A stretch of 57,113 nucleotides of DNA from Candidatus Woesearchaeota archaeon (GTDB lineage: Archaea; Nanobdellota; Nanobdellia; Woesearchaeales; CAXGTL01): NCBI GenBank assembly GCA_964012725.1, contig CAXGTL010000001.1, forward strand, positions 1 through 57,113, in the 5' to 3' direction. How positions within the stretch are numbered: position 1 is the stretch's first letter; the number at the start of each line of letters is the position of its first letter. Under the pieces are notes generated by a model, which was not told where the DNA came from, did no database searches, and saw only the letters and a list, made by a program, of their open reading frames with translations. The position numbers and the translations under genes were made by a program. This document shows, piece after piece, positions 1 to 57,113 of the stretch.

Positions 1-764
1 CCTTTTAATAATTCCTCACATAATGCTTCCGCACCTAGAGCATTAAATTTGAAACCTTTTTCATAATCTGTTATTCCTGCTTCATAAATATTAATAGCAC
101 CTAGTTCAAGAAAACTTTTTATTTTATCTTTTTCAGATAATAATTTATATTCAAAATAATTTAATTTATGTTTTTTATAATATTTTTTTAATTCTTTTTT
201 TGTTAATTTAAAATCTCTAAATATAGGATTTAAATGTATCATCATAGGATCAATTGTGAGTGTTTTTATAGAACCAAAAAAAGTATGAGTTAGATGTAAT
301 AAATTAAAAAAAGCTTTTAATAGATGATGAGAATCAATACCACATTCTTTTTCTTTGAGTTTAATATGCGTATGAATTTCATCTAAAAAATCATCATTAT
401 TACACATAGCACAAGTAATGCATTCTAATATAAACATAATATGAACGGATTTAATTATAGTTTGAGATTTTTTTAACCACTTTTTTTTTAATGCCAGTTC
501 AAGAAATTCAATAATAGCTGGATGTTTATTAATAAGTCCATTCTTTATATCTATAAAAAGATGTTTCAAATTTTTGGGTTTTAGTTGAATTTCATTGAAC
601 CACTTTTTCATTGTAGGGACCTTACTTTTAAAATCATCTAATTCCATTTCTTTTAAAACTTGTTTTACTATTAAAGGATTAGTATACATATTCGCTGTCA
701 AACCTAAAGCCAACATAGATTTCTTTATTATTATTTGAGATTCTTTATTAGTAATTTTTTTCAT
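1..764 (-). CDS. hypothetical protein (partial; C-terminal end lies beyond the window start)
   Basis: Absent from the ORF track because it is open at the window edge. My reverse-strand translation from ATG 764-762 (AAGGAG 8 nt upstream) stays open for 254 codons (MKKITNKESQIIIKKSMLALGLTANMY...). No family motif recognised. Confidence 0.5.
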   Translation of the reverse strand, partial: MKKITNKESQIIIKKSMLALGLTANMYTNPLIVKQVLKEMELDDFKSKVPTMKKWFNEIQLKPKNLKHLFIDIKNGLINKHPAIIEFLELALKKKWLKKSQTIIKSVHIMFILECITCAMCNNDDFLDEIHTHIKLKEKECGIDSHHLLKAFFNLLHLTHTFFGSIKTLTIDPMMIHLNPIFRDFKLTKKELKKYYKKHKLNYFEYKLLSEKDKIKSFLELGAINIYEAGITDYEKGFKFNALGAEALCEELLK

Positions 765-856
765 TCTCGTTGCTCCTTATTTTGTTCCAATGTTAATTTA
801 TAATAAGGGATGTAGTATATAAATATAACTTATACCACTCTCCAATACTCAACAAA

Positions 857-864
857 TTTAATAA
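857..864 (+). promoter_or_regulatory. TATA-like box implying a leaderless mRNA for the 888 gene
   Basis: TTTAATAA lies exactly 23 nt upstream of the ATG at 888 with no Shine-Dalgarno in between. The same box-23 nt-ATG geometry recurs at 34572, 43965 and 54332. Confidence 0.4.
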
Positions 865-887
865 ACCCATACTATATAATTCTATAT

Positions 888-1694
888 ATGAAGTTTGATA
901 TTAAGAAAAATGTTAATCCCAACCTTAAACATTATTCTCACAAAGATCTGCAATTAGCAAGAGATTTTTCTAAAAAAATGTATAATGAATTCTCATTCTT
1001 CCTAAAAGCAGTCATTATATTTGGTTCAACAGCAAGAGGCGAACATGAAGGCAAAGGTGATATTGATATTATGATTATAGTTGATGATGTGTCTACAGTA
1101 TTATCGCCAGCAATTGTTGAAACATATAGAATTATAACAGAAAAATTAATTACAGAAGTATCAACAAGACTTCATGTTATTACATTAAAATTAACAGCAT
1201 TCTGGGACTATGTAAGAAATAGTGATCCAGTTGCAGTAAACATATTAAGAGATGGTGTTGCTTTGATTGACACAGGATTCTTTGAACCATTACAAGGTTT
1301 ATTACAAAGGGGAAGGATTAGACCAACAGCTGAAGCAGTTTGGAGTTATTTTTCAAGAGCACCAAGAACATTAATGAATTCCAGATGGCACTTATCTCAA
1401 GCAACAGTTGACTTATACTGGGCTGTGATCGATGCAGCACATGCAGCTTTGATGACACAACATGTTATACCACCATCACCAAGCCATGTTGCAGAAATGA
1501 TGAACAAAGAATTAATACAAAAAGGTCTTGTTAAAAAAAAGTATGCAGATATTATGAACATGTTTTACAGATTAATGAAACAGATCACACACAGAGAGAT
1601 TCAACATATTTCTGGAGTACAGTATGAGAAATACAGAAAACAAGCTGAAGACTTTGTTGCAGTTATGAGAAAAGTAGTTGAAAGTAAGAAATAA
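888..1694 (+). CDS. nucleotidyltransferase-domain protein with C-terminal helical (HEPN/KNTase_C-like) domain
   Basis: ORF track, 268 aa. Minimal NTase signature FGSTARGE-x7-GDIDIMIIVDD near the N-terminus; the remaining ~150 aa are helical. Confidence 0.65.
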   Translation: MKFDIKKNVNPNLKHYSHKDLQLARDFSKKMYNEFSFFLKAVIIFGSTARGEHEGKGDIDIMIIVDDVSTVLSPAIVETYRIITEKLITEVSTRLHVITLKLTAFWDYVRNSDPVAVNILRDGVALIDTGFFEPLQGLLQRGRIRPTAEAVWSYFSRAPRTLMNSRWHLSQATVDLYWAVIDAAHAALMTQHVIPPSPSHVAEMMNKELIQKGLVKKKYADIMNMFYRLMKQITHREIQHISGVQYEKYRKQAEDFVAVMRKVVESKK

Positions 1695-1849
1695 TTCTAT
1701 ACAAATATAGATTATAGTAAAAGAATAGAAACTAATTTAATAAATTATAACAAAAATTATTATAAAAATAAAGAAAGTAAAACTAAATATTATTCTAAAC
1801 ATAATAAAAAAATAAAGTTAATAAAAAAAGAAAAAATAAAATAATATCC

Positions 1850-2023
1850 TTACTCAGTCATTGCAATCAAGATTGCTAACAATCCAAATCCAATAACAAC
1901 TAATCCTAGTGCGCCTTTGATCAATACTACTAAAGCAGGCCACCACCATGCATATGATACAGCACCTAGTATAATTAGAACTAAACCAATTAATATTTTT
2001 ACAAATTTAGCAAATGCTCCCAT
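1850..2023 (-). CDS. small membrane peptide, 57 aa, two predicted TM helices (below the ORF-track cutoff)
   Basis: My translation: MGAFAKFVKILIGLVLIILGAVSYAWWWPALVVLIKGALGLVVIGFGLLAILIAMTE. GGAGGG lies 8 nt upstream of ATG 2023-2021; TAA at 1850-1852. It sits downstream of family A RNA copy 1 on the same strand. Confidence 0.6.
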   Translation of the reverse strand: MGAFAKFVKILIGLVLIILGAVSYAWWWPALVVLIKGALGLVVIGFGLLAILIAMTE

Positions 2024-2139
2024 TGTTATATCCCTCCTTATTATTTATTATTGTAATATTATATACTAAATAGATATTTATTTATAAAGATTTATTGAGT
2101 TTAATATATGTGTTAGAATGTTATATAGTAAATTTAACT

Positions 2140-2263
2140 AATTCAACCAAAAATCCTATTACGTTTTGCCTCACTTAACGCTCGACAAAACTTCACCTGG
2201 CCATGCCATGTTTGCCAAACAAACATAGGCATACACGGCACAGACGGATATTTTGGTTGAATT
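2140..2263 (-). ncRNA. candidate structured RNA, family A, copy 1 (three-way junction)
   Basis: GC-enriched island. Reverse complement reads AAUUCAACCAAAAUAUCCGUCUGUGCC...AUGGCAUGGCCAGGUGAAG...GUAAUAGGAUUUUUGGUUGAAUU. It shares three near-identical blocks with 6099-6211 and 43994-44118, while the helices co-vary. 17-bp closing helix. TATA-like TTTTTAAA about 22 nt upstream of the 5' end. Confidence 0.6.
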
Positions 2264-2366
2264 GACCTTAGTTTTAACCAAAAGCTTTAAAAAGACAAAA
2301 TGATTGCCAATATATACTATTCATACAAACTTGAATGGTAAGTATAGTATATTACGGAGGATTAAA

Positions 2367-2711
2367 ATGGAAGGAACAGTTAAATGGTACAACCGAAAAA
2401 AAGGCTTTGGCTTTATCATAGGCGAAGATGGTACTGAATATTTCGTACACTTCAGTGGTTTATCAGAAGGAACATTTATCAGAGATAATGATAAGGTATC
2501 TTTTGATGCTGCAGATACAGATAAAGGTAAACAAGCTCAAAACGTTGTTTTACTTCAAAAAGCAAGTGAAATGGAACAAGCACCTGAAGCTCCTGCTGAA
2601 GAATCAGCACCAGTTGAAGAAGCTCAACCTGAAGCACCTGCTCAAGAAGAAGCACCAGCAGAAGAACAACCTGCAGAAGAAGCTAAACCAGAAGAAGCAA
2701 AACAAGAGTAA
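2367..2711 (+). CDS. csp: cold-shock domain protein with ~50-aa acidic E/A/P-rich C-terminal tail
   Basis: ORF track 2304..2711; start moved to ATG 2367, which is preceded by GGAGG. CSD motifs VKWYNRKKGFGFI and YFVHFS. Tail: EAPAEESAPVEEAQPEAPAQEEAPAEEQPAEEAKPEEAKQE. Confidence 0.85.
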   Translation: MEGTVKWYNRKKGFGFIIGEDGTEYFVHFSGLSEGTFIRDNDKVSFDAADTDKGKQAQNVVLLQKASEMEQAPEAPAEESAPVEEAQPEAPAQEEAPAEEQPAEEAKPEEAKQE

Positions 2712-2771
2712 GAATACTAAATTTCTTATTATTTTATAATTTTTTTTTTGTTTTTTTTTAAATTTAATAAT

Positions 2772-3275
2772 TTAAACACTCTTCTGTTTACCAAACATGC
2801 CTTTATACTTAGCTTGACCTTCAGTTCTAGAAAAAATAATCTGACAAACCTTAACACCAGCATAAAGTTTAATCGGCATTTCAGACAAATTCTTTATCTC
2901 AAGTACTTGAACATTGTTAATATTCGGCTGAACAAAGTTAGCAGTTACATGCACAGCTAACCCAAGCCTAGCAAACCTACTTCTGCCTGACAAAAACCCA
3001 CATATATCTTTAGGCAGTTTAATTTTTTCTTTTGTTACACCTAATATAAACTCTCCTGGGTTTAGAACTAAACTTTTTTCAGTTATAAGTTTAGTATGTT
3101 TCTTATAATTAGTTCTTTCTTTAATATCAATGATTTTCTCGCACTTAAACTCTCTAAACTTATTATCTAATGTTAAATCATATGATGCTCCGGTAAGATT
3201 TTTCTTAGAAAAAGGTGTGATTTTAATTCTACCTAACTTAATTTCTTTTAATACCTCTTTTTTTGTTAGTATCAT
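2772..3275 (-). CDS. dcd: dCTP deaminase (dUTPase-fold)
   Basis: 167 aa. Blocks GASYDLTL, GFLSGRSRFARLGL and VCQIIF are typical of Dcd. Confidence 0.8.
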   Translation of the reverse strand: MILTKKEVLKEIKLGRIKITPFSKKNLTGASYDLTLDNKFREFKCEKIIDIKERTNYKKHTKLITEKSLVLNPGEFILGVTKEKIKLPKDICGFLSGRSRFARLGLAVHVTANFVQPNINNVQVLEIKNLSEMPIKLYAGVKVCQIIFSRTEGQAKYKGMFGKQKSV

Positions 3276-3290
3276 TAACTTTTCACCAAA

Positions 3291-3911
3291 TTACTTCAAA
3301 ACTTTACCAGTCTCGATATACCACAAATACAAATCTAATTTAGATTGCGTAGTATTTAATTGTTTCGCTAGTTTACCTAACAAAGCTTCAATTTCTATAT
3401 ATTTATTCTTTGTCAATGTCTTTGGTCTATCAACAACCTTATTATCAACCAACAAATCAATAATATGAAAATCAAGTATTGCTAAGTTATCATAACCTAT
3501 GTTTCTTAAGAAATGCGAAGATTCTTTATAACCTAAACCTTTTATACTTTTGACTATGTATTCCCTTAAAACAAATTCATCTTTAACATTTTTAAGCTTT
3601 TTTTTTAATTGTTGAAATGTTTTTCTAGCTTCAATAATATACTTTGCTCTTATATTAGGAAATCTATGACCTAATTCTTTAAGTTTTCGTGCTAATTGTT
3701 TTTCTGTAAGTGTCAAAAAACCACTACCAATTGCATTCTGTATCATGATCCCTCGTTCAGCATTAAAATTAGCAGTAAGAATGCAAAAACAAAGTTCAGA
3801 AAAGACTTTATTATTACTTTTGACTTGTTTAAACTCTTTAATTCTATTGTTTACTATCTTATTGATTGATAATTTTCTTAATTTATTGATTTTGTTTACT
3901 AAACTTCTCAT
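3291..3911 (-). CDS. ogg: 8-oxoguanine DNA glycosylase/AP lyase, archaeal Ogg2 type
   Basis: 206 aa. ELCFCILTANFNAE block and HhH-GPD region IKGLGYKESSHFLRNIGYDNLAILDFHI, collinear with the Methanocaldococcus-type Ogg as I remember it. Confidence 0.85.
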   Translation of the reverse strand: MRSLVNKINKLRKLSINKIVNNRIKEFKQVKSNNKVFSELCFCILTANFNAERGIMIQNAIGSGFLTLTEKQLARKLKELGHRFPNIRAKYIIEARKTFQQLKKKLKNVKDEFVLREYIVKSIKGLGYKESSHFLRNIGYDNLAILDFHIIDLLVDNKVVDRPKTLTKNKYIEIEALLGKLAKQLNTTQSKLDLYLWYIETGKVLK

Positions 3912-3912
3912 T

Positions 3913-4635
3913 CTACTTTGCCATTGCTTTCTTCTTCAATCCCTTAGGCATCTTCTCAATTGCATAACGCAGAGCAGTCCTTGGCATTGTTTTCTTATTC
4001 TTCATAACATAATCAAACACTTGCTTTTGATAATGATTACTTGCAACTTTCAGCATCCAACCATAACCCTTTTGTACAAGATCATCAGAATCCATTAAAA
4101 GAATGTCTGCAATCTCAAATATATGTTTTAAATTCTTTGAAGAATAAAATTGTTTCTCAGTAGAAATATGTATAACAGCTGCAGCTCTACGCATCCACCT
4201 ATTCTTTGACTTTGTCCATTTCTTAACATTAGAATAAAACTCAGGATATTTCAACAACAACCTATTGAAAGCATGTGTACAAAAGTCATCACACTTTGCC
4301 CAATTGTTAACATACTTCTTTACCCAAGATTCAAAAACAAAGAAATGTTTTTTCTCAAACCTGGGCCTACAATTCATTGCCCAAGAAAACGCAATTGTTG
4401 ATTCTTCATTATAATCTGATTTAAGCAATTGTTCACACAATGTAAATATCTCTTCCACAAACTTATCTTTAACATCTTTCCAATACTTTTTACCAATCTT
4501 TCTAACAATTCCAGACCTCACTCCATGTACTTTAATCTTTTCCTTAAAAAAATTAATAGAACCTTTTCTATATTTAAAATCAACATGTTGTTTAAGTTCT
4601 TTTCTTATCTTATTTAACACAGTTTGATTATTCAT
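3913..4635 (-). CDS. DNA alkylation repair protein (AlkD-like HEAT-repeat family)
   Basis: 240 aa, all-helical. Blocks WAKCDDFC, NRWMRRAAAV and DDLVQKGYGWMLK. Confidence 0.65.
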   Translation of the reverse strand: MNNQTVLNKIRKELKQHVDFKYRKGSINFFKEKIKVHGVRSGIVRKIGKKYWKDVKDKFVEEIFTLCEQLLKSDYNEESTIAFSWAMNCRPRFEKKHFFVFESWVKKYVNNWAKCDDFCTHAFNRLLLKYPEFYSNVKKWTKSKNRWMRRAAAVIHISTEKQFYSSKNLKHIFEIADILLMDSDDLVQKGYGWMLKVASNHYQKQVFDYVMKNKKTMPRTALRYAIEKMPKGLKKKAMAK

Positions 4636-5018
4636 TTACTTGACCATAATCCATGGATATTACAGTATGCTCTTATATAATAATTATCAGTGCCTGAATA
4701 AGAAATTACTTCAGGGGTTTGTCCTGGTTTTAGAGGATGTCTTTTAGCTACTTCATCACTAACCACTTCAATCCACTCAATGAAATGGTTTTTTTCCATA
4801 GGGTGTGGAGTACTTCCTACTGTTATCTTGAATTTATTATTGTCTAACTCCTCAACAACAGGAACATGCTTTTCTTTACCTTCTTCTTTACTTTTCTCAA
4901 CTTGTAATTCCATTGGCACACCACAACAAACTAATTCACCAGCACCAGAATGTACTAATTCAACAATATTACCACACATTTCACATTTCCAAACTTGATT
5001 TAATTTAGTCATATTCAA
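4632..5018 (-). CDS. dfx: desulfoferrodoxin (2Fe superoxide reductase)
   Basis: 128 aa. N-terminal desulforedoxin cysteines CEMCGN...VCCG. SOR centre residues EKHVPV, HPM and CNIHG. Overlaps the neighbouring genes by 4 nt, an operon arrangement. Confidence 0.85.
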
Positions 5019-5584
5019 TACCTCTCACACTTTACTTCAAAATAAGCAATCGGATGACCACAGGAAGGACATTCCTTTGGTGGTTTTTCATCTTCATGTT
5101 CATAACCACATTTTCTGCATATCCATTTAACTTTTTTATCTTTTTTAAACATAGTTTTGCTTTCTAACTGAACTAACAACTTCTTATACCTTTCTTCATG
5201 ATGTTTTTCAGCAACAGCTATTGCACGAAGTCTTTTAGCAATATCTTTATGTCCTTCTTTTTCAGCAACATCTGCAAATGAAGGATACATTGAAGTATAT
5301 TCATAATTTTCACCAGTAATTGCTGACTTTAGATTATCAATGGTTTTACCTAAAGTTGTTGGTGCTTCTGCTTCTACTTTAATAGCATTTTCATTTTTCT
5401 TTAACTTATTAATCAATCTAAACAACCATTTAGCATGTTCTCTTTCTTGATCAGCTGTTTTCAAAAATACTTCAAAAACCTTCTCAAATCCTTCTTTTTT
5501 AGCAATCTTTGCATATATTGTGTATCTATTTCTTGCTTGACTTTCACCAATAAATGCTTTTGTTAAGTTTTTTATTGTTTCCAT
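5015..5584 (-). CDS. rbr: rubrerythrin
   Basis: 189 aa. Diiron ferritin-like motifs ([23 protein letters not shown]) plus a C-terminal rubredoxin, CRKCG...CPSCG. Confidence 0.9.
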
Positions 5585-5599
5585 TTTGTATACCTCCTT

Positions 5600-6022
5600 T
5601 TAACACAATCCAGGATATAGTGCTTTTACCCTTTCTATTATTTGTTCTTTTTGTTCATCAGATAAAACTTCATCTAATTTAGGATATAAAGTTTGATCTT
5701 CAAAGTTTTTATGTTTTGTATGAAATTCTTTTAGTTTAGAAAGATCAATATCTTCTTTTTTCAACAGCTTTGCCTCAATCTCCTTAAGCATATCCAATAT
5801 CTGTATATGTTCTTCCATAACATCTGCTAACATTGCAGAGGTTTCTTGTTCCTTTATATCAAATGAGAAAATTGCTTTTTCTTCCATAAAAAAATGCTTC
5901 TCAAGCTCCCACTTAAAGTGATTAAAAGTCTTTATATTCACATCTTGTTCTAGTTCTTTAAGAAATTTACCCAATAAACAATGATTTCTAAACATTAAGT
6001 CATGTATTGTAACATTTGCCAT
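5600..6022 (-). CDS. hemerythrin-like (HHE cation-binding) domain protein
   Basis: 140 aa, helical, with spaced His/Glu residues (HFFMEE, MEEHIQIL, FHTKHKNFED). First gene of the minus-strand operon; GGGGGAT lies upstream of the ATG. Confidence 0.5.
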   Translation of the reverse strand: MANVTIHDLMFRNHCLLGKFLKELEQDVNIKTFNHFKWELEKHFFMEEKAIFSFDIKEQETSAMLADVMEEHIQILDMLKEIEAKLLKKEDIDLSKLKEFHTKHKNFEDQTLYPKLDEVLSDEQKEQIIERVKALYPGLC

Positions 6023-6098
6023 TTATATCATCCCCCATTATACTATATCAACTAATTACTAATATATATATGTTTTGTTGAAACAAGGTTTTTGAGTT

Positions 6099-6211
6099 AC
6101 CCAAAATATCCGTCTGTGCCGTTATTGACATTTTTAACGAAGTTAATAATGGCATGGCCAGATGAAGTTTCATCGAACAAAGTGAGATGAAATGTAATAG
6201 GATTTTTGGGT
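6099..6211 (+). ncRNA. candidate structured RNA, family A, copy 2
   Basis: ACCCAAAAUAUCCGUCUGUGCC-[GUUAUUGAC..GUUAAUAAU]-GGCAUGGCCAGAUGAAG-[UUUCAUC GAACAAAGUGA GAUGAAA]-UGUAAUAGGAUUUUUGGGU. Two G-U pairs in P2 exist only on this strand. TATATATA box ends about 23 nt before 6094. Confidence 0.6.
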
Positions 6212-6323
6212 GGACCAAAATAGAAAGATTTATATATAACCTTTACTTCTTTTAAGAAATATTAAAAGTTATGAAAGTATTAAATATACTAAAAGGTAAA
6301 CAAATATACTAAAACTACATAAA

Positions 6324-6812
6324 ATGAGCCAAATAGATCAACAATTCATAGAATTTTACCAAAACATAGGCAGAAGCCAAGGCATAAATGATAATCTATT
6401 AACTACAATTATGGCTATACTTTTTCTAGAACCAGAAGAAATTGCAATGGAAGATGTAGCAAAAAAAACAGGATATAGCTTAGCATCTATTAGCAACAAA
6501 GTAAAAATGCTTGAAGCAATTGGTTTTGTCAAAAGAAGAAGTAAACCAGGAACAAGAAAAGCTTATTTATATGCAGAAAAGGATTTTTTAAAAGTTTTTA
6601 AACAAGCACTAATCAAAAAACAAGAAAATGTAATAAATTTAGCAAAGTCTACACTTCCAAATATTATAAAAGAAAATAAACCAAAAGCAAAAACAAAAGA
6701 ACAAAAACAAAAAATAAAAATGATTGAAAATTATTTTCAACAAATGTTAAAATTTGAAAAGATTATTCAACACATGATACAAGGTTTTAATAATATAGAT
6801 AAAATAAAATGA
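6324..6812 (+). CDS. winged-helix transcriptional regulator (GbsR/MarR-like)
   Basis: 162 aa. wHTH region EDVAKKTGYSLASISNKVKMLEAIGFVKR. Its stop overlaps the start of the ABC ATPase gene. Confidence 0.6.
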   Translation: MSQIDQQFIEFYQNIGRSQGINDNLLTTIMAILFLEPEEIAMEDVAKKTGYSLASISNKVKMLEAIGFVKRRSKPGTRKAYLYAEKDFLKVFKQALIKKQENVINLAKSTLPNIIKENKPKAKTKEQKQKIKMIENYFQQMLKFEKIIQHMIQGFNNIDKIK

Positions 6813-7495
6813 CAAAACATAAACCAATAATTGAACTAAGGAATGTATGGAAGGTATACAAAATGGGTGAAGTAGAAGTACCTGCATTAAGAGGATTAAG
6901 TTTAAAAGTTCAAAGGGGAGAGTTTATTGCAATTCAAGGACCATCAGGCTCAGGAAAATCAACAGCTGTTAATATGGTTGGTTGTCTTGATATCCCAACT
7001 AATGGAGATATTTTTCTTGAACACCACAACATTGCACATTTGTCAGAATCAGCATTAGCACAAATCAGAGGAAGAAAAATAGGATTCATATTTCAACAAT
7101 TTAATTTAATACCAAGCCTAACTGCTTTAGAAAATGTTATGCTTCCAATGATGTTTCAAAAAACAACAAAAGCACAAAGAAAAAAAAGAGGAATTAAACT
7201 CTTAAATATGGTAGGTTTAAGTGATAGAATGTATCATAAACCAACAGAATTATCAGGAGGCCAACAACAAAGAGTAGCAATTGCTCGTGCATTAGCAAAT
7301 GATCCAGAAGTAATTTTAGCAGATGAACCAACTGGAAATTTAGATTCAACAACAGGTGTAGAAATGATAAATTTTTTAAAAAAGCTTAACAAAGAACAAA
7401 ACAAAACAATTATCATGGTCACTCATGACGACAAACTAGCTAAACAAGCTGATAAAATTGAAAACCTGAAAGATGGAATAATTGTCGTCAAATGA
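6809..7495 (+). CDS. ABC transporter ATP-binding protein (MacB/LolD-type)
   Basis: 228 aa. Walker [10 protein letters not shown], signature LSGGQQQRV, Walker [12 protein letters not shown]. Confidence 0.9.
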
Positions 7496-7546
7496 AAATA
7501 AATAAAAAACAAATAAATATAAAAAACGATTTGGAGGAAAATCAAA

Positions 7547-8833
7547 ATGAAAACAAATAAAATAAAAATAAAAAACCTATTATTAATAACAATATTTATG
7601 TTAAGCATATTAACTGCAATTAGTTTAAGCAGTGCAGCTATATACAACCAAGAACATGTTGTGGTTACACTTGTCAATCAACAACCAGATCCTGTTAAAC
7701 CAGGAGGAACTGTAGATGTAAGGATTAAAATTGAGAATCAAGGTCAAAATGCAAAAGACTTTGAATTTGAGTTTGTACCTAAATATCCTTTTTCCTTGTA
7801 TGATGAAGAAGATACAACAAAATATATTGGTATTTTGGGTGCAGGTGATGATTATGCTGTATATTACAAATATAAAGTTCGTATTGATGAAAATGCAGTT
7901 GAAGGAATAAATGAAATAGAATTTAAATATAAACATTCAAATGTTGATTCGGTAACTAAAAAATTTGATATTAATATTCAAACAGAAGATGCAATTGTTT
8001 TAATAAAAGAAGTAAAAACAGAACCAGAAACTATATCACAAGGACAAGAAGCAAAAATTAATTTTAAATTGGAAAACATTGCAGATTCATTAATAAGAGA
8101 TATTAGTATAAATTTGGATTTAAGTTCTTCAGACATGCCAATATCTCCATTATCAACAGGAAGTGAGAAAAAAATTAAGACAATAAAGCCTGGCGAAGAA
8201 GCAGAAATGAGTTTTGATATTATTACACTTGCTACAGCAGAATCACAAATACACAAACTACCTTTAACATTAACATACTCTGATGAAATTGGAAAAAATT
8301 ATAGTAAAACAGATATTGTTAGTATTATAATTTCATCTCACCCAGACTTAACTTATAATGTTGATAGTACAGATATATTATTTGCAGGACAACCTGGTAC
8401 AGCAACATTAAAAATAGTTAATAAAGGAACAGAAGATATTAAATTTTTAAATATAATGTTAAAAGATAGTGATGACTTTGTAAAATTATCCAATGATGAT
8501 ATTTATGTTGGAAATATAGATTCTGATGACTATGAAACAGCAGATTTTGATTTATACATAGAAAAAAAAGTAAAGAACCTAGAATTACCATTAACAGTTG
8601 AGTATAGAGACTCTATCAATCGTGAATATAAAGAAGAAATTAAAGTTCCAATTACATTGTATAAAGCAGGTGATGCTAAGAAATACAATTTAATAAGTGG
8701 GAATGGTACTGCTGGTTGGATTGTAATGATACTTATTGTTGGTGTTGGTTTTTATTTTTACAGAAGGTATAAAAAAAGAAAAAAGAATAAAAACCACAAA
8801 CATCATCAAAAAAGTGAAAAAAAAGAAAAGTGA
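7547..8833 (+). CDS. secreted/anchored CARDB- or S-layer-like repeat protein (COG1361-type)
   Basis: 428 aa. N-terminal hydrophobic signal, repeated beta-rich modules (VDVRIKIENQG, AKINFKLENIA, ATLKIVNKG), C-terminal TM helix plus K/H-rich tail. Confidence 0.6.
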   Translation: MKTNKIKIKNLLLITIFMLSILTAISLSSAAIYNQEHVVVTLVNQQPDPVKPGGTVDVRIKIENQGQNAKDFEFEFVPKYPFSLYDEEDTTKYIGILGAGDDYAVYYKYKVRIDENAVEGINEIEFKYKHSNVDSVTKKFDINIQTEDAIVLIKEVKTEPETISQGQEAKINFKLENIADSLIRDISINLDLSSSDMPISPLSTGSEKKIKTIKPGEEAEMSFDIITLATAESQIHKLPLTLTYSDEIGKNYSKTDIVSIIISSHPDLTYNVDSTDILFAGQPGTATLKIVNKGTEDIKFLNIMLKDSDDFVKLSNDDIYVGNIDSDDYETADFDLYIEKKVKNLELPLTVEYRDSINREYKEEIKVPITLYKAGDAKKYNLISGNGTAGWIVMILIVGVGFYFYRRYKKRKKNKNHKHHQKSEKKEK

Positions 8834-8874
8834 CTAACTAAAAATAATAACAAATAAAACTCTAAAGGTAAACT

Positions 8875-10098
8875 ATGTTATCAGACTATCTTATATTTAT
8901 TGTAAAAGGACTAGCTAGACGAAGATTACGAAGCTGGCTAACTATAATTGGTATATTTATAGGCATAGCAGCAGTTGTTTCTTTGATTGGCCTAGGTGAA
9001 GGTCTAAGATCAACAATAAATGACCAATTTGGATTTGTTGGAGCAGATGTAATCGTTGTTACTGCAAGTGGTGGATTAGGTCCACCTGGAACAGGTGTTG
9101 TTGATCCAGTTACAGAAAAAGAAATCAAAGCCATTGAAAAAATACCTGGTGTTGAAGGAGTCACAGGAAGAATCATAGAATCAGCTAAAATTGTTTTTAA
9201 TAATAAAGCAGGTTTTGGATTTGCAGCCAGTATGCCTGATGGTGAAGGCAGAGAATTAATAGAAGATGTCCTTAATATGAAATCTATCAAAGGAAGAATG
9301 TTAAAAGATGATGATTCAGGTTCTGTATTTATAGGATATGCATTTTATGAAGATGACGAAACTTATGATAAAATTGTTGATGTTGGTTCAAAAATAGAAA
9401 TTCTTGATAAAGAATTCAAAGTCATAGGTATTATGGAAAAAAAAGGCAATTTCCAGTTTGATGGTGCTGTTTTTATGAATGAAGATGACTTAAGAGATTT
9501 AGTTGACAGACAAGGTGATGATTATGATCTCATTCCTGTTAAATTTAATACAAACCTTGATGTAAGCAAAATTCAAATGGATATTGAAAAAAAATTAAGA
9601 AAAATAAGAGATGTTGATATTGGTGAAGAAGATTTTTCAGTTCAAACACCAACTTCTGTTATAGAAAGTGTTAATGAAACATTACTTGCTGTACAAATAT
9701 TTATTTACATAATTGCAAGTATATCATTATTAGTAGGTGGAATTGGAATAATGAACACTATGTATACATCTGTTGTTGAAAGAACTAAAGAAATTGGTAT
9801 AATGAAATCAATAGGTGCAAAGAATAGAACTATATTTATTCTGTTTTTTGTTGAATCAGGATTACTGGGGAGTGTAGGAGGCATAGTTGGAGCTATCCTG
9901 GGTTATATTGGTGCAACAAGTTTAGCTTATATTGGAAGTATTGCATTAGGATCAGATTTAATAAGTGCTCATATATCTTGGCAATTATTTGTTGGTTCAA
10001 TTTTATTTTCATTTATAGTTGGATCATTTTTTGGAACATTGCCAGCATGGAAAGCGTCTAAGTTAAACCCTGTAGATGCACTCCGATATGCAAAATGA
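8875..10098 (+). CDS. ABC transporter permease, FtsX/MacB family
   Basis: 407 aa. N-terminal TM, large extracytoplasmic domain, C-terminal 3-TM FtsX block with TKEIGIMKSIGAKN. Confidence 0.85.
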   Translation: MLSDYLIFIVKGLARRRLRSWLTIIGIFIGIAAVVSLIGLGEGLRSTINDQFGFVGADVIVVTASGGLGPPGTGVVDPVTEKEIKAIEKIPGVEGVTGRIIESAKIVFNNKAGFGFAASMPDGEGRELIEDVLNMKSIKGRMLKDDDSGSVFIGYAFYEDDETYDKIVDVGSKIEILDKEFKVIGIMEKKGNFQFDGAVFMNEDDLRDLVDRQGDDYDLIPVKFNTNLDVSKIQMDIEKKLRKIRDVDIGEEDFSVQTPTSVIESVNETLLAVQIFIYIIASISLLVGGIGIMNTMYTSVVERTKEIGIMKSIGAKNRTIFILFFVESGLLGSVGGIVGAILGYIGATSLAYIGSIALGSDLISAHISWQLFVGSILFSFIVGSFFGTLPAWKASKLNPVDALRYAK

Positions 10099-10166
10099 AA
10101 GAAAAATCACAATAATTATAAAAATAATAATGAAAAAATTAAAAACAATAAAAATACCAAAATAAA

Positions 10167-11387
10167 ATGATATTAGACATATTAAAATATTCAGTAAACA
10201 ATCTATTTCATAGAAAACTTAGAAGTTTTCTTAGTATTTTGTCCATTTTAATAGGTGTTACTGCAATATATGCATTAATCAGCTTTGGTCAAGGAATAAA
10301 TGCTTATATGGATGGATTTGCACAAGAAATGGGAACAGATAAAGTATTTTTAATGCCTGGTGGTGGTCTTACTCAAGCTCCAGGTACAAGTAATATATTA
10401 TTTTCAGAAGATGAATTGGATTTTGTTCGAAAAATCAATGGAGTTGATGAAGCAAGTGGAATGATGATTACAAATGGTAAAGTCAAGTACAAAGATTACA
10501 AAGAAAAATATCCTTTTGTAATAGGGATGTCGACTGATTCTAAAGAAAAAAAAATAATAGAAGAAATGTTTGCTGGAATAGAAATAATACAAGGAAGAAC
10601 TTTAAAAAAAGGAGATTTATTAAAAGCAACTTTAGGATATTCTTATATTATTCAAGATAGGATGTTTAAAAAAACAATGTCTGTTGGAGATAAAATTAAA
10701 GTCAATGATATAGAAATAGAAGTTGTTGGATTTTATGAAGAAGTTGGAAATCCTGGTGATGATTCAAATGTTTATTTATCTCAAGAAGGATTTACAGAAA
10801 TATTTGATATTGAAGATTTTGAATATATTTATGTAAGAACAGCTTATGATCAAAGTCCAACAGATGTATCTGCAAACATAAAAGAAAAATTTAGAAAACA
10901 TAGAAATCAAAAAGAAGGTGAAGAAGATTTTCAAGTTCAAACTTTTGAAGATATGATGGCAATATTTACAAATATAATTCTTGTTCTAAATGGAGTATTA
11001 GTAATCATTGCTTTGATTTCAATAATAGTTGCAGCAATTAATATAACAAACACTATGTATACTTCTATATTAGAAAGAACACAAGAGATTGGTGTTATGA
11101 AAGCAGTTGGTGCTAAAAATAAATTTATTTTATTAATATTTGTAATAGAGTCAGGACTTCTAGGACTTTTAGGTGGGACAATTGGAGTTATACTTGGTTA
11201 TGGAATTGCTAAATTAGGTGGTATAATAGCAGCAATGAATGGACTTTCTATGCTAAGACCAGGATTTCCATGGTGGTTAACAACTGGTTGTTTATTATTT
11301 GCATTCTTAGTTGGTGCAGGTTCTGGTTATTTGCCTGCAAAACAAGCAAGTAAATTACAAGCAACTGATGCTTTGCGATGGGAATGA
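10167..11387 (+). CDS. ABC transporter permease, FtsX/MacB family (second copy)
   Basis: 406 aa. Same architecture as the first permease; TQEIGVMKAVGAKN. Confidence 0.85.
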   Translation: MILDILKYSVNNLFHRKLRSFLSILSILIGVTAIYALISFGQGINAYMDGFAQEMGTDKVFLMPGGGLTQAPGTSNILFSEDELDFVRKINGVDEASGMMITNGKVKYKDYKEKYPFVIGMSTDSKEKKIIEEMFAGIEIIQGRTLKKGDLLKATLGYSYIIQDRMFKKTMSVGDKIKVNDIEIEVVGFYEEVGNPGDDSNVYLSQEGFTEIFDIEDFEYIYVRTAYDQSPTDVSANIKEKFRKHRNQKEGEEDFQVQTFEDMMAIFTNIILVLNGVLVIIALISIIVAAINITNTMYTSILERTQEIGVMKAVGAKNKFILLIFVIESGLLGLLGGTIGVILGYGIAKLGGIIAAMNGLSMLRPGFPWWLTTGCLLFAFLVGAGSGYLPAKQASKLQATDALRWE

Positions 11388-11452
11388 AACGACCGAAGTA
11401 ATGCTATGAATGAAGCAAAGCGGAATGAATATGCTTTGCGTTGGGAATGAAA
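11368..11452 (+). repeat. 22-nt direct repeat of the permease 3' end, spaced 63 nt apart
   Basis: ATGCTTTGCGATGGGAATGAAA (11368-11389) and ATGCTTTGCGTTGGGAATGAAA (11431-11452). Both encode ALRWE followed by a stop. The 20 codons between the two TGA codons are stop-free in frame. Confidence 0.8.
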
Positions 11453-11492
11453 TCACAGAAATAAACACAATAAAAGAAAAAAAAGAAAAAAA

Positions 11493-11906
11493 TTAAATTT
11501 GTGCTTGCCTATCACTCCAAGCAACTAATCCAGTAATTACTATGTGTGCTAAGTGTCCCAATAAACCAATCAATGGAATCAAAGCAACAACTAATGCTAA
11601 ACTTAACCAGCCTGGATAATTTCTTTGTTCATATATGTTCCATAACCACATGATCATGAAAACAAATCCTACTATTGGTACAAAGAATATAAATCCCCAT
11701 GCCCAATGTTTCTTTGCTAATATTGGAAGCAAAAAAATATTTGCAATTGGAATCCATGCAAGCCAAGCTTTTTCATAACCTAGTTTTTTAGCAATTGTCA
11801 TATACGCCCATGCAAAATAAACATATACTACAAGTATTATAAAAAAGAAAAGCATTCCTAAACCAGCTATTGCTCCTAACCCAAGCATACTAGCATAATC
11901 AACCAT
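11493..11906 (-). CDS. hypothetical integral membrane protein (about 4 TM helices)
   Basis: 137 aa, strongly hydrophobic. GGAGGATGATAAT lies upstream of the ATG. Confidence 0.6.
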   Translation of the reverse strand: MVDYASMLGLGAIAGLGMLFFFIILVVYVYFAWAYMTIAKKLGYEKAWLAWIPIANIFLLPILAKKHWAWGFIFFVPIVGFVFMIMWLWNIYEQRNYPGWLSLALVVALIPLIGLLGHLAHIVITGLVAWSDRQAQI

Positions 11907-12024
11907 ATTATCATCCTCCTTTTGTTTTGTATAATGTATTTAATTTATTGAACCTAATTAATATTGTTTTCATTCAATATAATCTTAATTAAAGAACAAG
12001 GATATTTAAATCTTTTGTAATAAT

Positions 12025-12158
12025 GTATATATTTAGTTAGTTGGCCTCAAGTTTGTTTTTGAGACCATCTTCCATCGTAAGATGTTCGAGGAACCGAAAA
12101 TATTTATTTTATTATATTACATTTTCGGTCAAGAAAACCTGGCCAACTAAATATATAC
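12025..12158 (-). ncRNA. candidate structured RNA (single copy), multi-stem with long closing helix
   Basis: GC-enriched island. GTATATATTTAG(TTAG)TTGGCC pairs with GGCCAACTAAATATATAC. Internal hairpins CATCTT/AAGATG, CCGAAAAT/ATTTTCGG and CTCAA/TTGAG. Two optional G-U pairs slightly favour the minus strand, so the strand assignment is uncertain. Confidence 0.4.
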
Positions 12159-12166
12159 TAAATTAT

Positions 12167-12529
12167 TTATATAAACTTAGTCTGAACCTTATCACTATAC
12201 TTAAACACATTTTTTTTGTTCAATGTTCTATGTACTTTTCTGTATGAATCAATTTCTTTATTGATTTTTTTAAAATATTCAAGACCACGATCTGTCAAAG
12301 TTAATGATTTATTTTTATATTTAATAAACTTATCTTTTTCTAATCTTTCTAAATTTTTGTACAAGGCTCTTTGCTTTTTTGAAACAATTCCAGAATTTAG
12401 AACTAATTGAATAAATGTTTGTTTTGATACTTTTACACTTAATGATTTCTTTTTAAGTTTTTTATTCGCTTCAACATACCACCTACCTAAAGTGTAGAGC
12501 ATGAATCTTTCTGTACGGGTAAGTTTCAT
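12167..12529 (-). CDS. hypothetical small basic protein (possible winged-helix DNA binder)
   Basis: 120 aa, K/R-rich. ATGA overlap with the upstream gene. Confidence 0.5.
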   Translation of the reverse strand: MKLTRTERFMLYTLGRWYVEANKKLKKKSLSVKVSKQTFIQLVLNSGIVSKKQRALYKNLERLEKDKFIKYKNKSLTLTDRGLEYFKKINKEIDSYRKVHRTLNKKNVFKYSDKVQTKFI

Positions 12530-13077
12530 TTTAACCTCATTCTTTTACTAGCTTGATATAATCTTAAAAAATCAACTAAAAATAAAGTTGATGTATAAAC
12601 ATTTACTAAAGATTGCTTTATTGAATAAACTCCTGAATCTTTTAATTTAGTATGAAAATATGGATCTGGTGGGATTTTATTTTTTTCCTCTTCTTTATCT
12701 TTTTTCTTTTTTATCCCCCAACTAATATGCAAACCTCTAGCAACATCTTTTGGAAGCCTTTTTAAAAAAGGTTCTGCTAAAAAATATTCATAAGAAAAAT
12801 CTCTTCCTTGAATATAAGTATTTTTCATTCTTCCGCTTGATGACCAATCAAACTCAACAATTAATTGCATTAATTCTAATGATTTTTGTTCATATGTATC
12901 TATCATAGAACTAGAAAAAAAACCTTTGACTCTTGACTTTTTAGGAGGATTATTCTTCATATGTTCAAATTCTTTTTTAGTCAAAAGACCTAAGTTAGCA
13001 GTAATTTTTGGTTTTAATTCTCTTACAGCAAATCTAAGTCCTGTTCTAAAGTTTTCTAATGTTATTTCTTCAGTCAT
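12526..13077 (-). CDS. hypothetical protein
   Basis: ORF track 12526..13101 (TTG start). I prefer ATG 13077, which is preceded by GGGGA. No motif recognised. Confidence 0.5.
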   Translation of the reverse strand: MTEEITLENFRTGLRFAVRELKPKITANLGLLTKKEFEHMKNNPPKKSRVKGFFSSSMIDTYEQKSLELMQLIVEFDWSSSGRMKNTYIQGRDFSYEYFLAEPFLKRLPKDVARGLHISWGIKKKKDKEEEKNKIPPDPYFHTKLKDSGVYSIKQSLVNVYTSTLFLVDFLRLYQASKRMRLK

Positions 13078-13160
13078 ATTTCCCCATAGAAAAGGAGTCA
13101 AACTTAGTTTATAAATTTAATTAAAGAAAATAAGAAAATAAAACAAAAAAGAAAATAAAA

Positions 13161-13270
13161 TGGGCCTGAAGGGACTTTCGTATCATAAAGATAATTCGAA
13201 CCCTCAATCCTCCGGTTTCTTTCAATAAAGTTAAGAGCCGGATGCTTTAACCAGGTTAAGCCACAAGCCC
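13161..13270 (-). tRNA. tRNA-Lys(CUU) with two introns
   Basis: Manual fold. Acceptor GGGCUUG/CAGGCCC; D arm GCUU/AAGC; anticodon stem UCCGG/CCGGA with loop CUCUUAA split by a ~15-nt intron at the canonical 37/38 site; T arm GAGGG-UUCGAAU then a ~20-nt insert (UAUCUUUAUGAUACGAAAGU) before CCCUU. Discriminator A; T-run downstream. Confidence 0.8.
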
Positions 13271-13273
13271 ATA

Positions 13274-13370
13274 CGCTGATGCCCGGATTTGAACCGGGAT
13301 ATCCGTAAGGAAACGAGATGACAGGAAATATTTTCCAGTCTCGCGCAGTACCAGGTTGTGCCACATCAGC
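13274..13370 (-). tRNA. tRNA-Ser(GGA) with one intron and long variable arm
   Basis: Acceptor GCUGAUG/CAUCAGC; anticodon stem CGAGA/UCUCG with loop CUGGAAA plus a ~13-nt intron; variable arm UUUCCUUACGGAUAU; T arm CCCGG-UUCAAAU-CCGGG. Confidence 0.85.
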
Positions 13371-13385
13371 AGTGTTCATTTTTTT

Positions 13386-13457
13386 GTATCCATGAGGAAA
13401 CGAGATGACAGGAAAGATTTTCCAGTCTCGCGCAGTACCAGGTTGTGCCATGTCGGC
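13386..13457 (-). pseudogene. tandem 5' fragment of a tRNA-Ser(GGA) gene (acceptor 5' strand through variable arm; no T arm or 3' acceptor strand)
   Basis: GCCGACAUGGCACAACCUGGUACUGCGCGAGACUGGAAAAUCUUUCCUGUCAUCUCGUUUCCUCAUGGAUAC aligns with the full gene 15 nt downstream. It has a different acceptor strand (GCCGACA vs GCUGAUG) and a different variable-arm loop. Confidence 0.7.
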
Positions 13458-13535
13458 TTATATATAGAAGAATTAAATCATTTCTTTATAAAGTTTTTTA
13501 TATAAGTTGAATAAAACAAAAAACAATTTAAAAAA

Positions 13536-14606
13536 TTAAGATTGTTCTCTAAGCATATTTGAATAATTTCTAAAGAATCTCCTTCTGTCTTTATATCTAG
13601 TAAACCCTCTTTTAATAGGTTGGAATAAATCAAGAATATCTTCATTAGAATAAACTTCTTCATTAACAACCATTTCCTTTTCAGGTTCCGGAGGGGAAAT
13701 CAAACCAATGTCTTCTAAAATAGTAACAACTTTATTTTTCATTTCCTTTTTAGAACAATAAGTACTATATGATGTAAAACTTTTAACATGATTAATAGAG
13801 GAATTAAAACTAAGATGTAACTTACTAATTTTCTTATTAACAAAATAACACTTAATAGGATTATGATGAAATGCTGAACATACTGCATAATTATTTTGAA
13901 TCTCTGATAGTGTCATATAATCTCTTACAGCAGTAAATAACCTTTGCATATCAGAATCACAAGTTATAACATTTATATTTTGATTATCAATTAGACATTT
14001 ATATAATGAAGATGCAACAATCTGTTCATCAGTCTTTAAATCTTTTTTTGTACTTAGACGATCTTTATACCTAAAAGAATAACTTCTTTTAACATCTGTA
14101 TTTTCTGATACAAATTCAACTAATTCTAAAAGTTTATCAAAAATAACATTGTCACTTAATTTTATTCTTCTTCTTTTTGCAACTCTTAAAACTTCTGAAT
14201 ATGTCCAACATAAATTATTAAATATTTGAGCATTCTCATCTGAATAAATATTTCCATTATCTTGAGAATGACTTCTATGCCTGCACTTCCTAGTTTCTTT
14301 TTTATTAAAATTTTTTAACTTTTCTCTAATAATTTGTTGAAATCTTGAAATTTCTTCTACAACTTTATTAACAGTAAATACCTTTTGATTTGATAATAAT
14401 TTAATAAAATCTTTATATTGGTCAACCTTACTATTAATAATTTATTTATCTAATTCATAAAAGAATCTACAAGGGTAAACACCATCATAATACCAATTAA
14501 CAGAATCTTCACAAACACCATTATCCACCATAATTAATTTTTCAGAACCTAAAATTTCTTCTAATGTAAATAATTTTCTTCCATTATTGTCCCTAATTAT
14601 AACCAT
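13536..14606 (-). pseudogene. PIN-like domain protein interrupted by one in-frame TAA
   Basis: My translation from ATG 14606 gives MVIIRDNNGRKLFTLEEILGSEKLIMVDNGVCEDS...ELDK, then TAA at 14444-14442. The same frame then continues open for 302 codons into track ORF 13536..13949. PIN-like acidic motifs MVDNG, DEQIVASS and ITCDSD. Confidence 0.6.
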
Positions 14607-14740
14607 ATAAAACTAAGAATCTTATATCTTTTTTAAAGATTTCGAAAAAGCATATGTTATATATACTTTTTTAAATATAATAAATTTACACAATCTTTAT
14701 ATATATCAACAACTATATAAGATTAAAGGGGTTGATAATT

Positions 14741-14989
14741 ATGGAAAAAACACAAATAGGTAAAATAACACATTTCTTTGACAAAATAAGCGTAGCTGTC
14801 ATCGAATTAACAGATACATTAAAGATAGGAGATAAGATCTTAATCGAAGGCCATGGTAATTCTTTTGAACAAGATGTTACATCAATGCAGATCGAGCATG
14901 ACAAAGTAGAAGAAGCTAAATCAGGTCAAAGTGTTGGAATGAAGACTGATCAACTGGTTAAAGTTGGTGATTTGGTGTTTAAGTTATAA
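14741..14989 (+). CDS. small beta-barrel protein (EF-Tu domain 2-like)
   Basis: Track 14732..14989. ATG 14741 is preceded by AGGGGT. 82 aa with IGDKILIEG and VKVGDLVFK strands, resembling translation-factor domain II. Confidence 0.5.
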   Translation: MEKTQIGKITHFFDKISVAVIELTDTLKIGDKILIEGHGNSFEQDVTSMQIEHDKVEEAKSGQSVGMKTDQLVKVGDLVFKL

Positions 14990-15011
14990 ATTTTTTTATT
15001 TTTTTAGAATT

Positions 15012-15320
15012 CTACTCAATCATTTCAATCTCAATATGAAGCCCTTCTGGTATAGGTACTCTCATAACTAAACGTAAAGCTCTTTCATCAAGACCTAAAT
15101 CTATAAGTCTTTTATGTATTCTCATTTCATATCTTTCAAAAGAAGCTTTTCCTTTACCACACGGAGTTTTACGTGTAGTTAATTTTAATTTTTTAGTAGG
15201 AAGAGGTATAGGTCCATGCATAACTACTCCTGTCTTATCTGCAATATTTGATATAAAATCACAAACACTGTTTATTTTTTCTATATTTGTACATGCTAGT
15301 TTTATTCTTGCTTTTTGCAT
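15012..15320 (-). CDS. rps10: 30S ribosomal protein S10 (uS10)
   Basis: 102 aa. Typical uS10 sequence (ARIKL...HGPIPLPTK...RLIDL). Lies downstream of aEF-1alpha, as in archaeal str-like clusters. Confidence 0.9.
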
Positions 15321-15382
15321 ATTATGGCCTCATAATGAATTACATTCACCATGTAAAAAAATGAAATAAAAAAAAATTAAAT

Positions 15383-16663
15383 TTATTTTTGGACTAAATC
15401 AATACACATACCAGCTGCAACAGTTGTACCACTATCTCTAATTGCGAATCTTGATAACTGTGGTATTTCTTTTTGCTTTTCAATTACTACTGGTTGTACT
15501 GGTTTTAGTTTAACAATTGCTGCATCTCCGTTCTTAATAAAGTCAGGATTTTCTGCTAAAACTTCTCCAGTTGCTGGATTTAGTTTTTTCTCAATTGCTA
15601 CAACTCTACATGCAACTTGTGCAGTATGTATGTGGAATACTGGTGTGTAACCAACTGTGATTACACTTGGATGGTTTAATACAACCATTTGTGCTGTAAA
15701 TTCAGTTGCAACCATAGGAGGTTTACTTTCATGTCCTAATACATCTCCTCTTGCTAAATCCTTTTTACCAAATCCTCTAACTGAGAATCCAATATTGTCA
15801 CCTGGTTCAGCTTGTTGTATCTGTTCATGATGCATTTCTATAGTTTTTACTTCACCAACAACTCCTTTACCTTCTCTACCAGGCATTGCAATAACTTTGT
15901 CACCTATTTTCATTACACCTGTTTCAATTCTACCTACAGGTACAACTCCAATTCCAGTGATGTTATATACATCTTGTATTGGTAATCTTAATGGTAAATT
16001 AGTTGGTTTTTCTGGTTGTACTAGTTCATCTAATTGTTCTAATAATGTTTTTCCTGTGTACCAAGCCATGTTTTCAGATTTTTTAGCAACATTATCTCCA
16101 ACTAATGAAGCAATTGGTATAAATGCAATATCTTCAATTTTATATCCAACTGTTTGTAATAATGCTACTATACCTTTCTTAACTTCTTCAAATTTAGCTT
16201 GATCATACTTAACCATATCCATTTTATTAACAGCTATGATTAATTGATTAACACCAAGAGTTCTTGCTAAAAAGATATGCTCTTTAGTTTGAGCCATTAC
16301 ACCATCATTAGCAGCTACTACAACAACTCCTGCATCTGCTTGAGATGTACCAGTAATCATATTTTTAATAAAGTCCTTGTGCCCTGGAGCATCAATTACT
16401 GAGAAATAAAATTTAGGTGTTTCGAATTTCTTATAAGCTAAGTCAATTGTAACCCCTCTTTCTCTTTCTTCTTTTAAATTATCCATTACAAAAGCAAACT
16501 CAAAGCCGCCTTTACCAAGCTCTTCTGCTTTTTCTTTTAGTTTCCTCATTTCTTGTTCAGGTACATTTCCTGAATCAAATAATAATCTACCTACAGTAGT
16601 AGATTTACCATGATCAACATGTCCAATAAATACAAGATTCATGTGTGGTTTTCCTTTTGCCAT
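15383..16663 (-). CDS. tuf: translation elongation factor aEF-1alpha
   Basis: 426 aa. [18 protein letters not shown]. Confidence 0.97.
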
Positions 16664-16791
16664 ATTTAAATTTCCTCCAATTTATTTTTTTATTTTTATA
16701 TAAATATTATATATAATTCTATATATGAACGTTATATATAACTCTATATGTAGGTTTTGAATATCCCTTTATAAAGTTTGCTATTCTTACC

Positions 16792-16905
16792 TTGATGCAA
16801 CCCTTGCCTGTAAGGCCAGCAAGCCAATGTTAAATTTGTCAAACAAACTGGTGCTCTATTCGAGATTACAATGCTTAGAACAGGCTAGCGAAAGGGTTGT
16901 ATCAA
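16792..16905 (+). ncRNA. candidate structured RNA related to family B, between aEF-2 and aEF-1alpha
   Basis: GC-enriched island. 14-bp closing helix UUGAUGCAACCCUU/AAGGGUUGUAUCAA with one G-U pair that is valid only on the plus strand; next helix GCCUGU/ACAGGC. The 5' block GCCUGUAAGGCCAG resembles GCCUGUUAAGGCCAG at 25585. Confidence 0.45.
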
Positions 16906-16926
16906 TTTTGCTTGTTAACCAAATTC

Positions 16927-19098
16927 CTACTGATTATCAGTCAACCCTTTTCTTTCCCTAATCTTCTTAATAACTCTTTGCTGTAATTCCATTGGTAACT
17001 TTTCAAACATCTGATCTATTAATGAACTACTTCCTCTACCACCAGTTCCACTTCTTAAATCATTTGACCATCCAAATAATTCACCAACAGGCAATTTTGC
17101 TTTAGCAACAACTAATGAACCAACTTGATTCATTTCAAGTAATTGCCCTCTTCTATTACTAACTAATTTTGATATTTCTCCCATAAATTCTACAGGAGCT
17201 TCTATTCTTAAAACTTGTAATGGTTCAAAGATCAATGGTCCAGCTGTACTTATTGCACCCCTAATACCTTCTCTTACTGCAGGATATAACTGTGCAGGAC
17301 CTCTATGAATTGCGTCTTCATGCAATTTACAATCATTCATAATGATTAACATTTTAAGACAAGGATCTCTTGCTAATGGACCAGCTTTCATAACATCTTC
17401 AAACATGTCTAAAACCATTTCCATGATTTCATTAATATGAACAATACCTCTTGTTCCATCAACAAAAATATTTCCATTAAACACATCTTTAACTTTGTCT
17501 GCTTTTTTAGTATCCATACCAGCATCAATAAACTTTTGTCTAATTTCAAGATCCCTTTTCTTCATTCTCATTTCAGGAACTTCTCCCTTTTTAATCAAAT
17601 CATGAAGTTCAGGAGTTAAAGGTTGTGCTGTAAAGAACAAATGATTGTGTTTATTAGGTGATTTACCCATAGCTTCTTGACCAACCCTTGTTATAGCTTC
17701 TCTATAAACAACAATTGGATCAGAAGTTGTAACATCAAGCCCTTTTTCTTTTCTAATTCTTTCTTCTATAACTTCAAGATGTAATTCACCCATACCATGC
17801 ATTAAATATTCTCCTGTTTCTTCATTAATTTCAATTTTAATAGTAGGATCTTCTTTTCCAACCATACGTAGAATCTTTATTAACTTATCAAGATCACTTG
17901 GTTTTTTTACTTCAATTGCTTTTGTAATTACAGGATCAAAAATGTGTGTAATTTGCTCAAAAGGTTCTGTTTTATTAAAACTAACAGTTTCACCAGGATA
18001 AGCTTTGATTCCTGCTGCTCCAATAATATTTCCTGCAGGAATTTTATCAACAATTTCCCTTTTTGCACCTTTTCTAATAAAAATTTGTTGGATTCTTGCA
18101 GGTTGACCTAATCTATTAAGGAAAACTTGTTCACCTTTCTTCATTGTACCTGAAAACAATCTTCCAGTTGAAATTTCTCCTGCTTGAGGATCAACTTCTA
18201 CTTTAATAACTACAAAAAATAATGGTCCATTTGGATCACAGTTCATTAATGATTTTCCTTCTTCTGATTCAATATCACCATGCCAAATTTTAGGAATTCT
18301 ATATTTTTGTGCAACAATTGGATTTGGTAAATGCCTGATTACAGCATCAAGCACAACTTCATGAACTGGTGCTTTTTTTGCAAGAATTTTATAATTATCA
18401 GGATCATCTGATTGATAAGCATCAATTATTTCTTTAAATGAGATCTTATGTTCTTTCATATAAGAAACACTCATACCCCAATTATGTACAGCTGACCCAA
18501 AAGTAACACTACCATCTATAACATTTACTTGCCATTTTTCTTTAAACTCTTCTGGAGCATTTTCTTTAATAAATTCATTAACACCAGCAATAATTTTTAC
18601 AAATCTTTCCTGCATTTGTTCAGGTGTTAATTGTAACTCTTTTATCATTCTATCAACTTTATTAATAAAAAGTACAGGTTTTACTCTTTCACGCAAAGCT
18701 TGACGCAGAACAGTTTCTGTCTGAGGCATTACACCTTCAGATGCACAACATAATACAATTGCACCATCAACAGCTCTCATTGCTCTTGTTACATCACCAC
18801 CAAAGTCTACGTGACCAGGAGTGTCTATTAAATTGATTAAGAATTCATCATCTTTAAATGCATGAACCATTGATACTGATGCAGCATCAATTGTGATTCC
18901 ACGTTCTTGTTCATCTTCATGGAAATCCATTACTAATTGTTTACCAGCTAATTGTTCAGACATCATACCTGCTCCTGCAAGTAAGTTGTCAGTAAAAGTA
19001 GTTTTACCATGATCAATATGAGCACAAATAGCTATATTTCTAATTTGTGTTGGTTTTCCAACCAATCTCATTACCTTTTCAGTCATTGATTCTGCCAT
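16927..19098 (-). CDS. fusA: translation elongation factor aEF-2
   Basis: 723 aa. AHIDHGKTT, DTPGHVDF, NKVD, and the diphthamide-region HEDAIHRG. Confidence 0.97.
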   Translation of the reverse strand: MAESMTEKVMRLVGKPTQIRNIAICAHIDHGKTTFTDNLLAGAGMMSEQLAGKQLVMDFHEDEQERGITIDAASVSMVHAFKDDEFLINLIDTPGHVDFGGDVTRAMRAVDGAIVLCCASEGVMPQTETVLRQALRERVKPVLFINKVDRMIKELQLTPEQMQERFVKIIAGVNEFIKENAPEEFKEKWQVNVIDGSVTFGSAVHNWGMSVSYMKEHKISFKEIIDAYQSDDPDNYKILAKKAPVHEVVLDAVIRHLPNPIVAQKYRIPKIWHGDIESEEGKSLMNCDPNGPLFFVVIKVEVDPQAGEISTGRLFSGTMKKGEQVFLNRLGQPARIQQIFIRKGAKREIVDKIPAGNIIGAAGIKAYPGETVSFNKTEPFEQITHIFDPVITKAIEVKKPSDLDKLIKILRMVGKEDPTIKIEINEETGEYLMHGMGELHLEVIEERIRKEKGLDVTTSDPIVVYREAITRVGQEAMGKSPNKHNHLFFTAQPLTPELHDLIKKGEVPEMRMKKRDLEIRQKFIDAGMDTKKADKVKDVFNGNIFVDGTRGIVHINEIMEMVLDMFEDVMKAGPLARDPCLKMLIIMNDCKLHEDAIHRGPAQLYPAVREGIRGAISTAGPLIFEPLQVLRIEAPVEFMGEISKLVSNRRGQLLEMNQVGSLVVAKAKLPVGELFGWSNDLRSGTGGRGSSSLIDQMFEKLPMELQQRVIKKIRERKGLTDNQ

Positions 19099-19107
19099 TT
19101 TTTCATT

Positions 19108-19176
19108 TACCTCTAAATTTTATATTTTGAGGTCCATAAATCATTTGATTTATGATACCTCTAAATTTTATATTTT
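19108..19176. repeat. 21-nt perfect direct repeat flanking a 9-bp hairpin in the aEF-2 upstream region
   Basis: TACCTCTAAATTTTATATTTT at 19108-19128 and 19156-19176. Between the copies lies CATAAATCA-TT-TGATTTATG. On the mRNA strand each copy reads AAAATATAAAATTTAGAGGTA, i.e. a TATA-like element plus an SD. Confidence 0.8.
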
Positions 19177-19230
19177 ATTTTTTTATACTTTATTTAATAC
19201 TTTATTTAATCTGAATTATTTTTTTAAATT

Positions 19231-19710
19231 TTAAAATACATGTTTTTCATGTACTGTTGTATAATCATGAAGTTCTTCTATTCCAAACCATAACTTGATT
19301 TCATTTTCTGCATCTTCTTTATTACCTGAAGCATGAATTAAGTTTTTAATAGAAATACCCTTTTTATCAGTATACTCATAACTATGATGGGAATAATCTC
19401 CTCTAATAGTCCCAGGTGCAGCAGTTCTTGGTTCTGTTCCACCAACAGTTTTTCTTACTAAATCAACTGCATGTAACCCTTCTAAAACTACAGCAATAAC
19501 TGGCCCTTCGACTATAAAGTTCTCTAATCCTTTGTAAAAATCTTTTCCTAAATGAGCTTTGTAATGTTTTTTAGCAAAGTCTCTGTCAACCCAAACCATT
19601 TTCATTCCAGAAATCTTTAAACCAATTTTTTCAAACCTACTAACAATTTCGCCACAGATTCCTCTCTGAACACAGTCTGGTTTTAATAATATTAATGTTC
19701 TTTCTATCAT
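19231..19710 (-). CDS. ndk: nucleoside diphosphate kinase
   Basis: 159 aa. ERTLILLKPD, GTIRGD, NLIHASG (catalytic His). Confidence 0.9.
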   Translation of the reverse strand: MIERTLILLKPDCVQRGICGEIVSRFEKIGLKISGMKMVWVDRDFAKKHYKAHLGKDFYKGLENFIVEGPVIAVVLEGLHAVDLVRKTVGGTEPRTAAPGTIRGDYSHHSYEYTDKKGISIKNLIHASGNKEDAENEIKLWFGIEELHDYTTVHEKHVF

Positions 19711-19758
19711 TTTATGATTTTCTTTCTATTTTTATTTTTTCTTTAGTTATTTCTTTAT

Positions 19759-19953
19759 TTACTTCTTAGACTTTTTCTTAGATTTTTTTAAATAATGTTT
19801 ACTCCATCTAGTAGCAATTGGTTTTCGTCCTAATTTTATAAGATTCTTTTCACATTTATTAGAACAAAAATAAAAAATCTTACCATCAGTCTTTACATAC
19901 ATTTTTCCTGTTCCTTTTGGAATTTCTATTCCACAAAAAGTGCACTTCACCAT
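19759..19953 (-). CDS. rpl24e: 50S ribosomal protein L24e
   Basis: Track ORF trimmed to ATG 19953 (MVKCTFCGIEIPKGTG...FCSNKC zinc ribbon). The longer track ORF overlaps S28e. Confidence 0.85.
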   Translation of the reverse strand: MVKCTFCGIEIPKGTGKMYVKTDGKIFYFCSNKCEKNLIKLGRKPIATRWSKHYLKKSKKKSKK

Positions 19954-19957
19954 TTTC

Positions 19958-20260
19958 TTACACCTTTCCCCGACCTTTTTTACCAATAGGTCTTGCTTCA
20001 ATTTCAGTTTCTCTAAGCATTAAAATATCTCCAAGTTTAACAGGTCCTTTAACATTTCTTCTAAGGATTTTGTTTTTATCTCTTCCGTCTAAAACTTTAC
20101 ACCTAACTTGAGATGCTTCTCCTCTTGAACCAGTTCTTCCTATTACTTCTTCAACACGTGCAGGCACTGCTCGTGTAAAAAAAACTTGTCCTTTAGAAAC
20201 TTCTTCAGTTTTTCCTTTACCTTTACCTTTTATTTGTGTTTTTTTAATTGCATCTGGCAT
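19958..20260 (-). CDS. rps28e: 30S ribosomal protein S28e with ~30-aa K/G-rich N-terminal extension
   Basis: Core [26 protein letters not shown]...[13 protein letters not shown]. No internal Met is available to shorten the ORF. Confidence 0.85.
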
Positions 20261-20335
20261 TTTTTATCAACCTACCTTAATTATATTGTAATATTTTTTA
20301 TTTATATTATTTTTATCAAAATTAAAATAAAATTT

Positions 20336-20677
20336 TTATTCTGACTTTGCTAAAGATTCAACTAATTTTTTAGCTTCACCTTCATTAACAACTGCAACAG
20401 CTGATGTTCCTAGTTCTAATCCTGCAGCTGCACCTAGTTCTTCTTTTGTTGCAACTTCGTAACATTTTAATCCTTTTTCATCGCATAATAAAGGAATATG
20501 CATAACGATTTCAGGTGGTGTTACATCTTTTGCAATTGCAACTAATTTTGCTTTACCTTTTTCAATTACTTTTGTAACTTCGTTTGAACCTTTTGCAAGT
20601 TTTCCAGTTGTCTTAGCTACTTCAATAGCTTCAAATACTTTTTCTTGTACATCTTTTGATGCTTCTATTTTTGGCAT
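20336..20677 (-). CDS. rpl7ae: 50S ribosomal protein L7Ae (k-turn binding)
   Basis: 113 aa. KGSNEVTKVIEKGKAKLVAIAKDV and EELGAAAG blocks. GGAGGA upstream of the ATG. Confidence 0.92.
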   Translation of the reverse strand: MPKIEASKDVQEKVFEAIEVAKTTGKLAKGSNEVTKVIEKGKAKLVAIAKDVTPPEIVMHIPLLCDEKGLKCYEVATKEELGAAAGLELGTSAVAVVNEGEAKKLVESLAKSE

Positions 20678-20699
20678 GTTTATCTTCCTCCTATAGAGT

Positions 20700-20847
20700 T
20701 TATATTAATTGATTATTACCAAGGCATTTCGTTAGAACGAATACCTCAATCCACACTTCATATGAAATGTTTCATCAATCATTGGTATGTCAAAAATCAC
20801 TAAAGTGATTTTTGATCATGCTCAGGAATTTACAATTCCTGACATAT
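20700..20847 (-). promoter_or_regulatory. structured leader upstream of L7Ae (hairpins plus a box-C-like UGAUGA)
   Basis: mRNA-sense AUGUCAGGAAUU-GUA-AAUUCCUGA GCAUGA UCAAAAAUCACU-UU-AGUGAUUUUUGA CAU forms a three-way junction, followed by CCAAUGAUUGAUGAAAC and the hairpin GGUAUUCGUU..AACGAAAUGCC. A homologous module lies at 29162-29262. Confidence 0.4.
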
Positions 20848-20902
20848 TATATGAGATTGAGAAATAGTTTATAAAGTTAACTAAAATTTTAAAATTTTTA
20901 GT

Positions 20903-20958
20903 GACTTTATACTCAAAAATATATGATTTTTGTTGTATAAAGTTTTTGGAAATTTAAA
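20903..20958. repeat. 3'-end hairpin repeat, copy a (10 nt after the subtilase stop codon)
   Basis: GACTTTATACTCAAAAATATATGATTTTTGTTGTATAAAGTTTTTGGAAATTTAAA is about 80 percent identical to 24880-24938. It contains the CAAAAAT/ATTTTTG hairpin nested in ACTTTATAC/GTATAAAGT. Confidence 0.7.
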
Positions 20959-20968
20959 TATAAGATTT

Positions 20969-23900
20969 CTATTTCTTCCTTTTCCTTTTCTTCTTGCCAT
21001 GCTTACCAAACTTATGCTTCCTAACCCAATAACCAGTAGGCACAACTATAAATAAGAAGATAACTAAACTTAACAAAGAAAAAAACAATGTTGATGAGAA
21101 AAACTCTAATCCAAACAATGGCTGCTCTTCATCCTTTTCAACTAATCCATCAGAAACCACAGAACCAGTTACTTGATTCACTTCAACTTCAGGCACAAAA
21201 TTTTCATTTAATGTAATTGCCATATAATTAAAACCATTAACTTCAGTTTTATAAAAATAATAATCAGACGATGTACTTTTCCAAATAACTGGATAAGAAG
21301 TCCATTCTTTATCCTGAGTATCATATAAATTTAATTTCACAGTTGACATGTTAAGATCATTTTCAATAACAAAAGATTTATTCAATCTAAAATCAATTAA
21401 AACATTTTTAAGATTATCATTATCAATATTTGTTGCTTCAAGATTCATATATTTATACACAATATCAGGTGCAGAGACTTTAACTCTTTTTGGTTGTTTT
21501 TTATAAGACTTTATTGTTAATGTAACAGACTTGCTTTGATTAAAAACTTCAAAATCAAGATCAGTGATTGGTATTATTTCAGATTCAACCTTAACAATCT
21601 TTGATTGACCCTGTCCAATCACAGCATAACCATATGTTTTAGTTTCTTCTTCATTAACTTCTGCTCCAGAACCTCCGCCACCACCAGAAGAACCTCCGCC
21701 GCCACCACCACCTCCACCATCATCAGTACTACATCCTTGATATACAGCAGCACTTCCATCATTACAATCACTTCCCAAAGGACATCCACTTCCATAACCA
21801 TCTCCATCTCTATCTGCACATTGTTCATGCACAGCAGAATGTGTTAAACCAGTTATTCTATACCTAGTATTATTATTTATTCTTGAACAATTATAAACAC
21901 TATCTAAACCATTACAAGTAACCAATCTTTCATTTGCACCATTACATCCAGGAGTTATTTGTGACAAATTATTAATATCAGCATCTTTTACACAAAGAGT
22001 ATTAAAGCTTGCATTTATATCATCTACATAAACAGTTTTTGTTCCACTTACTTGTAATCCTTTAACAATTAAGAATCCTCTTGAATAAGTTGTATTTTGT
22101 TTTGAAATTGTAACATTATAAAGATTAATATTAGCAAGGCTAGTGTTTGTCACAGCTTCAATTGTTAAGTTTTCATCAATCTGCATTGTAAGATTATATT
22201 CTCCAGCAAACTGTTGAACAAGGTTGGTAGAGTTGTCTATTAATACAGTTAGGTTTAATGCAGAACCACCACCAGCACTTCCTGATGAAGATGTAGCAGT
22301 TACAGATGAAGAATTTCCTTGCACATTATCATTAGTATCTACAAGACCATCATTATCATCGTCAGTATCTAATATATCATAAACACTATCATTATCAGCA
22401 TCTGTTAAATCACCAACATTAATTTGAACAATCTGCGATGTATGTAACAAAGAATCATTCACTGTAATATTTACATAATAAATACCAGTATTAAAATAAG
22501 TAACATTCCACATAAATCTATTACTAAATTTTGATATATTACTCATATTAATATCATAATATAAAGTATCTGCATCAGAATCTGTTGCAGTAACTGTAAA
22601 ATCAACAGAATCATTAGTATCTAAGTCAACCCAAACTGTAATATTTTCAATCAATGTTATCACAGGCCTAGCATTAACACTAGTATTACAATATTGTATT
22701 TCTGATTTAAACAAAGTATCAGAAGAATCATTCATATAAACAGTATAATTATGAAACCCAGTTAAACCAGTTACATTTAAATAAAAATTATTACCATCAG
22801 CATTAGGTGTTAATGTATAATTAGTTCCATTTATTCCTACAAAAGAATTATTAATTTTTCTGTATGTAGTTATATTTACATAAATGCTTGATGCATGTAT
22901 TGAAGAACCATTTTCAGGTGTTGGACCTACAAAACTAACATTTGGAACCATGGATAAATATGCATCAATCCTTGGAAAACCTGAAATTGAAACATTTGTT
23001 GTTTGAATTAAAGTATTGATTTCAGAAACAGTTAAATTTATTTGGTTTTTTTCCCATTGATCTTGACGTAATAAAGCAATTGCTCCTGCAACATGCGGTG
23101 CTGACATTGAAGTACCACTTGCAATTGCAAAAGTTGTAGGAGTACCAATATATGTTGAAGTAATTGACACACCTGGTGCTAAAATTTCTAAATCAGAGTT
23201 TCTATTTGAACTAGAATACAAAGCATCATTATCATCTGAACCACCTACAGAGATTACTTGAGAATTACAAGCAGGATAAGATAATTTTGTTGTTGAACCA
23301 TCATTACCAGATGATGCAATAACTGTAATGTTAACATCATAAGCAGAAGCAATAGATGCATCAATATTAGTTGGACAATCAGAAGAAGTATACAATTCTT
23401 CTGTACCTAAACTCATGGAAATTATTGTTATATTATATGCATCTTTATTAGTAACGCACCAATCAATACCAGAACCTGTATCTGAGATATCTCCTCCTCC
23501 TCCAGAATTAAGTGATTTTATTGCAACAATGTTTGCATCAGGAGCAACACCATAATAAGTTGCATGATCCGATACAATAATACCTGCAACATGTGTTCCG
23601 TGACCAAAATCATCATCACACGCATCATTATTAGCAGTACAAACAGTATTTGTTATTGTATTTTTTCCTGCTAAAACTTTTACACCAAATTCTGTACCAA
23701 GATTACTATGATTATAATAAATTCCGGAATCAATTACACATATTGTTTGACCAGTACCAGTTATATTATTTTGATTAACTCTTCTTGCCCAAACTTCAGG
23801 TGCATGAATAACAGGAACAGATGCATCTAAAAATGCTTTTACAGGCATATCAAAATCAACTGATTCAACAAAAGGATTTAAGATTAATTCTTGTATTGCT

Positions 23901-24277
23901 TCTTGATTTGCTGTGCCTGTGATAATTGGAGAATTTTCAAACTGTGAATCAACAATAAACTCAGGATCAGAATCTACATTAGTATCAGAAGTAGAACTTA
24001 CATCATTTGATGCATCTAAATCATCTAAAACTTCTTCTTGTATTTCTTCAATTATTTCTTTCTCTGTTTTGTCACCAACTACTAAATCCTCAACAACAGA
24101 GTCTTTTAACTTAACAATAACTTTGACTTCATCTTGGTCTTCTAATATATCAATAACTTCTTCAGAAACTTTGACTTCATCATCATCAACAGAAACAGAA
24201 ACAGAAACATTTACAACTAATAAAAACAAAATTATTATTACTAAATACCACCTCAGTTTATTCATATACTTTGTCAT
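20969..24277 (-). CDS. membrane-anchored subtilisin-like serine protease (S8) with large C-terminal extension
   Basis: 1102 aa. Signal peptide; catalytic D/H/S motifs VIDSGI, HGTHVAGI, SGTSMSAPHVAG. Asp-rich calcium-binding-like repeat DADNDSVYDILDTDDDNDGLVDTNDN, poly-Gly/Ser linker, C-terminal TM helix plus K/R tail. Confidence 0.9.
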   Translation of the reverse strand: MTKYMNKLRWYLVIIILFLLVVNVSVSVSVDDDEVKVSEEVIDILEDQDEVKVIVKLKDSVVEDLVVGDKTEKEIIEEIQEEVLDDLDASNDVSSTSDTNVDSDPEFIVDSQFENSPIITGTANQEAIQELILNPFVESVDFDMPVKAFLDASVPVIHAPEVWARRVNQNNITGTGQTICVIDSGIYYNHSNLGTEFGVKVLAGKNTITNTVCTANNDACDDDFGHGTHVAGIIVSDHATYYGVAPDANIVAIKSLNSGGGGDISDTGSGIDWCVTNKDAYNITIISMSLGTEELYTSSDCPTNIDASIASAYDVNITVIASSGNDGSTTKLSYPACNSQVISVGGSDDNDALYSSSNRNSDLEILAPGVSITSTYIGTPTTFAIASGTSMSAPHVAGAIALLRQDQWEKNQINLTVSEINTLIQTTNVSISGFPRIDAYLSMVPNVSFVGPTPENGSSIHASSIYVNITTYRKINNSFVGINGTNYTLTPNADGNNFYLNVTGLTGFHNYTVYMNDSSDTLFKSEIQYCNTSVNARPVITLIENITVWVDLDTNDSVDFTVTATDSDADTLYYDINMSNISKFSNRFMWNVTYFNTGIYYVNITVNDSLLHTSQIVQINVGDLTDADNDSVYDILDTDDDNDGLVDTNDNVQGNSSSVTATSSSGSAGGGSALNLTVLIDNSTNLVQQFAGEYNLTMQIDENLTIEAVTNTSLANINLYNVTISKQNTTYSRGFLIVKGLQVSGTKTVYVDDINASFNTLCVKDADINNLSQITPGCNGANERLVTCNGLDSVYNCSRINNNTRYRITGLTHSAVHEQCADRDGDGYGSGCPLGSDCNDGSAAVYQGCSTDDGGGGGGGGGSSGGGGGSGAEVNEEETKTYGYAVIGQGQSKIVKVESEIIPITDLDFEVFNQSKSVTLTIKSYKKQPKRVKVSAPDIVYKYMNLEATNIDNDNLKNVLIDFRLNKSFVIENDLNMSTVKLNLYDTQDKEWTSYPVIWKSTSSDYYFYKTEVNGFNYMAITLNENFVPEVEVNQVTGSVVSDGLVEKDEEQPLFGLEFFSSTLFFSLLSLVIFLFIVVPTGYWVRKHKFGKHGKKKRKRKK

Positions 24278-24533
24278 GATGCATTAATTTCCAAAAATAA
24301 ATAAAATTTTCCTCTTTATCAACTTTAAACAATAAAACAAAGCTTTTATCAATATGTACCCTTTTATATTCTTTTAGATTATGTCTTAAATTTTTATATC
24401 TATCTATTGAATTATGGTCATTATTTATAATTTGTTTTATTTTTTTATTTAGAATAATCACCCTTTTTCTATCTTTTTTAGAAAGCTTTTTTATCAAAAG
24501 CTTTAGTTCATTTGATATATCAAAACTAAACAT
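24258..24533 (-). CDS. RelE/ParE-type toxin (type II TA)
   Basis: Track ORF trimmed to ATG 24533. About 91 aa, basic, ending KSFVLLFKVDKEENFIYFWKLMHHDKVY, typical of RelE-fold mRNA interferases. Immediately follows the antitoxin stop. Confidence 0.6.
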   Translation of the reverse strand: MFSFDISNELKLLIKKLSKKDRKRVIILNKKIKQIINNDHNSIDRYKNLRHNLKEYKRVHIDKSFVLLFKVDKEENFIYFWKLMHHDKVYE

Positions 24534-24534
24534 T

Positions 24535-24789
24535 TCAACCACACAATCTATCAAGCTCTTTTATACTCATCTTTCTTTTGAATTTATGTTTCTTTTTCCA
24601 ATTCTCACAATCATGAATCATTTTATTCACGACTTCTTCTTTTACTTGTTTTTCTATAAACTCTTCACCAAACATTTCTGCAAACCTATCTAAAGCTTCA
24701 GCTTTATCTCTTAATCCAAACTTTTCCTTTATAACACCTAAGACCCTACTTGTATAATCATCAACTTTTACATTCATTGAAACACTCAT
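24535..24789 (-). CDS. putative antitoxin partner of the RelE-like toxin
   Basis: 84 aa. N-terminal VKVDDYTSRVLGVIKEKFGLRDKAEALDRFAEMF resembles small archaeal antitoxins. Double SD GAGGTGAGGT upstream. Confidence 0.5.
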   Translation of the reverse strand: MSVSMNVKVDDYTSRVLGVIKEKFGLRDKAEALDRFAEMFGEEFIEKQVKEEVVNKMIHDCENWKKKHKFKRKMSIKELDRLCG

Positions 24790-24879
24790 ATTACCTCACC
24801 TCACATAAAATTAGTTTATATTAGTTAGAATTAGTAGAGGTTATATATAAAAGTATCGGAAATCTTTATAAGATTTCTG

Positions 24880-24938
24880 GACTTTTATGCCCAAAAATCT
24901 ATTTGATTTTTGATGTATAAGTGTTTCGGAAATTTAAA
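24880..24938. repeat. 3'-end hairpin repeat, copy b (6 nt after the NMD3-like stop codon)
   Basis: GACTTTTATGCCCAAAAATCTATTTGATTTTTGATGTATAAGTGTTTCGGAAATTTAAA; see copy a at 20903. Confidence 0.7.
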
Positions 24939-24944
24939 CAACAT

Positions 24945-25559
24945 TCAAACAATATAAATCCCTTTCCACAGAACAATATTAACCTTTTCACCTAACTTCA
25001 GTTTTCTAAGTTTTTCATTCTTAACTTCAACAGATTCATATGTTTCTGGATGAAGAACCTCAACACTAGGCTTTATCTTAGAAATAGTTGTTTCATATGT
25101 GTCTAAAACAGAAACCTTGTCAGAATATTTAAAAGATATTTTTTTATTAAGAACAATGTCAGTTCCTGAAACCTTTTTACTAACATTTTTAACAAGAACT
25201 AGTTTTTTATTAAAAACAATAACGTCAGACTTACCAAATTCAGGGACTTTAAACAAAACATTAAGTCTAAAGATATGCCTTCCTGTTTGTTTATCTTGAG
25301 AAAATAAATGTTCATTTAATGAAACAATTCCACCAAATTCTTCATATAGTTTATTAGAAATTGTTCTTAAAAACTTTTTAGATGAAAGATATATGTCTAC
25401 ACCATTTTTAACTTTTGCTTCCTTTGCAATGTAAACATTCTTTTTTTCATACTTTTTAACATACCTAAGCAAAAAATCCATCACTTTTTGGTTAGGGTTT
25501 CTAATCTGTAAAACTCCTTCAAAATACTGATTTGGGTTGTGTTTTGCTACTTGTGTCAT
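24945..25559 (-). CDS. NMD3-family protein lacking the N-terminal zinc-finger region
   Basis: 204 aa. YFEGVLQIRNP...GVDIYLSS...FGG...TGRHIFRLNVLFKVPEF matches the NMD3 core as I remember it. No Cys clusters present. Confidence 0.6.
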   Translation of the reverse strand: MTQVAKHNPNQYFEGVLQIRNPNQKVMDFLLRYVKKYEKKNVYIAKEAKVKNGVDIYLSSKKFLRTISNKLYEEFGGIVSLNEHLFSQDKQTGRHIFRLNVLFKVPEFGKSDVIVFNKKLVLVKNVSKKVSGTDIVLNKKISFKYSDKVSVLDTYETTISKIKPSVEVLHPETYESVEVKNEKLRKLKLGEKVNIVLWKGIYIV

Positions 25560-25574
25560 TTTTATTATTACATA

Positions 25575-25682
25575 TATGTATGGCGCCTGTTAAGGCCAGT
25601 GAGCACCCACGCAAGTTGTTATACTTCTGGGGCTTTCCATTCCATTATTCAGCACATGGAAAGTGCGAACGAGCCATACATA
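25575..25682 (+). ncRNA. candidate structured RNA, family B, copy 1 (strand tentative)
   Basis: UAUGUAUGG-CGCCUGUUAAGGCCAGUGAGCACCCACG...-CUUUCCAU..AUGGAAAG-UGCGAACGAG-CCAUACAUA. GC-enriched. Shares CGCC, GUGA(G/A)CACC, CUUUCCA/UGGAAAG and GUG(C/U)GAACGAG blocks with 27529-27642, while the closing helix differs in sequence. Confidence 0.45.
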
Positions 25683-25730
25683 GTTAAAAAAATCACAAGA
25701 TTTTTAAAACCTTTGCTTTTAAATGCACAT

Positions 25731-26444
25731 ATGAAACATATTTTAAAGAAAATATGGAACTTTTTATGGCATGAAGATGATATTGCCACATTTAAAGGAT
25801 TTCTAAGCTTATTAGCTAACTTAGCTATTGCGTTTATTATTATAAAATTCATATTTTATCCTGGTCTAGGATTTGCTTTAAACACAGACTATCCAATTGT
25901 AGGTGTTTTATCAGAAAGCATGGAACATCAACTAATTAACCCATGCACTCAATACAACCAGTTTGGTGAATGTGTTGCAAAAGATAAAAACCAGTATGAA
26001 TTATGCAATCAAAAGTATAGTAATTGGTTTTATGTTAATTATGAAACATTTTGGAAAGAATGTGGTCCTTGGTATGAAAACATAGATATAACTAAATCGG
26101 AATTTGAAAATTATAATCTTAAAAATGGTTTTTCAAAAGGTGATATGTTAATTATTTATGGATCTAAACCAGAAAATGTTAATCCTGGAGATATTATTGT
26201 GTTTGAAGGAAACAGAAGATACCCTATAATACACAGAGTTGTTAGAAAATATGAAGAAGAAGGAAATATTTATTATCAAACAAAAGGAGACCATAATAAA
26301 GATTCAATAAAAGATTTAAGTTTGAATGAAGAAAAAATAATCCATAATGAAAAGACTTTTAAAGGAAAAGCAATTTTCTGGATACCTTACTTAGGATATG
26401 TTAAGATTATACCAACTGAAATATATAAATTAATTATAAATTAA
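25731..26444 (+). CDS. archaeal-type signal peptidase I (S26B)
   Basis: Track 25539..26444, whose 5' part runs through the RNA island. Start placed at ATG 25731 (MKHILKK..., TM helix); ATG 25657 is an alternative. Catalytic boxes SESMEH and TKGDHN; GDIIVF; IIHRVV. Confidence 0.75.
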   Translation: MKHILKKIWNFLWHEDDIATFKGFLSLLANLAIAFIIIKFIFYPGLGFALNTDYPIVGVLSESMEHQLINPCTQYNQFGECVAKDKNQYELCNQKYSNWFYVNYETFWKECGPWYENIDITKSEFENYNLKNGFSKGDMLIIYGSKPENVNPGDIIVFEGNRRYPIIHRVVRKYEEEGNIYYQTKGDHNKDSIKDLSLNEEKIIHNEKTFKGKAIFWIPYLGYVKIIPTEIYKLIIN

Positions 26445-26470
26445 TAAAATGAATATAGGAGCGTGAAAAA

Positions 26471-26800
26471 ATGAGTATGCTATTTTGTCCAAAATGCGGT
26501 CATTTACTTGTACCCAAGCAAAAAGAAAGTAAAAAGATAATGCAATGTAACAATTGTAATTTTTCAACAAAAGAAGTTAAAAATGCAAAGATTTCTGAAA
26601 AAATGAAAACAGAACAAACACCAGCTGTTTCAGTTATTGATAAACAAGTTGAAGTAGACCCTTTAACAAAGGAAAAATGTCCAAAATGTAGTCATGATAA
26701 AGCATATTATACAATGGTTCAGACAAGAGCAGCAGATGAACCAGAAACAAAGTTCTTTAAATGCGAAAAGTGTAAACATCGATGGAGAGATTATAGCTAA
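26471..26800 (+). CDS. tfs: transcription factor S (TFS / RpoM-like)
   Basis: 109 aa. N-terminal zinc ribbon CPKCG..CNNC and C-terminal TFIIS-type ribbon CPKCSH..QTRAADEPET..CEKCKHRW. AGGAG upstream. Confidence 0.9.
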   Translation: MSMLFCPKCGHLLVPKQKESKKIMQCNNCNFSTKEVKNAKISEKMKTEQTPAVSVIDKQVEVDPLTKEKCPKCSHDKAYYTMVQTRAADEPETKFFKCEKCKHRWRDYS

Positions 26801-26802
26801 TC

Positions 26803-27390
26803 TCACCTTTTTATAAACCCAAACAGTTTCTTATTACCAACATCAAGAATTTTATCCAAGACTTTACTAAACTCAGACTTTAACACATCCACACTTTTAT
26901 CATTATTAACAACCATTAAATCTGACCTAGAGATAGCATCACCCAATCCCCAACCAAACTCTGTTCTTTCTCTGTACTCAAACTCATCAAAAGTCTGTGG
27001 ATCTGATGGTGAACATCTTTTTAACATTCGATTAAACCTAATTTTGGGTGAAGAATGAACACCAATTAAAATAAAATCATCACCATACTTTTTCTTAAAC
27101 AAATCTACTTCTTTCATGCCCCTAACACCATCTAAAGCAATAACTCCAACATCTTTATACTTTTCAATATGAGGTATACACTTTTTTGCAACAGCATCAT
27201 AACCATAAACCTTTCTAAGCCTTGTAGCATATTCACGGAGAGTAAGATTATCTATGACTTGGCCTTTTTTCACCATTTCTTCCCTTACAATCCTACTCAT
27301 CACAATAATTGGTATTGTTCTTTCTTCTATAACCATTCTTAAGATTTTTTTCCCAGAACAAGGCATTCCTGTGACTGCAATTATTTTCAT
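26803..27390 (-). CDS. P-loop nucleotide kinase, archaeal UPF0200/dephospho-CoA-kinase-like family
   Basis: Start at ATG 27390 (MKIIAVTGMPCSGK). Collinear with the UPF0200 family as I remember it (VYGYDAVAKKCIPHIE, ALDGVRGMKEVDLFKKKYGDDF). Confidence 0.7.
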   Translation of the reverse strand: MKIIAVTGMPCSGKKILRMVIEERTIPIIVMSRIVREEMVKKGQVIDNLTLREYATRLRKVYGYDAVAKKCIPHIEKYKDVGVIALDGVRGMKEVDLFKKKYGDDFILIGVHSSPKIRFNRMLKRCSPSDPQTFDEFEYRERTEFGWGLGDAISRSDLMVVNNDKSVDVLKSEFSKVLDKILDVGNKKLFGFIKR

Positions 27391-27528
27391 ATCAAAATAC
27401 AAAAATTCCCAATGTTTAAATACTTTTTCTTACACTTAACTAGGAGTGAAAACTAATATAGTTTTCTATTATACCCATTCTAAAATCATTAAATATATAA
27501 ACAACGAATTAAAAATAAATTATAACAA

Positions 27529-27642
27529 AGTATGTGGAAAGCGCCAATTGGCAAGTGAACACCTAGCACATGGTAACACTATCAGGACTTTCCATGTGAC
27601 TATGATTAAAATTGGAAAGTGTGAACGAGCTTTCCACATACT
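27529..27642 (+). ncRNA. candidate structured RNA, family B, copy 2 (strand tentative)
   Basis: 14-bp closing helix AGUAUGUGGAAAGC/GCUUUCCACAUACU; inner hairpin ACUUUCCA/UGGAAAGU; conserved GUGUGAACGAG. It ends 15 nt before the TTG start of the tmk-fusion gene, and the SD AGGGGU directly follows the helix. AT-rich TATA-like box about 30 nt upstream. Confidence 0.45.
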
Positions 27643-27657
27643 AAAGGGGTTAATAGA

Positions 27658-28968
27658 TTGACAAATGAAATAAGACAATTATTTGCAGACTTTCCACAAA
27701 ACAAAGATACTTCTCTATTCATGGTTTTTGAAGGCTTAGATGGAGCTGGCAAAGGTTTATTCATGGGTAAAATTCAACACTTCATTTTCACATATGTCAA
27801 AATTTGCTCTGCATTACTAGGAACAAGAGAACCAACATATGGTGGTTTTGGATATAAACAAAGAATAATGCTTGCAACTGATAAAAATCCTGATTCTAAA
27901 AAAGAAGAATGTATTAAAAATTATATCAATGATAGAAAAGCTCATCAAAGGGAAATAAAAACAATATTAGAACCAAGTGATTCAAATCCTTTTGGTATAG
28001 TAATGTGTGATAGATATATGTTTTCTACTTTAGCTTTTCAAGTTGCACAAGAAGAATTAATTTATTTAAAAGAAAATAATAAAAAAATGAATTTTGAACA
28101 AAAACAAGAAATATTTAAAAAATTAATTATTCAGCATAGAGATCAAGATCCTAAAAAAGATGTATTATTTCCAGATGTCATATTTTTATTAGACGTTCCT
28201 GCAGAAGTTGCATTAAAAAGAAGTTCAGGAGATAGTTCAAGACAAGGTACTGAAAAATTTGATACAGTAACAATGCAAAGATTAGTTAGAAAAAATTATT
28301 TATATTTAGCAAGTCAATGTGATAATTGTGTTGTAGTTAACTCACACTTACCACCTGAACAAATGTTTCAGGATGCATTACAGTTTTTAGTTTATTATCT
28401 AGATAAAAAATGTCCAAAATATCTAAGATATTTATTAAAAAACATTGAAAAAGCGTTTCACAAAGAATCTTACCTTGATTTTATACAAAGAACTAAAGAA
28501 TCTTTAGAAACTAAAAAAAATTTTAATTTATTAAATCCAGAACAAAATTTAGTTAACCAAGTTATTATAGAAGTACATTTTAATTCACAAAATTTATATG
28601 AAAAAAGAGATTTATTTTTGAAAAATCTTAATGATGAATGGACACGTCTTAATGGAAAAGTTAATTATAATGAATTTGAAAAAGAGTCTGTACAAAGAAT
28701 AATTAAAACTAATTTAGGTTTAGAAATTGATGAAAATAAAATATTTATTGGACATAAAGTTTTCAAAATTAATAAAGATGTTAAATATGCACATTCTTAT
28801 CATGTAAATATTGATACAAAAGACATAAACTTAAACAAAGAAAAATACAAAGACTATGGTTGGTTTACAGATATTGATCAACCAAGGATTGCTGAGTTTG
28901 AAAAAACAACTCAGTTAAAGATTGATGGATTCTTAACAGAACTTAGAAAAAGTGTTGATAATGTTTAA
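27658..28968 (+). CDS. tmk: thymidylate kinase fused to a ~230-aa C-terminal domain of unknown function
   Basis: 436 aa. FEGLDGAGKG P-loop and DRYMFSTLAFQ. TTG start with AGGGGT at the same spacing as at 14741. The C-terminal half has a Nudix-box-like spacing, G-x5-E-x7-R-I-I-K-T-N-L-G-L, but lacks the catalytic Glu residues. Confidence 0.75.
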   Translation: MTNEIRQLFADFPQNKDTSLFMVFEGLDGAGKGLFMGKIQHFIFTYVKICSALLGTREPTYGGFGYKQRIMLATDKNPDSKKEECIKNYINDRKAHQREIKTILEPSDSNPFGIVMCDRYMFSTLAFQVAQEELIYLKENNKKMNFEQKQEIFKKLIIQHRDQDPKKDVLFPDVIFLLDVPAEVALKRSSGDSSRQGTEKFDTVTMQRLVRKNYLYLASQCDNCVVVNSHLPPEQMFQDALQFLVYYLDKKCPKYLRYLLKNIEKAFHKESYLDFIQRTKESLETKKNFNLLNPEQNLVNQVIIEVHFNSQNLYEKRDLFLKNLNDEWTRLNGKVNYNEFEKESVQRIIKTNLGLEIDENKIFIGHKVFKINKDVKYAHSYHVNIDTKDINLNKEKYKDYGWFTDIDQPRIAEFEKTTQLKIDGFLTELRKSVDNV

Positions 28969-29161
28969 AAAAACAACAAATTAAAAAAACAAACTAAAAT
29001 TTATTCATCAGATTCTTCTTTAGAATCATCTTTTGAACAGAAATCAAATAGCTTTTTACAACCACGTTGTGCTTCATAACTTATTTTTTTTTCTTGTTTT
29101 TCTTGAATTGTACTTCACCTCAATTTTTTACACAATCTATCCCAACTTTTTTCTCCCAAGG

Positions 29162-29262
29162 AAATGTCAAAAATTAAAAATTTTTGATCATGATCAGAAT
29201 TCAATGAGAAGTAAGTAATACTTTCATCATTCGTTAAAAAACGAATTGAATTCTGACATTAT
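29162..29262 (-). ncRNA. structured element homologous to the L7Ae leader module
   Basis: Plus strand: AATGTCAAAAAT-TAA-AAATTTTTGA TCATGA TCAGAATTCAAT[..]ATTGAATTCTGA CATT. Same junction as 20785-20847. The insert carries TTTCATCATTCGTT-AAAA-AACGAAT, giving AAUGAUGAAAG (box-C-like) on the minus strand. Strand tentative. Confidence 0.35.
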
Positions 29263-29416
29263 TTATGATTTTATAGAACCTAAATGATATATAAATAAGA
29301 TGGAAGTGTAAACTATATAATGAATTGAGATATTATTCTAAAGTGGTTGTCAAGAATATTATTATTAAGTAAGAAATAGTTTTTGTCATTTTTAAAAACA
29401 AAGAAAAAAATAAAAA

Positions 29417-29464
29417 CCCAAAAAAGTAAACTTTTGGGGCCCAAAAAATCTTTGATTTTTTGGG
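29417..29464 (-). terminator. two tandem hairpins plus T-run downstream of the acidic mini-ORF
   Basis: Minus-sense CCCAAAAAAUCAAAGAUUUUUUGGG and CCCCAAAAGUUUACUUUUUUGGG, followed by UUUUUAUUUUUUU. Confidence 0.55.
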
Positions 29465-29485
29465 AATTAAACAGAAATAAAGAAT

Positions 29486-29665
29486 TTATTCAGCTGCAGG
29501 TTCTTCTGCTTTTTCTTCTTCAGCAGGTGCTTCTTCTTCTTTTTTCTCTTCTTCTGCAGGTGCTTCAGCTGGTGCTTCTTCTGCAGGAGCTTCAGCTTCT
29601 GGAGCAGCCTCTTCTTTCTTTTCTTCTTCAGCAGGTGCTTCAGGTTGTTTTTCTTCTTCTTCCAT
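29486..29665 (-). CDS. 59-aa acidic low-complexity mini-protein (E/A/P/K only after Met, plus one Gln)
   Basis: My translation: MEEEEKQPEAPAEEEKKEEAAPEAEAPAEEAPAEAPAEEEKKEEEAPAEEEKAEEPAAE. GGAGGAATGATATAA directly precedes the ATG (29665-29663); TAA at 29486; terminator hairpins downstream. 26 of 27 nt are identical to the csp tail (CAACCTGAAGCACCTGCTGAAGAAGAA). Confidence 0.6.
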   Translation of the reverse strand: MEEEEKQPEAPAEEEKKEEAAPEAEAPAEEAPAEAPAEEEKKEEEAPAEEEKAEEPAAE

Positions 29666-29834
29666 TTATATCATTCCTCCATGTTATTAAACAATAAATA
29701 TACTCGAATAAACGAGAATTATTTGCTTAATATATAGAAATTACTAAATCATATAAAAGTGTTACTGTTATTCTTGTTAAATTATGTTAGAATTACGATT
29801 AATTTTGTTATTATTTATTATTCTTGTAAAATTT

Positions 29835-30335
29835 TTATTTCTTCTTCTGTAACAAAGAAGCAATACTATGTTGTTTTACTTTGCCTTTTTCAGCATCTAT
29901 TTTCATGTTAATGGTTTTAAATGATCTTGTGACAATTGTAATGTTCCAAACATTGCCTAGTTTTACTAATTTTTGTATTATGATAATTGTTTTCATACTA
30001 GATTCATTTGGATATTCTTTTTTTTGAAACTTGTCAACCAATTCAAGAACTTGTTCTACATTTAGTTTAACTTTTTTTATATCAATTGGAAGAACTTTTG
30101 CCCCTTTCTTCTTTAGAACTTTGTCTTCTCTAGAATCAACAAATTTACCTTGCTGCATTGCAAATGTTGTGATTGTATCTTTTTTATTATCATAATAGCC
30201 TAACTGCCAGTCACTTGGTAGTTGTGGGTCAATTGCTAGGAAACCATAGCTAAGTTTACAATGTTTATGAGCTTTTTTCCAATCTTTGAATGTTTTGTTT
30301 TTTTCAAGTGTTTGTAATGCGTTTTGAAAGTACAT
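29835..30335 (-). CDS. hypothetical protein
   Basis: ORF track, 166 aa. No motif recognised. Confidence 0.5.
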   Translation of the reverse strand: MYFQNALQTLEKNKTFKDWKKAHKHCKLSYGFLAIDPQLPSDWQLGYYDNKKDTITTFAMQQGKFVDSREDKVLKKKGAKVLPIDIKKVKLNVEQVLELVDKFQKKEYPNESSMKTIIIIQKLVKLGNVWNITIVTRSFKTINMKIDAEKGKVKQHSIASLLQKKK

Positions 30336-30366
30336 GGTATGATTTAAAATGCTTTAATATATAAAA

Positions 30367-31779
30367 CTATTTATCATATTTACCAAGAATTCCTCTTGCA
30401 GCTAATACACCAGTCACAGCTGCATTTACAATTCCTCCGCTTAAGCCGCAGCCGTCGCCTGCAAAGAAAAGGTTTTCTATGTTGGTTGATTCAAAACCTT
30501 TTGTGATAAAAGGTCTGATGTATCTGAATTTAATCTCTGGCCCATACAAAACCAAGTTGTAGCCTTGATTTAAACCAGGAATTATATTACTTAGTTTTTC
30601 AATTCCACCTATTATTCCGTCAAAAACTCTGTAACTAAATACTTTTGCCAAATCACCTAGTTCAACATCCTTTAAAGTTGGTTCAAAACTCAGCCTATCT
30701 AATCTATGCGGTCTTGATCTTCTAAATCTCTTGACATCAGCATACATCTGCATTATTGGTTTTCCAACACCTGCTGACCTAAACAAGTTAGCAATTGATG
30801 TTGTCCAATCATACATATTTGCTTGTGGTTCATCTAATGTTTCTGTATATAACAAAGCAAAATTAGTGTTTTTAGATTTTTTATCCTTTCTTGCATGACC
30901 ATTTACACCAACCAGACCTTCTAAACCAAATTCTTCACTATAATCTTCTTTTACAACAAAACCATTTGGATTAGTACAAAAAGTTCGTACTTGATCATCA
31001 TAATTATTTGTTCTTATTTTAAATTTAGGATCATAATCAATAACAATAATGTCTTCCATTATTTCTGCAGGTGTTTCTAACCTTACTCCTATGTCAAGAG
31101 GTGGATAGATATAATTTAGTTTATGCTTATTTGCTAATTGTGTATACCATGCTGCACCTGATCTTCCAGGTCCAAGTATTACATTTTTTGCTTTTATATG
31201 TTCTCCTTTTTTTGTTATCACACCTGTTACCTTTTCATCTTTAACAATAATATCTTCTACTTTTGTGTTTAATTTTATTTCTAAACCTTTATCTAGCAAA
31301 TCCTGTTTAAATCTTTGCATCAAACCAATCAACTTATCAGAACCAATGTGTCTTTTTCTTATAGGGATATATGTCATTTTAATAATTGCATCTTTTATCA
31401 ATTTTTTTGTCTGATCTTCATTACCAATAACTAATTCAAGTTCTTCTTCACTAAATTGTTGAAATGTTTTGTCAACATAATCAATTAATTCATTTGCTTG
31501 TTCCTTGCTAACATAACTTGTCAAATCAACACCAGACCTATAATCAAGGTTAAGTTTACCATCTGATAATCCTCCTGCACCACCAAAACCAGACATTATA
31601 TTGCATGGTTTGCATTTAGGACACTCAATAATATCCTCAAGAACACATACTCTATTACTAATATCTCTTCCTTTATCAATTAATAAGACTTCTAAACCTT
31701 TTTCAACTAGTTCTTTTGCTGCAAACAGTCCAGCAGGACCTGCACCTACAATTATAGTATTGTATTCTTTCATTATCAT
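30367..31779 (-). CDS. FAD-dependent oxidoreductase (COG2509-like)
   Basis: 470 aa. N-terminal dinucleotide fold IIVGAGPAGLFAAKEL and C-terminal FFAGDGCG. Confidence 0.7.
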   Translation of the reverse strand: MIMKEYNTIIVGAGPAGLFAAKELVEKGLEVLLIDKGRDISNRVCVLEDIIECPKCKPCNIMSGFGGAGGLSDGKLNLDYRSGVDLTSYVSKEQANELIDYVDKTFQQFSEEELELVIGNEDQTKKLIKDAIIKMTYIPIRKRHIGSDKLIGLMQRFKQDLLDKGLEIKLNTKVEDIIVKDEKVTGVITKKGEHIKAKNVILGPGRSGAAWYTQLANKHKLNYIYPPLDIGVRLETPAEIMEDIIVIDYDPKFKIRTNNYDDQVRTFCTNPNGFVVKEDYSEEFGLEGLVGVNGHARKDKKSKNTNFALLYTETLDEPQANMYDWTTSIANLFRSAGVGKPIMQMYADVKRFRRSRPHRLDRLSFEPTLKDVELGDLAKVFSYRVFDGIIGGIEKLSNIIPGLNQGYNLVLYGPEIKFRYIRPFITKGFESTNIENLFFAGDGCGLSGGIVNAAVTGVLAARGILGKYDK

Positions 31780-31824
31780 GACCCCTTATGTCAATTCTAT
31801 ATTTTTTTCAATATTACAATATCT

Positions 31825-33231
31825 CTATTCACACTCTTTTTTTGCTAGATCAACTAATTTAGAAGCTAAACCAATATAATTCTCAGGTTTTAAAATAAGT
31901 AATTCTTTTTTAACCTTTTCATCAACATCTAATCCTTGAATAAACTTTTTTAATTCATTCATTGTTAAGCTTTTTCCTCTTGTTAACTCTTTTAATTTTT
32001 CATAAGGTTTATCATAACCTTCTCTTCTTAAGATTGTTTGTATTGCTTCTGCAATCACAACAATATTAGAATTTAAATCTTTTAATAATTTATCTTTATT
32101 AATTTCAATCTTATCCAGACCGTTAATACAATTATTATATCCTAGCAAACAATGTCCAAAACTAACTCCTATATTCCTTTTAACAGATTTATCTGATAAA
32201 TCTCTTTGCATCCTAGATTTAGTTAATTTATCACTAAAAAACCCAAGCAATGAATTAGCCAACATTAAATTTGCTTCAGCGTTTTCAAAACTAATAGGAT
32301 TCACTTTATGAGGCATTGTTGAACTGCCAACTTCCTGTTTAATTATTTTCTGAGTAAAATAATCATAAGAAATATATCTCCACATATCTTGACACAAGTC
32401 AATCCAAATATTATTAATTCTTTTTACGCAATCAAACACAACTGCTAAACTATCTCCTGCCTCTATCTGTGTTGTTACTAGGTTTGGCTCCAAACCAAAA
32501 CCAGAAATAAAATCTTTACTAAAACCAATCCAATCAATATTAGGATAAGCGGTATGGTGTGCACTAAAATTGCCTGTAGTACCATTTAATTTTGCTTTTA
32601 TTTTTATTTTTTTAAGTTCTTTGATCTGATTATCCAGCCTATTCAAGAAAACAGCAATTTCCTTACCCATTGTAGTTGGTGATGCTGGCTGGCCATGTGT
32701 TCTTGCAAGCATTGCATCATTTTTATACTTAACTGCTTTCTTAACCAGATTTTGTTTTAGTTTTTCTAACTTATCTAAAAATATATCAGAAATAAATTCA
32801 TTTATCATCAAACCATAAGCAATATTATCAATATCTTCTGATGTAAGACTAAAATGAACAAGCTCATTATTAATTGATGCATTTTTTGAATCTTTTTCTT
32901 TTGACTCATTTTTCTTTAACTCACCCAATTTCTTTTTAATAAACAATTCAACAACCTTGACATCATGATTAACAATCTTTTCCTCTTCTTTGATAGCTTC
33001 AGCATCTTTTAATGTAAATTTTTCATAAAGCAATCTTAATTCTTTCTTATCTCTATCAACTAATTTATTGCCAATAACTTTATTCAGTTTAATAAAATAT
33101 TCAACTTCAACTTGTAATCTATACTTAAATAAAGCAAATTCAGAAAAATAATTACTCAGCTCTTTAACATGATCATAATATCTTCCATCTAAAGGTGATA
33201 TTGATTTTAGGTTGTCTGGCATTTTTGTCAC
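31825..33231 (-). CDS. purB: adenylosuccinate lyase
   Basis: 468 aa. Fumarate-lyase signature GSSTMPHKVNP. Confidence 0.9.
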   Translation of the reverse strand: MTKMPDNLKSISPLDGRYYDHVKELSNYFSEFALFKYRLQVEVEYFIKLNKVIGNKLVDRDKKELRLLYEKFTLKDAEAIKEEEKIVNHDVKVVELFIKKKLGELKKNESKEKDSKNASINNELVHFSLTSEDIDNIAYGLMINEFISDIFLDKLEKLKQNLVKKAVKYKNDAMLARTHGQPASPTTMGKEIAVFLNRLDNQIKELKKIKIKAKLNGTTGNFSAHHTAYPNIDWIGFSKDFISGFGLEPNLVTTQIEAGDSLAVVFDCVKRINNIWIDLCQDMWRYISYDYFTQKIIKQEVGSSTMPHKVNPISFENAEANLMLANSLLGFFSDKLTKSRMQRDLSDKSVKRNIGVSFGHCLLGYNNCINGLDKIEINKDKLLKDLNSNIVVIAEAIQTILRREGYDKPYEKLKELTRGKSLTMNELKKFIQGLDVDEKVKKELLILKPENYIGLASKLVDLAKKECE

Positions 33232-33276
33232 TTTATTTTCTTACTTTTATTTTATTATTTCGTTTACTTTATTAGC

Positions 33277-34557
<1,281 letters not shown>

Positions 34558-34571
34558 TTAGAATATTGTTA

Positions 34572-34579
34572 TTTATAAA
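34572..34579 (-). promoter_or_regulatory. TATA box implying a leaderless purA mRNA
   Basis: TTTATAAA lies exactly 23 nt upstream of ATG 34548, with no SD. Confidence 0.45.
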
Positions 34580-34623
34580 TGTATTTATAGACTACAAAAT
34601 AGAGTTTGTATAATCTATGTAAT

Positions 34624-35892
34624 TCACTTAAAATCACAAGAATCAACACACCTATCGCAATTATAAAATAGTTTATCATCTAATTGATATCTTTTTTGTA
34701 TTTGATCTTTTAATGAATTTGCTAGTTTTTGTATGCCTGGTTTTGCACGTTTACAAAGCCTTTGCCCTAGAAAATCAAGCATTGATTTAAAATTACAATT
34801 GATGTTACCGTGTGCAATAAGTGAATGCGGTAAAACACCTGCTGCAATTGATTTTGGTATTCCTTCAACCAAAAAATGATACAGACTTTCAAGCTCTTTA
34901 TTATTTTGATTATATTCTTTATGGAGGTTTTTGTCTTTCCATTCTCTGTGGTTACAATAATTGAAATTACTTGAGTATGTAATCGGTAGAAGGTTTCTGT
35001 CTAATGTTCTGTGTCTTAATAATTCATGCAACACAGATAAGTCGCATGCAAAATCAAATCTTATGCTTGTTTTAGTTTTTAAAATCCCTGCATATACTGG
35101 ATCGTGTAATCTCTTTGCCATAAATTCTATTTCTTTACTCTTAAATGGTCCAGAACAATTACTTAATTTTGTATCATTCTGTGATTTTATTTTATTAAAA
35201 TATTTTTCATAGTTTTTTGGATCTTCATCTGATACAATAATTGGACAAGGATCATATCTTGTTATATTATTTACTGCCTTTCTCTTTTCAAGCCATGTTT
35301 TAATATCAAAATCAAAACCTGGTGTAATTCTTTCTGTTAATGATAATTTTCTTATACACCAATCATACATTTCTGTTATAATATTTGGATAAACAAGTTT
35401 TAAATGGTATAATTCTCTTAGATTTAGCTTAAAACTATCACCTGTTAATGTGTATAAAGGAAGACAGTACATTGCGTCTTGTTTTTGCATGCCTTTGTCG
35501 ATTGCTTTTTTGTATAAATCAAAGGATGTTTTAAACTTTTTATCAATTTTTTTGACAATCTCTGGAAACTTATGCAATTCTTGTGGAAGATAATAATCAT
35601 GATGTTCAACAGATCTTGTTGATTCTTGAAGCATTGAAATATGACTAGAACAAGCAAGCATTAATGTCCATAATCTGGGAATATATGATCTGCAATACAA
35701 AGTTACAAACTCCATAGCAGCTAAATGGCCTTTTGCAATACTATATTTGAGTGTTGTTTTGTCAGGTTTTCTAAATATTTCATCTTTTGATGATGGAAAA
35801 CTAGGATGTTGTCTACAACCTCTAATATCTTCAGCCATGTCTCTCAGACTACCTTGAATCTTAATTTCTAATACTGCCTCTTTTCTTTCCAT
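34624..35892 (-). CDS. ThyX-like (flavin-dependent thymidylate synthase family) protein with internally duplicated fold
   Basis: 422 aa, about twice normal ThyX length. Repeat 1: GHLAAMEFVTLYCRSYIPRLWTLMLACSSHISMLQESTRS (RHR replaced) plus CLPLYTLTGDSFKLNLRELYHL. Repeat 2: FDFACDLSVLHELLRHRTLDRN plus VLPHSLIAHGNINCNFKSMLDFLGQRL. Adjacent to dut and dCMP deaminase. Confidence 0.55.
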   Translation of the reverse strand: MERKEAVLEIKIQGSLRDMAEDIRGCRQHPSFPSSKDEIFRKPDKTTLKYSIAKGHLAAMEFVTLYCRSYIPRLWTLMLACSSHISMLQESTRSVEHHDYYLPQELHKFPEIVKKIDKKFKTSFDLYKKAIDKGMQKQDAMYCLPLYTLTGDSFKLNLRELYHLKLVYPNIITEMYDWCIRKLSLTERITPGFDFDIKTWLEKRKAVNNITRYDPCPIIVSDEDPKNYEKYFNKIKSQNDTKLSNCSGPFKSKEIEFMAKRLHDPVYAGILKTKTSIRFDFACDLSVLHELLRHRTLDRNLLPITYSSNFNYCNHREWKDKNLHKEYNQNNKELESLYHFLVEGIPKSIAAGVLPHSLIAHGNINCNFKSMLDFLGQRLCKRAKPGIQKLANSLKDQIQKRYQLDDKLFYNCDRCVDSCDFK

Positions 35893-35896
35893 TTTC

Positions 35897-36319
35897 TTAT
35901 TTTAAACCAGTGCTACCAAAACCACCTTGACCTCTTTCACTTTGTTCTAAATTATTTACTTCTTCAAGTGTTGCTGTTATGTGTGGTTGAATTATCATCT
36001 GAGCAATTCTCATATTCTTCTCAATCTGGAAATCTTCTTTACCAAGATTCTTTAAGACTACACATACTTCTCCACGATAACCAGAATCAACAACTCCTGC
36101 TAGTGCATGTATCTCGTTTTTTACTGCTAGACCGCTTCTGTCCCAGATTAAACCAACATAACCAGGTGGAATAGCCATTTTTATTCCGGTTTTTACAAGA
36201 TATTTATCACCTGCTTTGAGTAAAATAGATTCTGCAGCTCTTAAATCAAGGGCAGCATCGCCTTGTTTTGCATAACTAGGTGTGTCAATATCTGAGATTT
36301 TTTGTATTTTTACTTTCAT
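35897..36319 (-). CDS. dut: dUTP pyrophosphatase (trimeric dUTPase)
   Basis: 140 aa. GDAALDLRA, GVVDSGYRGEV, RGQGGFGSTG. Confidence 0.9.
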   Translation of the reverse strand: MKVKIQKISDIDTPSYAKQGDAALDLRAAESILLKAGDKYLVKTGIKMAIPPGYVGLIWDRSGLAVKNEIHALAGVVDSGYRGEVCVVLKNLGKEDFQIEKNMRIAQMIIQPHITATLEEVNNLEQSERGQGGFGSTGLK

Positions 36320-36416
36320 ATTGGATTTGGGAAACAGAAATCTTATTTAATATTTTATTATAATCACACAGTACTCAACAAACTATATAAATAAGTTATG
36401 ATTTCTTAATTTTGTT

Positions 36417-36884
36417 ATGAGATTAAAAAAAGACGAATATTACTTATCCTTAGCTTATGAAGTTTCAAAGCGAGGCACTTGTAAAAAAACTTGCTATGGA
36501 GCTATAATTGTAAAAAATGATCAAATAGTTTCAACAGGTTATTGTGGTGCTCCAAGAGGAGCTCCTAATTGTTATGATTTAGAAGATTGTCCAAGAATTT
36601 TACAAAAAATACCAAGCGGTGAAAGGTATGAATTGTGTAAAAGTGTTCATGCTGAGATGAATGCCATTATAAATGCTGCAAGAGCAGGTGTTTCTGTTTT
36701 AGGAGGAGTATTGTATCTGGCAGGAAGAAAACGAAATCAAGAAAAAAAATCACCTAATCCATGTAGAATGTGCAAAAGGGCAATTATTAATGCTGGTATT
36801 GAAAAAGTAATTTATAATGGTGATGACAAAGGAGTGTGTGAACTTGATGTTAGTGATTGGTTAAGTAATCCTGATGAACTGTGA
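36417..36884 (+). CDS. dCMP deaminase
   Basis: 155 aa. Zinc motifs HAEMNAI and PCRMCKRAI. Confidence 0.85.
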   Translation: MRLKKDEYYLSLAYEVSKRGTCKKTCYGAIIVKNDQIVSTGYCGAPRGAPNCYDLEDCPRILQKIPSGERYELCKSVHAEMNAIINAARAGVSVLGGVLYLAGRKRNQEKKSPNPCRMCKRAIINAGIEKVIYNGDDKGVCELDVSDWLSNPDEL

Positions 36885-36935
36885 CTGGATTTTGTGGTTT
36901 TTTATTAATATATAAATAATAAGGAGTTAAAAAAG

Positions 36936-39164
36936 ATGGGTGAAAAAGGAGTTAGTCAAGTAAGAAAAAGAGATGGATCTATAGTTTTATTTAATCATGA
37001 TAAGATTAAAGAAGCAATATTTAAAGCTGCAAAATCAGTTGGTGGAGATAATAGTGAAATTTCAGAAGATTTATCTAACAAAGTTGTTGATGTATTAAAC
37101 CAACAATTTGGTGATATAACTATTCCAACTGTTGAACAAGTATCTGATATAGTGGAAAGGATTCTTATTAAACATGGTTATGTTGACACATCAAAAGCTT
37201 TCATTCTTTACAGGTTTAAGCATAAAGAAATTAGAAATGTAAAAGAATCAGTTGCAGAAGCAGTAGCAATCATTGATAATTATGTTAGCCAAGCAGATTG
37301 GCGTGTTAAAGAAAACTCTAATATGGCATACTCATTGCAAGGGTTGAATAATCATATAACATCAACATTAGTTGCAAAGTATTGGTTAGATAAATTATAT
37401 CCAGAAGAGATTAGTAGTGCTCATCAAAATGGAGATATACATATACATGATTTAGGTGTTCTTGGCCCTTATTGTGTTGGTTGGGATATAAAAGATATAT
37501 TAATGTCTGGTTTTGGTGGAGTTAGTGGAAAAACAGAATCCAAACCACCAAAACATCTAAAAACAGCACTTGGTCAAATAGTAAATTTCTTTTATACTCT
37601 TCAAGGAGAATCTGCAGGTGCTCAAGCATTATCAAACTTTGATACATACTTAGCCCCTTTTATTAAATCTGGGAATCTTAGTTATAAAGAAATAAAACAA
37701 GCAATGCAAGAATTTTTATTTAATATGAATGTTCCAACAAGAACAGGTTTTCAAACTCCATTTACAAATATAACAATGGACCTTAAAGTTCCTGATTTTA
37801 TTAAAAACGAACCAATAATTATTGGTGGAAAATTAATGACAGAAACATATGGAAGTTTTCAAAAAGAAATGGATTTAATAAATAAAGCATTTGCAGAAGT
37901 AATGATGGAAGGAGATGCAAAAGGGAGAGTATTCACATTTCCAATCCCAACATATAACATTACAAAAGATTTTGATTGGGATAATGAAGATCATAATATA
38001 ATTTGGGAAATGACTGCAAAATATGGCATACCTTATTTTTCTAATTTTATTAATTCAGATATGAAACCTGATGATGTAAGAAGCATGTGTTGTCGTTTAC
38101 GTTTAGATAATAAAGAATTAGAAAAAAGAGGTGGTGGTTTGTTTGGATCAAACCCTTTAACAGGAAGTTTAGGAGTTGTAACTGTCAATCTTGTTAGAAT
38201 AGGATATTTATCAAAAAATGAACAAGATTATTTTGAAAGATTAGAAAAATATCTGGATTTAGCTAAAAAAAGTTTAGAAATGAAAAGAAAATCATTAGAA
38301 AGATTTACAGAAGCAGGTTTATACCCCTATTCAAGATTTTTCTTAAGACATATATATCAAAAAGATAAAAAGTACTGGGTAAATCACTTTTCAACTATTG
38401 GAATATTAGGAATGAATGAATCTTTATTAAACTTTTTAGGATGTAACATTGCATCTGAATCAGGAAGGGTGTTTACAATAAAAGTTCTTAATTTTATAAG
38501 AAAAAAACTATCAGAATATCAACAAGAAACAGGTAATCTGTATAATTTAGAAGCATCTCCTGCAGAAGGTGCAAGTTATAGATTTTCTAAAAAAGATAAA
38601 AATGTTTTTCCAAGAATAATAGTTGGTAATGAAGATGATTATAGAGATAAAGGTGCAGCACCATATTATACTAATTCAACACAACTTCCAATTAATTATA
38701 CAAATGATATATTTGAAGCATTAGAATTACAAGATGAAATCCAGTGTAAGTACACAGGTGGTACAGTTCTTCATGGATTTATAGGAGAAAGAATATCTTC
38801 ACCTGAAACTACAAAAATGTTAGTAAAAAAAATTGCAAATAATTTTAAATTACCATACTTTACTTTAACACCTACATTTAGTATATGTCCTAAACATGGT
38901 TATCTTAATGGTGAAAAAAGATTTTGTCCAAAATGTGATTCTTTAATTGAGAATATTGAAGAAAATTTAAACAAAAGAACAAGATGTGAAGTTTATAGTA
39001 GAGTAGTTGGTTATCTTCGTCCTGTTCAACAATGGAACACTGGAAAAAGAGCAGAGTTCTTTGACAGAAAAGTGTTTGATGAAGAACAATCATTATCACA
39101 TCCAATTAAAGAAATAAAGGTGCAAAATGGAAATCAAAGGCTTCCAGCCTACGAGTCTAATTGA
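36936..39164 (+). CDS. nrdD: anaerobic ribonucleoside-triphosphate reductase (class III)
   Basis: 742 aa. N-terminal ATP-cone, CCRLRL, C-terminal zinc ribbon CPKHG..CPKC, and glycyl-radical motif SRVVGYLRPV. Confidence 0.92.
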   Translation: MGEKGVSQVRKRDGSIVLFNHDKIKEAIFKAAKSVGGDNSEISEDLSNKVVDVLNQQFGDITIPTVEQVSDIVERILIKHGYVDTSKAFILYRFKHKEIRNVKESVAEAVAIIDNYVSQADWRVKENSNMAYSLQGLNNHITSTLVAKYWLDKLYPEEISSAHQNGDIHIHDLGVLGPYCVGWDIKDILMSGFGGVSGKTESKPPKHLKTALGQIVNFFYTLQGESAGAQALSNFDTYLAPFIKSGNLSYKEIKQAMQEFLFNMNVPTRTGFQTPFTNITMDLKVPDFIKNEPIIIGGKLMTETYGSFQKEMDLINKAFAEVMMEGDAKGRVFTFPIPTYNITKDFDWDNEDHNIIWEMTAKYGIPYFSNFINSDMKPDDVRSMCCRLRLDNKELEKRGGGLFGSNPLTGSLGVVTVNLVRIGYLSKNEQDYFERLEKYLDLAKKSLEMKRKSLERFTEAGLYPYSRFFLRHIYQKDKKYWVNHFSTIGILGMNESLLNFLGCNIASESGRVFTIKVLNFIRKKLSEYQQETGNLYNLEASPAEGASYRFSKKDKNVFPRIIVGNEDDYRDKGAAPYYTNSTQLPINYTNDIFEALELQDEIQCKYTGGTVLHGFIGERISSPETTKMLVKKIANNFKLPYFTLTPTFSICPKHGYLNGEKRFCPKCDSLIENIEENLNKRTRCEVYSRVVGYLRPVQQWNTGKRAEFFDRKVFDEEQSLSHPIKEIKVQNGNQRLPAYESN

Positions 39165-39867
39165 TTATCCTGGAAAGATATGTTCTGTTATATTTATTTA
39201 TGGTTGTAACTTTAGGTGTGGTTATTGTCATAATAAAGAATTAGTTCTAAAGTATGTACATGACACCAATAATAAACAAAATAACAATAATCACAAATTA
39301 TCAACAATTCCACAACAACAAATACTTAACCACTTAGAAAAAAGAAAACATTTAGTTGATGCAGTTACAATTACTGGTGGTGAACCAACACTTTACAAAG
39401 AATTAATTGAATTAATACAAAAAATAAAACAATTAGGTTACTTAGTAAAGCTTGACACAAATGGATCAAACCCAGAACTTCTCAAAGAGCTAATAGACAA
39501 AAACTTAGTCGATTACATTGCAATGGATGTAAAAGCTCCTTTCTCAAAGTATAAAGATATTGTAAATGTGGATATTGATATTAATAAAATAATTAAAAGC
39601 ATTGCTTTGATCAAAAACTCGAACATAGACCATGAGTTCAGAACAACTATTGTCCCAAGTTTATTATCTAAACAAGATGTTGTTGACATTGCAAAGTCAT
39701 TATCAAGTGGAGAAAAAACAAATAATACCAAACTAATACTACAACAATTCACAAAACAAACAGAACTTCTAAACAAAAACTTCAATAACCAACCAACATA
39801 CTCTGATGAAGAATTGGAAGATATTAGGAAAGAGTGTGAGAAGTTTGTTAAAACAGTGATAAGATAA
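39127..39867 (+). CDS. nrdG: class III RNR activating enzyme (radical SAM)
   Basis: 246 aa. CNFRCGYCHN; overlaps the nrdD 3' end. Contains an N/Q-rich insert (NNKQNNNNHKLSTIPQQQ). Confidence 0.85.
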   Translation: MEIKGFQPTSLIDYPGKICSVIFIYGCNFRCGYCHNKELVLKYVHDTNNKQNNNNHKLSTIPQQQILNHLEKRKHLVDAVTITGGEPTLYKELIELIQKIKQLGYLVKLDTNGSNPELLKELIDKNLVDYIAMDVKAPFSKYKDIVNVDIDINKIIKSIALIKNSNIDHEFRTTIVPSLLSKQDVVDIAKSLSSGEKTNNTKLILQQFTKQTELLNKNFNNQPTYSDEELEDIRKECEKFVKTVIR

Positions 39868-39934
39868 CAAAAAAACAAAAAGTTTTATATATAATAATAA
39901 CAAAAGAAGACTATTAACTAAAAAAATAAAAAAA

Positions 39935-40342
39935 ATGACTGAAGATAATTCATTTGGACCGCATTTAACAATAGATGCAAAGGGTTGCAATAGAAAAAAG
40001 ATAACTGATATGAATTTTATATACAATTTTCTAAATCAATTTCCATCAAAAATTAATATGCGAAAAATGTCTTTGCCAGTTGTTGTGCCTTGGAAAGATG
40101 AATGGTCAGAAACTCCTGGTATTTCAGGCTTTGTTATGATTACAACAAGCCATGTTAGCATACACACATTCCCAGATGATGATCATGTATTTTTTGATGT
40201 GTTTTCTTGTAGAGCATTTGATGTGGAAAAAGCAAAAAATTATATTTTAGAAGAATTCGAAGCAAAAACTGCAGATGTTAATATTGTTAAAAGAGGATTG
40301 CAGTTTAGAAAGAAACAAACAGTTATTAAAGAAACTAATTAG
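39935..40342 (+). CDS. speH: pyruvoyl-dependent S-adenosylmethionine (or arginine) decarboxylase proenzyme, SpeH type
   Basis: 135 aa. GPHLTIDAKGC and self-cleavage region ITTSHVSIHTFPDD, FFDVFSC. Confidence 0.75.
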   Translation: MTEDNSFGPHLTIDAKGCNRKKITDMNFIYNFLNQFPSKINMRKMSLPVVVPWKDEWSETPGISGFVMITTSHVSIHTFPDDDHVFFDVFSCRAFDVEKAKNYILEEFEAKTADVNIVKRGLQFRKKQTVIKETN

Positions 40343-40363
40343 AAGAAATGGGGGATTCTAAAA

Positions 40364-41224
40364 ATGGAACAATCTACTAATTATGGTGATTTACCACCAA
40401 AATATTCAAACTTAGAAGATTCACCAATAGTTATAATCCCTGTACCATATGATAAAACTAGTACTTGGATTAAAGGAGCTAATAAAGGACCAGAAGCAAT
40501 ATTAGAAGCATCAGCAAATATGGAACTTTATGATATTGAAACTGATTTTGAAGTTTATAAAAAAGGAATATTTACTGAAAAACCTATTACTGAAAACTCT
40601 TCTACAGAAAAAATGATTGATGCAGTTAGTTCTAAAGTTAAAGAACATATAAAAAAAGATAAATTTGTAGTAACAATTGGAGGAGAACATTCTATTAGTC
40701 TTGGTCCAATAAAAGAACATATAAAAAAATATAAAGATGTTTGTATTTTACAATTAGATGCTCATGCAGACTTAAGAAATGAATATGAAGAATCAAAATA
40801 TAATCATGCTTGTGTAATGGCACGTGCAAAAGAATTGTGTTCAGTAATACAAGTTGGAATTAGAAGTATGGATGTATCAGAAAAAGAAAGATTAGATAAA
40901 AACAATATGTTTTTTGCTAAGGATATTCAAAAAGATAAAGATTGGATTAACAAAGTTGTATCTAAATTATCAAAAAATATATATATTACTCTTGATTTGG
41001 ATGTTTTTGATCCATCAATAATGCCATCAACAGGAACTCCTGAACCAGGAGGACTTTTATGGTATGAAACATTATCATTATTAAAAAAAGTAATCAAAGA
41101 GAAAAATGTAATAGGTTTTGATGTTGTTGAATTATGTCCAAACAAAAATAATAAAAGTCCTGATTTTTTGGCTTCAAAATTAATATACAAATTATTAAGT
41201 TATAAATTTACAAAAGGTGATTAA
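40364..41224 (+). CDS. speB: agmatinase (ureohydrolase family)
   Basis: 286 aa. GGEHS, DAHADL, DLDVFDP, EPGG. Confidence 0.85.
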   Translation: MEQSTNYGDLPPKYSNLEDSPIVIIPVPYDKTSTWIKGANKGPEAILEASANMELYDIETDFEVYKKGIFTEKPITENSSTEKMIDAVSSKVKEHIKKDKFVVTIGGEHSISLGPIKEHIKKYKDVCILQLDAHADLRNEYEESKYNHACVMARAKELCSVIQVGIRSMDVSEKERLDKNNMFFAKDIQKDKDWINKVVSKLSKNIYITLDLDVFDPSIMPSTGTPEPGGLLWYETLSLLKKVIKEKNVIGFDVVELCPNKNNKSPDFLASKLIYKLLSYKFTKGD

Positions 41225-42245
41225 AATAAATAAAAAAGAACTATTAAAAGAACCAATTAAACATATTGATATAAAATCCTTTGATTCAACTAAAATTATA
41301 AACAGCATGAAAGATATGTCTTTTTCAAGTCGAGACACTGCAAGAGCTGCAGAACTTCTAAAGAAAATGATTGAAGACAAAGATTGCACAGTAATCCTTG
41401 CATTAGCAGGAAGTACTAGCGCTGCAGGGTGCATGCAAATATATGTAGATATGGTTAAGAATAATATGATAGATGTAATTGTAGCAACAGGTGCATCTAT
41501 TGTAGACATGGACTTTTTTGAAGCTTTAGGATTTAAACATTATAAAGGAACACAATTTATCGATGATTCCAAATTAAGAGAAATTTATGTTGATAGAATT
41601 TATGATACCTTTATTGACGAGGAGGAATTACAAGAATGTGATATAGTTATTAAAAAAATTGCAGACAGTTTAGAACCAAAACCTTATTCATCAAGAGAGT
41701 TTATCAAAGAAATGGGAAAATATCTTTTAAAAAATTCAAAGAAAAAAGATTCATTAGTACAAACAGCATTTGAAAATAATGTACCTATCTTTTGTCCTGC
41801 TTTTTCAGATTCAAGCGCAGGTTTAGGATTAGTCAAACATCAAGTTGAAAACAAAGATAAACATATATCTATAGACTCTGTAAAAGATTTTAGAGAATTA
41901 ACAGAAATAAAAATGCAATCTAATTCTTCAGGATTATTTATCATCGGTGGAGGAGTTCCTAAAAACTTTGCACAAGATACTGTAATATGTGCTGAAATGT
42001 TAGGTAAAAAAGTTTCAATGCATAAGTATGCTATTCAAATTACTGTTGCAGATGTAAGGGATGGTGCATGTTCAAGTTCAACATTAAAAGAAGCTTCTTC
42101 TTGGGGAAAAGTCAGCACTGTTTACGAACAAATGGTTTTTGCTGAAGCAACAAGTGTTCTTCCTTTAATAATAAGTTATACATACCATAATTCTGATTGG
42201 AAAAATAGGAAAAAACAAGAATGGAGTAAGATATTTCCAGAATAA
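41217..42245 (+). CDS. dys: deoxyhypusine synthase
   Basis: 342 aa. GTG start overlapping the speB stop. ALAGSTSAAG, GGGVPKNF, VRDGACSS...EASSWGK. Confidence 0.8.
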   Translation: MIKINKKELLKEPIKHIDIKSFDSTKIINSMKDMSFSSRDTARAAELLKKMIEDKDCTVILALAGSTSAAGCMQIYVDMVKNNMIDVIVATGASIVDMDFFEALGFKHYKGTQFIDDSKLREIYVDRIYDTFIDEEELQECDIVIKKIADSLEPKPYSSREFIKEMGKYLLKNSKKKDSLVQTAFENNVPIFCPAFSDSSAGLGLVKHQVENKDKHISIDSVKDFRELTEIKMQSNSSGLFIIGGGVPKNFAQDTVICAEMLGKKVSMHKYAIQITVADVRDGACSSSTLKEASSWGKVSTVYEQMVFAEATSVLPLIISYTYHNSDWKNRKKQEWSKIFPE

Positions 42246-42311
42246 ATATTTAGATAATATTATAATAAATTCACATCAACATTTATAAACACCAAACCAG
42301 TTCTCCAACAT

Positions 42312-43277
42312 ATGTTAACTAAAGAACGAATCAAAGACTTAGAAAAGCAAGGCTATAGAATAGTTGGCAATCATTCAGCAATCAAAGTTTGTCTTTGGAC
42401 AAAGAAATGTATTAGAGGCGAAGATGTTTGCTATAAAAACACATTCTATGGAATAAATACACACAAATGTGTTCAAATGACACCAGCATTACCTTTCTGC
42501 AACCAAAGATGTATGTGGTGCTGGAGAGATATTGCTTGGACATTACCAAAATGGAAAGGTAAAATAGACACACCAAAAGAAATAGTTGATGGTTGTGTAA
42601 AAGCTCACATTAAATATATACAAGGCTTTGGTGGAACAGAAAAAAGAGATGAAAATAATTATCAAGAAGCACAAAAACCTTTACACTTTGCATTATCACT
42701 TTCAGGAGAACCAACTTTATATCCACAATTACCTGAACTAATACAAGAAATACATAAACAAGGCATGACATCATTCTTAGTTACAAATGGAACTAACCCA
42801 GAGGTGGTACAAAAGTTGTTAGAAGGAGACAAAGAACAAAACCAAAGCACAGAACCAACACAACTCTATGTAACTCTTCCAGCGCCTGATAAAGAAACTT
42901 ATAACAAAGTATGTAACCCATCAGAAAAAGAAAACTGGGAAAAAATCTTACAAACACTTGAACTAGTACCAAAGTTCAAAAGAAATGTATTCAGACTAAC
43001 ACTAGCAAAAGATGTAAACATGATCAAACCAGAAGGTTATGCAGAACTAATCAATAAATATCAACCAATGTATGTTGAATGCAAAGGTTATGTCTGGGTT
43101 GGTTATTCAAGACAACGACTTGACATAGAAAACATGCCAAGGCATAATGAAATAATTGAATTCTCAAACAAATTAACAGAATTATGTCCAGGTTACAAGA
43201 TCATTGACCAAAAAGAAAACAGTAGGGTGACTTTGTTAGCAAAAGAAGATAGTGATGATAGGGTTATGAAGTTCTAA
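42312..43277 (+). CDS. taw1: tRNA 4-demethylwyosine synthase (Taw1/TYW1, radical SAM)
   Basis: 321 aa. CNQRCMWCWR cluster plus upstream Cys residues; SLSGEPTLYP. Confidence 0.8.
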   Translation: MLTKERIKDLEKQGYRIVGNHSAIKVCLWTKKCIRGEDVCYKNTFYGINTHKCVQMTPALPFCNQRCMWCWRDIAWTLPKWKGKIDTPKEIVDGCVKAHIKYIQGFGGTEKRDENNYQEAQKPLHFALSLSGEPTLYPQLPELIQEIHKQGMTSFLVTNGTNPEVVQKLLEGDKEQNQSTEPTQLYVTLPAPDKETYNKVCNPSEKENWEKILQTLELVPKFKRNVFRLTLAKDVNMIKPEGYAELINKYQPMYVECKGYVWVGYSRQRLDIENMPRHNEIIEFSNKLTELCPGYKIIDQKENSRVTLLAKEDSDDRVMKF

Positions 43278-43870
43278 ACCTCAATAATAACTCCATCTCC
43301 GCCAGTATTCAACACAGGAACACCATTAATAACATCCCTTCTTTTACCACAATCATGTATGTGTCCACAAACCACATATGTAGGTTTATTTTTATAAATA
43401 AACTCAAATATTGACTTACTTCCTACATGTTCATAATAAACAATATCAAGCTTTGTTCCATACGGAGGTGCATGTGTCAATAATATAGTTTTATACTTTT
43501 TATTACAATATTTTTTAAATTTATTTTTAGCAGATTTTTCAAACTTCCTATCACGCAAAGCAAAACCTCCACCACCCCATCCAAAAATAACACAATCTTT
43601 GCTTACTTGAAACACTGTATTATGTATAAACCTAGTATTGTTCAACATCTTTGCTAAACCTTTCATTTCTTCACTAGATTCATGATTACCATGTACAATC
43701 ATTACAGGTTTACCAAATGAATCTATTTGTTGCATAAAATAAAACAATTTATCAGAGAACATGCTTATATCTCCAGCACATATAATTAAATCTACTTTCT
43801 TTGCTTTCTTTTCTAATTTCTTCAAATCTTTTAAGCTTCCATGCATATCTACAAAGGTCAATATTTTCAT
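43274..43870 (-). CDS. metallophosphoesterase (calcineurin-like)
   Basis: 198 aa. DMHG, GDIS, GNHE, GHIH. AGGTGAT SD. Confidence 0.8.
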   Translation of the reverse strand: MKILTFVDMHGSLKDLKKLEKKAKKVDLIICAGDISMFSDKLFYFMQQIDSFGKPVMIVHGNHESSEEMKGLAKMLNNTRFIHNTVFQVSKDCVIFGWGGGGFALRDRKFEKSAKNKFKKYCNKKYKTILLTHAPPYGTKLDIVYYEHVGSKSIFEFIYKNKPTYVVCGHIHDCGKRRDVINGVPVLNTGGDGVIIEV

Positions 43871-43941
43871 TTATGATCACCTGGCCTTTGTAGGCTTAAA
43901 AATGTTTCATTTTTATTGTCTACAAACGTAAGTATTTTCAT
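43867..43941 (-). CDS. 24-codon upstream ORF (leader peptide candidate) for the metallophosphoesterase gene
   Basis: ATG 43941-43939. MKILTFVDNKNETFLSLQRPGDHK, stop TGA 43869-43867, overlapping the main ATG as ATGA. The first 8 residues equal those of the main ORF, and the 5 nt differences are all synonymous. TTTATATA box 23 nt upstream. Confidence 0.45.
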   Translation of the reverse strand: MKILTFVDNKNETFLSLQRPGDHK

Positions 43942-43964
43942 ATTATATTATTTATATAAACCAA

Positions 43965-43972
43965 TATATAAA
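43965..43972 (-). promoter_or_regulatory. TATA box positioned for a leaderless uORF transcript
   Basis: TTTATATA (reverse strand) lies exactly 23 nt upstream of ATG 43941. Confidence 0.4.
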
Positions 43973-43993
43973 TTTACTTATTTCAACACTAAA

Positions 43994-44118
43994 AAAGCTT
44001 TATTCAAAATATCCGTCTGTGCCATCAATGACAGCAATAATGTAGTTATTGATGGCATGGCCAGATGTAGCTTTTGAGCGAAGCGAGAAAGCGGAATAGG
44101 ATTTTTGGATGAAGCTTT
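43994..44118 (+). ncRNA. candidate structured RNA, family A, copy 3
   Basis: AAAGCUUUAUUCAAAAUAUCCGUCUGUGCC-[AUCAAUGAC..GUUAUUGAU]-GGCAUGGCCAGAUGUAG-[GCUUU UGAGCGAAGCGAG AAAGC]-GGAAUAGGAUUUUUGGAUGAAGCUUU. The 20-bp closing helix has two U-G pairs that would be A-C mismatches on the other strand. Confidence 0.6.
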
Positions 44119-44240
44119 AAAAAACATAACATTTATAAACACAAACAACATAAAATATAATATTATATTTAACAAAAAGAGGCAGCGCAAATTATAAATT
44201 TGCTGGTCTCTTTTTCAAAGAAAAAGAGGTGAATTAAAAA

Positions 44241-44456
44241 ATGAGACATTGGCACGGAGCAATTTTATCATTGCTAATAATTGTTTTAGCATTTTTATGG
44301 GATTCTGGAGCATGGGTTAAATGGGTTATAATACTTGCAGCATTAGTATTGTTTTTAAAAGCAATGATGCACCCTATGTGTATGCCGCCACCAAAGGCAG
44401 CAGTAAAAAAAGCAAAAAGAAAACCTGCTAAGAAAAAGAAAAAAAGAAAAAGGTAA
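44241..44456 (+). CDS. small membrane protein, two TM helices plus K/R-rich tail
   Basis: 71 aa (MRHWHGAILSLLIIVLAFLWDSGAWVKWVIILAALVLFLKAMM...KKKKKRKR). GAGGTGA SD. Downstream of family A copy 3. Confidence 0.65.
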   Translation: MRHWHGAILSLLIIVLAFLWDSGAWVKWVIILAALVLFLKAMMHPMCMPPPKAAVKKAKRKPAKKKKKRKR

Positions 44457-44478
44457 ATTTCTTTATTTTTTTTATTTT

Positions 44479-45396
44479 TTATATTTCTTTTATAATATTT
44501 ATAATTTCGTCCTGATTTTTAGCGAAACTTATTTTGTGTCTAATTTTTTTAGAATTCTCAATAGATTTTGTAAACCATTGTGCATTGTTTCTTAATACAG
44601 GTAATTTAGGTTCAGAATGTTTTGTGTAAAGTTTGTACCAATCCACAAACATTTTTTTCCTGTCTTTTAATGTCAATTGTTTTATTTTTTTATTAGATAA
44701 TTTATCTTTTATTTGTTTAAAAATAAAAGGATTACCAATTGCAGCCCTACCAACCATGATATGATCACAACCAGTATGTTCTAACATTTTTATTGCATCC
44801 TCAGGTAAAAAAACATCTCCGTTTCCAACTACAGGAATATTTACAGATTCCTTTACTTCTTTTATCCAGTCCCAGTTTGCTGTCCCAGAATAACCTTGTT
44901 TAGAAGTTCTTGCATGGATTGCAATTGCAGATGCACCTGCTTTTTCTATTATTTTTGCAATCTTTGTATGAACTAATTTTTTTTCACTAATCCCTGCTCT
45001 AATTTTTGCAGTTACTGGAACATTTGTATTTTTTACTAATTTTTCAATTATTTCCTTGATCTTAGCTGGTCTTTTTAATAATGCAGCACCCATTCCTTGG
45101 TTAAAAACTTTTGGTGCAGGACATCCTAAATTAAAATCTATGTAATCAAAATTATCTTCTACTAACTTAACACTTTTAACAATATACTTAACATTGAGAC
45201 CAAACAATTGCACAGATATCGGTTTTTCTTTTGAAATAGTCTTAATCATACCAATAGTAGCTTTATTATTTCTAGATAATGCATGTGCACTTATCATTTC
45301 AGTAGAAAGTATATCACAACCATACTTTTTACATAATAATCTAAATGCAATATTATTAACACCAGCCATTGGTGCTAAGTAGAGTTTTGGTTTCAT
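44479..45396 (-). CDS. dus: tRNA-dihydrouridine synthase
   Basis: 305 aa. LAPMAGVNN, DFNLGCP, IHARTSKQGYSG, GNGD. Confidence 0.85.
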   Translation of the reverse strand: MKPKLYLAPMAGVNNIAFRLLCKKYGCDILSTEMISAHALSRNNKATIGMIKTISKEKPISVQLFGLNVKYIVKSVKLVEDNFDYIDFNLGCPAPKVFNQGMGAALLKRPAKIKEIIEKLVKNTNVPVTAKIRAGISEKKLVHTKIAKIIEKAGASAIAIHARTSKQGYSGTANWDWIKEVKESVNIPVVGNGDVFLPEDAIKMLEHTGCDHIMVGRAAIGNPFIFKQIKDKLSNKKIKQLTLKDRKKMFVDWYKLYTKHSEPKLPVLRNNAQWFTKSIENSKKIRHKISFAKNQDEIINIIKEI

Positions 45397-45536
45397 GTTA
45401 AGTATTATATGTCTAGAATTTATAAAACTATATGTTAAGAAATAGTATTCAAATAAAATAATAAATCAGATTTCCAAACCCCAACATAAAAAATAAATTA
45501 AGAAAAAAATAAAAAAAAACTATTTCTTTTTCTTAA

Positions 45537-45560
45537 ACCCAGCAATCTATGATTCTGGGT
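45537..45560 (-). terminator. hairpin plus T-runs downstream of the SPFH gene
   Basis: Minus-sense ACCCAGAAUCAUAGAUUGCUGGGU, followed within 20 nt by U9 and U7 runs. Confidence 0.45.
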
Positions 45561-45576
45561 ACTCAAAAAGAAAAGT

Positions 45577-46326
45577 TTATCTTTTCTTTTTGAAACCTTC
45601 AAAAGCTTTCAATATTTCCAAAGGCATTGCAAAGACAATAGTATTGCTTTTATCAGAACTAATATCGTTCATTGATTGCAATGTTCTAAGGTGTAAAGCT
45701 CCTGTTGATGCTGACAACATCTTAGCAGCTTTTGCCATATTTGTTGCAGCTGTTACTTCACCTTGAGCTTTAATGATAACAGCTCTTTTTTCTCTTTCAG
45801 CTTCAGCTTCTTTTGCAATTGTCCTTTTCATTTCACCTGGCAGTTCAATATGTTTCAGATCAACACTTTGAACTTTGATTCCCCATGGATCGCTTGCTTT
45901 ATCAACTATTTTTTGAATTCTGTTTGAAATATCATCTCTGTTTGCTAATAATTCATCCAATGTTACTTCACCAACAACATCTCTCATAGTAGTTTGTGCT
46001 AACTGAGAAACTGCATAATTAAAATGTTCAACTTCTATAATAGCTGTCTTTGCATCATCTACTTTATAATATATAACAGCATTCACATTAAGACTAACAT
46101 TGTCTTTTGTAATTGCATCTTGCTCAGGTACATCTATTACTTTTACTCTCATATCAACTCTTTGCCATGACTGGAATATTGGAAATACTATTCTTAACCC
46201 TGGCTTCATTATCTTCTTATACTTACCTAGTGTAAACTTTACACCTCTTTCATATTCTGTAACTACCTTTAAACCTATTAATACATACAGAACTATTATT
46301 ATAATAAATGTATATGTGCTAATCAT
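45577..46326 (-). CDS. SPFH/band-7 (stomatin-like) membrane protein
   Basis: 249 aa. N-terminal TM; EYERGVKFTLGKY, TKDNV, QTTMRDVVG; coiled A/E-rich C-terminal part. Confidence 0.88.
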   Translation of the reverse strand: MISTYTFIIIIVLYVLIGLKVVTEYERGVKFTLGKYKKIMKPGLRIVFPIFQSWQRVDMRVKVIDVPEQDAITKDNVSLNVNAVIYYKVDDAKTAIIEVEHFNYAVSQLAQTTMRDVVGEVTLDELLANRDDISNRIQKIVDKASDPWGIKVQSVDLKHIELPGEMKRTIAKEAEAEREKRAVIIKAQGEVTAATNMAKAAKMLSASTGALHLRTLQSMNDISSDKSNTIVFAMPLEILKAFEGFKKKR

Positions 46327-46386
46327 CTTATCATCCCCCTTGTTATGTGATATAGTTGTTGAGAATTCGGATGTATATAAAGGTTT

Positions 46387-47205
46387 TTATTCTCTATACC
46401 TAACTTCCATAGGAATATGTATTGATTGTGCAGGTTTTTCAGAAATAATACCTAAATTACATTCCATGTTTATAGGAAAATTTACACCTGCGAAATCAAA
46501 TTGTATAAGAAACTCTGCTTCATCATCTTTGCCTGCTTCAATTATTTTTGTTCCAGTTCTAAAACCTGTATTTAGCACAATATTTTCTGAAGCTTGAATT
46601 TCTGCATATCCTCCAACAGAATAATCTAAATGTTCTGGCGAATAAAATTTATATTTTTCATTTTTATCTTCCATAGAGTTAAATAATAATGATCTGGTAT
46701 CTTCATTAACACATCTAAGGTTCATGTCAATACCTCTTACTTTAGTTTGAAATTGAATAGGCACATTTACATTAGCCGCATAAAATCCACCATCATGATT
46801 TAGATCAGAACGTCTGAATTCAATCACATTTTCTTTCAGCAATCTTCCATGTCCAATATGACCAATACCTTCAAATAGCATGGGCTCAGGACAATCATTT
46901 GGACAAGAGTTATAATCTTCTTCATATGATTCAGCATATTCGCATTTGTCATTACCACAGCAATTATTTTTTATCTTTACTATACATTCATTTTTCTCGC
47001 ACATATTTTCGCCACAACTTCCTACTTTGCCTGAACAAGAACCACAATCTTGTGAACAAGTACATTTATTTTCATTACCATCACATTTATTATTACCACA
47101 TCTAGGAATAATATTGTATAATAAAACACAAATACCGATAACCAATATAATTACTATTAACATAAGAACAATATTAAATGATTTACTTCTTTTCTTTGCC
47201 ATCAT
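46387..47205 (-). CDS. membrane-anchored Cys-rich extracellular protein, unknown function
   Basis: 272 aa. N-terminal TM, then about 20 Cys in 80 aa (CGNNKCDGNENKCTCSQDCGSCSGKVGSCGENMC...), then a beta-rich domain. Directly upstream of the SPFH gene. Confidence 0.6.
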   Translation of the reverse strand: MMAKKRSKSFNIVLMLIVIILVIGICVLLYNIIPRCGNNKCDGNENKCTCSQDCGSCSGKVGSCGENMCEKNECIVKIKNNCCGNDKCEYAESYEEDYNSCPNDCPEPMLFEGIGHIGHGRLLKENVIEFRRSDLNHDGGFYAANVNVPIQFQTKVRGIDMNLRCVNEDTRSLLFNSMEDKNEKYKFYSPEHLDYSVGGYAEIQASENIVLNTGFRTGTKIIEAGKDDEAEFLIQFDFAGVNFPINMECNLGIISEKPAQSIHIPMEVRYRE

Positions 47206-47320
47206 TAAATAATAAATAATATAATATATATAAACTTATCTAGAAATAATCGGAAATCTTCCAATTTATCATCACTCAATGTATAAACATCTTTTTATAC
47301 AACTCTATATTCCCACATAC

Positions 47321-48592
47321 ATGAACATCAATTGCATTAAATGTAAAGGTAATAATCCGAGAGCTAATTGTGGTAGAGATTTCTGTCCGATATTGGCAAA
47401 GTCTAATGCTATGTTTAAGACAAAGCAGTTGTTTGATTCTAAAGATAATAGCAATAAAGGGAATCTTGGTAAAACTAATTACTTCGGTGCATCGCCAGCA
47501 GTATTTGTAGGAAGATTCGGCTATCCAAACATTAATGTAGGCATATTAACTCCGCCTAACATCACAAACTCAGATGATTATGATGCACCAAGAACATGGG
47601 GTTCAGAAAACTATGACATAAACACATTGATTAATATAAGAAGTTCTTTAGTTAACTCCAGGTTTAAGATGCAGGTTAAATATAAAAAAGAAAAGTTCTT
47701 AGACATGACACAAGAGATATCAATGGCATCAAAACCAGTTGATGTTGAGATAAATCTTAAAGATAAACCATATTTCACCAAGAAAAATGATCCAGAAGTT
47801 GCGCCAATGGGTCCAACATCAGCATTAAAAAAAGCACAGATCACATCAAACCCCAAAATACATACAAAAGTTGACAAAGTAGTTTCTGATACAAGTTTAA
47901 AAGCAACACAAGCACTAGAACTTCTCTATAAAAAGAATTTTGATGAAAACTTTTTATCCAAATTACTAAGCGCAGGCAATCTCGGTGTTAAAACACAAAG
48001 AAAACTAGTTCCAACTAGGTGGAGCATTACAGCAACAGACGACCATATTGGTAAAATGTATCTCAAAGAAATACACAAATTAAGTTCTAGGGTTGATTAT
48101 AGTGTTTACTTTGGAGATTACTTAGGAAATTATTACCTCATCTTAATGTTTCCAGAAATATGGTCATATGAATTATTTGAAATGTATTTACCAAAGGCAA
48201 GCTGGAACCCAACAAACCAATTACAATTCTCAACTGATAACGAAGGTTATTTAGGCAGGAAGAATTATGCTTCAAATTGTGTTGGTGGTTATTATTCTGT
48301 ACGTATGGCTGTGCAAGAACATCTAGTAAAAAAAGAAAAAAAGCAAGCTTCTTGTTTAGTTCTAAGATTCATAACAGGAGAATATGCAGTTCCCTTAGGT
48401 GTGTGGGTTACAAGGGAAGCAGCAAGACAATCATTAAAATCAAGACCATTAAAGTTTGCATCCAAAGAACTTATGTTAAAGTATGCACAACTTTTCATAA
48501 AAAAGAAATTTAACATAGACATCAATCAAATATTAAACAAAAGCATTATGTTGAATGAGATGAAGATTCAGAAGAAACTCAATATATTCTAA
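47321..48592 (+). CDS. nreA: archaeal DNA repair protein NreA-like
   Basis: Track ORF trimmed to ATG 47321 (MNINCIKCKGNNPRANCGRDFCPI...). The N-terminal Cys motif and length fit the Nre family as I remember it. Confidence 0.55.
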   Translation: MNINCIKCKGNNPRANCGRDFCPILAKSNAMFKTKQLFDSKDNSNKGNLGKTNYFGASPAVFVGRFGYPNINVGILTPPNITNSDDYDAPRTWGSENYDINTLINIRSSLVNSRFKMQVKYKKEKFLDMTQEISMASKPVDVEINLKDKPYFTKKNDPEVAPMGPTSALKKAQITSNPKIHTKVDKVVSDTSLKATQALELLYKKNFDENFLSKLLSAGNLGVKTQRKLVPTRWSITATDDHIGKMYLKEIHKLSSRVDYSVYFGDYLGNYYLILMFPEIWSYELFEMYLPKASWNPTNQLQFSTDNEGYLGRKNYASNCVGGYYSVRMAVQEHLVKKEKKQASCLVLRFITGEYAVPLGVWVTREAARQSLKSRPLKFASKELMLKYAQLFIKKKFNIDINQILNKSIMLNEMKIQKKLNIF

Positions 48593-48646
48593 AATATATA
48601 TTCTAAACACGAAATTCTTTAAATAGGACATACTAACCCTATAACC

Positions 48647-49132
48647 ATGTACAAAACAATTGTAAACCTAGCATACTTATACTTAATAACAGCACTACCT
48701 TTTCTAGAACTCAGAGCATCTATTCCATATGGAATATTAGCTCTGCAAATAAATTGGTTACTAGTTTTTATAATCTGCATAATATCAAACATATTAATAA
48801 CTCCCTTAATTTGGTTCTTTGTAGAACATGTAATGCATTTCTTTCTAAAGATTAAGTGGATTGAAACAATATACAAAAAAATAGTAGTAAGAACACAAAA
48901 AAGAGTACATCCATATGTAGAAAAGTATGGAACACTTGGCTTAGCTATATTCATAGGCATACCATTGCCAGGCTCAGGTGTATACTCAGGATGTTTAGGT
49001 GCATATTTATTAGGATATAAGTTCAAAGATTATTTGATTGCTTCTGTACTTGGTGTGCTAATAGCTGGAATTATTGTTACAATTGTTACATTGACTGGTA
49101 CTGAATTATTCTCGATTTTCATCAAAACATAA
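48647..49132 (+). CDS. small multidrug-export-like membrane protein (COG2426 type)
   Basis: 161 aa. LELRASIPYGI motif, 4-5 TM helices. Preferred over the antisense track ORF 48619..49026. Confidence 0.6.
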   Translation: MYKTIVNLAYLYLITALPFLELRASIPYGILALQINWLLVFIICIISNILITPLIWFFVEHVMHFFLKIKWIETIYKKIVVRTQKRVHPYVEKYGTLGLAIFIGIPLPGSGVYSGCLGAYLLGYKFKDYLIASVLGVLIAGIIVTIVTLTGTELFSIFIKT

Positions 49133-49222
49133 GCCCTAACATCTATATTCTACCACTATATAAATATATCGAAATAAGGAAAAAAACATTTATATATCAA
49201 AAATATCATAAAATATAGCACA

Positions 49223-50257
49223 ATGATACAAACTCTAAACAAAACACTATTATCAAAACAAGACATCTTCCAAGACATTCTAGGACAAGGCAATGTAAAG
49301 CTACAGATAAGATCAGCTTTATTATCCAACAGAAACATTATAGTAGTTGGAACACCTGGAATAGGTAAAACAACATTAGCAAAAAGCATTGCTAAGATTC
49401 TGCCACAGATTGAAGCAGTTGAAGGATGCGGATTTCATTGTGAAATCAAAAACCCAATATGTCCAGAATGTAAATCAAAGAAACATAAAAAAAAGACAAA
49501 GATTTCTGGAGAAAAACGATTTATCAGGATCCAAGGTTCACCAGACTTAACAGTTGAAGACCTTTTAGGTGATATTGATCCAATCAAAGCAATGAAATAC
49601 GGACCTTTATCTATTGAAGCATTTACACCAGGCAAAATATTCAAAGCAAATAATGGAGTTTTATTTTTTGATGAAATTAACAGATGTCCAGAAAAATTAC
49701 AAAATGCACTTTTACAAGTTTTGCAAGAAAGAAAAGCAACAATTGGAAGTTATGATGTTGATATACCAGCTAATTTCTTATTCATTGCAACCATGAACCC
49801 AGAAGACAGTTCAACAGAAAGATTAAGTGATGTATTACTTGACAGGTTTGATGTAATTTACATGTCATTCCCAGAATCAATAGAAATAGAAAAAGAAATA
49901 ATTAAAAAAACATGCACAAAGTTAGTTAAAGTAACTGACACACTTCTTCATTTCATGGCATATTTTGTAAGATTGTTAAGACAATCTGATAAATTAGAAA
50001 AAAAGCCAAGTGTTAGAGCATTACAAGGTTTATATGAAAGATCCCAAGCAAATGCATTACTAAATAATAAAAATCATGCAACTATGCAAGATCTTAAAGA
50101 TGTTTTAATAAGTGTATTAGCACACAGGATTAAACTTAAACCAAGTGTTAAATATCTTATGAGTCCTGAACAATTCTTAGAAAAAGAATTCAAAGAATTT
50201 CTTAAAACAAATGTAGGAAAACAAATTCAAACATCTGCTGAAGGAGACGTCCCCTAA
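49223..50257 (+). CDS. AAA+ ATPase, ChlI/MoxR-like, with Cys4 insertion
   Basis: 344 aa. Walker A GTPGIGKTT, Walker B VLFFDEINR, ATMNPED, and a CGFHC..CPEC insert. Ends GAC GTC CCC TAA. Confidence 0.8.
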   Translation: MIQTLNKTLLSKQDIFQDILGQGNVKLQIRSALLSNRNIIVVGTPGIGKTTLAKSIAKILPQIEAVEGCGFHCEIKNPICPECKSKKHKKKTKISGEKRFIRIQGSPDLTVEDLLGDIDPIKAMKYGPLSIEAFTPGKIFKANNGVLFFDEINRCPEKLQNALLQVLQERKATIGSYDVDIPANFLFIATMNPEDSSTERLSDVLLDRFDVIYMSFPESIEIEKEIIKKTCTKLVKVTDTLLHFMAYFVRLLRQSDKLEKKPSVRALQGLYERSQANALLNNKNHATMQDLKDVLISVLAHRIKLKPSVKYLMSPEQFLEKEFKEFLKTNVGKQIQTSAEGDVP

Positions 50258-50339
50258 TTTAGATGTAAAGATTGAAAAAAAAGAAGAAGCTGAAGAATTA
50301 TCAGGACAGTTAGAATCACAAAAAGATGAAGATAAACTA

Positions 50340-51449
50340 ATGCATTCTGTTTTAGAAAGTGATGAAGAAACAATTGAAGAAGGAAAAGTAATAAAAGATG
50401 CAATTAACCAAGGCATGGGATCGTTCACACCTGACATGATGTTTGAAAACCTTGTAAAAGATTATAGAAATGCAGAAAATATTTATGGAAAATCCATTAT
50501 AAGATATTTAACAGGCTATGATGCTGATTATGTTAAAAGAAATGTAAAAATTCCTGAGTTTCAGAAAGAAATCAAGAAAAATATTGGAGAAGCAATAAAA
50601 AAATTAAAAGAAAAAGATTTAATTGATAAACAATTTGCAATCACAGACAAAGGTTTTTACCTTGCATCTTTAATTCTATACACAGAAGAACTTGACAATA
50701 TTGTACCCAAGGGAATACTTGGTGAATATGAACATAAGAAAACATCACACTATGGTCTTCCAAAAGATACAAAAATATTCAAAAAAGGTGACAGGTATCA
50801 CGATATTGCTGTTAAAAAATCAGTAAAAGTTGCAATCAGAAGAGGACATTCTAAACTAGAAATAGATGATTTAAGAGCGCATGAAAGACATTCCAAAGGA
50901 AAAACTGTAATTATTTATGCAATGGATGCATCTGGTTCAATGAAAGGCAAAAAATTGGAAGCATCAAAAAAAGCAGGAATTGCACTTGCATTTAAAGCAA
51001 TCAATAAAAAAGATAAAATTGGAATGATTGTTTTTAAAAATAAAGTTGTGTCATTAGTTGAACCAACACAAGATTTTGGACTTCTATTAAAAGAAATTAC
51101 TCCAATAAAAGCATCTGGTGAAACAGATTTTGCATCTACAATAAGCAAAGCAATTGAATTATTTCCTTCAGAAAGAATAACAAAACATCTTATCATACTA
51201 AGTGACGCATTAGCAACATATGGTGCTGATCCTGAAAATGAAACTTTATCAGCGATTTCATTAGCAAAAGAAAATGGAATAACAGTTTCACTAATAGGAA
51301 TCAATCTTGATACCAAAGGTGAAGAGTTAAGTAGAAAGATAGTTGAGATCAGTGAAGGAAGGTTCTGGAGAGTAAGTAATCTTGATGAATTGGATAAGAT
51401 TGTGCTTGAGGATTATAATGAAATTCGTGAATTTGGTACAAGTTCATGA
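50340..51449 (+). CDS. von Willebrand factor A (VWA) domain protein, ChlD-like C-terminal half
   Basis: 369 aa. MIDAS motif IIYAMDASGSMKG. No SD. Its frame is already open from 50217 (41 stop-free codons, no canonical start), which covers the whole gap to the AAA+ gene. Confidence 0.75.
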   Translation: MHSVLESDEETIEEGKVIKDAINQGMGSFTPDMMFENLVKDYRNAENIYGKSIIRYLTGYDADYVKRNVKIPEFQKEIKKNIGEAIKKLKEKDLIDKQFAITDKGFYLASLILYTEELDNIVPKGILGEYEHKKTSHYGLPKDTKIFKKGDRYHDIAVKKSVKVAIRRGHSKLEIDDLRAHERHSKGKTVIIYAMDASGSMKGKKLEASKKAGIALAFKAINKKDKIGMIVFKNKVVSLVEPTQDFGLLLKEITPIKASGETDFASTISKAIELFPSERITKHLIILSDALATYGADPENETLSAISLAKENGITVSLIGINLDTKGEELSRKIVEISEGRFWRVSNLDELDKIVLEDYNEIREFGTSS

Positions 51450-51492
51450 ATGAATTAGATGAGAACGAAGCTTGTAGCTGAGTGAACATATT

Positions 51493-51522
51493 ATGGTGTG
51501 ATGTGACTAAAACTGAGACCAT
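51493..51522 (+). promoter_or_regulatory. k-turn/k-loop-like hairpin with box C/D-like elements
   Basis: AUGGU-GU-GAUGU-GACUAAAA-CUGA-G-ACCAU. 5-bp stem; tandem G-A/A-G, U-U and G-C pairs are possible between UGAUG and CUGA. Imperfect bulge geometry. Confidence 0.3.
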
Positions 51523-51566
51523 TTACACAATAACATTTATAAACACCTTTATCTAAAATATATACT

Positions 51567-53684
51567 ATGATATTCAATGATGGTTATTACCATCCTTTGG
51601 ACAGAGAATATGGTGAAATCTGGACACCAGAACAACATACTCCTGAAATGATTGAACCAATAGAAAAACCTATCCAAAAAGGAGATCCTAATCGTTTAAC
51701 ATCTCAAGATGTTGGTAGTTCTACATTAATGCTTCATGCTGGTACAGAAGATGTAAAAGCAAGAATCAGACACGGTTTAAGTAGAATTGAACTAGGTTTC
51801 CCTGGTAAAGGAAAAAGTTCTCAACAAGCACTTACACCTGAAAGTTTTGGTAAAGAAGAAAGACAAGCAATAAGAGACTTAGCAAGAATTAATGAATTAA
51901 AAGTTTCTACTCACGCAAGTATTGCAATTGCTGGTTTAGCAGGGTTTACTCAACAAGGTTTTGCAGAAAGTTCAAGACAAGAATCATTAGATGAAATCAA
52001 AAGAGCAATAGATTTTGCAGCTGACGCATCAACAGGAGGAGCAGTTGTTGTTCATACAGGTGAATTTCCTAGAAGCATTGCAGGATATTATGGAAAAGAA
52101 GGTGTTAGAAAAGATGGTGCTAAATTCAAAGAATATGAAAAAGAAGAACAAGAAGCAGTTCATTTCTTAGTTGATAATCATACAGGAAAGATCATAGATG
52201 GAGTTAGAGAAGATCAAGTTGCATGGATTCCTAAGCAACAAGTAGCTAATGGTGAAAAAGTCTGGTTACAAGCACCTGATAAAGACACAAACAAAATGGA
52301 TGCAATGAAATTCGAAATGATTAAAACATATAAGGATGAAATTAAGAATAAATTTGGAGAAACATCTAAACAATATGAAAAAGCTAATGCATTATTCAGA
52401 GAAGACAGAGTTCCTGTTTATGAAACTGATCCTCAAGGAAATATTCAAACAGAATTAATTAGATTTAGTGAATTTAAAAAAAGAAAAGAATTTCAAAATA
52501 CAGATGGTACACCAAACACTGAAAAAGCTGCACTTGAATTCTTTAAAATGCAGCAGCAAACACAAATGCATCAAGCACTAGGTTCTGCAAGAGAATTTGA
52601 ACAGCATTATAATGATGGTATGCGAGATAGAGAACGTCTTAAAGACACATTTAATAATTTTACTTCCAAGAAAGAAGAAGCTATGAAAGATCAAAATAAA
52701 TATGGTCAATTATTATTTGAAACAGCTGCAAGAATTAGAGGAAGACCAGTAACAACTCCAGAAGATAAAAAAATGGTACAACAGTTAGCACAACAAATGG
52801 ATCATGACCCTGAAGGCCCTGAAGGATTTATGAGTGACCGTTTAGCAGACAATGAAAGAAGAATAGCCTACGGAAGAGAAACTTCATCAGGTGGAAGACT
52901 TCAAGCAAGACGTATCCAAGATCAAATCATGCACACTGAAAACATAGAAGAATATGGTATGAAGAAAAGTGCAATAACATTAGCACAAGCAGGAATGTTT
53001 GCAATGGATAAAACAAGAGCAACAAACAAACAACTAAAACAACAAGGACATGAAAAGATTGATCCAATCTATGTTTCACCAGAAAATATATTCCAAAATA
53101 CATTTGGTTCTCATCCACAAGAATTAAAACAAATAATAATTAAATCAAGAGAAGAAATGGAAAACAGATTAGTAGAACAAAAAAAGATGAATAGACAAGA
53201 AGCAAAAAAACTAGCAAAAAAACACATTGCAGGAACATTTGATATTGGTCATGCAAATATCTGGAAAAAATATTATGAAGGAACTGACAAAGACTTTAAC
53301 AAATGGTTAATTGACCAAGCAAAAGACTTAATCAAAGGTGGCTTTGTTAAACATATCCATATAACAGACAATTTAGGTTATCATGATGAACATTTAGCAG
53401 TTGGGCAAGGAACAGCTCCAATTAAAGAGCTTGTAAAAGAACTAGAAAAAGAAGGAATAAAAGATGTAATTGTTGAACCAGGATCTACAAATTTCATGAC
53501 AATGTGGCCAGATTCATTAAAAGGCTTAGGTTCTCCAATTTATGCAATAGACGCACCATATCAAAGAGGTTTTGATCAAATACAACAATCACATGCTGGT
53601 TATATCAATCCTCCTTACTTTGTTACTAATACTATCTACCCAAGCGATGAATGGAGAATTTGGTCAGGAGTTCCTTTAGAGTAA
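51567..53684 (+). CDS. xylose-isomerase-like TIM-barrel (AP_endonuc_2-type) protein interrupted by a ~350-aa charged insert
   Basis: 705 aa. N-terminal barrel part (RIELGFPGKG, KVSTHASI, GGAVVVHTGEF) and C-terminal part (GTFDIGHANIW, VKHIHITDNLGYHDEHLAVGQG, VIVEP), separated by K/E/Q-rich sequence. Confidence 0.6.
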   Translation: MIFNDGYYHPLDREYGEIWTPEQHTPEMIEPIEKPIQKGDPNRLTSQDVGSSTLMLHAGTEDVKARIRHGLSRIELGFPGKGKSSQQALTPESFGKEERQAIRDLARINELKVSTHASIAIAGLAGFTQQGFAESSRQESLDEIKRAIDFAADASTGGAVVVHTGEFPRSIAGYYGKEGVRKDGAKFKEYEKEEQEAVHFLVDNHTGKIIDGVREDQVAWIPKQQVANGEKVWLQAPDKDTNKMDAMKFEMIKTYKDEIKNKFGETSKQYEKANALFREDRVPVYETDPQGNIQTELIRFSEFKKRKEFQNTDGTPNTEKAALEFFKMQQQTQMHQALGSAREFEQHYNDGMRDRERLKDTFNNFTSKKEEAMKDQNKYGQLLFETAARIRGRPVTTPEDKKMVQQLAQQMDHDPEGPEGFMSDRLADNERRIAYGRETSSGGRLQARRIQDQIMHTENIEEYGMKKSAITLAQAGMFAMDKTRATNKQLKQQGHEKIDPIYVSPENIFQNTFGSHPQELKQIIIKSREEMENRLVEQKKMNRQEAKKLAKKHIAGTFDIGHANIWKKYYEGTDKDFNKWLIDQAKDLIKGGFVKHIHITDNLGYHDEHLAVGQGTAPIKELVKELEKEGIKDVIVEPGSTNFMTMWPDSLKGLGSPIYAIDAPYQRGFDQIQQSHAGYINPPYFVTNTIYPSDEWRIWSGVPLE

Positions 53685-54308
53685 ATAAGATGATAATGGT
53701 ACATAAATAGGATATTTCTTAGAAAAACTTTCTACTGTTGCATTTATATGGTTATCTAAAGATAAGATTACAACTTTTGCTTTATCACAAACAACCCTTT
53801 TTAAACTATAAGCAACAGCTTGAATATCTGTACTTTCAATTTCTTTTCCACGGTTCTTATGCTTTTTACAATATTTAGAGCTTAATTTTCTAATTAAATT
53901 AATTTGATCTTTAGTTGGAACATAATGTATTGTTCTACATAAACCAAAAATAAAATTTCTTAATTTTTTAGGTATAATTGGAACCTTTCTTCCTCTTTCA
54001 TCATAATTAATCTTTGGATTTTGAACTTCTTCTGCAACTTTATTAACCAAAGTAATAGGTATTCTTTTACCAGTTTTAGTTATGAAAGTAGTAAAATTAT
54101 ATTTACCAGTTTTAGGATCATAAGGCAATTTTGCAATATATGAAGTATCAAGAACAACTTCATCAATATCTTCTAAACTAAGATCTGAACTGTAAGTTCT
54201 AAGAATGGATTCTAAACTGCCTAAATCAACATCTTTAGCAGCCTTAGCAGCCCTAATATTTTCTTGTGTAATTCTGTTTTTAAGTTGTTCATTACCTATA
54301 TAAGTCAT
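53676..54308 (-). CDS. PIN-like domain protein
   Basis: Track ORF trimmed to ATG 54308 (leaderless geometry). Acidic motifs EVVLDTSYI, STDIQAVAYS, VILSLDNH. Confidence 0.5.
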   Translation of the reverse strand: MTYIGNEQLKNRITQENIRAAKAAKDVDLGSLESILRTYSSDLSLEDIDEVVLDTSYIAKLPYDPKTGKYNFTTFITKTGKRIPITLVNKVAEEVQNPKINYDERGRKVPIIPKKLRNFIFGLCRTIHYVPTKDQINLIRKLSSKYCKKHKNRGKEIESTDIQAVAYSLKRVVCDKAKVVILSLDNHINATVESFSKKYPIYVPLSSYLL

Positions 54309-54331
54309 CACTATATAGTAGGTAATAATAG

Positions 54332-54339
54332 TATATAAA
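54332..54339 (-). promoter_or_regulatory. BRE/TATA box implying a leaderless mRNA
   Basis: Reverse strand GAAAGG-TTTATATA, exactly 23 nt upstream of ATG 54308. Confidence 0.45.
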
Positions 54340-54576
54340 CCTTTCCATTTTTGTATCACCTACAAGTGACTACAAATCCTTAAAACTAAGAAAAAATAGC
54401 ATTTCAAACCCTCAAAATCACCATATATAGGCCTTTAAACCCTATATTACAGTTAAATAAAGTTTATATATAGAAACTATATGTAGATATATATAGGTAA
54501 AAATCATAAAAAATCTTGAGGTGAAACAAATCAAAGATTTGTAAACCTCAAAATTACAAATTTCGAGGTGATAATA

Positions 54577-55512
54577 TTGAAACTAAAAAAATGGGTAACA
54601 TATATAATAATTCTAATCATTCTTACATGGTTAATCTTTTTTGTTGATTGGGGCTGTGAAGAAAAAGAACAAAATTTAGAAGAATTAGACACAAATGAAA
54701 TCACAGGTGATGTAATAAATGACCTAGATTGTCCAGCTGTCAAATGCGAAGTATGCGAAGAATTTGATAGAGACGAAGAATGTAATTATGATGATAAATG
54801 TCCATCTTGTTCTTCATGTCCATCATGTCCAGAAGCAAAAACTATTGTAAAGGGTGCTGATGAACTTGCATCTACATCATTAATTAGTCTTGAAACATAT
54901 AATGAAAGAATAATTAATATTGATAATGAAAATTTTACATATTGGTTATATAACTCAAAAGACTACAATGTTAATAATATCCATGCAAAAATGGTTATAG
55001 AAATTGATGATGATACTGACAAAACAATATACACAGATGTATTTTCATTAGATAAAAGACAAAACAAAAGTTTCAAAATCTATGTTGGTTTAGATCCTAG
55101 AGATGAAGAATATCAAGCAGCATTAACAATTTATTCAGGTAATAACAATGGAAAAACTAAGGATGTTGAATTCAAAGTACATAATAAAAATCCAGATATA
55201 GAACAATCAGAAGCATTCTGGAGCAATAGTATTGTTGGATTTAGTAAATATGAAATTAACACAGACAATTTAGTAAATCTTACTTTGATAAACAACAAAA
55301 ACTCTGAAGTTACAATATTAGACATTAAAGTTGATGACAAACATTGGTTTGTAAACCAAACATTAGCATCAGGTGAAGAATTTGAATTCACAACACAAAA
55401 AGATATGTGTGACTCAGGAATATACAGTTTCCCTGTTTACATGAATTACAGTTCAGGTGGATTTGAGTTTGAGATTGATGAAGAACAGGAATTAGTTGGA
55501 TATTGTAATTAG
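54577..55512 (+). CDS. membrane-anchored Cys-rich extracellular protein, unknown function
   Basis: Track 54568..55512 (GTG). The TTG at 54577 is better spaced from GAGGTGA. TM helix, then CPAVKCEVCEEFDRDEECNYDDKCPSCSSCPSCPE, then a beta-rich domain. Confidence 0.6.
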   Translation: MKLKKWVTYIIILIILTWLIFFVDWGCEEKEQNLEELDTNEITGDVINDLDCPAVKCEVCEEFDRDEECNYDDKCPSCSSCPSCPEAKTIVKGADELASTSLISLETYNERIINIDNENFTYWLYNSKDYNVNNIHAKMVIEIDDDTDKTIYTDVFSLDKRQNKSFKIYVGLDPRDEEYQAALTIYSGNNNGKTKDVEFKVHNKNPDIEQSEAFWSNSIVGFSKYEINTDNLVNLTLINNKNSEVTILDIKVDDKHWFVNQTLASGEEFEFTTQKDMCDSGIYSFPVYMNYSSGGFEFEIDEEQELVGYCN

Positions 55513-55581
55513 TTTTTTTTTCTTTTATTTTTATTATAAACAACAATATTTATATACAACATTACATATAATCACATTATC

Positions 55582-56235
55582 ATGAAAAAAGAGGCACTCA
55601 ATCACTTAAAAATAAGTTTTATTAAACAAAAGCTAAGTGAAAAAGTAATATATTCTCTAGTATCAAGCTTTATAATGAGTTTTTTATTAATGATTATATT
55701 TAACTTACATAATAACCTAAGATCAGCAAGACTTTTCTTTGCATTAAGCTTCATAATCTTATTTATAGCTATATTTTTGTTCACAAATTCACAATTAGCA
55801 AGAACAAGTAAATATACACATAAAAAACAAAAATTTACAATTGAAAAAAAAGTAAGTTTTAAATTAAAAGATATGCACAAAATTTTGTCATATATTATTA
55901 TAATTATATTAATTCTATATAGTATATTTTTAATTATGTGGACAAGTTATAATTTTTCAGAATTTGGTGTATTTTTAACATTAATATTGTTATTTACAAC
56001 AATTATTTATTTCATATTATTCTTTTACCACAAGTTCCATTATTATGTTTGTAAAAAAGGGTTATTAATTCATGGGATACACTTACCAAAGTTCTATACA
56101 TGGCACCAAATCAAGCATTATAAAAGAAAAAAGAGAATTATCCATTTACATATGAAAAAAACAAAATATCATATATCAATACCACATAAAAAAGGTGTTG
56201 AAAAACATATTAAGAAACATGTGAAGAAAAAATAA
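55582..56235 (+). CDS. hypothetical multi-pass membrane protein with basic C-terminal domain
   Basis: 217 aa. 4 hydrophobic helices, then a K/H-rich soluble part. Confidence 0.5.
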   Translation: MKKEALNHLKISFIKQKLSEKVIYSLVSSFIMSFLLMIIFNLHNNLRSARLFFALSFIILFIAIFLFTNSQLARTSKYTHKKQKFTIEKKVSFKLKDMHKILSYIIIIILILYSIFLIMWTSYNFSEFGVFLTLILLFTTIIYFILFFYHKFHYYVCKKGLLIHGIHLPKFYTWHQIKHYKRKKRIIHLHMKKTKYHISIPHKKGVEKHIKKHVKKK

Positions 56236-56282
56236 AAAGTAAAATATATATTAAAAAAAACAATAAAAAGAAATAAAAAAAA

Positions 56283-56798
56283 TTAATTAACAACAACTTT
56301 GCCTTTTAACAACCTTGTACCTAAAACATCTGCATCTTCTTTATCTTCAGGACAATTATCTTCTCCTTCACATAAATCACCAAAGTCTTCTGTAATATCA
56401 ACGCAGTAATTACCACAAGTAAAAGTGAATTCACCTTTGTTATCAGCAGTAAAATAAAGCTTTACTTGCATATCTTTAGGAACTATTGTGTTTAAATCAA
56501 ATTCTTTTAATTCAAATCCTGAATTATCATCACTTGTTATTTTTAATTCAACTTTATCTCCTTGATCAACTTCTATAACACTTGGATAAAATCTATTATC
56601 AGTGATTTTCACATCAAGTGATTTAAAATTATCAATTCCAGCTGCTTTTGGAACCTCATTAATCATTATATCAACAGCACTATCCATTTCTTTTTTAGCA
56701 CCACACTCGCAACTAGTTAACATAAAGATGCTTGTTAATATTGAAATAACAACCAAAAACATTAATATTTTTATTACTTTCATTTTGAAATCCCTCAT
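56283..56798 (-). CDS. lipoprotein-like cupredoxin-fold protein
   Basis: 171 aa. Signal plus LTSC lipobox-like Cys. FYPSVIEVDQGDKVELKI...GEFTFTCGNYC resembles cupredoxin/EfeO-N-type domains. Acidic Cys-containing tail. Confidence 0.5.
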   Translation of the reverse strand: MRDFKMKVIKILMFLVVISILTSIFMLTSCECGAKKEMDSAVDIMINEVPKAAGIDNFKSLDVKITDNRFYPSVIEVDQGDKVELKITSDDNSGFELKEFDLNTIVPKDMQVKLYFTADNKGEFTFTCGNYCVDITEDFGDLCEGEDNCPEDKEDADVLGTRLLKGKVVVN

Positions 56799-56867
56799 TT
56801 ACTTTTCTCAATTATAAGAACTACCACCTATATGTGTATGGTAAGAGTTTAGTATATATAAAGGTTA

Positions 56868-57113
56868 TTACTTAATAACAATTGTTTTTAATCCCTTAAT
56901 TCTACTAAAGTGTTTGTCCATAGTAATTAAAATAGAATTATTCTCCATTACAACAGAAGCAATTAATAAATCAAAATCAGGAATTTCTTTACCAGATCTA
57001 ATGAGTTTATTTTTTAATTCACAAAATATCAAAGCAGATTTATATAAAGGATAAAGTGTGTTATATTTAAACAGACTTTTTAATGCTTTTAATCTATTTC
57101 TAGGTGATTTCTT
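56868..57113 (-). CDS. PIN-domain (VapC-like) toxin, partial (N-terminus beyond window end)
   Basis: Not in the ORF track (open at the edge). My translation: ...KSALIFCELKNKLIRSGKEIPDFDLLIASVVMENNSILITMDKHFSRIKGLKTIVIK, stop at 56868-56870. D-LLIA and LIT-D-HF motifs are typical of the VapC C-terminus. Confidence 0.6.
   Translation of the reverse strand, partial: KKSPRNRLKALKSLFKYNTLYPLYKSALIFCELKNKLIRSGKEIPDFDLLIASVVMENNSILITMDKHFSRIKGLKTIVIK

Follow-up and report, generated by a model that had tools for sequence, protein, structure and literature searches.

The DNA analysed here, which we refer to as the window, is a stretch of 57,113 nt from a Candidatus Woesearchaeota archaeon (contig CAXGTL010000001.1), and it carries three copies of a small intergenic element: copy A at 2139–2269 on the minus strand (106.8 bits), copy B, our reference copy, at 6096–6214 on the plus strand (118.8 bits), and copy C at 43996–44116 on the plus strand (AGCTTTATTC...GGATGAAGCT; 125 bits), a density of about one per 20 kb. 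The three GC-enriched islands of 113–125 nt that a preliminary description had reported are present at the positions and on the strands it gave, with a GC content of 36–41% compared with 29% for the window and 16–27% for the flanking intergenic DNA. The three blocks it described as near-identical (19, 21 and 16 nt) align as it had proposed, and the window contains exactly three instances of the core sequence CCGTCTGTGCC. The arms between these blocks are unrelated from copy to copy but self-complementary, and all of the P1, P2 and P3 arms quoted in that description were found in the sequence and do pair. On the designated strand each copy folds into a closing helix and two hairpins, with energies of −39.5, −51.1 and −52.1 kcal/mol (z = −6.2 to −7.8) which were equalled by none of the shuffled sequences (0/200), and the opposite strand of each copy folds 11–18 kcal/mol less well. 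Copy A has a further 6 nt (AAGGTC) at its 5′ end beyond the inverted repeat.

The anatomy of the element is best followed in copy B, where all features lie on the plus strand. The P1 arms are found at 6099–6111 (5′ strand) and 6200–6211 (3′ strand), with weaker pairing further out, and they enclose an invariant 5′ core, GU-CUG-U-GCC (6112–6120; invariant in 31–32 of the 32 copies aligned below), a variable distal P2 hairpin (6121–6155), an invariant 3′ core, GGC-CAG-AU-GAA (6156–6166), the P3 hairpin (6167–6193), and the remaining 3′ core, GUA-AU-A, which runs into the P1 3′ strand GGAUUUUUGGGU (6194–6211). G6112 and U6113 are unpaired junction bases and U6117 is bulged, while the CUG and GCC of the 5′ core pair with GGC-CAG (6156–6161), so that P2 is closed by CUG(U)GCC/GGCCAG; this is the sole register possible in the clade represented by L028 and L036 (L numbers denote loci and contigs from our searches). 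Column pairing statistics led us to correct the junction. The AU at 6162–6163 pairs with the AU at 6197–6198, and the GAA at 6164–6166 lies opposite the GUA at 6194–6196 in a GNA/GNA loop. Across the family, the Y of CAGRYG pairs with the R of ARUAGG (alignment columns 152–221: U-A in 20 copies, C-G in 12, none unpaired), with both versions found inside a single genome, and the adjoining columns 151–222 hold A-U in 29 copies and G-U in three. P3 is therefore longer by a symmetric internal GNA/GNA loop and two Watson–Crick pairs, and the revised junction reads P1-GU-P2(CUG.GCC/GGC.CAG)-P3(RY/RU)-A-P1. The pairs of P3 itself are 100% paired with double changes in 7/7 of them, and its tip forms a tandem G.A/A.G motif (C-GA-AC-AAA-GU-GA-G, 6174–6186), of which the GA...GA is also present in the AT-rich clade. 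In total the core is about 50 nt long and asymmetric, with 5′ and 3′ blocks unrelated to one another, and it is nearly invariant across genomes of 26–46% GC.

The family extends well beyond the window. A metagenome scan with the core pattern found 13 loci, all 13 of them true homologs, on contigs of 26–31% GC mostly from Tara Oceans, and a looser pattern, searched in a single genome for each species, matched 24 loci, 13 of which, from six archaeal MAGs, contained 16 true copies. A covariance model built from 15 sequences recovered additional, more diverged copies within the same metagenome loci. One of the carrier MAGs is labelled Nanoarchaeota, one simply 'archaeon', and four are TPA bins labelled Methanosarcinales, and homologs of two window proteins bear the names Woesearchaeota or Nanoarchaeota, which, together with a tRNA gene with an intron in the window, places the host among the DPANN archaea. 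The element is 110–175 nt long across the family and has no coding capacity, as only spurious short ORFs overlap it (a spurious antisense ORF used as a protein query gave three matches only). Copies can be numerous, with three in the 57-kb window, five in 85 kb of the MAG JBDRQT01 and three in 3 kb of the Tara contig L017.

The preliminary description had proposed a covariance model of the family, and the 32 copies that we aligned with such a model covary strongly. In the 32-copy alignment 95.9–97.1% of the cells form standard pairs, compared with approximately 75% for column shuffles and 33–48% for slid partners, and changes on both sides are seen in 21 to 28 pairs (the higher figure is for a 40-pair alignment), which bears out the claim of fully compensated helices. 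The same is true of the claim that G-U pairs fix the strand. There are 120 G-U/U-G cells vs 14 A-C/C-A cells overall (22 vs 5 in P1 and 10 vs 0 in P3), an excess which, like the poorer folding of the opposite strand noted above, indicates that the folded form is a single-stranded molecule of that one strand. The P1 inverted repeat covaries without keeping any single sequence, even in this genome (ACCC.., AATTCAACC.. and AGCTTTATTC..), and its terminal bases are fairly conserved within clades (GGCNYTGTCC... and AGCTTCATTC...).

We note several structural variants. The three members on L017 lie at 2773–2892, 3775–3931 and about 5590–5790, and the third is degenerate with only the 3′ core kept. 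In the L017b variant and in L038b (L038, 659–832) the distal P2 has been swapped for two extra hairpins to give a four-way arrangement, and P2 is therefore an expandable region. The P2 of L006 (11409–11471) is nearly identical to that of L014 (7406–7545), and their P1 sequences are entirely different (TACTTCATACAAAATATCC vs GGCTCTGTCCGGAATATAC); modules seem to have been exchanged between subfamilies.

The assertion that the core matches no known RNA family also held when the window was searched against Rfam, as only tRNA was found at gathering thresholds. Below threshold, the best Rfam 15 model for the reference copy was GA-cis (RF02987) at 21.5 bits, compared with its gathering cutoff of 34.7, and seven loci with diverged copies gave no match at E ≤ 1. 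GA-cis resembles the element in having a hairpin tip with tandem G.A pairs of the CGA..GA type, but many of the aligned pairs are non-canonical, the architecture is different, and the diverged copies do not match it. The signatures of 5S rRNA, C/D, H/ACA and hammerhead RNAs are absent both by inspection and by Rfam. One might nonetheless expect a repetitive element with a small self-cleaving ribozyme that excises it from host transcripts, in the manner of hammerhead retrozymes, to look much like this: multi-copy and mobile, in variable genetic contexts, with a three-way junction, invariant unpaired junction bases and a GUC triplet at the P1/P2 junction. Retrozymes and SINE-like ribozyme repeats are likewise repetitive and mobile, and they too have a conserved core and a three-way junction. 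The element differs from them in lacking catalytic core sequences, as the hammerhead CUGANGA/GAAA is missing and CAGAUGA or CAGAUGG is found instead, and none of the Rfam ribozyme models gives a match, whether to the reference copy at E = 10 or to the seven loci at E = 1. The copies are also intergenic and would have little need of excision from mRNA, and we consider a ribozyme of this kind very unlikely.

The genes next to 17 copies that we inspected share no common theme, and include aaRS, methionine aminopeptidase (MetAP), L10e, histone, aIF2-alpha, NusG-like, glycosyltransferase, ABC exporter operon or ABC transporter, and small membrane protein genes. Three of the 17 copies face convergent genes, and none lies in a convergent spacer. 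In tandem spacers six copies have the same orientation as their neighbours and three the opposite, with divergent spacers being uninformative. Within the window all three copies lie 113–123 nt upstream of a co-oriented start codon, and for copies B and C the conserved TATA box of the downstream gene sits between the element and the gene, with the same promoter kept in relatives without the element. For copy B, this TATA box (ATTTATATATAACC) begins about 15 nt past the element and the gene is MarR-like. The TATA box of the divergent gene lies about 22–28 nt upstream of copies B and C, and these two copies are thus placed between two divergent core promoters and outside either transcription unit. 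A promoter at a fixed distance upstream of the element was sought in 31 copies, where 8-mers resembling TTTATATA showed no positional peak. Copies A and C lie upstream of genes for tiny membrane proteins (1850–2023 on the minus strand, 57 aa, and 44241–44456 on the plus strand, 71 aa, respectively). The 57-aa gene is conserved in relatives without the element, and a small gene is found there at the place of the 71-aa gene; this association is positional, not functional.

These contexts bear directly on the suggestion of a switch in the preliminary description, which we considered as a riboswitch or other cis-regulatory element in a 5′ UTR with two AUGGC registers as its alternative states. Like the purine and TPP riboswitches, the element has a closing P1, two hairpins, a conserved three-way junction and variable, compensated helices, and the distance to co-oriented start codons in the window would suit such a role. 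Unlike these riboswitches, it is mobile and has no conserved gene association, expression platform or retention at orthologous loci. The downstream genes are unrelated and in three of 17 cases convergent, a conserved TATA box intervenes between element and gene, and the promoter is unchanged in relatives that lack the element, where the orthologous MarR-like/ABC operon and small membrane protein genes have no copy upstream. The two pairings do exist, as either unit of an imperfect 9-nt tandem duplication in the P2 5′ strand of copy B, UGCCGUUAU (6117–6125) and UGACAUUUU (6126–6134), is able to pair with the 3′ strand. The unit in the P2 of the window (UGCCNNNNN twice, 6117–6134) corresponds to a perfect duplication in JBDRQT01 (GTGCCATGA twice, L025 around 2500–2530), and the duplication is absent from the L028/L036 clade and from L041, a JBDRQT01 copy in which one unit is missing (around 3215–3235). 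The ambiguity of register therefore arises from a duplication polymorphism and is not evidence of a switch. Gene context and absence at orthologous sites refute the ligand-switch reading, and we give it almost no credence. We note that the P2 duplication unit has the same length (9 nt) as the target-site duplications described below, and it could be a scar left by insertion and excision, or have arisen by slippage.

Evidence of mobility is clearest in JBDRQT01, where five copies are 87–99% identical over exactly 143–146 nt with unrelated flanks, and 9-bp direct repeats abut the last P1 base pair (TAACATCCT, AGTAGGATA, CAATCTTCA, TACACAATT and TATGGTGCA/TATGATGCA). A blind scan of the flanks of 31 copies found direct repeats of at least 8/9 in 13 of them, nine being perfect (9/9), against 2.2% in mismatched-flank controls. 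These repeats directly adjoin the outer helix, the similarity between copies ends at the P1 ends, and the P1 arms, counted from the junction, have a nearly constant length of 17–24 nt. P1 is thus the terminal inverted repeat of an element whose insertion duplicates a 9-bp target.

The copies in the window are lineage-specific insertions, as all three are missing from relatives whose neighbouring proteins are 72–78% identical and whose gene order is kept, and the approximately 70 kb of non-redundant syntenic DNA that we retrieved from these relatives contained no family copy. At the sites of copies A and C the duplicated target is present only once in the relatives. Copy A is flanked on the minus strand by an upstream GTTAAAACT (2270–2278) and a downstream GTTAAATTT (2130–2138), which the blind scan recorded as an 8/9 direct repeat (TTGGTTAAA/TTAGTTAAA); the relatives L054–L056 lack the element in the orthologous spacer between the 57-aa gene and a cold-shock gene, and they have GTTAAAATC once, at the place taken in the window by GTTAAAACT-element-GTTAAATTT. 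Copy C lies on the plus strand between the two halves of a low-complexity duplication with a 7/9 match, CACTAAAAA (43987–43995) and TTAAAAAAC (44117–44125), and here the relatives L178 and L179 have an uninterrupted ...CACACTAAAAACACAAGATTTATAAATG... in place of the ...CAACACTAAAAA-element-TTAAAAAACATAACATTTATAAAC of the window. Copy B is also absent from relatives and has no recognisable duplication (4/9), and alignment with these relatives fixes its insertion boundary on the right only (GGGTGG/ACCAAAA). Elsewhere in the family, a copy occupies the spacer between L10e and a pilin-like gene in L009, and the same spacer is empty in L034. The preliminary description had named flanking target-site duplications and copies scattered inside genes as marks of a MITE; the duplications were found, and no family copy was seen inside a gene. 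Insertions instead lie in the spacers between genes, often with a gene end or a divergent promoter on one side and the next TATA box on the other.

From the target-site duplications, unrelated flanks and empty orthologous sites, we conclude that the three loci are most probably copies of a MITE-like non-autonomous mobile element found in AT-rich DPANN archaea (Woesearchaeota/Nanoarchaeota) and, in a few cases, in MAGs of other archaea. With their tiny genomes, DPANN archaea are generally considered to hold few mobile elements, in contrast with the density seen in the window. The family is genuine, with a strong structure and no annotation, and its members are transposons, neither riboswitches nor resident RNA genes; the last of these readings, also implied by the preliminary description, does not survive the 9-bp duplications and the absence of copies at the orthologous sites of relatives. 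This carries a caution for annotation, as a transposon is evidently able to pass every covariation test for a structured RNA.

A related explanation is that the element is a host non-coding RNA gene family, acting in trans as an RNP component or sRNA, which was spread by duplication or transposition and then kept because it is useful. It would account for the invariant core and the compensated helices across genomes of 26–46% GC, for the similarity of the tandem G.A and GNA/GNA motifs to RNA motifs that bind proteins, and for the state of older copies, as those with decayed duplications are still intact (97.1% paired compared with 97.7% in young copies). It should be noted that the core of these older copies has changed at only 2/414 positions, a figure which is biased because the homologs were collected with core-sequence patterns and the searches required an intact core; the P1 and P3 pairing figures are free of this bias. 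Absence from all three sites and from the other fetched syntenic DNA of close relatives argues against a host family, as do the near-identical young copies in one MAG, the failure to find a promoter at a fixed distance, and the position of copies B and C between divergent core promoters and outside transcription units. We regard such a family as improbable.

As a MITE-like element, the family can be compared with the prokaryotic MITEs such as the Correia elements of Neisseria, enterobacterial ERIC, pneumococcal RUP and BOX, and archaeal IS-derived elements. These are also small, non-coding, multi-copy and intergenic, with terminal inverted repeats, target-site duplications of fixed length, presence or absence between related genomes, and transcripts able to fold into stable hairpins. 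The element differs from them in having an asymmetric core of approximately 50 nt with a three-way junction in place of a simple hairpin, covariation in every helix including the inverted repeat, a strong G-U bias to one strand, and no parent IS among the scanned ORFs. The PATEs of IS200/IS605 elements, REP sequences with their RAYT and integron attC sites are similar to the element in conserving structure over sequence and in having one active strand. However, these lack unit-spanning terminal inverted repeats and target-site duplications, both of which the element has, and identity with an IS200/IS605-type PATE or REP is ruled out on these grounds. The family is best filed as a MITE with a conserved, strand-specific three-way junction. 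A literature search for structured cores in the MITEs of DPANN or other archaea yielded nothing specific.

The asymmetric, deeply conserved and covarying core has no explanation in ordinary MITE biology, because cut-and-paste transposition of double-stranded DNA needs no P2 or P3 pairing, G-U asymmetry or compensated repeats. Nor does such biology account for the intactness of the copies with decayed duplications described above. This raises the question of why a three-way junction that is asymmetric and specific to one strand should persist in a MITE over genomes so far diverged. Such a core suggests that the element has a single-stranded form, RNA or ssDNA, which may have a role in mobility or after insertion. 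We infer that the element acts as a folded single strand, most likely an RNA produced by read-through or from nearby promoters, with an ssDNA form being less likely. RNA is favoured because the G.A-rich motifs resemble protein-binding RNA motifs, and ssDNA is kept in consideration because there is no fixed promoter and copies B and C lie outside both of the neighbouring transcription units. The junction with the GNA/GNA and tandem G.A motifs is probably a structure recognised by a protein, and it might be needed in cis for mobilisation or for keeping an insertion harmless or useful. Mobilisation itself would occur in trans, by a putative enzyme making 9-bp staggered cuts. If the fold is needed for mobility, the family would represent an undescribed single-strand transposition route, and if it acts after insertion, the transposon would be distributing a ready-made RNA module beside promoters.

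Two bolder proposals can be made from the sequences, and we hold both only tentatively. In one, DPANN archaea would have a mobility pathway that works on one strand, as RNA or ssDNA, recognises the three-way junction in cis and makes 9-bp duplications, with a unit defined by the fold, or else the element would spread a protein-binding or catalytic RNA module retained by the host, and we think it possible at best. In the other, which we consider a similarly doubtful prospect, the folded strand, as ssDNA or as RNA that is reverse-transcribed, would be the substrate of an undescribed pathway in which the three-way junction is what is recognised, the base of P1 defines the ends and a 9-bp staggered cut is made. 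We know of no description of a mobile unit defined by its fold and not by inverted repeats read by a protein. The covariation of the inverted repeats even within one genome is consistent with such a unit, as are the P1 counts of G-U over A-C, the position of the duplications right beside the last pair of a P1 of nearly constant length, and the absence of any DDE transposase seen nearby. Against this, a reverse transcriptase or HUH enzyme is equally absent from the scanned ORFs, and the terminal bases of P1 are fairly conserved in clades, as would be expected of an inverted repeat recognised by a protein. Furthermore, a duplication fixed at 9 bp is what DDE transposases typically leave, and to our knowledge the ssDNA transposons described so far, IS200/IS605 and IS91, make no duplications.

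The MITE-like reading calls for a mobilising enzyme supplied from elsewhere. Pfam searches found no transposase, integrase or reverse transcriptase among approximately 37 ORFs of the window and 10 ORFs beside young copies, and no HUH enzyme was found among them either. No half-elements flanking an ORF were found, and nhmmer searches with the 5′, middle and 3′ thirds of the element recovered only the degenerate L017 copy and a 22-nt 5′ fragment in L015, with no ORF-bearing form. This fragment (CATTTAAAATATCCGTCTGTGT, 7854–7875) is identical to the 5′ end of the element, lies 14 nt past a full copy and adjoins the 3′ end of a convergent NAC-like gene. Inverted repeats starting with GG together with a 9-bp duplication recall the IS903-group, IS1 and IS4 elements, which we take to share these features.

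We also looked for the family outside cellular genomes. Three pattern scans of viral contigs gave chance matches only, and the covariance model found no copy in the 80 loci searched with it, out of at least 120 matched, so that a viral origin was rejected; blastn against the plasmids of PLSDB gave no match. The distribution among archaea may mean that the family crosses between distant lineages or that some of the labels are wrong. The carriers in question are the Methanosarcinales-labelled TPA bins (L028, L034, L036–L038, L040 and L042). JBDRQT01, which holds the youngest copies (L022 and L025), has a GC content of 39% and encodes chemotaxis-type proteins, as judged by inspection of ORF translations, together with a GHKL ATPase and a V4R-domain protein (Pfam), and in this it is unlike typical DPANN.

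A different hairpin-bounded insert of about 130–200 nt, with arms ATGTGCATAGT...ACTATGCACAT, is present in L054 (about 4760–4990) and also in L055–L057. In L054, a relative without copy B, it sits upstream of the MarR-like promoter at the same place as copy B does in the window, which suggests that this spacer is a recurrent landing site. The window contains a second structured intergenic element of unrelated sequence at 12025–12158, with inverted-repeat arms of 17–21 nt (GTATATATTTAGTTAGTTGGCC...GGCCAACTAAATATATAC) and a multi-branch fold (−47.7 kcal/mol, z = −8.6 on the minus strand), and this may be another MITE-like family. Finally, a tRNA gene carrying an intron plus one additional insertion lies on the minus strand at 13273–13371, inside a spurious 115-aa ORF; it scores 44 bits with the Rfam tRNA model, and ARAGORN reports it as 'tRNA-???', with no anticodon assigned.

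Follow-up and report, generated by a model that had tools for sequence, protein, structure and literature searches.

The folded element that lies upstream of the gene for a 71-aa two-TM protein is probably one copy of a MITE-like, non-autonomous transposable element of 120–150 bp, here designated Family A, whose strand-specific fold is conserved. We assign it to the MITE class on account of its flanking duplications, the empty sites found in relatives, its small size, its inverted termini and an intergenic distribution that is free of orientation. The elements are small and non-coding, possess terminal inverted repeats and a target-site duplication, and occur in multiple copies with insertion polymorphism, as MITEs do. 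Throughout the text, "the window" refers to the whole stretch of 57,113 nucleotides that was analysed. We define here an archaeal repeat family that is widespread and uncatalogued; its covariance model and insertion signature are useful for annotating MAGs of DPANN and other archaea, and it cautions against over-calling structured non-coding RNAs. Our findings also remove a false lead towards a riboswitch or sRNA regulator.

Family A in the window

The window has a G+C content of ~29% and carries archaeal genes, including TYW1, deoxyhypusine synthase, EF-2, EF-1a and r-proteins; homologues of its proteins are labelled Woesearchaeota or Nanoarchaeota by their sources, and contigs identical to its DNA are present in Tara Oceans and other marine assemblies. 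Covariance models R1 and R2, run with filters off, detected exactly three copies of Family A in the window, with scores of 112–129 bits for R1 and 93–103 bits for R2. The copies and the gene that follows copy 3 are listed below.

2135–2266, minus strand: Family A copy 1, between a cold-shock-domain gene and a gene for a 57-aa protein (R2, 92.9 bits)
6091–6221, plus strand: Family A copy 2, between a hemerythrin gene and a gbsR-like gene (R2, 100.4 bits)
43994–44120, plus strand: Family A copy 3, the ~125-nt element, between a metallophosphoesterase gene and the 71-aa gene (R2, 103 bits, E = 2e-26)
44241–44456, plus strand: 71-aa two-TM protein with a poly-Lys tail, preceded by a Shine-Dalgarno-like GAGGTG at 44226–44231

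Copy 3 folds at −40.2 kcal/mol (z = −5.1), and pairwise identity among the three copies is ~77%, the differences being compensatory changes.

Several observations of the first-pass annotation were borne out by the gene map. All three copies lie in divergent intergenic regions, and the gaps between the end of the closing helix and the ATG, given there as 116, 112 and 122 nt, were re-read as 116 nt for copy 1, 110–112 nt for copy 2 and 122–125 nt for copy 3, the ranges for copies 2 and 3 varying with the choice of helix end. The reported TATA-like boxes do flank the RNA, which in copy 3 are found at 43964–43972, ~22–25 nt before the first paired base, and at 44132–44139, ~14–17 nt past the element. 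The downstream genes are also as described, namely the 57-aa gene, the gbsR-like gene with its ABC-exporter operon and the 71-aa two-TM gene. The operon encodes, in this order, a 162-aa regulator whose homologues are labelled GbsR/MarR by their sources, an ABC ATPase, a CARDB protein and two MacB/FtsX permeases.

Both small genes are real, with orthologues in the related loci L087 (57-aa, close) and L091 (71-aa); a search for wider homologues of the 71-aa protein found none beyond the one in L091. The G-A-x-x-x-W...W inter-helix motif that the two small proteins were said to have in common did not hold up, as BLASTP pairs different segments (E = 0.022 for a single comparison), and homology of the two proteins was rejected on this non-significant result. 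In the 5' region of the 71-aa gene (44174–44231), a hairpin at 44174–44215 is followed by U5 (AAAAAGAGGC...GGUCUCUUUUU), and its U-rich strand could instead pair with the Shine-Dalgarno-containing GAAAAAGAGG. Considered as a structured element, this 5'-UTR hairpin was rejected, with z = −1.1 against shuffles and no conservation in L091.

Extent of the family

Relatives were first retrieved with degenerate core patterns, and model R2 was built on 53 sequences. The family now comprises 58 distinct sequences (71 aligned hits) from archaeal MAGs and metagenomes; 52 of 57 pattern matches in metagenomes were confirmed as Family A, and none of the 11 in viral contigs was confirmed by the model. Members are 103–150 nt long, reaching 190 nt with inserts, and nine contigs hold two copies each. 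The hosts span 26–48% G+C, and the core and fold are conserved throughout. Family A is common in DPANN-type archaea; its host range beyond DPANN-like archaea is uncertain because MAG labels such as "uncultured Methanosarcinales" are perhaps unreliable.

At gathering score, Rfam 15 contains no family that matches the element in the window, and at E up to 10 and up to 1 it returned nothing relevant for copy 3 and nine homologous loci. Topic and sequence-word searches of the literature found no description of Family A, these searches leaving aside the family-level lists of the PMC11602168 census.

A conserved three-way junction

The Family A fold is a three-way junction composed of P1, J12, P2, P3 and J31, and it occupies the whole length of the element. 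For copy 3, its parts are as follows.

43994–44014, plus strand: 5' strand of P1, the left inverted terminus (AAAGCUUUAUUCAAAAUAUCC), pairing with 44099–44118
44015–44065, plus strand: J12, which is one unpaired G, and the P2 arm
44016–44019 with 44062–44065, plus strand: P2a, UCUG with CAGA, invariant across the family
44021–44023 with 44059–44061, plus strand: P2b, GCC with GGC, the middle pair covarying (CG 51, UA 6)
44066–44096, plus strand: P3 arm, with the pair U44066–A44096, a GNA/GNA 3x3 loop and a hairpin
44067–44069 and 44093–44095, plus strand: GNA/GNA 3x3 internal loop of P3
44070–44092, plus strand: P3 hairpin, with tandem G.A pairs
44097–44118, plus strand: J31 (UA) and the 3' strand of P1, the right inverted terminus, including a U5 run, pairing with the 5' strand of P1

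P1 is the closing helix, with 17–20 bp and a proximal part that is A-rich on the 5' side and U-rich on the 3' side; among the 58 sequences, both sides change in 9 of 9 distal and 6 of 8 proximal pairs. In P2, a 1-nt bulge separates P2a from P2b, which reads G(C/U)C with G(G/A)C family-wide, and beyond P2b a 4–6-nt 5' bulge leads to P2c, an AU-rich helix of 11–13 bp in which 10 of 12 pairs change on both sides in the same 58 sequences. The P2 arm is constant in length and the P3 arm variable, with a hairpin of 17–42 nt across the family; 11 of the 13 pairs of P3 change on both sides (58 sequences). At the base of P3 (alignment columns 159–214), the Y of CCAGAYG pairs with the R of ARUAGG, as CG in 37 sequences and UA in 20, broken in none, and this covarying pair probably stacks under P2. 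The Y-R pair also makes an alternative global fold, in which CCAGAY would pair with RUAGG, unnecessary; that fold was rejected as 1.5–38 kcal/mol worse than the adopted one (mean 9.7).

Conservation of the fold was evident in every measure applied. The observed proportion of paired cells was 90.7%, compared with 68.0% in column shuffles and 35–46% when partners were slid, and the covariation score was 0.508 against 0.152 for the control; the alignment had been fitted to model R2, which somewhat favours structure, and the margin is nonetheless large. In this R2 alignment of 58 distinct sequences, 39 of 51 pairs changed on both sides. The folded element that had been noticed in the sequence is genuine, conserved and strand-specific, and is no chance hairpin. 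The ratio of G.U to A.C in paired cells was 165:17, which indicates that selection acts on the fold of one strand only, in single-stranded form and most simply as RNA.

The P2 arm has a further peculiarity. Its 5' strand is a tandem direct repeat with a 9–10-nt unit (for example, GCCAUUAUU GCCAUUAU, within window positions 44020–44061), and its 3' strand holds ~1.4 complementary units, the GYC/GRC triplets covarying in both registers. Two pairing registers are therefore possible in nearly every member of Family A, and no explanation for this two-register arm emerged. Two copies (L059, 9486–9675; L050, 6068–6231) carry extra hairpins of 60–70 nt in P2, which implies either that the arm tolerates insertions or that these are nested events.

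Insertion signatures

Of 56 distinct loci searched with tolerance for small offsets, 16 carry exact direct repeats of 8 nt or more immediately beside the inverted termini; one of these repeats, that of copy 3, arises artefactually from the palindromic end of the copy. The repeats are typically 9 nt long and AT-rich, and those of at least 7 nt were present at 19 of 56 loci. When flanks were paired across different loci as a control, the mean was 0.52 and the maximum 3 in 200 permutations. Examples of exact duplications are listed by locus.

L041: GAATTATAT / GGCTTTGCCC...GGGCAAAGCC / GAATTATAT
L023: GAATTGACA
L052: ATTTAATAC
L048: CTACAAACC
L004: TAATTCTAT
L069: TGATTATTC

In nearly all members, the distal part of P1 forms terminal inverted repeats of at least 9 bp at the extreme ends, with the consensus GGCTYTGT...ACARAGCC in the best-preserved subfamily. 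Near-identical copies occupy different sites with different duplications, as in L041 and L069 (from one metagenome) and in L035 and L052; similarly, one MAG contains three copies that are 98–100% identical. At another locus (L066), a Family A copy with an exact 9–10-nt duplication is situated 56 nt away from an archaeal RNase P RNA gene (872–1185, plus strand, 116 bits).

In the window, the duplications are vestigial, consisting of A-runs at copy 3, GTTAAA at copy 1 and none at copy 2. For copy 3, the flanking segments are:

43988–43996, no strand assigned: left flank of copy 3, ACTAAAAAA, which together with 44116–44124 (TTTAAAAAA) resembles a decayed target-site duplication

The empty site opposite copy 3 in L091 reads CACTAAAAACACAAG. 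Here the upstream region of an 84-aa orthologue of the 71-aa protein (50% identity, E = 1e-13) agrees with the window as far as ...ACACTAAAAA, and the agreement returns at ...ATTTATAAA, with copy 3 missing and no element upstream of the gene. Locus L087 is syntenic with the window across the 57-aa gene, the cold-shock-domain gene, the dCTP deaminase gene and gbsR, and the flanks of copy 1 align there with ~140 nt, containing the element, missing. Both alignable orthologous sites (copies 1 and 3) therefore show a clean presence/absence indel of ~125–140 nt.

The third site was informative in a different way. The gbsR-ABC-CARDB-MacB-MacB operon is conserved in relatives at 41–78% identity, and Family A is absent from the ~75 kb of DNA available for them, including the region upstream of gbsR in L085, L086, L089 and L090. 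The position upstream of gbsR is empty in L085 and L086, holds a different folded element in L087 and holds Family A in the window.

The interval between the Dus and metallophosphoesterase genes, in which copy 3 resides, is variable in general (window 43871–44478; L091 5213–6000; L092 5926–6000; L094 2256–3087). L092 has nothing there, L091 has the 84-aa orthologue together with a PLDc_N protein, and L094 has two different small ORFs; the window has the element with the 71-aa gene, and its Dus gene is inverted relative to the metallophosphoesterase gene.

These signatures also bear on the possibility of mobility through an RNA intermediate or dependent on RNA, as in SINE-, retrozyme- or ribozyme-like elements, with the three-way junction as the active part, acting for instance by self-cleavage or by recruitment of a reverse transcriptase or integrase. 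Such mobility would suit an RNA-type, strand-specific fold that is conserved far beyond the termini, termini that covary instead of being fixed, and two P2 registers that suggest a conformational switch. However, the near-fixed duplication of ~9 bp and the lack of a 3' A-tail or simple repeat are better explained by a DDE transposase than by target-primed reverse transcription. Moreover, no reverse transcriptase was seen among the 97 proteins encoded immediately beside the elements, and no known ribozyme family in Rfam matched the window, copy 3 or the nine homologous loci. We consider this route quite improbable.

Relation to neighbouring genes

The first-pass annotation had proposed that the element might be a 5' leader, or a dedicated sRNA, tied to membrane-related genes at constant spacing, and had suggested a comparison of the downstream gene set across homologous elements. 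Orientation, neighbours and element-free relatives all contradict this proposal. For 68 members of Family A, a simple ORF caller placed a co-oriented gene downstream of 37 and a convergent one downstream of the other 31, the convergent genes often lying just 3–25 nt from the element. Distances to a co-oriented start codon range from overlap to 768 nt, with a mode of ~50 nt and not 112–122 nt. The 97 immediate neighbour proteins match 112 Pfam families with at most 3 hits per family, so gene content is random across the family; no candidate partner protein emerged from neighbour enrichment in this set, which also lacks any transposase, and no autonomous partner element was identified.

Relatives provide a further view of the same question, since they show which promoter features belong to the host. 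Two boxes around copy 3 are of this kind.

43964–43972, plus strand: host TATA-like box upstream of copy 3, ctatataaatttacttatttccacactaaaaa, the same in the element-free L091
44132–44139, plus strand: gene-proximal TATA-like box in the host promoter of the 71-aa gene, with the L091 counterpart gatttataaa upstream of the 84-aa orthologue

The TATA-like boxes that flank copies 1 and 3 occur at the empty sites too and are host sequence; at copy 2 the gene-proximal TATA box is conserved in all relatives compared. The genes for the 57-aa protein, the 71-aa protein and GbsR are thus equipped with promoters where the element is lacking, an outcome that had been named beforehand as speaking against a leader. 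In addition, the ~110 nt before the gbsR start (window 6214–6323, the TATA box and the stretch downstream of it) are conserved in L085, L086 and L087, GbsR being 78% identical; this segment may be an operator or the 5' UTR of an autoregulated gbsR operon.

A cis-regulatory 5' leader or riboswitch for downstream membrane-related genes is consequently extremely improbable. It would fit the three window copies, each of which faces a co-oriented gene at 110–125 nt, and the conserved junction core, which resembles an aptamer. Against this, almost half of the downstream genes are convergent, the neighbours are functionally random, each of the three downstream genes has orthologues that lack the element, the proximal promoter of gbsR and its ~110 nt are conserved whatever lies further upstream, and no Rfam riboswitch was matched at E up to 10. 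Family A elements do not lie consistently upstream of co-oriented, functionally related genes, nor is the element kept with the presumed regulated gene in relatives (L085–L091). The 71-aa gene is a chance neighbour of copy 3, with no functional tie to it.

Where the G+C content of the host is 36% or higher, TATA-like motifs cluster on both sides of the element: 10 of the 16 upstream motifs begin 21–30 nt before it, and those downstream gather 15–24 nt past it. The clustering may mean that promoter DNA is a preferred target, or that expression has been selected for; the upstream cluster might reflect transcription of the copies into discrete small RNAs. Family A might accordingly be read as a set of independent trans-acting sRNA genes spread by duplication, RNP scaffolds comparable to Y RNA or 6S RNA whose core binds a protein or ligand. 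The strongly conserved core, the covariation of all helices, the strand-specific fold, the upstream TATA-like motifs, the absence of an orientation bias relative to neighbours, and P2 sequence types that are common to several genomes while P1 and P3 differ are all compatible with such genes. However, simple gene duplication leaves the ~9-nt repeats at 16 of 56 loci and the clean indels unexplained, at the two empty sites the TATA box upstream is part of the host locus and not of the inserted unit, and no consistent T-run terminator follows Family A elements. We therefore regard the sRNA-gene explanation as improbable; it is partly compatible with the MITE assignment, in the form of a mobile element whose RNA has a function.

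Comparison with known RNAs and mobile elements

Several RNA classes were read against the element by eye and rejected. It lacks the CUGANGA/GAAA core of the hammerhead, the RUGAUGA/CUGA pair of C/D box sRNAs, the pseudouridylation pocket and single-stranded ACA of H/ACA sRNAs, and the T-loop of a tRNA or permuted tRNA. Its internal loops are GNA/GNA instead of tandem GA beside a 3-nt bulge, which dismisses a K-turn or K-loop; its bulges lie on one strand, which dismisses a BHB splicing motif; and its GUCCGA likeness to Y RNA is limited to the covarying part of P1.

The architecture of 5S rRNA is similar, as it consists of a three-way junction with a closing helix made of both ends, a ~50-nt arm and a ~25–45-nt arm that opens with a non-Watson-Crick, G.A-rich internal loop, all within a total of 105–150 nt in Family A. 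In contrast to 5S rRNA, Family A gives no Rfam 5S match at E up to 10, has a closing helix of 17–20 bp, is multicopy and heterogeneous within a genome, and is flanked by target-site duplications; 5S rRNA was rejected. Riboswitches and 5' leaders likewise have a compact, conserved junction core with variable helices and sometimes lie upstream of a co-oriented gene, whereas Family A has no orientation bias, no coherent gene set and no expression platform.

The closest parallels are found among bacterial repeats. ERIC of enterobacteria and Correia/CREE of Neisseria are, like Family A, ~100–200 bp long, non-coding and multicopy, with terminal inverted repeats that form a long stem and with a target-site duplication; they too are intergenic, promoter- or 3'-proximal in either orientation, and present or absent among relatives. 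The duplicated target of Correia is TA, compared with ~9 bp for Family A. Wilson and Sharp, in 2006, reportedly described compensatory evolution of ERIC. Unlike these repeats, Family A resides in archaeal hosts of 26–48% G+C, has covarying termini and forms a three-way junction with a highly conserved core instead of a simple imperfect palindrome. ERIC and Correia transcripts fold, and their promoter effects, RNase processing and effects on neighbouring genes have been reviewed (PMC10969869).

Archaeal MITEs, such as SM1–SM4 of Sulfolobus, those of Haloquadratum and others, are non-autonomous and IS-derived (PMC10969869), and a woesearchaeal genome holds ~105 MITEs per Mb, among the highest densities in archaea (PMC11602168). 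Known archaeal MITEs are recognised by their resemblance to a parent IS, and their copies in any one genome are nearly identical, whereas Family A has no known parent IS, and its copies within a genome differ by compensatory changes that keep the strand-specific fold.

Proposed mechanism and possible RNA-level function

In the mechanism that we propose, a transposase acting in trans would mobilise Family A; this would probably be a DDE enzyme that cuts with a 9-bp stagger. Distal P1 is the pair of terminal inverted repeats. Insertion duplicates ~9 bp of AT-rich target DNA, and copies gather in either orientation in AT-rich intergenic DNA that contains promoters. The three window copies are old insertions with decayed duplications, each situated in a divergent promoter region with a TATA-like box on either side. 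Insertion 10–20 nt upstream of the proximal promoter, together with similar promoter-to-ATG lengths, accounts for the similar spacings of 110–125 nt. Compensatory changes maintain the fold, with G.U tolerated and A.C avoided, and the fold would act in transcripts of the element, in RNA stability or processing, in the binding of host or transposase factors, or in the element's own propagation.

Several points stand against the MITE assignment, among them the upstream clustering of TATA-like motifs and the breadth of hosts over which the fold is conserved. Neither an autonomous partner nor a transposase came to light. The extreme termini are conserved within subfamilies only and covary across the family, which is unusual for recognition by a single transposase. 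Furthermore, the ~77% identity of the window copies, their compensatory differences and their vestigial duplications imply that the element may have long been immobile in this genome.

Conservation of the core and fold over hosts of 26–48% G+C exceeds what a neutral MITE needs and points to a function at the RNA level, for which stability or processing of neighbouring transcripts, factor binding, mobilisation and catalysis are candidates; such a function is plausible. Family A is in this respect a candidate for an RNA with its own activity, and its deep, strand-specific conservation offers a test case for selection on the transcripts of mobile elements. It is conceivable, though unlikely, that the junction core is an active RNA required for spread, either as a new ribozyme with self-cleaving or ligating activity or as an RNA that partners specifically with a transposase or host factor. 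The features behind this idea are the invariant GUCUG/CCAGA junction, the covarying Y-R pair, the GNA/GNA loop and the two-register P2; if true, Family A would represent a novel, RNA-dependent type of archaeal mobile element and not a passive MITE.

Other folded elements and RNA genes in the window

The MITE assignment of Family A explains recurrent, GC-richer and strongly folding islands beside promoters in this AT-rich DPANN genome, and other folding islands in the window may share a mobile-element explanation. For instance, an intergenic segment of 130 nt on the minus strand (12026–12155) has a 13-bp closing helix and three internal hairpins, with an MFE of −41.7 kcal/mol (z ~ −7.7 against mononucleotide shuffles) and no Rfam match; it may represent a further repeat or ncRNA family. 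Several perfect hairpins also occur on both strands of an intergenic segment at 20716–20870 (z = −5 to −7), with a weak R1 match.

Two tandem tRNA-like genes, 92% identical and with an intron-like insert, are located at 13273–13457 on the minus strand; one scores 44 bits with the Rfam tRNA model, and ARAGORN assigns an odd anticodon. Related loci totalling ~300 kb yielded a single tRNA, and 147 kb yielded none that reached the Rfam gathering score; these archaea may have tRNA genes that are difficult to recognise, or that are clustered.

A second folded element of ~130 nt, designated Family B, lies at 16780–16910 on the plus strand, between the genes for EF-2 (16927–19098, minus strand) and EF-1a (15383–16663, minus strand). 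Its closing helix is formed by UGAUGCAACCCUU and AAGGGUUGUAUCA, the motif GCCUGUAAGGCCAGCAAG is present, and a small hairpin covaries between GUCU/AGAC and GCCU/AGGC. Family B is probably another mobile structured element. Its relative in L087 (9763–9892) is found upstream of gbsR, at the exact position of Family A copy 2 in the window, and L050 carries a Family A copy in the EF-2/EF-1a spacer, where the window has Family B.

What the first reader, a model, noticed from the sequence alone, without database searches (positions are those of the whole stretch)
50241..50342. Candidate +1 recoding site (SD-like AAGGAG, then CCC-TAA) fusing the ChlI/MoxR-like ATPase to the VWA protein
The AAA+ ORF ends ...GAA GGA GAC GTC CCC TAA (stop 50255-50257). 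In the +1 frame the sequence reads CCT AAT TTA GAT... and stays stop-free through the entire 82-nt gap into the VWA ORF. That is 41 codons open from 50217, which is unusual for AT-rich intergenic DNA. It encodes an acidic linker, PNLDVKIEKKEEAEELSGQLESQKDEDKL-MHSV. This frame has no ATG, GTG or TTG and no SD before ATG 50340. A tRNA-Pro slip from CCC to CCU at a stop codon would be needed. It is preceded by an internal SD-like AAGGAG 5 nt upstream, which matches the logic of the bacterial prfB +1 frameshift site. The fused product (AAA+, acidic linker, VWA) would have the domain order of ChlD/BchD-type proteins. The alternative is a real or artefactual 1-nt indel splitting one gene.
Basis: partly seen in the sequence, partly recalled or inferred. 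Interest (0 to 1): 0.65.

Follow-up and report, generated by a model that had tools for sequence, protein, structure and literature searches.

The report
Conserved archaeal +1 frameshift joining ATPase to VWA
An archaeal gene for a chelatase-like motor protein appears to make a short and a long protein from one message, because some ribosomes slip forward one base at its stop codon; about 130 related genomes keep this release-factor-2-like signal, which has not been described for a cellular gene in Archaea.

Summary

- **In the window:** the AAA+ ORF ends GGA GAC GTC CCC TAA. The +1 frame is open from 50217 and has no start codon before ATG 50340. It encodes a conserved block (AEELSGxL…DKLMHSV) upstream of that ATG.
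- **In relatives:** in 160 of 161 Woesearchaeota-type loci (135 distinct junctions) the VWA frame is +1 to the AAA+ frame.
- **The shared signal:** the consensus is GGTGAT-NNN-CNN-stop-C.
  - GGTGAT is complementary to the 16S rRNA tail, even though GGT is the rarest Gly codon in these genes.
  - The last sense codon is always CGG, CTT, CCC, CCG, GCG, GGG or CTC.
  - CTT TGA C with an SD-like element 3 nt upstream is the bacterial prfB cassette.
- **Against separate genes:**
  - Seven loci, including the window, have no possible start codon.
  - Two sequence-distinct loci (three counting L130, identical at the junction to L037) leave only 2 nt in which the frame can change.
  - Sister lineages encode one fused 700–740 aa protein, whose disordered linker lies at this position.
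  - Three independent assemblies agree with the window.
- **Most likely mechanism:** programmed +1 ribosomal frameshifting that gives a ChlI-like short product and a ChlD-like long product.

No experiment exists. Programmed frameshifting in chlD genes is known, mostly −1 at poly-A. This prfB-type site in Archaea looks like a new variant.

The parts
49223..50257 (+). Zero-frame ORF for the short product: a ChlI/MoxR-type AAA+ ATPase of 344 aa. Motifs: Walker A GTPGIGKT (49349-49372), Walker B VLFFDEINR (49658-49684), arginine-finger motif LLDRFD (49835-49852), and a CxxHC...CPxC insert (49427-49471). The stop codon TAA is at 50255-50257.
   Evidence: ORF list and translation. Pfam AAA_3, AAA_5, Mg_chelatase and AAA_lid_2. 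Best PDB sequence matches are ChlI/BchI, E about 1e-15. Motif coordinates.
50241..50248 (+). SD-like element AAGGAGAC inside the coding sequence. AGGAG can pair with the 3' end of 16S rRNA. The hexamer GGAGAC (50243-50248) sits where relatives have GGTGAT.
   Evidence: Sequence. Family logo at -12..-6 is GGTGATT. At least 6 contiguous pairs with the 16S tail occur in 114/135 junctions, against 0.1% of control windows; the window has 5. SD motifs of this type precede start codons in this window.
50249..50251 (+). The single codon (GTC) between the SD-like hexamer and the shift codon. It would occupy the E site when CCC is in the P site.
   Evidence: The one-codon spacing does not vary across 135 distinct junctions.
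50252..50258 (+). Proposed shift site CCC_TAA_T. Peptidyl-tRNA-Pro on CCC re-pairs with CCU, and the next codon read is AAT.
   Evidence: Sequence. The last sense codon in relatives is restricted to CGG, CTT, CCC, CCG, GCG, GGG and CTC, directly before the stop. The frameshift box is only 2 nt in L037/L130 and L156.
50217..50339 (+). Stretch of the +1 frame that is open but contains no ATG, GTG or TTG (41 codons). The last 28 codons (50256-50339) encode the acidic linker NLDVKIEKKEEAEELSGQLESQKDEDKL.
   Evidence: The linker sequence is conserved with L005/L006 from the first codon after the stop and with all relatives from AEELSG onward.
50256..51449 (+). +1-frame coding region for the C-terminal part of the long product (397 aa plus stop): linker, helical middle domain, and a VWA domain with MIDAS residues DASGS (50925-50939), T in SGETD (51114-51128) and D in ILSDA (51195-51209). 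ATG 50340 is an internal Met, not the start.
   Evidence: Pfam VWA_2, VWA and VWA_3. Fused orthologues cover 97-99% of the joined 741-aa sequence. Motif coordinates. The AF2 model of fused orthologue P0001 is disordered only at 340-367, which is the junction.

Best explanation
**Proposed mechanism: programmed +1 ribosomal frameshifting at the end of the AAA+ ORF.**

How the shift would occur:
- Ribosomes translate the ChlI/MoxR-like AAA+ module in the zero frame.
- When CCC (50252-50254) is in the P site and the stop TAA is in the A site, most ribosomes terminate. This releases the 344-aa ATPase.
- A fraction shift one base forward (tRNA-Pro moves from CCC to CCU), read AAT, and continue for 397 more codons.
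- The long product is a 741-aa protein: AAA+ module, acidic linker, helical domain, VWA/MIDAS domain.

What would stimulate the shift:
- slow decoding of the stop codon;
- a purine-rich element one codon upstream that pairs with the 3' tail of 16S rRNA in the elongating ribosome, as in bacterial prfB. This element is GGTGAT in most relatives and AAGGAGAC in the window.

What the two products would do:
- The gene would deliver a ChlI-like 'small' subunit and a ChlD-like 'medium' subunit in a fixed ratio, presumably for a mixed AAA+ ring.
- The VWA/MIDAS arm of that ring would bind a still unknown client.

Shown here:
- the sequence anatomy;
- its conservation and the nucleotide-level selection on it;
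- the absence of start codons in some loci;
- the existence of fused orthologues.

Inferred:
- that ribosomes actually shift, and how efficiently;
- the SD:anti-SD mechanism in an archaeal ribosome;
- the role of the two products.
For: 1. **Frame relation.** 160 of 161 related loci from GTDB genomes and metagenomes (135 distinct junction sequences, VWA identity 53-84%) have the VWA frame at +1 to the AAA+ frame. None is fused in frame.
2. **Junction logo**:
   - G113 G132 T121 G135 A109 T122 T101 (of 135) at -12..-6;
   - C at -3 in 129 of 135;
   - C after the stop in 121 of 135.
3. **Selection at the nucleotide level**:
   - GGT is only 11.5% of Gly codons in these same genes but dominates at this position.
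   - The encoded residues vary there (GD, GG, SD, GE, RD, SG).
   - The seven last-sense codons make up 5.9% of codons but fill 100% of that position. CGG is 1.8 per 1000 codons and CCC 2.0 per 1000.
4. **Evolutionary pattern on an NJ tree**:
   - the shift codon changed at least 26 times;
   - the stop codon changed at least 17 times;
   - the frame state changed only twice.
5. **No independent start possible in some loci**:
   - Seven distinct loci, including the window, have no ATG, GTG or TTG in the +1 box.
   - L037/L130 read GTG GTT TAG|CGT AGC and L156 reads GTG GTG TAG|GGT AGT. In each, a +1-frame stop lies directly before the junction, so the frame can change only at the last sense codon plus stop.
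6. **Translation of the linker.** Protein homology in the +1 frame begins at the first codon after the stop.
7. **Fused relatives**:
   - Outgroup orthologues P0001, P0002 and about 30 others are single ORFs of 683-828 aa.
   - The AF2 model of P0001 has its only long disordered stretch at 340-367, which is the junction.
8. **SD use in this organism**:
   - SD motifs (GGAGG, AGGTG, AGGTGATC) precede start codons in this window, 5-fold enriched.
   - 114 of 135 junctions can form at least 6 contiguous pairs with the 16S tail, against 0.1% of control windows.
9. **Known shift sites.** All the observed sites except CGG, GGG and CTC are established +1 sites elsewhere:
   - CUU_UGA_C in prfB;
   - CCC_UGA in pheL and Listeria phage tsh;
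   - GCG_UGA_C and CCG_UGA_C in yeast antizymes.
10. **Sequence quality.** Three independent assemblies are identical to the window at the site.
11. **Specificity.** The cassette occurs nowhere else in 1.1 Mb of flanking DNA.
Against: - There is no protein, ribosome-profiling or reporter evidence for any member.
- In 116 of 135 junctions the conserved GGTGAT contains GTG in the +1 frame, and four others have ATG one codon later. Independent initiation or termination-reinitiation of a separate VWA protein therefore cannot be excluded in most loci.
- The window's own site deviates from the family consensus, so its efficiency may be low:
  - GGAGAC in place of GGTGAT;
  - 5-nt spacing for the GGAG core;
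  - TAA in place of TAG/TGA;
  - T rather than C after the stop.
- The commonest shift codon, CGG, cannot re-pair in the +1 frame. A non-slippage, Ty3-like mechanism has to be assumed for it.
- Stimulation of frameshifting by SD:anti-SD pairing has never been shown in archaeal ribosomes.
- I did not see the 16S rRNA 3' end of these organisms. It is inferred from the SD motifs upstream of genes.
Confidence: 0.8

Rival explanations
1. Two separate genes. The VWA protein would be initiated independently at GUG (or AUG) in the +1 frame, 11 (or 8) nt before the AAA+ stop. Initiation could be direct or by termination-reinitiation coupling. On this view the conserved GGTGAT is conserved because it holds the start codon, not because it pairs with rRNA.
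For: - GTG sits at -11 in the +1 frame in 116 of 135 junctions. ATG sits at -8 in four more, and three more have ATG or TTG at -11.
- The three most conserved bases of the hexamer are exactly that GTG.
- Gene callers and NCBI annotate separate 'VWA domain-containing protein' genes.
- Short overlaps with coupled translation are common in archaea (general knowledge).
Against: - Seven distinct loci, including the window, have no start codon, yet their VWA ORFs are intact at about 390 codons.
- In L037/L130 and L156 a +1-frame stop separates the GTG from the VWA coding sequence, but the GTG motif is still conserved.
- This model does not explain:
  - the restriction of the last zero-frame codon to seven shift-prone codons;
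  - C at -3 and at +3;
  - the conservation of -12, -8, -7 and -6;
  - the unvarying distance to the stop.
- A near-exclusive use of GTG rather than ATG as a start codon would be unusual.
- No SD precedes that GTG.
- Sister lineages make one polypeptide.
Confidence: 0.12
2. A sequencing or assembly error, or a recent inactivating 1-nt indel, splitting a normally fused gene. This would make it a pseudogene.
For: - Fused orthologues exist.
- The window's site is atypical for the family.
- One relative (L044) has its frame change at an A10 homopolymer, where errors are common.
Against: - Three independent runs give the identical sequence.
- The same +1 relation holds in 135 distinct sequences down to 53% protein identity, with many substitutions around a conserved signal.
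- Both ORFs are intact.
- The site has no homopolymer longer than C4.
Confidence: 0.01
3. Transcriptional slippage. RNA polymerase would add or drop a base at the site, producing a subpopulation of in-frame mRNAs, so the ribosome itself would not shift.
For: - Slippage is known for some recoded genes, and for poly-A tracts in the chelatase family.
- The window has a C4 run at the site and an A8 run at 50275-50282.
Against: - The commonest family sites (TAC CGG TAG C and TTA CTT TGA C) have no homopolymer of useful length.
- The A8 run lies downstream of zero-frame stops, so slippage there cannot restore the frame.
- The direction is strictly conserved, which is typical of ribosomal frameshifting rather than transcriptional slippage (Antonov 2013).
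Confidence: 0.03

Closest known systems
Bacterial prfB (release factor 2) programmed +1 frameshift: SD-like AGGGGG, 3-nt spacer, CUU_UGA_C
   Same: - The architecture matches: an internal SD-like element, exactly one codon of spacer, a shift-prone codon starting with C, an in-frame stop, then C.
- 35 distinct family members carry literally CTT TGA C (prfB consensus from PMC3711429).
- Neither needs a downstream RNA structure.
- The direction is conserved among orthologues.
   Different: - The organisms are Archaea, which have aRF1 and no RF2, and the gene is not a release factor. The autoregulatory logic of prfB therefore does not apply.
- The SD-like element is mostly GGUGAU, which pairs further into the 16S tail than AGGGGG does.
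- Many different shift codons and all three stop codons are used.
- The zero-frame product is a full functional domain, not a short abortive peptide.
Frameshifted chlD / magnesium- or cobalt-chelatase medium-subunit genes (Antonov et al. 2013, PMC3711429; Antonov 2020; Kuznetsov et al. 2022, PMC9227772)
   Same: - One gene encodes a ChlI-like AAA+ module and, after a frame change in the linker, a VWA domain.
- It is annotated as two adjacent genes, while fused homologues exist elsewhere.
- The proposed purpose is the same: small and medium subunits from one mRNA.
- The case also occurs in Archaea (Methanocaldococcus, Methanococcus).
- One relative here, L044, has the chelatase-type A10 site with a -1 relation.
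   Different: - The described cases are mostly -1 shifts at A_AAA_AAR or poly-A, with downstream structures. Here the shift is +1, at a stop codon, with an upstream SD-like element.
- The protein here is only a distant relative: TIGR02442 scores 101 and 68 bits against a cut-off of 779.
- No CobN/ChlH is nearby.
- I could not read Antonov 2020, so I cannot say which +1 chlD signals it describes.
Yeast antizyme (GCG_UGA_C; CCG_UGA_C in K. waltii) and Ty3 (GCG_AGU_U) +1 frameshifting
   Same: Family members with GCG_TAG_C, CCG_TAG_C and CCG_TGA_C use the same P-site codons before a stop plus C. As with CGG here, the peptidyl-tRNA cannot re-pair in the +1 frame.
   Different: - Those cases are eukaryotic and depend on missing cognate tRNAs, and for antizyme on polyamines.
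- They have no SD-like element.
- The tRNA sets of the archaea studied here are unknown.
CCC_UGA +1 sites (E. coli pheL, Listeria phage tsh)
   Same: The shift codon of the window and of 25 distinct relatives is CCC directly before a stop. tRNA-Pro can re-pair on CCU.
   Different: - Those sites are bacterial or phage.
- pheL shifting is thought to be incidental.
- The window uses TAA_T.
dnaX tau/gamma, and Saccharolobus solfataricus fucA1 (the only experimentally shown archaeal programmed frameshift)
   Same: - dnaX makes two products of one gene in a set ratio by frameshifting.
- fucA1 is an archaeal cellular gene split into two ORFs and expressed as one protein.
   Different: - Both are -1 shifts at heptanucleotide slippery sites.
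- fucA1 is confined to a few strains. The present site is conserved across a large clade.
MoxR/ChlI AAA+ with VWA partner systems (ChlI-ChlD, NorQ-NorD, CbbQ-CbbO)
   Same: The fold of both halves matches: NorQ, CbbQ and BchI/ChlI for the ATPase, NorD VWA and BatB for the VWA domain. A MIDAS motif is present.
   Different: - In those systems the partners are separate genes or a plain fusion.
- The client here is unknown.
- A small metallophosphoesterase gene is the only frequent neighbour.

Membership tests
prfB-type programmed +1 frameshift cassette | A shift-prone sense codon directly followed by an in-frame stop codon, with the continuation ORF in the +1 frame | tested here: met
   The window has CCC TAA with the +1 ORF open. 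The same arrangement is found in 160 of 161 relatives.
prfB-type programmed +1 frameshift cassette | An internal Shine-Dalgarno-like element about 3 nt upstream of the shift codon | tested here: met
   The family has GGTGAT or variants followed by exactly one codon. At least 6 contiguous pairs with the 16S tail are possible in 114 of 135 junctions, against 0.1% of controls. The window has AAGGAGAC: 5 pairs, with the GGAG core 5 nt from CCC and the hexamer in the family position.
prfB-type programmed +1 frameshift cassette | A poor termination context (C after the stop) | tested here: inconclusive
   C follows the stop in 121 of 135 family junctions. In the window, T follows TAA.
prfB-type programmed +1 frameshift cassette | The frameshift direction and site are conserved among orthologues, and the trans-frame product is colinear with single-ORF homologues | tested here: met
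   direction; fused orthologues; homology starts at the first +1 codon.
prfB-type programmed +1 frameshift cassette | Demonstrated synthesis of the trans-frame protein, with dependence on the shift codon, the stop and the SD | not testable with these tools
   The organisms are uncultivated. No RNA or proteome data hold this locus (RNA runs share 0 words with it).
prfB-type programmed +1 frameshift cassette | The gene encodes release factor 2 and shifting is autoregulated by RF2 | tested here: not met
   The gene encodes an AAA+/VWA protein. Archaea use aRF1 (general knowledge). So it works like prfB but is not prfB.
Frameshifted chlD (chelatase medium subunit) genes | An N-terminal ChlI-like AAA+ module, a linker, and a C-terminal VWA domain with MIDAS | tested here: met
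   Pfam Mg_chelatase, AAA_lid_2 and VWA. PDB matches to ChlI/BchI. MIDAS residues DASGS, T and D. AF2 model of the fused orthologue.
Frameshifted chlD (chelatase medium subunit) genes | A frame change located in the inter-domain linker, so that both a small and a medium product are possible | tested here: met
   The junction is at residue 344 and maps to the disordered stretch 340-367 of the P0001 model.
Frameshifted chlD (chelatase medium subunit) genes | A -1 shift on an A-rich slippery run (A_AAA_AAR or poly-A), often with a downstream structure | tested here: not met
   The shift here is +1 at a stop codon. No downstream structure was found (mean z -0.3). Only L044 has an A10 run with a -1 relation.
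Frameshifted chlD (chelatase medium subunit) genes | Sequence membership of BchD-ChlD or 'Cob-chelat-sub' at the curated cut-off | tested here: not met
   TIGR02442 scores 101 and 68 bits against a cut-off of 779. TIGR02031 scores 72 and 41 bits against 500.
Frameshifted chlD (chelatase medium subunit) genes | Association with a large chelatase subunit (CobN/ChlH) or with a tetrapyrrole pathway | tested here: not met
   None of the window's ORFs of 450 aa or more is CobN/ChlH. Neighbours in other loci are unrelated, apart from a frequent metallophosphoesterase. Whole genomes were not examined.

The most novel reading that the evidence does not exclude
This would be the first deeply conserved +1 programmed ribosomal frameshift in a cellular gene of Archaea. 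It is a prfB-like cassette: an rRNA-pairing hexamer, one spacer codon, a shift codon, a stop, then C. At least 130 distinct Woesearchaeota-type lineages maintain it, and it would yield ChlI-like and ChlD-like subunits from one gene.

The P-site codons used are CGG, CUU, CCC, CCG, GCG, GGG and CUC. Most of them (those beginning with C) are read by tRNAs that carry G36-m1G37 (tRNA-modification knowledge cited from memory). CGG, GCG and CCG cannot re-pair in the +1 frame, so Ty3/antizyme-style shifting without slippage would also exist in Archaea.
Probability: 0.55. Interest if true: 0.85.

Novelty: new variant of a known kind. Interest (0 to 1): 0.78.

Why it matters
**State of the field.**
- A 2021 review lists only one experimentally shown archaeal programmed frameshift, the -1 shift in fucA1. 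It lists +1 shifting only as a suggestion for one haloarchaeal virus (PMC8211752; PMC5009743).

**What a conserved prfB-like +1 cassette in an archaeal clade would show.**
- Stop-codon-dependent +1 shifting works with archaeal ribosomes and aRF1.
- mRNA:16S-tail pairing during elongation also works in that setting.
- The set of shift-prone peptidyl-tRNAs (Leu-CUU, Pro-CCC/CCG, Arg-CGG, Ala-GCG, Gly-GGG) is shared across the domains of life.

**Practical use.**
- About 26 natural swaps of shift codon provide a ready comparative data set for mechanism studies.

**Annotation.**
- Hundreds of database entries call this gene two separate genes ('AAA family ATPase' and 'VWA domain-containing protein'), and the called N-termini of the VWA proteins are artefacts.

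**Biology.**
- It extends the 'two chelatase-like subunits from one gene' principle to a lineage without tetrapyrrole chelatase partners.
- This points to a more general need for a fixed ratio of AAA+ and AAA+-VWA subunits.

Tried and rejected
- **Assembly error or indel: rejected.** Three independent assemblies are identical, and the frame relation is conserved.
- **Independent VWA start codon: examined in detail.** It remains possible for loci with GTG at -11. It is rejected as a general explanation.
- **Downstream stimulatory RNA structure: none found.** Mean z was -0.3 for +3..+62 and 0.06 across the site. A weak signal upstream (-70..-13, mean z -1.09) was not pursued, because mononucleotide shuffles of coding sequence exaggerate such values.
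- **Same cassette in other genes: none.** Among 105 cassette-like sites with long ORFs on both sides, in 1.1 Mb of window and loci, all were this junction.
- **Known defence system: no.** PADLOC gave nothing for the VWA part and only generic AAA+ hits for the ATPase.
- **True chelatase subunit: no.** NCBIfam scores are far below the curated cut-offs, and there is no CobN/ChlH in the window.
- **Transcript evidence: none available.** The listed RNA runs share no words with the locus.
- **Literature:**
  - Antonov 2020 (Mol Biol Evol) could not be opened, so its +1 chlD signals remain unseen.
  - Searches for frameshifting together with DPANN, Woesearchaeota or VWA found nothing relevant.
- **Not obtainable within the caps:** the 16S rRNA 3' ends and the tRNA gene sets of these genomes.
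Full report
**1. The observation**

The window is about 30% G+C and archaeal. It carries Nre, aEF-2 and an anaerobic ribonucleotide reductase.

- ORF 49223..50257 encodes a 344-aa AAA+ ATPase. Pfam hits are AAA_3, AAA_5, Mg_chelatase and AAA_lid_2.
- It ends ...GAA GGA GAC GTC CCC TAA.
- The next ORF, called from ATG 50340, has a VWA domain and lies in the +1 frame.
- That frame is open from 50217, which gives 41 codons without ATG, GTG or TTG.
- Contigs from three independent marine metagenome runs are identical across the junction.

**2. The 'gap' is coding**

I joined the two reading frames as a +1 shift at CCC_TAA would (741 aa) and searched for homologues.

- About 30 single-ORF proteins of 683-828 aa cover 97-99% of the joined sequence. 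Examples are P0001 (742 aa, 54% identity) and P0002 from a Woesearchaeota MAG.
- A second set consists of 'VWA-only' proteins of 407-413 aa and 'AAA-only' proteins.
- The VWA-only proteins have unrelated N-termini for about 20 residues. They then share the block AEELSGKL...EDKLMHSVLE with the window's sequence upstream of ATG 50340 and with the fused proteins.
- The linker is therefore translated, and ATG 50340 is an internal methionine.

**3. The frame change is conserved**

- Contigs for three VWA-only proteins showed the AAA+ ORF overlapping the called VWA start, each time with the VWA frame at +1.
- I then fetched 160 related loci: 80 GTDB species representatives and 80 metagenome contigs, with VWA identity of 53-84%.
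- Of 161 analysable loci, 160 have the +1 relation and none is fused in frame.
- They give 135 distinct junction sequences.
- On a rough NJ tree the fused proteins lie outside a single +1 clade.
- Within that clade, parsimony needs at least 26 changes of the last sense codon and at least 17 changes of the stop codon, but only 2 changes of frame state.

**4. Anatomy of the junction**

The consensus is GGTGAT-TNN-CNN-TRR-C.

| Position relative to the stop | Content (of 135 distinct junctions) |
|---|---|
| -12..-6 | G113 G132 T121 G135 A109 T122 T101 |
| -3 | C in 129 |
| +3 | C in 121 |

(Source.)

The last sense codon and stop combinations (with the base after the stop) among the 135 distinct junctions are as follows:

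| Combination | Count |
|---|---|
| CGG_TAG_C | 54 |
| CTT_TGA_C | 35 |
| CCC_TAG (C or T after the stop) | 15 |
| CCC_TGA (C, T or G after the stop) | 7 |
| CTT_TAG_C | 5 |
| CCG_TAG_C | 4 |
| GCG_TAG_C | 3 |
| CCC_TAA | 3, including the window |
| CGG_TGA, CCG_TGA, GGG_TAA, GGG_TAG, CGG_TAA, CTC_TGA | a few in total |

Comparison with codon usage in the same genes shows selection on nucleotides rather than on amino acids:

- The seven last-sense codons make up only 5.9% of codons in these genes.
- CGG is 3.9% of Arg codons and CCC is 7.9% of Pro codons.
- GGT is the rarest Gly codon (11.5%) yet dominates at -12..-10.
- The two residues encoded by the hexamer vary (GD 78, GG 22, SD 14, GE 10, RD 4, SG 4), while GTGAT/GTGGT persists.

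Pairing with the ribosomal RNA tail:

- GGUGAU is complementary to the AUCACC part of the canonical 16S 3' tail.
- 114 of 135 junctions can form at least 6 contiguous pairs with that tail. Only 0.1% of control windows in the same genes can.
- SD motifs of this kind (GGAGG, AGGTG, and a full AGGTGATC before the metallophosphoesterase gene at 43870..43274) precede start codons in the window, with 5-fold enrichment at -15..-9. This lineage therefore uses that anti-SD.

Comparison with prfB:

- An SD-like element, one spacer codon, CTT TGA C is the cassette of bacterial prfB, whose consensus is an SD followed by CTT_TGA_C (PMC3711429).
- No conserved downstream structure is present, as in prfB.

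**5. Frameshift or separate genes?**

The serious rival is that the hexamer is conserved because it contains a start codon.

- GGTGAT contains GTG in the +1 frame in 116 junctions. Four others have ATG one codon later, and three more have ATG or TTG at -11.

Evidence against this rival as the general explanation:

- Seven distinct loci have no ATG, GTG or TTG anywhere in the +1 box: the window, L037, L047, L065, L067, L150 and L156. Their VWA ORFs are nevertheless intact.
- L037/L130 read A GTG GTT TAG|CGT AGC, and L156 reads GTG GTG TAG|GGT AGT. A +1-frame stop separates the GTG from the conserved VWA-frame sequence. The frame can change only within 2 nt, at the last sense codon plus stop, yet the GTG-containing motif is kept.
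- The start-codon model does not explain:
  - the restricted last codon;
  - the C at -3 and at +3;
  - the conservation of -12, -8, -7 and -6;
  - the unvarying spacing.
- No SD precedes the GTG.
- Sister lineages make one polypeptide.

Homology in the +1 frame begins with the very first codon after the stop: window NLDVKIEKKEEAEELSG, L005 DVDIKVQKKEQAEELSG, L006 DKQVKIQKTEDIEELSG.

Other rivals:

- Transcriptional slippage is unlikely because the common sites have no homopolymer.
- An indel error is excluded by the conservation and by the independent assemblies.

I put programmed +1 ribosomal frameshifting at about 0.8. Additional internal initiation at the GUG in some lineages remains possible.

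**6. How it probably works**

*Shown.* The shift has to happen with the last sense codon in the P site and the stop in the A site.

*Inferred from established knowledge of +1 sites (PMC5009743):*

- Termination is slow, especially with C after the stop.
- Peptidyl-tRNA either re-pairs one base forward (CCC to CCU, CUU to UUU, GGG to GGU), or cannot re-pair. In the second case the incoming tRNA binds out of frame (CGG, GCG, CCG), as at yeast antizyme GCG_UGA_C and CCG_UGA_C and at Ty3.
- The first +1 codon is AGC in 75 junctions and GAC in 43. These are the fully Watson-Crick-matched codons for tRNA-Ser(GCU) and tRNA-Asp(GUC). The C after the stop may therefore help both by weakening termination and by favouring the incoming tRNA.
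- The rRNA-pairing hexamer one codon upstream would act as in prfB.

*Speculation from tRNA-modification knowledge cited from memory (Björk et al. 1989).* Codons beginning with C (CUN, CCN, CGG) are read by tRNAs that carry G36-m1G37, a class known to be prone to +1 shifts.

*The window's own site.* It is a derived, atypical member. It has GGAGAC, TAA and T after the stop. Its closest relatives L005 and L006 (83-84% identity) have GGGGAT GTC CCC TGA C and GGTGAT GTT CCC TGA C. Its efficiency may be lower than in those relatives.

**7. What the products are**

- The ATPase has intact Walker A and Walker B motifs, an arginine-finger motif and a sensor motif.
- It matches ChlI/BchI best by sequence.
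- By fold it matches MoxR-class ATPases (NorQ, CbbQ) and BchI/ChlI.
- The C-terminal part has a helical domain and a VWA domain with a full MIDAS motif, and resembles NorD VWA and BatB.
- The AF2 model of the natural fusion P0001 (mean pLDDT 84.9) is disordered only at 340-367, at 502-521 and in a short loop (562-565). The first stretch is the junction.
- The best NCBIfam models are 'putative cobaltochelatase' and BchD-ChlD, but the scores are far below the cut-offs.
- No CobN/ChlH is nearby.

The gene is therefore a distant ChlI/ChlD-like AAA+-VWA protein with an unknown client. The frameshift would supply the AAA+ module alone and the AAA+-VWA fusion in a fixed ratio. This is the arrangement proposed for frameshifted chlD genes.

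**8. Relation to what is known**

- Programmed frameshifting in chelatase chlD genes has been described. It includes Methanocaldococcus and Methanococcus. The shifts are mostly -1 at A_AAA_AAR or poly-A, and some +1 cases are predicted (PMC3711429, PMC9227772, PMC5009743).
- Reviews list no established +1 frameshift in a cellular archaeal gene (PMC8211752).
- I found no paper on frameshifting in Woesearchaeota or DPANN genes.
- I could not read Antonov 2020.

I therefore class this as a new variant of a known kind: chlD-like recoding carried out with a prfB-type +1 cassette, in Archaea.

**9. Verdict**

- Confidence in programmed +1 frameshifting is 0.8.
- Interest is 0.78.
- The main missing piece is any direct detection of the trans-frame protein.

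Noticed in passing
L044 3440-3500 (CAZJZJ010000003.1): This is the one relative without the +1 cassette. Its AAA+ ORF ends ATT AAA AAA AAA AGA CTA TAA, with an A10 run, and the VWA frame is -1 (+2) to it. It lies inside the +1 clade on the tree. Either the lineage switched to the poly-A -1 or transcriptional-slippage type described for chelatase genes, or it is a fused gene with a homopolymer sequencing error.
   Followed up: partly
window 43274-43870 (-); L166 3729-4349, L168 3435-4040 and others: A small metallophosphoesterase gene (Pfam Metallophos, about 200 aa) directly follows the AAA+/VWA gene on the same strand in 74 of the 108 loci that have enough downstream sequence. In the window a homologue (38% identity) lies 5.3 kb upstream on the other strand, preceded by a perfect SD (AGGTGATC). 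It may be a functional partner.
   Followed up: partly
proteins P0039, P0042, P0043, P0045, P0048, P0050-P0052 (relatives; not in the window): Several relatives carry an intein (Pfam LAGLIDADG_3 and Intein_splicing) inside the AAA+ ORF, giving 755-802 aa. These proteins still end ...GDYR, ...GDLL or ...GDFP, so they keep the frameshift-site ending. The window's copy has no intein.
   Followed up: partly
window 49427-49471: The AAA+ module has a Cys/His-rich insert (CGFHCEIKNPICPEC), followed by a lysine-rich stretch, between Walker A and Walker B. It is conserved in fused orthologues (consensus GCPFHCDP..PVCP.C). It looks like a small zinc-binding knuckle. I do not recall this from ChlI/BchI (not checked here).
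   Followed up: no
window 13273-13371 (-): This is the only tRNA in 57 kb. It is 99 nt long. ARAGORN cannot name it (four-base 'anticodon' gaaa), while Rfam tRNA scores 44 bits. It is probably an intron-containing archaeal tRNA. I did not resolve its identity.
   Followed up: partly
L166 2530-2570 (fused orthologue P0002): At the position homologous to the shift site, the single-ORF orthologue reads GAA GGG GAT TTT AAA AAA AAA GAT (E G D F K K K D). It keeps the 'EGD' and an SD-like GGGGAT, followed by an A9 run. This may be a trace of how the fused and frameshifted forms interconvert.
   Followed up: no
window 50275-50282: An A8 run lies in the linker coding sequence, in the +1 frame (GAA AAA AAA GAA). 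It is downstream of zero-frame stops, so it cannot account for the frame change. It could still be a slippage-prone spot.
   Followed up: no
L005, L006, L009 and about 30 other GTDB records: Many genome records that carry this Woesearchaeota-type gene are titled 'uncultured Methanosarcinales archaeon' (binchicken co-assemblies). Their closest relatives are labelled Woesearchaeota or Nanoarchaeota. The organism names on these records look like placeholders or errors.
   Followed up: no
junction -70..-13 in 135 loci (window about 50185-50242): The stretch upstream of the hexamer folds slightly better than shuffled sequence (mean z -1.09; 21% of loci below -2). This may be a composition effect of the coding sequence, and I did not analyse it further.
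   Followed up: no
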